Source: Thermoplasmata archaeon
GTDB taxonomy: Archaea > Thermoplasmatota > SW-10-69-26 > JACQPN01 > JAJPHT01
Direction: 5' to 3'
Assembly (NCBI GenBank): GCA_034667685.1
Contig: JAXDQU010000063.1
Location: 1-15,670, forward strand
DNA length: 15,670 nucleotides
A model generated the notes under the pieces. It worked only from the letters and a program-made list of their open reading frames with translations. It made no database searches and was not told the DNA's origin. Of the stretch, positions 1 to 15,670 are shown in pieces. How positions within the stretch are numbered: position 1 is the first letter of the stretch; every line of letters begins with the position of its first letter. The translations under genes were made by a program, and so were the position numbers.

Positions 1-69
1 CGGGAACTCGGGAAGAAGGGGCCCTTCTTCCCGAGTTCCCGTCTTCCCTCGCTTCCCCTCTTCCCTCGC
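1..69. repeat. Perfect 20-bp inverted repeat (1-20/22-41, 1-nt spacer) followed by a direct repeat of TCTTCCCTCGC (42-52, 59-69); may extend left of the window
   Basis: CGGGAACTCGGGAAGAAGGG-G-CCCTTCTTCCCGAGTTCCCG read directly from the sequence; CTTCCC units recur with 8-9 nt period. Confidence 0.85.
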
Positions 70-88
70 GTTCCGACACGCCCCGTCA

Positions 89-112
89 GATGTGACCGAT
101 TCTGGACACATC
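89..112. promoter_or_regulatory. Putative operator: imperfect palindrome GATGTGACC-N6-GGACACATC upstream of the HMA-like gene
   Basis: 8 of the 9 outer positions pair; lies directly 5' of a TATA-like CTCAAG about 27 nt before ATG 147. Confidence 0.4.
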
Positions 113-146
113 GCTCAAGTCCTTGACGCAAGAGTGTAGGGTCGAG

Positions 147-359
147 ATGAAGCAGTTCGCGATCCACGTGGACACGCTCGCGTGCGAAGCCGACGAGTCC
201 GCGATGCTCGACGACCTCCTCGCCCACGAGGGCGTGCTGGCCGCGCAGATCGACCTTGAGCGCGAGACGCTCTCGCTCGCCTACGACGAGCAGAAGACGA
301 CGAAGACCGCGCTCCTCGACCACCTGCGCTTCTTCGGCCTTTCCCCCATGCGCGTCTAA
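147..359 (+). CDS. Small heavy-metal-associated (HMA/CopZ-like) domain protein, 70 aa, with degenerate metal motif
   Basis: HMA-like pattern (TLACEAD...EGVLAAQIDL...LAYDEQKTT...LLDHLRFFG); CxxD where MxCxxC is canonical; ATG 147 preferred over TTG 123. Confidence 0.7.
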   Translation: MKQFAIHVDTLACEADESAMLDDLLAHEGVLAAQIDLERETLSLAYDEQKTTKTALLDHLRFFGLSPMRV

Positions 360-440
360 GGGAACCGAGGGTTCGTCGTTCATCCGCCTCGTTGATCCGG
401 AACCTTCAAGCCCATCAAGCGCCCAGACTGGAGCGAGCTT

Positions 441-830
441 ATGGAATCGGTGGTCTGGACCGTCGACTGGAACCCCGAGTTCGCGGACGAGGCGCGCCTG
501 AAGCGCGAGATCCTCCGCGCGCTGAACGACGGCAAGACCATCGCCACCATCCGCCGCTTCGCCGAGCAGGCCGCGCGCGAGGCGAGCGAAGACTCGATGG
601 AGACCGAGCACATCGTCTGGCTCGACTCCAGCTACGAGCACGCCTTCTTCGTGCGCGTCTGGTACGAGCTCTCGGAGTCGAAGCTCTTCATCGTCGTGGA
701 GGAGAACGACCTGGGCGACATGGGTTTCCTCCTCTTCGAGAACATGGCCTGTGCCTCCTACGCGCAGGACAGCGACGACGTCCTGAAGGTCGAGCTGGCG
801 GACCCCGACGACCTCGGCGTCCCCCCGTAG
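441..830 (+). CDS. Acidic hypothetical protein, 129 aa
   Basis: ATG with GGAG about 7 nt upstream and AACCTTCAAG at 401-410; strong GC3 bias; normal globular composition, unlike the overlapping frames. Confidence 0.8.
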   Translation: MESVVWTVDWNPEFADEARLKREILRALNDGKTIATIRRFAEQAAREASEDSMETEHIVWLDSSYEHAFFVRVWYELSESKLFIVVEENDLGDMGFLLFENMACASYAQDSDDVLKVELADPDDLGVPP

Positions 831-871
831 CTTCTTGCACCCTCGCGCGCCTGGAGCCGCCGAGGCTTCCC

Positions 872-1174
872 ATGCGCACCATCCTCGTTCTTTGCGCGCT
901 CGCCACGCTCTCGCTGCCCGCGCTCGCCGACAACGGCCACTGCTGGACCACCTCGCCCGCGGACGACACGTGGACGGGGGCCGACGGCAGCACGTACTAC
1001 GTGGACCGCACGGACTGCAACGGCGCGCCCGTCTCGGTCACCGGCGGCTGCACGTTCTCGTTCTGGATCTACGAGGAGGCCAACGGGCTCCCCGGCCAGC
1101 AGCGCGGCGATCCGGACCACAACGACGTGGCCGCCTGCACCGACGGCACGCGCGCCGACACCGACGTCTTCTGA
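872..1174 (+). CDS. Small secreted protein, 100 aa, with Sec signal peptide and 4 Cys in the mature part
   Basis: MRTILVLCALATLSLPALA signal with an AxA site; mature region contains WIYEEANGLPGQQRGD; this is the real C-terminal part of track ORF 392..1174. Confidence 0.8.
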   Translation: MRTILVLCALATLSLPALADNGHCWTTSPADDTWTGADGSTYYVDRTDCNGAPVSVTGGCTFSFWIYEEANGLPGQQRGDPDHNDVAACTDGTRADTDVF

Positions 1175-1954
1175 TCAGCCGCCGACGGCCACGGCCACGC
1201 CGCGCTGGATCAGCACGTGCGCCACGTCCTTCGGAAGGGCCGCGACGTCCTCCGCGGCGAGGCTGTAATGGCGCAGGTCGGGCCCGACGAACGGGCCGAA
1301 GGCCGACGTGACGCGCACGAGCATCCTGGCCGCGCCGACGCGGCGCACGGGCTCCGGCTCGGCGGCGGCCGCCAGCGCCTCGGCCAGGGGCGGCTCCTCG
1401 CGCGCGGGCGCGGGTGGGGCCAGCGGCGCCTCGGCCACGGCTTCCGGCGGACGCTCGGCGAGCGTGCTCGCGGGCTGCGCCGAGACGGCGGGCGCGGGCG
1501 CCGGGTCGGGCGCCATGGGCGGGCCGGCGGGCGCGGGGCGCGGCGCCTCGACCGCGGGCGGCTGGCCGCGGCGCAGCAGGCTCCGGCGCGCCTCGCGCAG
1601 CGCGCGCAGCAGCTCGTCGAAGACGATCTCCTCCTCGCGGGTGAGGGTGGCCTTGTCGGCGTGGCCGCCGCGCGCGGCGATGAGGGCCGCCGTGACGATC
1701 TTGCGCTCGCGCAGGTCGTAGAGGTCGTCGCGCACGCTCTGGAGCTTCGCCAGCTCGTCCTGGAGGATCAGCACCTTGGGCGTCGCCGGGTTCGCGGCGT
1801 TCTCGCGCGCATACTCCTCCCGGAGAGCGCGCAGGTGGGCGTCGAACGCCTCGTAGAAGCCGTTGTCCATCTTGCCCAGCGCGGTGGTCGCGCGCTCGCG
1901 GCGCCAGCGGTTGACGAGCGAGGGGTACGTGAACTCCTCCTCGTCGAGCGCCAT
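1175..1954 (-). CDS. Archaeal DNA replication GINS complex subunit (GINS15/GINS51 type)
   Basis: Helical A-domain (WRRER...L..MDNGFY...LYDLRERKIV..A...LTREEEIVF), Pro/Ala linker, and C-terminal B-domain (LVRV...GPFVGPDLRHYSLAAEDVAALP..VA.VLI.RG.A). Confidence 0.85.
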   Translation of the reverse strand: MALDEEEFTYPSLVNRWRRERATTALGKMDNGFYEAFDAHLRALREEYARENAANPATPKVLILQDELAKLQSVRDDLYDLRERKIVTAALIAARGGHADKATLTREEEIVFDELLRALREARRSLLRRGQPPAVEAPRPAPAGPPMAPDPAPAPAVSAQPASTLAERPPEAVAEAPLAPPAPAREEPPLAEALAAAAEPEPVRRVGAARMLVRVTSAFGPFVGPDLRHYSLAAEDVAALPKDVAHVLIQRGVAVAVGG

Positions 1955-2118
1955 GCGCGGCCCAAACGGAGGCGGCTATTTGGCCCCTTCCCCCGAGCGG
2001 CGCGCGCCCCGGACGCGGGTCGGCTTCCGCTGGAGCGATCGGGGAGGGAGGCGCGAAAAGGGAGCGCCGCCCTGAACGTATCCGGTCCAGGCGTGGCGCC
2101 CGGCTCGGAAAGCTGTTT

Positions 2119-2814
2119 CTATCCTGCCACGACGCGCACGTGGAGCTTCGCCACGCCCGGGAGCGCGGCCTCCAGCGCGTCGCCCGGCTTGCATGCCGCG
2201 ACGCCCGCGGGCGTGCCCGTGGCGATCACGTCGCCCGGCTCCAGCGTCATGAAGCGCGAGACGTGGCGGAGAACCTTCGGCACGCCGTGGATCATCTCGC
2301 GCGTCGCGCTCTTCTGGCGCACCTCGCCGTTGACGCGCAGCTCGAGCGTCATCGCGTCCCACGCGGGCGCCTGCGCGGCGGGCACGACCTCGCTGATCGG
2401 GCCGAAGGTGTCCATGCCCTTCGCGAGCGTCCAGGGCGTGCCGCTCTTCTTGGCCTCCGCCTGCAGGTCGCGCGCGGTCATGTCGAGGAAGGCCGCGTAG
2501 CCCAGCACGGCGCCCATCGCCTCGGCGTCGCTCGTGGCGCGGCGCAGCGTCTTCCCGATCACGACCGCGAGCTCCGTCTCCCAGTGGACGTTCGCGACGC
2601 CCGGCGGGATCACGATCTCGCCCCCGTCGTGCACCAGACACGAGGCGGGCTTCAGGAAGATGACCGGGTCCTCCGGGGGGCGCTGGTCCCCGGCCGCGCC
2701 TGAGCCCATCGGACCGGCCATCTCCTTGCGGTGGTCCTCGTAGTTCTTGGCGACGGCGACGATCTTCCCGGCGGGGACCGGGCGCTGGCCGCGGATGCGC
2801 AGCTCGAAGGACAT
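2119..2814 (-). CDS. Fumarylacetoacetate (FAH) hydrolase family protein
   Basis: KIVAVAKNY.DH..EM, PVIFLKP, HWETELAVVIGK, DMTARDLQ, WTLAKGMDTFGP, TLEPGDVIATGTPAGV; ATG 2814 chosen as start. Confidence 0.93.
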   Translation of the reverse strand: MSFELRIRGQRPVPAGKIVAVAKNYEDHRKEMAGPMGSGAAGDQRPPEDPVIFLKPASCLVHDGGEIVIPPGVANVHWETELAVVIGKTLRRATSDAEAMGAVLGYAAFLDMTARDLQAEAKKSGTPWTLAKGMDTFGPISEVVPAAQAPAWDAMTLELRVNGEVRQKSATREMIHGVPKVLRHVSRFMTLEPGDVIATGTPAGVAACKPGDALEAALPGVAKLHVRVVAG

Positions 2815-2851
2815 GCTGCGGCCCAGCCGGCGCGCCACGAAAAGGATTTCT

Positions 2852-2942
2852 CCGGCTGGCGTTCCTTTCCCAACACCGAGAATCCCGGAATCCGCGGATG
2901 ACTCGGATGCGCGGTGTCAGGAAGGGAGCGTCACGAAGCCGG
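2852..2942. repeat. Long imperfect hairpin in the divergent FAH/MBL intergenic region
   Basis: 2857-2870 pairs with 2920-2933 (14 bp including 3 G-T); ACACCG/CGGTGT; CCGGC/GCCGG; central ATCCGCGGAT palindrome. Confidence 0.6.
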
Positions 2943-2989
2943 CAAGGCGGACCAGAAAGGCTGATCCCCCCGCAGGCCGGAGCAGGAGC

Positions 2990-3724
2990 GTGGACCTGCA
3001 CGTCCTGGGCAACAGCAGCCGCTACCTGGCGCCCCTGGGCGCGGGCACGAGCTACCTGCTCACGGAGGGCGACGCGCGCCTGCTGCTCGATTGCGGCAAC
3101 GGCACGCACCTGCGCCTCGCCCAGGTCCTCGAAGGCCGGCCGCTCGCGGGCGTCGTCGTGAGCCACTTCCACCTGGACAACGTCGCGGACCTGCTGCCCG
3201 TCGCGTTCTCGCTCTCACCCGGCACGCCGCTCGTGATCCCGCAGGGCGCGGAGGCGCGGCTCGCGGACATCCTGCGCGCCTACAGCATGGACCGCACGTG
3301 GATCCAGAACGCGCGCCTCGAAGGCGTCGGGCGCAAGTCCGCGCTGGAGATCGGCCCGTTCAAGCTATCATTCTGCAACGTGGGCCACGGCTGCCCCGCG
3401 GTGGGCGTGCGCGTCGAGACCACGGGCGGCGCGCTGGTCTACCTCGCGGACACCGGCCCGCGGCCGTGGTTCGCCGACTTCGCGCGGGGCGCGAGCGCGC
3501 TCCTTTGCCACACGATGCTCATGGACCGCGACGAGGGCGAGGGGCGCAAGACCAACCTCAGCGCGGGCGACGCGGGCCGGCTGGCGCGCAAGGCCGGCGT
3601 GGGCAAGCTCCTCCTCTCGCACGTCCCCTTCTACGGCAACGCCGAGGAGTCGCACGCCGAGGCCAAGGCGGCGTCGGGCGCGGAGGTCACGGTGCTGCGC
3701 GAGGGGCAGACGGTAGCGGTCTGA
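2990..3724 (+). CDS. Metallo-beta-lactamase-fold hydrolase (RNase Z/BN-like) with substituted catalytic motifs
   Basis: LHVLG, TSYLL, LLLDCGNG, SHFHLDN (canonical HxHxDH), VGHG, LVYLADT, LLLSH; GTG 2990 start inferred from where the fold begins. Confidence 0.85.
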   Translation: MDLHVLGNSSRYLAPLGAGTSYLLTEGDARLLLDCGNGTHLRLAQVLEGRPLAGVVVSHFHLDNVADLLPVAFSLSPGTPLVIPQGAEARLADILRAYSMDRTWIQNARLEGVGRKSALEIGPFKLSFCNVGHGCPAVGVRVETTGGALVYLADTGPRPWFADFARGASALLCHTMLMDRDEGEGRKTNLSAGDAGRLARKAGVGKLLLSHVPFYGNAEESHAEAKAASGAEVTVLREGQTVAV

Positions 3725-5012
3725 GCGCGCCGCGCCGCAGCACGAGGAACATCGCGACGTGGAGCGGCAGCTCCTGCTCGCCCGGGACGATGCTGCGCCC
3801 CACGCCCTTCAGGTTCACGTCGGCCGGCTTCGAGACAACGACGCTCACCGGCTCGTCGGAGAGCGCGACCGCGTCCCGCAGCGGGTCGAAGCGCTCGAAC
3901 TCGTCGATGCCCATCGGCGTCACGCGCAGGCCCGTCTTGCCGTGGAGCGAGCCGGGCAGGCGGATGAGACGCTTGATGTCGGCGGTGACGGGCTCGTCGG
4001 TCTCGCCCTCTGTTTTCACTTTGGCCTTCTCAATCAAGAAATCGACAACGGCCTGTCGTTGAAGTGCAGGAGGCAAGAAGATTCGTTCCGATAAGATTTG
4101 GTCATGGCGCGACCGGTTCACGACGTTGAATGGATCGTTCAACTGGATGGCATCCGACTTGCCTGTTCTCAGGAGCTTGATCTTCTCCGGCGTCGCCCAG
4201 TCGAGTAGGCGTGCCGCTGTCGCTTCGCCGATCCCCTTGTGCGACTGTAGTTCCATCATCGCAGCCGGCCTGGGCATTTGGGCGAGCTCATCGAGGTAAT
4301 CTATGATACCCCGCGTCAGCCGCCCCATCCAACCTGGAGCGGTGGAGGGCGGCACATACTTCTCCTTCGAGAGACGCCCGAAGCCGTCTCGGGTCACACT
4401 TCTCTCCACCGCCCAATGCTCGAACAGCCATTCGGCGACTTGCTCGTTCGGGCTCAGATAGTCCACAATCTCGCGGCGCTCGGAGCTCTCCAGCTTCCAG
4501 ACGCGGGGATCAGTGACGTGGAAGTGGTAGCCGCGGCCGCCGGAGAACACAATGTGGACGTGCTCGGGATCGAAGCCGAAGTCTCCCAGCAGGAACTTGC
4601 GCAGGAGCTTCTTGGCCTGAGCGTGCACTTCGCGCAGTTGCTCTTCATAGCTGAGCTTGTCCGCGTTGGGCAGGTGGTCCGCGTCGAGGTCGAAGATGAG
4701 GTCGGCGCCGCGCCAGGTCTTCTCCGCCATCGTGTGGGCGTCGGGTTTGTCGTAGTAGGCCGTACTGTAGTAGCAATGCCACGGGCCCCGCGCCAGGTGC
4801 GCGCGGAAGTCCGCAGCGCTGCGGATTCCGATGTGGCGAAAGAAGGGAGTGCGCTCGGGTGCGGGCCGCGGCGCCGGGATGAAGCCGAACTCACGGCGCA
4901 TGAAGCGACTCGGCAAGGGGGGAGGGCTCTCTGCATAGTAGCGCGCAAGCTCCGCCGTGACCCACGCGAGCGTCGCGTCGATCTGCTCCTGGGGAGGCGG
5001 GCCGCCGGCCAC
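3687..5012 (-). CDS. priS: DNA primase catalytic (small) subunit PriS
   Basis: REFGF, YYSTAYY, WRGADLIFDLDADHL (DxD), FSGGRGYHFHV, ERREIVDYL, DEPVTADIKRLIRLPGSLHGKTG; the 3' end overlaps the convergent MBL gene by 38 nt. Confidence 0.95.
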   Translation of the reverse strand: MAGGPPPQEQIDATLAWVTAELARYYAESPPPLPSRFMRREFGFIPAPRPAPERTPFFRHIGIRSAADFRAHLARGPWHCYYSTAYYDKPDAHTMAEKTWRGADLIFDLDADHLPNADKLSYEEQLREVHAQAKKLLRKFLLGDFGFDPEHVHIVFSGGRGYHFHVTDPRVWKLESSERREIVDYLSPNEQVAEWLFEHWAVERSVTRDGFGRLSKEKYVPPSTAPGWMGRLTRGIIDYLDELAQMPRPAAMMELQSHKGIGEATAARLLDWATPEKIKLLRTGKSDAIQLNDPFNVVNRSRHDQILSERIFLPPALQRQAVVDFLIEKAKVKTEGETDEPVTADIKRLIRLPGSLHGKTGLRVTPMGIDEFERFDPLRDAVALSDEPVSVVVSKPADVNLKGVGRSIVPGEQELPLHVAMFLVLRRGALRPLPSAPRAAP

Positions 5013-5113
5013 GGGCGCCCAGACACGCGCCGGGTCAAGAGCCTATCCGGGGGTGGGTGTCGATGCGCCGTCGCCTCCGCAGCCTTCAAGTGGCCCCAAT
5101 GGGTCGCCGGGGC

Positions 5114-5335
5114 GTGGGCGTCCTGGACGCGCTGCGCGAGAACGTGGCCACGCTCGTCCGGGGCGTCACGCTCCTCGTGGGCGGCCTCGCGCTGATCCTC
5201 GTGGGCACGCTCATCGGGCTGGGCAGCTCGAAGCTCGCCATGATGACCGCCGGCACGATCGCGTTCGCGGGGCTCTGCATCGCGTTCATGGGCTTCTTCC
5301 TCTACCTCCTGCCGCCGCTGCTTCCGCCCAAGTAG
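5114..5335 (+). CDS. Small two-helix membrane protein (alternative start ATG 5099)
   Basis: Two hydrophobic stretches; GC3 bias; AGCCTTCAAG TATA-like element ends 23 nt before GTG 5114. Confidence 0.7.
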   Translation: MGVLDALRENVATLVRGVTLLVGGLALILVGTLIGLGSSKLAMMTAGTIAFAGLCIAFMGFFLYLLPPLLPPK

Positions 5336-5377
5336 CGGCACACAAGCCTATGTAGGAGCCGCCGCCTCGCGCCCGAC

Positions 5378-6322
5378 GTGGACGCCCCCCGCGTCGTCGA
5401 CATCTTCGCCGGCTGCGGCGGCTTCGGCTTCGGCTTCGCCGAGCACGGCTTCCGCATCGGGCACGCGGTCGAGGCGTTCCGCACCTCGCTGGAGACGTAC
5501 GTCGCCAACGTGCCGGTGGACGAGCCGCGCCTGGGCGACGTGCGCGCGCAGCCCTACGCCAAGTTCGGGCGGCCTGATGTGCTGATCGGCGGCCCGCCTT
5601 GCGAGGCGTTCACCGTCGCCAACGCGGACCGGCGCAAGAACCCGCTCGACCGGCTCTACACCGATCCCGTCGGCTCGCTGACGCTCCAGTACGCGAAGGT
5701 CGTCAAGGAGCTCCAGCCGCGCGTCTTCGTCATGGAGAACGTGCCGCCCATCATGGATGGCCCGCTGGAGGCCGAGCTTCGCATGGTCTTCGCGCGCCAG
5801 GGCTATCCCGACATCCACTTCAACCGCCTGCAGGCCGAGGACTTCGGCACGCCGAGCCACCGCGATCGCGTGTTCATCAGCAACGTCGTGATCTCGCCCC
5901 CGAAGAGCGCGCGGCGCGTCACGGTCGAGGAGGCGATCGCCGACCTCCAGAGCCTCGACGTGGAGGTCCCGAACCACGAGGAGATCCCGATGCGCGGCAA
6001 GCGCGGGCAGCGCATGAAGGAGATGTCCGAGGGGGACAGCCTGTACCAGTACCGCGCCGCGGACGGGCGCATGCACGGCGCGTACACGCGGCTGCGCGCG
6101 AACGAATTGGCGCCCACGGTGAAGGGCCTGGGCCGCTTCATCCACCCCGTCGAGGATCGCCTGCTCACGGCGCGCGAGCACGCCCGCCTCATGGGCTACC
6201 CGGACGACTTCGTCTTCCACGGCTCGAAGAACGAGCAGCTCAACATGATCGGGGAATCGGTGCCGCCGCCGCTCTCGAAGGCGATCGCGGGCGAAGTGCG
6301 GGCCGCGCTCGATTCGTCGTGA
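5378..6322 (+). CDS. dcm: C5 cytosine-specific DNA methyltransferase (archaeal type, no adjacent restriction enzyme)
   Basis: Motif I DIFAGCGG, IV GGPPCEAF, VI VMENV, VIII PSHRDRVF, IX RLLTAREHARLMGYPDDF, X IGESVPP. Confidence 0.93.
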   Translation: MDAPRVVDIFAGCGGFGFGFAEHGFRIGHAVEAFRTSLETYVANVPVDEPRLGDVRAQPYAKFGRPDVLIGGPPCEAFTVANADRRKNPLDRLYTDPVGSLTLQYAKVVKELQPRVFVMENVPPIMDGPLEAELRMVFARQGYPDIHFNRLQAEDFGTPSHRDRVFISNVVISPPKSARRVTVEEAIADLQSLDVEVPNHEEIPMRGKRGQRMKEMSEGDSLYQYRAADGRMHGAYTRLRANELAPTVKGLGRFIHPVEDRLLTAREHARLMGYPDDFVFHGSKNEQLNMIGESVPPPLSKAIAGEVRAALDSS

Positions 6323-6326
6323 TCCG

Positions 6327-6439
6327 GCGCTCTGCGCGCTCCGCATGCGGAGCCGCGGTGCTCGCGGAGGCCGCGGAGTTTTCCGGACACCGCGTTCCCC
6401 GCGCTCTCCGCGTCTCCGCATGCGGAGCGCGCAGAGCGC
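6327..6439. repeat. 113-bp palindromic intergenic element (REP/MITE-like) between convergent genes; may also act as a terminator
   Basis: Perfect 26-bp inverted arms 6327-6352 and 6414-6439; inner 9-nt-periodic CGCGGWG x3 facing CHCCGCG x3. Confidence 0.85.
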
Positions 6440-7131
6440 TACTTGCGCCCGATCCGCACGATGATCAACGCGAGCGCGAAGAGCAACCCGCTCCCGAGGA
6501 ACAGGATGTAGACGCCGCCCGTCGCGGTGTTGCCGAGGATGCGCTGCGCCACGAAGATGAGCAGGCCCAGCGCGGCGACGCCGACCGCGAGGCCCCAGAC
6601 GCGCTGCTGGCCCAGGCCGCGCAGCCCGGCGACGACCGCGAGCGCCGCCTGACGTCCGGCCCCGCGCTTGTCGAGGTCGCGCGCGAGCTTCGCGCTCTCG
6701 ACCTCCAGGTGCACGAGCACGACGCCCGCGAGCGCCAGGAGCGAGCCGCCGGTGCCCAGGGGGCCCACGTCGGTGCCGGTGATGCTGCCGGGGTACGGGC
6801 CGATCCAGTGGACCGTGGCCTCCTCCAGGTGGAAGCCGATGATGAAGCCGATGACGCCCCAGAGCGCCCACGTGCGGTGGCTGGAGCGGCCGAAGGACGC
6901 ATAGCCGCCCAGCCAGAAGCCCGCGAGGAAGAGGATCGGCGCGCGCACGTCGGGGATCAGCTTGTAGGGGATCGGGCCGCTGAACTTGCTGAAGATGAAC
7001 GAGCCGTACGCGGTGAACGTGACGCCGAGCCCCACGAGGCTCGCGTAGAGCAGCCGGCGCGAGACGCTGCCCGGGGGCAGGGCGCGCAGCGCGTCGAGCT
7101 TGTCGTCGACGTAGCCGATGCCCGTGGCTAT
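6439..7131 (-). CDS. Multi-pass membrane protein (about 230 aa), last gene of the MoxR operon; probable ATA start
   Basis: About 6 hydrophobic segments; no in-frame ATG in this region; ATA overlaps the upstream TAG (ATAG) and lies 5 nt after GGGGGTG; this is the real part of track ORF 6439..8364. Confidence 0.75.
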   Translation of the reverse strand: MATGIGYVDDKLDALRALPPGSVSRRLLYASLVGLGVTFTAYGSFIFSKFSGPIPYKLIPDVRAPILFLAGFWLGGYASFGRSSHRTWALWGVIGFIIGFHLEEATVHWIGPYPGSITGTDVGPLGTGGSLLALAGVVLVHLEVESAKLARDLDKRGAGRQAALAVVAGLRGLGQQRVWGLAVGVAALGLLIFVAQRILGNTATGGVYILFLGSGLLFALALIIVRIGRK

Positions 7132-8435
7132 CGGAGCACCCCCTTGGCGAGAAGCGCCTGCAGCGGCGCGCGGCTCGGGTGATATCGCAGGACCGTGATG
7201 CCGCGGCGTTCCAGCCCCTTGAGCTGCGCCTTCTCCTCGACGGCGACGATGCGCGCCGCGACGCTGCCGTCGTCCGCGACGATGGGCGTGACGCACACGA
7301 CGGGCGCGGGGCGGCGTCCGGTGCTCGCGAGGGCGCGGGCGGAGATGAGCGCGCGGGCGAGGGCCGGGTCGCGGCCCGCGAGGGTGAACGCGAAGATCAG
7401 CGGCTTCTCCCGCGCGAGGAAGCCCTTCGTCGCCTCGACGGCCTTGGCGATGGGCTCGCCCTCCTCGCCGGGCTGCGCGGTCGCGAGCAGGGCCGCCATG
7501 CGCCGCTCCTGCGTCTCGCCGCCGTCCGCGTAGAGCAGGCGCGTCTGCCCCGCGCCGAAGAGCGTGAAGCCGACGCGGTGCCCCTGGTCGAGGTAGTGGC
7601 CCGCGACCGAGAGCGCGCCGCTGGCCAGCTCGTCGAAGAGGCTCGCGTCGCTGGTGCCGCCCACCGTGTAGGGCGAGGCGTCGACGAAGAGCCAGACGAC
7701 CTTCTTGCCCTCGACCTCGTAGTCGTTGACGATGAGCTTCAGCTCGCCGCGGCTCTCGCGCGCCGTCGCCTTCCAGTTGACGGACTTGAGCGGATCGCCC
7801 TTGGCGTACGGGCGAAGCTCGCGGAAGTCGTTGGTCTGGATGCCGCGGCTCGCCTTGTCGCCGCCGGGCAGCATGGTGCGGCCCCACGCGGCGCTGGTGC
7901 GGATGCGGGGCGCGGGCGGGGTGCGCGGGTGGACGGTGATATCCTCGGTGGCGAGCGGCTCGGTGACGGGCGCGCTCTGGAGGAAGAGCGGGTCGTAGGT
8001 CGTCACGCGCAGCGCGCCGACGGGGTGCGTGCCGCGGCGCGGGGGGCGCAGGCGATAGCGCAGCGCGGCGACCTGGCCGGGCGCGACCCACGCGACGCCG
8101 AAGTTGGCGCCCGTCTGCAGCTCGAACGCGTCGGGCACCTTGTCGTGGAGCGAGAGCGCGACCGGCTCCTTGCCCTGGTGGCGCGCCTCGACCGAGACGT
8201 CGAGCGGGTCGCCCGCGCGAAGCTCCGTGCGGGAGAGCGCGCGCTTCGCGCTCAGGCCGGGGACGGCGTGCCCGCGCGCCCAGAGGACCAGGCCGAGCAG
8301 GAAGAGCGCGCACAGGAGGTACGGGTAGTCGCCGAACGCGAGGCCCGCCACGAGAAGCGCGCACCCTGCGGTCGCCATGGCGCGCCCGAACGGCGCGAGA
8401 CCCTTGACGTCTCCCCCGGTGCGCTCCTTCGCCAT
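7128..8435 (-). CDS. DUF58 / vWA-like MoxR-associated membrane-anchored protein
   Basis: Two N-terminal TM helices, Ig-like segment, RRG...G, DFRELRPYAKGDPLKSVNWKATAR, LFVDAS MIDAS-like start. Confidence 0.9.
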   Translation of the reverse strand: MAKERTGGDVKGLAPFGRAMATAGCALLVAGLAFGDYPYLLCALFLLGLVLWARGHAVPGLSAKRALSRTELRAGDPLDVSVEARHQGKEPVALSLHDKVPDAFELQTGANFGVAWVAPGQVAALRYRLRPPRRGTHPVGALRVTTYDPLFLQSAPVTEPLATEDITVHPRTPPAPRIRTSAAWGRTMLPGGDKASRGIQTNDFRELRPYAKGDPLKSVNWKATARESRGELKLIVNDYEVEGKKVVWLFVDASPYTVGGTSDASLFDELASGALSVAGHYLDQGHRVGFTLFGAGQTRLLYADGGETQERRMAALLATAQPGEEGEPIAKAVEATKGFLAREKPLIFAFTLAGRDPALARALISARALASTGRRPAPVVCVTPIVADDGSVAARIVAVEEKAQLKGLERRGITVLRYHPSRAPLQALLAKGVLR

Positions 8436-8439
8436 CGTG

Positions 8440-9450
8440 TCACATCATGCGGCGCGGCTTGGCGGCCGGCACGGGGACGGTCGCGAGCGATTCGCGCACG
8501 GCGCGCTCGGGCGAGGCGCCGGCCAGCATGTCCTCGACCTTCAGCAGCGTGCGGTGGGCGAGCGCGTCGACGGCGAAGGTCTTCACGTCGTCGGGCACCA
8601 CGAAGTCGCGCCCGCGCAGGAGCGCCATCGCCTTCGATAGCTTGAACAGGGCCAGCGAGCCGCGGGGGCTTGGGCCGACGCGGACCTGCGGGTGGGCGCG
8701 GACGGCGCGCACGATGCGGCTGATGTAGAGCATCACGTCGCTGCTCACGATGACGCCCTGCTCCACGCGCTGGCGGAGCCCGTCGAACTGCGCGAGGTCC
8801 ATGACCGGCTTGTAGTCCCCGGTCGGATCGTCCTTCGCCCAGCCGGCGCGGCGCTGGAGGATCGCGGCCTCCTCCTCGTCCGTCGCGGGGTAGCCCATCG
8901 AGAGGCGGATGAGGAAGCGGTCCATCTGCGCCTCGGGGAGCGGGTACGTGCCCTCCTGCTCGACGGGGTTCTGGGTGGCGAGCACGAAGAACGGCTTGGG
9001 GAGCTTGTGCGTCTCGCCGTCGATCGTCACCTGGCGCTCCTCCATCGCTTCGAGGAGCGCGCTCTGCGTCTTGGGCGGGGCGCGGTTGATCTCGTCCGCG
9101 AGCAGGACGTTCGTGAAGATCGGGCCCTTGTAGAGCTGGAAGGCGCGCGTCTCCTGGTTCCAGATCTTGGTGCCCAGGATGTCGGAGGGGAGGATGTCGG
9201 GCGTGAACTGCACGCGCTTGAAGTCGGCGTTCACGCTGCGCGCGAACGTCTTGACCAGGAGCGTCTTGCCCAGGCCGGGGAAGTCCTCCATGAGCACGTG
9301 GCCGCCCGCGAGCGCGCCCGCGGTGAGCTTCTCGACGACGATGTCCTTGCCGACGATGGAGCGCCCGACGCCGCGGATGAGCGCCTGGAGGGACGCGACC
9401 TCGTCCTTGTAGACTGCATGGCTGGCTTCGAGGTAGTCGTCGGTCTTCAT
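8440..9450 (-). CDS. moxR: MoxR-family AAA+ ATPase, 336 aa
   Basis: Walker A EDFPGLGKT, RVQFTPDILPSDILG, Walker B LLADEINRAPPKTQSALLEAM, ATQNPVEQEGTYPLPEAQMDRF; ATGA overlap at 9447-9450. Confidence 0.95.
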   Translation of the reverse strand: MKTDDYLEASHAVYKDEVASLQALIRGVGRSIVGKDIVVEKLTAGALAGGHVLMEDFPGLGKTLLVKTFARSVNADFKRVQFTPDILPSDILGTKIWNQETRAFQLYKGPIFTNVLLADEINRAPPKTQSALLEAMEERQVTIDGETHKLPKPFFVLATQNPVEQEGTYPLPEAQMDRFLIRLSMGYPATDEEEAAILQRRAGWAKDDPTGDYKPVMDLAQFDGLRQRVEQGVIVSSDVMLYISRIVRAVRAHPQVRVGPSPRGSLALFKLSKAMALLRGRDFVVPDDVKTFAVDALAHRTLLKVEDMLAGASPERAVRESLATVPVPAAKPRRMM

Positions 9451-10307
9451 GAGGGGTTCTCCACGGGTCTGCGAAGCGTGAGGATGCGCTCGATCTCGTC
9501 GAGCGCGGCGCGCACGTCGGCGTCGCGGTTCGTGCCGGCGCGCGCGAAGCTGGAGAGGATCTGGGCCTCCAGCGCTTTGATATCGGCCTCCGGAAGCTCG
9601 GCGGCCTGCGCGGCCGACCGGACGAAGGCGAGGAAGGGGGCGGCGTCGCCGCGCGCGCGGAAGGCGTCGAGCACGTCCTCCGCGCGCTGGCGCTTGGGGT
9701 CCGCGACCTTCAGGATGCGCCTGGCGTGGCGCTTGTGGTCGCTGGGCGCGAAGAGCCACGCCTCGCCCGCGCGGGGGCCGCCCACCCAGAGGCGCAGCGC
9801 GCCGGCGAAGCCCAGCGCGATGAGCGTCCACGTGATCAGCTCGCCCTGACTCAGGTAGCGCGCGTAGAAGAGCTGGAAGGCGACGACGAGGCCCGCGTAG
9901 GCGATGGCGGCCAGCGTGAGCAGCACGCGCCGGTAGGGGAAGGCGCTGCGCTCCTTCTTCTCGCGAAGCTCGCGGCGCGACCAGGCCGCGGCGAAGTCGA
10001 GCACGACGAACCCGCCGTAGAGACCGACCACGACGCGCGCGCCCGAGAGGCCCACGAGCAGCGCGGCCAGCCCGAAGAAGACCCACGAGAGGACGCGCGG
10101 GAACCAGGGCATGACGGCGCGGCCCCGGTTGATGGCGTAGCTGATGCCGCCCGCGCGCGCCGCGAAGCCCAAGGCCAAGGGCGGCGTCAGCGCGAAGATC
10201 GGGATCGCGCCGCCCACCGTCGTCACGGTGGTGGAGAGCAGGAACGCGAGCGCGCTGAACGCCGCGCCCAGGACGTTGAGCACGCGCCCCGCGCGCGGTG
10301 ATAGCAC
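9447..10307 (-). CDS. Multi-pass membrane protein with C-terminal helical cytoplasmic domain (start GTG 10307 or CTG 10319)
   Basis: About 6 hydrophobic segments; stop overlaps the moxR ATG; codon bias. Confidence 0.8.
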   Translation of the reverse strand: MLSPRAGRVLNVLGAAFSALAFLLSTTVTTVGGAIPIFALTPPLALGFAARAGGISYAINRGRAVMPWFPRVLSWVFFGLAALLVGLSGARVVVGLYGGFVVLDFAAAWSRRELREKKERSAFPYRRVLLTLAAIAYAGLVVAFQLFYARYLSQGELITWTLIALGFAGALRLWVGGPRAGEAWLFAPSDHKRHARRILKVADPKRQRAEDVLDAFRARGDAAPFLAFVRSAAQAAELPEADIKALEAQILSSFARAGTNRDADVRAALDEIERILTLRRPVENPS

Positions 10308-10322
10308 CGGCTCGAGCAGCCC

Positions 10323-11222
10323 TCAGACCTCCGGAAGCGCGGGCGGCGCGCGGGGTCCGGCCTGCGGGCCGACGGGCGGCAGGTCCGCGCGCTCGAGCAC
10401 GAGGAGCTGCTGCATGAGCGCGAGGTAGAGGCGGCGATCTGCCTCGCGCTCGCCGTAGGCCACGAGCTCGTAGACGCGCGCGATCTCCAGCAGGGCGCGC
10501 GCGGAGGTCTGGTCCGCGCCCGCGCGCAGCCGCTCGGCCAATTCGCGCGCGGTGCTGCTCTCGGCCTCGGGGCCGAGCATGCCGATGGCGAAGCTGCGGA
10601 ACTCGCCGAAGAGGCGGGCGATCTCCTCCTCGTAGCGCACGACGGAGACCGCGAGCGTCGCGTAGCCGGTCAGGCTGTCGAGGCGCGCCTCGGCGTCGAG
10701 CGTCAGCTCGCCCACGGGCTGCCCCGCGAGGTCGAAGGCGACGGTGCCGTCGTTGCCGGCCACGCCCTCGCCCACGAGCGCGCGGGCGCCGTCGCGCGGG
10801 GCGCTGGAGAGGCGCACGGCCGCGCCGGCCGCCGGGCCCGCGGAGGTCTGCACCGACACGACGAGCGTCACGCCCTCGCGCTCGCCGATCACCGAGGGGA
10901 AGCCCTCGGGCACGGCGGGCAGGTCCACGAGCACGGAGAGCCCGCCGCTCACGCGCGGGGCCGCAGCGGGGGCGCGCGGCGCGGCGCGGAGGGGCGCGGC
11001 CACGGGCGCGACCGCGACGGCGGCGAGGGGCTCCTCGTCCTTCTCCCGGAGCAGGGCGAAGACGCCCGCGACGTAGACGAGCGAGGCGAGGACCCACACC
11101 GGCGCGAGCACGATGGCCGCGTCGGGGTTCGTGAGCAGCGCGCCCACGGCGAGGCCCACGAGGGCGCCGCCTCCGATCCAGAGGGCCGTCTTGCCGGCGG
11201 GCTTCAGCTTCAGCGAGATCAC
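10323..11222 (-). CDS. Membrane-anchored protein: two TM helices, Ig-like beta region, C-terminal DUF4129-like domain (299 aa)
   Basis: GTGA overlap with the upstream stop and GGAGGA 8 nt upstream; C-terminal STARELAERL...ALLEIARVYELVAYG resembles DUF4129; this is the real part of track ORF 10323..14171. Confidence 0.78.
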   Translation of the reverse strand: MISLKLKPAGKTALWIGGGALVGLAVGALLTNPDAAIVLAPVWVLASLVYVAGVFALLREKDEEPLAAVAVAPVAAPLRAAPRAPAAAPRVSGGLSVLVDLPAVPEGFPSVIGEREGVTLVVSVQTSAGPAAGAAVRLSSAPRDGARALVGEGVAGNDGTVAFDLAGQPVGELTLDAEARLDSLTGYATLAVSVVRYEEEIARLFGEFRSFAIGMLGPEAESSTARELAERLRAGADQTSARALLEIARVYELVAYGEREADRRLYLALMQQLLVLERADLPPVGPQAGPRAPPALPEV

Positions 11223-11899
11223 TTGAGGAGTCCTCCGCAGGGGATGATGGAATAGAACTGGGTCGCGTAGCTCGCGCCGAGGAAGGGCTGCTGCGCGTCG
11301 ATCGTGAGCGTGTACGCACCCGCGGGCGCCTGCTTGTGGCCGAGCACCTCGTAGGAGTTGTACGTCCACTTGTCGTCCTCGCCCGGGCCGTTCACGGCGT
11401 TCACGTCGCGCGTCGTGTCGTTCGCGTACGCGCCCCACGTCACGCCGCCGGGCGCCGCGACCGTCGCGCTCATGTTCGAGCCCTTCCAGCCGGTCACGTT
11501 GACGAAGCCGCCCACGACGTAGGTGCCGTTGGGCGGCGTGAACGTCGCGGTCCGGTGGTAGTTGGGGCTCTGCCCCAGGAGCGTGTTCGCGTTGGAGGTG
11601 GAGAAGCTGTCGTTGAACGTCGCGTCCTTGATCGGCGCCACGATCGGCGGCGGGCACCCGCCCGGCGGGATCTGCCCCTTGTATTTCGAAGCGTCGAAGT
11701 CCGGAGGCGGCTTGAAGTCCGGCGGGGGCTTGAAGTCGGACGGGGGCACGAAGTCGCTCGGGATCGTGGAGGGCGTGGGGATCCACGGCGGCGGCTTGAC
11801 GTCCTTCACGTACGAGTTGTTGAGCGCGTTGAACGTCGGCAGCAGGAGGACCATGCCCATGGCTGCGCACACGCCCAGCTTCAGCATGCGGTCGTCCAC
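11219..11899 (-). CDS. Secreted or N-anchored protein with a Pro-rich hexapeptide-repeat stalk and beta-rich domain; first gene of the MoxR operon
   Basis: GGAGG 9 nt before GTG; N-terminal hydrophobic helix; PSDFVP-PSDFKP-PPDFKP-PPDFDA; Thr/Asn/Gly-rich extracellular composition. Confidence 0.82.
   Translation of the reverse strand: MDDRMLKLGVCAAMGMVLLLPTFNALNNSYVKDVKPPPWIPTPSTIPSDFVPPSDFKPPPDFKPPPDFDASKYKGQIPPGGCPPPIVAPIKDATFNDSFSTSNANTLLGQSPNYHRTATFTPPNGTYVVGGFVNVTGWKGSNMSATVAAPGGVTWGAYANDTTRDVNAVNGPGEDDKWTYNSYEVLGHKQAPAGAYTLTIDAQQPFLGASYATQFYSIIPCGGLLK
11696..11761 (-). repeat. Coding tandem repeat, 18-nt period, about 4 copies (P-[SP]-D-F-x-P)
   Basis: GAAGTC on the + strand at 11696, 11714, 11732 and 11750. 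Confidence 0.85.
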
Positions 11900-11944
11900 G
11901 TGGCGGTGCCTCCTGCGCGCACGCGCTCCACGGCGCGGGTCCGG

Positions 11945-11951
11945 TTATAAA
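11945..11951 (-). promoter_or_regulatory. Archaeal TATA box (TTTATAA) for the MoxR operon; possibly shared with the divergent cinA-like gene
   Basis: AACCTTTATAACC on the - strand, an AT island about 45 nt upstream of GTG 11899, leaving room for a short SD-containing leader. Confidence 0.7.
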
Positions 11952-11993
11952 GGTTGAGGATAAGCTGTTGGGCGGTCCCTCCGTTGCGCCGCC

Positions 11994-12782
11994 GTGCGCT
12001 GCGCGGTCATCCTGGTGGGCGACGAGCTTCTCGCGGGCCATACGCGTGACGCCAACGCCCATTTTCTGGCGCAGCGGCTCCACGCGCTCGGGCATCGCCT
12101 GCGCCGCATCGTGGTCGTGCCCGACGAGGCGCACGCGCTCGCCGCGGAGATCGACCACACGATGCCGCAGGCGGACGTCGTCTTCATCAGCGGCGGGCTG
12201 GGCCCGACGCACGACGACCGGACGACCGAGGCGCTGGCGCACCACTTCGGGCGCCGCCTGGTGCTCCACGAGCCTTCGTGGCACAAGCTCCTGGAACGCT
12301 ACGACCGGCGCGGCAACATCCCGGAGCACACCAAGCTCGCGGCGCGCAAGATGGTGACGATCCCCGAGGGGGCGGAGGCGCTGGAGAACCCGGTGGGCGC
12401 CGCGACGGGCTACGTGCTGCGCGAAGGAGGATGCGCGCTCGCGGTGCTGCCGGGCGTGCCCGCGGAGCTGATGGCGATCTTCGAGCAGGGCATCGTGGGG
12501 CGCCTCGTGCCGCAGGCGGCGCACGTCGGTCTCGTGGAGGCGGAGGTCGAGATGGCGGAGGCCTCCTTCGCCGCGGCGCTGGGCGCGGTGGCGGAGCGCT
12601 TCGGCGACGTGGAGATCGGCAGCTACCCGCACTTCGGGGAGCGGCGCGTGACGCTGCGGTTCAAGGGGGACGAGGCGCGCGCCGAGGAGGCGCTGCGGAC
12701 GTTCCTGCGCGAGTGCCCCGACGCCAAGGCGCGGCTGCTGGGCGCGCCGAAGACCAGCGCGGGGCGCGCGGTCGAGGTCTGA
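11994..12782 (+). CDS. cinA: CinA-like molybdopterin-binding-fold protein (COG1058-type pyrophosphatase), lacking the PncC domain
   Basis: VGDELLAG..RDAN..FL, VVVPDE, SGGLGPTHDDRT, LENPVGAA.G, LPGVPAEL, IGSYP. Confidence 0.88.
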   Translation: MRCAVILVGDELLAGHTRDANAHFLAQRLHALGHRLRRIVVVPDEAHALAAEIDHTMPQADVVFISGGLGPTHDDRTTEALAHHFGRRLVLHEPSWHKLLERYDRRGNIPEHTKLAARKMVTIPEGAEALENPVGAATGYVLREGGCALAVLPGVPAELMAIFEQGIVGRLVPQAAHVGLVEAEVEMAEASFAAALGAVAERFGDVEIGSYPHFGERRVTLRFKGDEARAEEALRTFLRECPDAKARLLGAPKTSAGRAVEV

Positions 12783-12824
12783 TCCTGCAACAACGGTTTT
12801 CAACCGGCCACCGGCTCGCGGCGC

Positions 12825-14123
12825 GTGCGCCTCGCCATCGCCCTCGCGCTCCTGCTCGCGGCCGGCTGCCTCGCCCCGGCGGCCACGCGGCCCACCTCGA
12901 CCGGCGCGACGCTGCCCTACGACCCGATGGGCCAGGCGCACGACCACTCGGACGTGGCGCTGCACGACTTCTCGTGGCAGATGGCGCAGACCGACCACCA
13001 GCCGCTCGCGGGGAGCGCCACGCACGGCAGCGGCGCGCACGCGCTCGACGTGCGCAACGGCTGGCTCTTCGCGGCGGTGTACGGCGGCACGGCGGACGAT
13101 GAGGGCGGCTTCTTCGTCCTCAACCTGAGCGACCCCGCGCACCCCCGGCAGGTCGGGCGCTATCAATTTCCGGGGCCGCTCGCGGGCGACCGCAGCATGG
13201 AGGCGACCGACGACGCGGACTTCGTGGCGCTGGGCACCGAGGCGGTCGACTGCGCGGGGCACGTCAACCCCGCGGGGCCCGGCCTCTACCTGATCGACGT
13301 GCGCGACAAGGCCAACCCCAGGCTCGCGGACTACATGCCCAACAGCGGCGTGCACAGCGTCACGGTCCACCGGATCCACGGCGAGGACTACGTCTTCGGC
13401 CTGATGCCCAACGACAACGTCGTCCACATCGTACGCTCGCCCGTCCCGCGCCTGGAGGCCGTGGGGCAGGTCAGCATCGGACATGATAGCATCGTCGTCG
13501 ACGATCCGATCCTCCAGAAGCCCCTCCTGTACGCCGCGAACGGGGGCGCGGGCTTCGAGATCAGCGACGTCTCCGATCCGGGGCACCCGAAGCTCCTCGC
13601 GGCGTGGAACATCCCCGACCGCAACGGCAAGTACTACATCCACACCGGCGCGGTCACGTCCGTCGACGGGCGGCGCATCGCGGTCGTCACGAGCGAGGAC
13701 TGGCAGGACTACCCGAGCGCGCTCTGGGTCCTCGACGCGACGGACTTCGGCCTCATCCAGACGATCAGCCATTGGAGCGCGCCGGGCGACCACGCCGCGG
13801 ACGGCCTGCGCTACAGCATGCACAACCCGCGCTTCCTGGGGACGACGCTCATCCTCGCCTACTACCACGGCGGCGTCTGGGCGCTCGACATGGGCAGCGC
13901 CCAGAAGCTTGCTCATCCCCAGGTGATCGGACAGTTCAGCCCGTCCACGAGCAACGGCTGGCGGCCGCAGCCCACCGACACGCACGCGGTCTCGGACACG
14001 GAGTGCGGCAAGTTCAACCTCGCCGACGCGCCGATGGTCTTCGACGTCGAGACCGGCCCGCAGGGCTACGTCTACGTCGCGGACCTGCCCACCGGCCTCT
14101 ACACGGTGAAGCCGACTTGGTGA
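12825..14123 (+). CDS. LVIVD-repeat beta-propeller lipoprotein
   Basis: Lipobox LLAAGC; repeats GFFVLNLSDPAHP, GLYLIDVRDKANP, GFEISDVSDPGHP, LWVLDATD, YYHGGVWALD, YVYVADLPTGLY. Confidence 0.85.
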   Translation: MRLAIALALLLAAGCLAPAATRPTSTGATLPYDPMGQAHDHSDVALHDFSWQMAQTDHQPLAGSATHGSGAHALDVRNGWLFAAVYGGTADDEGGFFVLNLSDPAHPRQVGRYQFPGPLAGDRSMEATDDADFVALGTEAVDCAGHVNPAGPGLYLIDVRDKANPRLADYMPNSGVHSVTVHRIHGEDYVFGLMPNDNVVHIVRSPVPRLEAVGQVSIGHDSIVVDDPILQKPLLYAANGGAGFEISDVSDPGHPKLLAAWNIPDRNGKYYIHTGAVTSVDGRRIAVVTSEDWQDYPSALWVLDATDFGLIQTISHWSAPGDHAADGLRYSMHNPRFLGTTLILAYYHGGVWALDMGSAQKLAHPQVIGQFSPSTSNGWRPQPTDTHAVSDTECGKFNLADAPMVFDVETGPQGYVYVADLPTGLYTVKPTW

Positions 14124-14128
14124 GGGGG

Positions 14129-14176
14129 CGAAATGGCCTTGCGTCCCACGCGCCTTGGGCGCAGCGGGCACACCCC
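14129..14176 (+). promoter_or_regulatory. Conserved upstream element, copy 1 (before peptide P1)
   Basis: CGAAAT-N3-CTTG-N5-CACGC-N-CCTT-N8-CGGGCACA-N-CCC-ATG, matching 14693-14739. Confidence 0.65.
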
Positions 14177-14398
14177 ATGAAAGCGACCCTCCTCGTCCTC
14201 GCCTCGCTCCTCGCGCTCACGGCCGTCTCGACGGCCGCCCCCGGCGCGAGCGCCATCGGCTACTGCACGTTCGCCACGGGCGACTGCACGGGCTACTTCG
14301 TCTGCGTCGGCCCCCAGTACGGCGACGACGGCCAGATCGTGGGCTGCAGCGGCGCGAACGTCCCCATCCCGCCCTGCGCCTGCCAGCCCTACGACTGA
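14177..14398 (+). CDS. Secreted six-cysteine mini-protein P1 (73 aa; 26-aa signal plus 47-aa mature)
   Basis: MKATLLVLASLLALTAVSTAAPGASA | IGYCTFATGDCTGYFVC...C...CAC; paralogous to three neighbours; C-terminal part of track ORF 13604..14398. Confidence 0.9.
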   Translation: MKATLLVLASLLALTAVSTAAPGASAIGYCTFATGDCTGYFVCVGPQYGDDGQIVGCSGANVPIPPCACQPYD

Positions 14399-14411
14399 GG
14401 AGAGGGGCGCC

Positions 14412-14651
14412 ATGAAGCTCCCCACCCTCGTCCTCGCCGCGTGCCTCGTCGCCGGTGGCCTCGTGGCCGTCGCGGCGCCCGCCACCGCCATGATGCAGTG
14501 GTGCACGTCCGCCACCGGCAACTGCCAGGGCTACGTCGTCTGCCTGGGCGTGACGTACCAGAACGGGCACGTGCAGCGCTGCGACCACGGCGTCCCGGAC
14601 AACGTCATCCCGGGCTGCGACCCCGCCTCGTGCGACGCGATCCTGCCGTAG
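14412..14651 (+). CDS. Secreted six-cysteine mini-protein P2 (79 aa)
   Basis: GAGGAGAGGGG SD; signal ending APATA; WCTSATGNCQGYVVC...RCDHGV...GCDPASC. Confidence 0.9.
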   Translation: MKLPTLVLAACLVAGGLVAVAAPATAMMQWCTSATGNCQGYVVCLGVTYQNGHVQRCDHGVPDNVIPGCDPASCDAILP

Positions 14652-14692
14652 GCCTGCGCCTGCATCCGCCCGGGTGCGGCATGGGCGAGCGC

Positions 14693-14739
14693 CGAAATCC
14701 ACTTGTGGCGCACGCTCCTTCCGTGCCCGGGCACAACCC
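14693..14739 (+). promoter_or_regulatory. Conserved upstream element, copy 2 (before peptide P3)
   Basis: CGAAAT-N3-CTTG-N5-CACGC-N-CCTT-N7-CGGGCACA-N-CCC-ATG. Confidence 0.65.
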
Positions 14740-14964
14740 ATGAAAGCGACCCTTCTCGTGATCGTCTCCCTCGCCGCGCTCACCTTCGTGAGCGTAGCCG
14801 CGCCCGGCGCCTCCGCCGTGGGCTACTGCACGACCTTCACCGGCTCGTGCGACGGCTACATCGTCTGCATCGGCACGCAGACCTCCTACAGCCACCTGAC
14901 CCACTGCCAGACCGGCGTCCGCGAGCCCCCCTGCACGTGCGACCCGTGGCCGCAGCCCCTCTGA
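14740..14964 (+). CDS. Secreted six-cysteine mini-protein P3 (74 aa)
   Basis: MKATLLVIVSLAALTFVSVAAPGASA | VGYCTTFTGSCDGYIVC...HC...PPCTC. Confidence 0.9.
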   Translation: MKATLLVIVSLAALTFVSVAAPGASAVGYCTTFTGSCDGYIVCIGTQTSYSHLTHCQTGVREPPCTCDPWPQPL

Positions 14965-14973
14965 GGCGCTTCG

Positions 14974-15186
14974 ATGCGCGCCCTTCTCCTGAGCCTCGTC
15001 CTCGTGGCGGGCGTCGCGGCCTTCGCGCTCCCCGGCGCGTCGGCCTTCAGCGACTGCACGTCTGTCACGGGCAACTGCGACGGCTGGTTCGTCTGCCTCA
15101 ACGCGCAGCGCGACGCCAACGGCCAGCTCACGTGCGACGTGGGCGTGCAGAACCCGCCCCCGTGCGCGTGCCTGCCGCAGAACTGA
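14974..15186 (+). CDS. Secreted six-cysteine mini-protein P4 (70 aa)
   Basis: MRALLLSLVLVAGVAAFALPGASA | FSDCTSVTGNCDGWFVC...TCDVGV...PPCAC; GAGG upstream. Confidence 0.9.
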   Translation: MRALLLSLVLVAGVAAFALPGASAFSDCTSVTGNCDGWFVCLNAQRDANGQLTCDVGVQNPPPCACLPQN

Positions 15187-15216
15187 ATCTTTCCGCCCGG
15201 CCCGCCATCGGGCTTC

Positions 15217-15609
15217 GTGGACCTTCCGGACGGCCTCGTCCTCCTTCTTCTCGCCCTTCTCGCGATCGGGTGGCTCATCGCGCTCGTCACGCTGCGCAGC
15301 CTGCGCGAGGCGCGCGCCGCGAAGCGCAGCCAGAGCGCGAAGTACGGCAACCTCACGGAGCAGTTCGCGCCGTGGATGGAGGGCTGGCCCTTCGACCCGC
15401 AGGGCTTCCGCTTCCTGGGCAAGCCGGTGGACGGCGTGCAGTTCGAGGCGGACGCCGTGTACCTCGTCGAGATCAAGAGCGCCGGCAGCCGCCTCTCCCC
15501 CGCGCAGCAGGCCGTCCGCGACGCCGTGCGCCGGGGGCGCGTCGGGTGGGTCGAGTTCCGCGTCGACGAAGGGAAAGCGGTGGTCGTGGAGCGCCCGTGG
15601 GAGCGGTGA
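15217..15609 (+). CDS. Membrane-anchored PD-(D/E)xK nuclease related to archaeal Holliday junction resolvase (Endonuc_Holl-like)
   Basis: N-terminal TM helix; G..TEQFAP, FRFLGKPVDGVQF, YLVEIKS, LSPAQ..VRDAV..GRVGW. Confidence 0.85.
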   Translation: MDLPDGLVLLLLALLAIGWLIALVTLRSLREARAAKRSQSAKYGNLTEQFAPWMEGWPFDPQGFRFLGKPVDGVQFEADAVYLVEIKSAGSRLSPAQQAVRDAVRRGRVGWVEFRVDEGKAVVVERPWER

Positions 15610-15626
15610 GGTGCGGCCGACCGGAA

Positions 15627-15658
15627 CACGAAGTCACGAAGCCACGAAGAGCACGAAG
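15627..15658. repeat. Four tandem CACGAAG heptamers (periods 8, 8, 9 nt); probably the left arm of an element cut by the window end
   Basis: CACGAAG at 15627, 15635, 15643 and 15652. Confidence 0.8.
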
Positions 15659-15670
15659 AAACTGAAACTT

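Follow-up and report, generated by a model that had tools for sequence, protein, structure and literature searches.

Four tandem genes of an uncultured soil archaeon of the Thermoplasmata lineage, here called P1 to P4, very probably form two bicistronic units whose Sec-exported products belong to a rare, unnamed family and mature into anionic, all-beta miniproteins with three disulfides, encoded in variable arrays of even-Cys genes. What the miniproteins do is a more tentative matter. From the pattern of the genes we infer, with less than firm confidence, that they are disulfide-stabilized extracellular binders used against other microbes, either as toxins or as inhibitors, and the explanation as a whole, which joins secreted disulfide miniproteins to antagonistic binding, is likewise tentative. 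The genes lie as follows in the window, the whole 15,670-nt stretch that was analyzed.

14177–14398, forward strand: P1 precursor gene, 73 aa; signal peptide 14177–14254, mature part of 47 aa 14255–14395, stop 14396–14398.
14412–14651, forward strand: P2 precursor gene, 79 aa; signal peptide 14412–14489, mature part of 53 aa 14490–14648.
14740–14964, forward strand: P3 precursor gene, 74 aa; signal peptide 14740–14817, mature part of 48 aa 14818–14961.
14974–15186, forward strand: P4 precursor gene, 70 aa; signal peptide 14974–15045, mature part of 46 aa 15046–15183.

The original prediction described four tandem forward-strand genes of 70–79 aa at 14177–15186, each with a Sec-type leader and a mature part of 46–53 aa, and this description was confirmed to the residue. 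After the ASA or ATA site, the mature parts of 47, 53, 48, and 46 aa each contain exactly six Cys, spaced 6/5/13/9/1 in P1, 6/5/12/11/4 in P2, 6/5/12/8/1 in P3, and 6/5/12/9/1 in P4, and all four peptides contain the core C-T-x2-T-G-x-C-x-G-[YW]-x-V-C. Signal cleavage was predicted from the n/h/c layout and the −3/−1 rule only. By these rules the leaders have the expected Sec/signal peptidase I layout, with a K/R n-region, a hydrophobic h-region of about 15–20 residues, and small residues at −3/−1. No twin-arginine motif occurs in the P1–P4 leaders, which instead consist of MK or MR, a hydrophobic stretch, and A-x-A. In all 31 representative hits to the family, the domain begins at residue 21–33 and is preceded by an A-x-A leader of about 26 aa. 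The mature parts of P1–P4 are 40–51% identical to one another, with a net charge of −2 to −4 and a pI of 4.05–5.2, and an 84-nt stretch is repeated four times at 65–75% identity.

P1 and P3 are nested in longer mechanically called ORFs (13604–14398 and 14674–14964), as the prediction had also pointed out. GC3 is 0.95–0.99 within the four gene frames (0.97–0.99 for P1) versus only 0.51 and 0.59 in the in-frame extensions of these ORFs, and the ATGs at 14177 and 14740 are therefore the likely starts. Other soil metagenome runs contain near-identical and variant copies of the array, with changes that are in frame at the sites listed. These sites hold at least 14 synonymous and at least 10 non-synonymous distinct codon changes, none of which alters a Cys or introduces a stop; nine further differences fall outside the list. 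Judged from the codons, the strain-level changes look mildly purifying. P1–P4 are real genes. The alternative, that this GC-rich genome carries them as chance ORFs or as decaying duplicates, is very unlikely, close to negligible, given that high GC3 is confined to the gene frames, that seven genomes and 31 metagenomic clusters contain relatives in which the invariant Cys are kept, and that synonymous changes exceed non-synonymous ones with zero stops at the sites listed. The points in its favor are two single-contig, low-depth 1-nt indels in one run (X3) at 14342 and 14478, which would break P1 or P2 if real, and the lack of RNA among the nine runs on record with the array, a blank that is not evidence on expression. 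Among the paralogs, dN/dS is 1.25–1.9 in the mature parts versus 0.5–0.8 in the leaders, and the pair formed by P3 and its ortholog in the congener G003 shows the reverse (0.82 and 1.9, respectively); all of these values are unreliable because each comparison has about 30 synonymous sites and GC3 is near 1. For these reasons, and because the ortholog pair points the opposite way, the paralog values were rejected as evidence of positive selection, and no clear signal of diversification emerges from dN/dS.

A profile built from P1–P4 and searched against their own and other genomes recovers each of the four at E-values of 1e-33 to 5e-38, together with relatives elsewhere. The family is represented by 31 sequences among 1.84 billion proteins and is present in 7 of 401 genomes of the phylum and 5 of 21 genomes of the class, usually in tandem arrays. 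Conservation of the Cys among homologs, named beforehand as a test of the prediction, was found: across the 42 sequences aligned, five Cys columns show no variation. Six Cys occur in 37 members, eight in four, and ten in one, always an even number, with gaps of 5–15 (C1–C2), 4–8 (C2–C3), and 10–14 residues (C3–C4). Negative charge is found in 41 of the 42, and positive charge in none. The expectation that the family had been overlooked in databases also held, in that ten of ten relatives looked up are singletons, nine of them unnamed and one a “hypothetical protein”; a word-index protein search returned only P1–P4 themselves and P0005. The latter, encoded on another contig, shares 84% identity with P1 and groups with it as a sister sequence (tree support 99/91). 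P0032, the closest relative of P2 and its sister (support 97/82), has the same 6/5/12/11/4 spacing. For both P1 and P2, then, the nearest relative lies outside the array.

The host is an archaeon, as predicted, with an archaeal SSU rRNA match of 1498 bits in the genome and GINS51 and PriS within the window. The array is flanked by the following features.

12825–14123, forward strand: LVIVD-repeat beta-propeller protein, secreted or lipoprotein-like, 432 aa (Pfam LVIVD E 1.5e-6; GC3 0.96).
15217–15609, forward strand: Endonuc_Holl family protein, 130 aa, with a hydrophobic N-terminus (Pfam PF10107 E 8e-17).
15621–15670, strand not applicable: dispersed repeat of CACGAAG-like heptads at the contig end, with 16-mers that recur in contigs C75 (at its end) and C81.

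The LVIVD protein upstream of the array is probably outside the peptide system. In the congener G002, 59 nt separate its ortholog from the Endonuc_Holl ortholog that comes next, with zero peptide genes in between, and the LVIVD protein is absent at the G003 locus. The Endonuc_Holl gene, with orthologs 74% (G003) and 66% (G002) identical, is a conserved anchor of the locus, and any functional tie to the peptides would be hypothetical. In G003 a P3-like gene, 59–61% identical to P3 in the mature part, and a P4-like gene precede the Endonuc_Holl ortholog, and three further family genes lie 3′ of it. The copy number at the same locus is zero in G002, four in the present genome (G000), and 3+3 in G003; other tandem arrays of the family occur in G005 (four genes), on contig C8 of G003 (three), and in G312 (three). 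Set between conserved genes, the array is an accessory insert whose copy number varies. It may continue past the contig-end repeat, where the depth of run X2 is 95.8 over 15621–15670 versus about 5 over the array. The family neighborhoods compared (C63, C34, and C101 of G000; G003; G005; G018/G020) all differ, and no accessory, transporter, immunity, processing, sensor, or regulator gene is conserved beside the family across them. ABC genes are found near three loci (G000 C34/G003 C8, G000 C101, and G020) and not near the P1–P4 array.

Upstream of the genes, the following elements were recognized.

14129–14136, forward strand: A/T-containing box CGAAATGG, a candidate TATA-like promoter element, 48 nt before the P1 start.
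14166–14176, forward strand: leader motif GGGCACACCCC, immediately 5′ of the P1 ATG.
14399–14411, forward strand: 13-nt spacer GAGGAGAGGGGCGCC with a GGAG/GAGG Shine-Dalgarno-like site, before P2.
14693–14699, forward strand: A/T box CGAAATC, the same box as that of P1, 47 nt before the P3 start.
14729–14739, forward strand: leader motif GGGCACAACCC, immediately 5′ of the P3 ATG.

P1 and P3 have the A/T box and leader motif in common, and P2 and P4 have Shine-Dalgarno-like sites, which in P4 is a GAGG 9–12 nt ahead of the ATG; the 16S 3′ end in the genome reads GGATCACCTCCT. The layout suggests that P1 and P2 are co-transcribed, and P1–P2 and P3–P4 would each constitute a bicistronic unit. Similar A/T boxes align across nine leader regions and are putative promoter elements. 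A sigma-70 promoter scan, which does not apply to an archaeon, found zero sites. Between P1 and P3, 56 nt covering the leader motif and gene start are 86% identical. The pattern GGCACA[AC]?CC(C)(C)ATG occurs ten times in the genome, versus once for the reversed control, and in nine of the ten occurrences, P1 and P3 included, GGCACA(A/C)CC..ATG precedes small secreted Cys-rich ORFs of several families. The congener G003 shows the same leader motif ahead of Cys-rich secreted genes in four of four cases. An nhmmer model of the leader region adds little, recovering mostly its own nine seeds and one weak extra match (E 0.071). Rfam, searched over 13900–15670, returned no match other than snaR-A, whose 27 bits (gathering score, 98) were taken as chance.

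The array is one of many such sets. Approximately 126 small, secreted-looking ORFs with at least four Cys are present in the genome, 121 of them with an even number, and 12 tandem arrays are formed. A second Cys-rich group with the pattern C..G.vCV ... DPC, found on C16, C40, C71, C122, and other contigs of the same genome, resembles P1–P4 in its Sec leader, even Cys number, tandem arrays, and narrow distribution, and its first three Cys are similarly spaced. The leader motif is likewise common to P1, P3, and some other Cys-rich sets (C16, C17). The C-terminal halves differ, reading DPC....C in the second group and G-V..P-C-x-C-x-P in the P1–P4 family. Profile-profile comparison with hhalign gives a local P of 5.4e-4 and a probability of 30% over 22 columns (controls, P 0.08–0.61), a weak link that leaves common descent of the two groups unproven. 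A single-linkage clustering of 19 Cys-rich proteins was set aside because left-over signal-peptide residues may drive the clusters.

A shared leader motif suggests common regulation, and small, stable, secreted, lineage-specific peptides of several distinct types kept side by side could be signals, such as pheromones or quorum peptides recognized by a receptor in the producer's own membrane. We consider this improbable: no sensor or regulator is conserved beside any family locus, and some 126 such genes per genome far exceed the number that known signaling systems use.

The redox context bears on the state of the Cys. Extracytoplasmic disulfide machinery was sought in the genome as VKOR and DsbB, with zero matches to either, and a single Thioredoxin_4 match (29.3 bits) has the CPWC motif and no signal peptide. 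The lack of a recognized system of this kind counts against the disulfide and antagonistic reading and would suit metal-binding miniproteins, in which the Cys are Zn, Cu, or Fe ligands rather than disulfide partners. The C-terminal C-x-C or C-x2-C pair would suit them as well, and a 2026 survey of archaeal proteomes reads several small Cys-rich dark domains as metal binders (PMC13607799). Metal binding nevertheless has little probability here, with Sec leaders that direct export into an oxic setting, Cys gaps as wide as those given above, neither paired CxxC knuckles nor His ligands, and no zinc-finger family at cut-off (zf-TAZ reaches E 0.024 in 2 of 42 members). The genome contains a haem-copper oxidase (450.8 bits), which makes it plausible that the archaeon lives under oxic conditions, where disulfides can form outside the cell. 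The six invariant Cys most likely give three disulfides round a small all-beta core bearing variable loops and a Pro-rich tail.

No named family was recognized in the original prediction, and none fits: there is no Pfam, NCBIfam, PDB-sequence, or Foldseek match. NCBIfam, searched with the 42 members at E up to 0.1, gave nothing beyond four unrelated chance hits, and PADLOC and PHROGs at E up to 0.01 matched none of six proteins (P1–P4 and both neighbors). Myticin-prepro (PF10690) was rejected, since P1 and P3 reach 16.5–17.2 bits against a cut-off of 28.5, mostly over the signal peptide, and P2 and P4 do not match; one of the 42 members matches below threshold at E 0.077. The best PDB sequence-profile match, carboxypeptidase B at E 0.099, was taken as chance. 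In the ESM Atlas the best feature score, 0.84, belongs to unnamed clusters labeled Acidobacteriota and lies under the meaningful level. AlphaFold2 given 21 sequences yielded an unusable model (pLDDT 50.2). The model of mature P3 (pLDDT 78.9) is all-beta, with four strands and zero helix. Foldseek found no PDB fold match for it, so that the structural check proposed with the original prediction ended in an all-beta model and no known fold. Complex prediction for the P3 and P4 mature peptides, run without controls, scored 0.03 and speaks neither for nor against a two-peptide complex. A literature search, supplements excluded, found nothing on the family or on a Cys-rich secretome in Thermoplasmatota.

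Few secreted peptides of archaea are known, and to our knowledge the halocin C8 type is the only well-known archaeal example of an extracellular peptide rich in disulfides. Eukaryotic defensins, knottins, and conotoxins, like fungal and oomycete effectors, combine a signal peptide, a fixed Cys framework, variable loops, and tandem paralogs. P1–P4 resemble these superfamilies in the large repertoire per genome and in a leader and 5′ region more conserved than the mature part (for P1 and P3, 21/26 identical residues in the leader and 20/45 in the mature part). They differ in showing no homology, in their own spacing of C-x6-C-x5-C-x12/13-C-x8-11-C-x1-4-C, in their archaeal host, and in their anionic charge. 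Defensin-like peptides are mostly cationic, unlike the P1–P4 family, and the C3–C4 gap of 10–14 residues differs from the usual spacing of knottins, whose knot joins C1–C4, C2–C5, and C3–C6. The analogy with defensins, knottins, and conotoxins drawn in the original prediction is supported for the secreted six-Cys design and weakened for the mechanism, with anionic charge, no helix, no fold match, and no immunity or export genes.

Also close in design are the class IId bacteriocins, among them the actifensins of Actinomyces and the laterosporulins of Brevibacillus, which share with P1–P4 leader-bearing ribosomal precursors, six Cys, and tandem genes. Actifensins are described as having six conserved Cys in mature peptides of 37–50 aa, a mean identity of 52%, up to seven structural genes in tandem in one Actinomyces operon, a leader of the GA type, and a conserved set of genes (afnB–I) for an ABC transporter and accessory functions (PMC6989792). 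The six-Cys, approximately 37–50 aa mature peptide of defensin-like bacteriocins is also seen in the present family (six Cys in 37 of 42). In contrast to the GA leader and conserved ABC/accessory operon given for actifensins in that source, P1–P4 have a Sec leader and zero conserved neighbors; and whereas the same text calls actifensins defensin-like (CS-alpha-beta), the family model has no helix and no PDB fold match. Structure comparison detected neither a CS-alpha-beta nor a beta-defensin-like fold, and no sequence similarity to defensin-like bacteriocins was found. Halocin C8 and the microhalocins of haloarchaea are, like P1–P4, small, Cys-rich, secreted archaeal peptides. Halocin C8 is described as a cleavage product of a 283-aa precursor that leaves the cell by the Tat route and contains the immunity protein as its N-terminal part; a regulator and ABC transporters flank its gene (bioRxiv 10.64898/2026.07.27.741052). 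P1–P4 differ from that account in their 70–79 aa Sec precursors, which are without immunity or ABC genes, and the halocin_C8_dom model TIGR04449 matches none of the 42 members (NCBIfam, E up to 0.1).

An antagonistic or inhibitory use is suggested because the family shows an accessory, fast-turnover, multi-paralog pattern, as in actifensin operons (PMC6989792). After Sec export, signal peptidase would free the anionic 46–53 aa miniproteins, and in oxic soil such stable scaffolds could diffuse and bind targets of other organisms, acting on a surface target as a toxin or inhibiting enzymes that competitors secrete. Binding would be specific and occur through the variable loops rather than by cationic membrane disruption, and the four old, distinct paralog types may have different targets. 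The array would be one of the many small secreted even-Cys arrays of the genome, some of which have the specific leader motif. Against the antagonistic reading stand an anionic charge unlike that of most antimicrobial peptides and the lack of any conserved immunity, transporter, or processing gene. The original prediction had proposed antimicrobial or toxin, signaling, or binding peptides; toxin, signaling, and binding roles are all compatible with the results, and a cationic defensin-like membrane mechanism is unlikely because 41 of 42 members are anionic.

The charge and the missing immunity genes are also what would be expected of non-antagonistic extracellular binders, that is, lectin-like, matrix, or adhesion miniproteins that hold a polysaccharide, a mineral, or the cell's own surface through aromatic residues. 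The conservation of aromatic residues and of Gly (in G-[YW]-C, G-[YW]-x-V-C, and Y-G) is consistent with this, as are two- and three-domain fused forms with Pro-rich linkers (P0006, P0024, P0030), which also fit binders or inhibitors better than toxins. However, the family sequences have no anchor in the form of a TM segment or PGF-like tail and zero CBM matches in Pfam. Fusions of the domain to enzymes or to large surface proteins are not seen, none of the 31 hits being longer than 213 aa, and presence or absence between congeners speaks against a core envelope role. On balance such a role is unlikely, and binders directed against other microbes are the reading we carry forward.

New here are the even-Cys secretome of about 126 ORFs and the leader motif ahead of such genes. 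It is a doubtful proposition that this archaeon and at least one congener secrete more than 100 commonly regulated, disulfide-locked miniproteins, with P1–P4 targeting different neighbors. If true, this would be an effector- or venom-like secretome of a kind otherwise known only from eukaryotes and a few bacteria, with genes marked by the GGCACA(A/C)CC..ATG leader element and placed in fast-turnover tandem arrays. Should the function prove mundane, in matrix or adhesion, the value would shrink to that of a new domain family. The peptides are of a length that lends itself to synthesis and folding. A structure and disulfide map of them would probably define a new miniprotein scaffold, and the leader motif gives a way into gene regulation in this uncultured lineage of Thermoplasmata. 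Interactions with neighboring organisms are very poorly known for archaea other than haloarchaea and Sulfolobales, and the family, its variable arrays, the even-Cys secretome, and the leader motif together provide a concrete, testable entry point.

The tandem array at 14177-15186 (+ strand) had been predicted from sequence alone to encode four small secreted six-cysteine proteins, and the genes proved to be as described in coordinates, lengths, Cys number and Cys spacing:

14177-14398, + strand: P1, precursor 73 aa, mature part 47 aa, Cys spacing 6/5/13/9/1
14412-14651, + strand: P2, precursor 79 aa, mature part 53 aa, Cys spacing 6/5/12/11/4
14740-14964, + strand: P3, precursor 74 aa, mature part 48 aa, Cys spacing 6/5/12/8/1
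14974-15186, + strand: P4, precursor 70 aa, mature part 46 aa, Cys spacing 6/5/12/9/1

Each mature part begins directly after ASA or ATA and contains six Cys. GC3 is 0.95-0.99 inside the four frames. It is 0.51-0.59 where in-frame extensions lengthen the apparent P1 and P3, and 0.53-0.75 in most overlapping ORFs. A single antisense ORF over the array has a GC3 of 0.94 and is the usual shadow frame. Variants of P1-P4 in other soil metagenome runs change 24 distinct codons at the listed sites (14 synonymous, 10 non-synonymous); at these sites no Cys is affected and no stop is created, with nine further differences unlisted. The sole contrary sign comes from run X3, in which two 1-nt indels occur within P1-P4, at low depth and on a single contig each. 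P1-P4 are real genes with a Sec-type leader layout, and an artefact is extremely improbable; the products would presumably be released as free peptides. P1 and P3 agree at 21 of 26 signal-peptide positions and at 20 of 45 positions of the mature part, while every pair of mature peptides shares 40-51% identity.

The host genome (G000; 3.48 Mb, 124 contigs, 99% complete, 70% GC), of which the window is contig C63, is archaeal, with a full-length archaeal SSU rRNA (1498 bits) and genes for GINS51 and the primase small subunit in the window itself. This stretch is present in soil metagenome runs, in X2 without any difference and in X3-X5 as near-identical or variant pieces. Its other genes include the following:

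1178-1954, - strand: GINS51-like protein
2122-2838, - strand: FAA hydrolase
2747-3721, + strand: metallo-beta-lactamase fold protein
3690-5012, - strand: primase PriS
5378-6319, + strand: C-5 cytosine DNA methylase
7131-8435, - strand: DUF58 protein
11994-12779, + strand: CinA-like MoCF_biosynth protein

A further small secreted-looking protein (100 aa, four Cys past the leader, GC3 0.96) is encoded at 872-1174 (+ strand). Its family has four members, the others being C29:2567-2866 and a tandem pair at C89:33786-34559.

The start regions of P1 and P3 are 86% identical over 56 nt. In both, GGGCACA(C/A)CCC abuts the ATG (14166-14176 and 14729-14739), and a CGAAAT box lies 48 nt (P1) or 47 nt (P3) upstream of it. 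P2 begins 13 nt and P4 9 nt past the preceding stop, each behind a GGAG/GAGG that fits the 16S 3′ end of this genome, GGATCACCTCCT. The array thus appears to consist of two bicistronic units, P1-P2 and P3-P4. The motif GGCACA[AC]?CC(C)(C)ATG occurs ten times in the genome, against one match for the reversed control. At nine of the ten sites the gene that follows is a small secreted Cys-rich ORF; these ORFs belong to several families that look unrelated, and P1, P3 and the family member on C34 are among them. Sites directly before a start codon are, besides those of P1 and P3:

In G000: C2:32908, C16:3424, C17:19180, C25:27930, C34:37057, C39:38928, C78:53274
In the congener G003: C15:220591, C31:20836, C33:124830, C40:184497

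All four occurrences in G003 precede small secreted Cys-rich genes (reversed control, 0). In the other compared genomes, neither of two matches in the congener G002 (reversed control, 3) nor the one in G005 is ahead of such a gene, the sole match in G004 precedes a secreted protein without Cys, and the motif was not found in G001. These results point to a cis element shared in at least two species, for which an initiator, a short 5′UTR or a regulator site are candidates.

The proposal that these peptides belong to no named family was borne out. None of 42 family members scored above the cut-off in Pfam or matched NCBIfam (halocin_C8_dom included), none of six proteins was matched by PADLOC or PHROGs, and the best profile match among PDB sequences had an E of 0.099. 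A profile of 21 mature domains, searched against 1.84 billion representatives at E up to 1e-3, matched 31 proteins, five of them at E <=1e-10. All 31 are 69-213 aa long with the domain starting at residue 21-33, and three carry two or three domains. The ten relatives looked up are all singleton clusters of metagenomic origin; one is a "hypothetical protein" and the other nine are unnamed. Of the genomes examined, 5 of 21 in the class and 7 of 401 in the phylum carry the family, mostly in tandem: G003 has 3+3 genes at the array locus and three at another, G005 has four and G312 three. The host genome has two members beyond the array (C34:36824-37057 and C101:515-760). In the family tree, which has few columns and leaves many forks unresolved, P1-P4 fall within a single 12-row clade (support 98/92). 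P1 is sister to P0005, encoded on another contig (99/91), and P2 to P0032 (97/82). It follows from these pairings that the paralog types predate the strains carrying them.

Five Cys columns are invariant among the 42 sequences, with six Cys in 37 of them, eight in four and ten in one; the C1-C2 distance is 5-15 residues. The family is new, rare and narrowly distributed, with an invariant even-Cys framework. The six Cys would form three disulfides, and a role of the peptides in metal binding is very unlikely. AlphaFold2 with 42 sequences gave a model of strands at 2-5, 14-23, 26-29 and 32-35 and no helix (pLDDT 78.9, pTM 0.49); a run with 21 sequences was unusable. Foldseek found no match to this model in PDB or BFVD, to which its small size may contribute in part. 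Net charge is negative in 41 of the 42 members and positive in none.

The locus is conserved and the array is not. In G002 the LVIVD gene and the Endonuc_Holl gene are separated by a 59-nt gap with no peptide gene between them, whereas in the host genome the four peptide genes lie between these neighbours. The LVIVD gene is missing from G003, where the order is CinA-like, three peptide genes, Endonuc_Holl, three more peptide genes. P1-P4 form an accessory tandem array. Elsewhere, family loci adjoin unrelated genes: gpsA and an ABC ATPase (G000 C34 and G003 C8), FtsZ-like and QueC genes (G018 and G020), or LVIVD-like and GNAT genes (G005). No immunity-, export- or maturation-like gene travels with the family across the loci compared. 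The downstream neighbour and its orthologs are:

15217-15609, + strand: Endonuc_Holl-family (PF10107) protein with a hydrophobic N-terminal segment
G003 C15:219434-219826 and G002 C117:2563-2955: orthologs

Every one of the five family genomes searched keeps this protein, and in G003 its gene has Cys-rich peptide genes on both flanks. In one X3 contig the 68 nt that separate the P4 stop from the Endonuc_Holl start (15186-15255) are exchanged for 70 different letters; this is strain-level variation at the 3′ border of the array. The window ends 60 nt past Endonuc_Holl, inside a dispersed repeat of CACGAAG-like heptads (15621-15670) that is found again within C81 and at the contig end of C75, and in part at that of C18. 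In X2 the depth is about 96 over this repeat versus about 5 over the array. The repeat is probably the reason for the assembly break, and further genes may lie past it.

A census of the host genome (ORFs of 45-130 aa, GC3 >0.85, Cys counted after residue 22) yielded 567 ORFs under a home-made signal-peptide rule rather than SignalP, so that counts are approximate. ORFs with 2, 3, 4, 5 and 6 Cys number 60, 9, 63, 5 and 34, and those with 7, 8, 10, 12 and 14 number 0, 14, 5, 3 and 2; of the 126 carrying four Cys or more, an even number is found in 121. Among these Cys-rich ORFs, 12 tandem arrays were counted, each holding 2-5 genes on the same strand. Example Cys-rich loci are:

C89:8745-10007, C16:2397-3424, C40:1622-2412
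C71:10191-11326, C106:22277-23118, C10:14228-15133

One group with the pattern C..G.vCV...DPC (C16, C40, C71, C122) may be weakly linked to the family at the profile level (hhalign local P 5.4e-4, versus 0.08-0.61 for three control families). LP, LA or PL closes the sequence of many family members and other Cys-rich small ORFs of this genome, as in AILP, VLP, YLP and VPLA, and may be a C-terminal motif. The LP ending occurs in 11 of the 126 Cys-rich ORFs and does not rank among the twelve most frequent endings (each >=6) in 372 low-Cys controls. The genome yielded no VKOR or DsbB; its sole Thioredoxin_4/DsbA-like match (C45:12090-12692; L034 1411-2130) has CPWC and no signal peptide, and a haem-copper oxidase is present.

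Tandem secreted disulfide-rich miniproteins are a known kind; the family is new, and here in an archaeon. Actifensins likewise have six Cys in tandem copies, with about 52% identity, but ABC genes and a GA leader are features of theirs (PMC6989792). Halocin C8 is released by cleavage of a 283-aa Tat precursor, which also carries the immunity protein (bioRxiv 10.64898/2026.07.27.741052). Neither is related to the family by sequence or defining features. The literature searched, supplements aside, gave no account of this family or of any secretome rich in Cys in Thermoplasmatota.

The original interpretation stands in part: the Sec-leader six-Cys family is real and unnamed, but the anionic charge, absent helix and absent accessory genes argue against a membrane mechanism like that of defensins or actifensins, and likewise against a self-toxic bacteriocin with immunity. 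We tentatively propose that the peptides could be diffusible binders aimed at other organisms, because fast turnover, many old paralog types, a rigid scaffold with indel-rich loops and a large co-marked repertoire fit this reading. They would act there as toxin or as enzyme inhibitor. Binding without antagonism is a rather doubtful alternative, and signalling is unlikely. The even-Cys secretome across the genome and the shared leader motif lift the family above an isolated curiosity.
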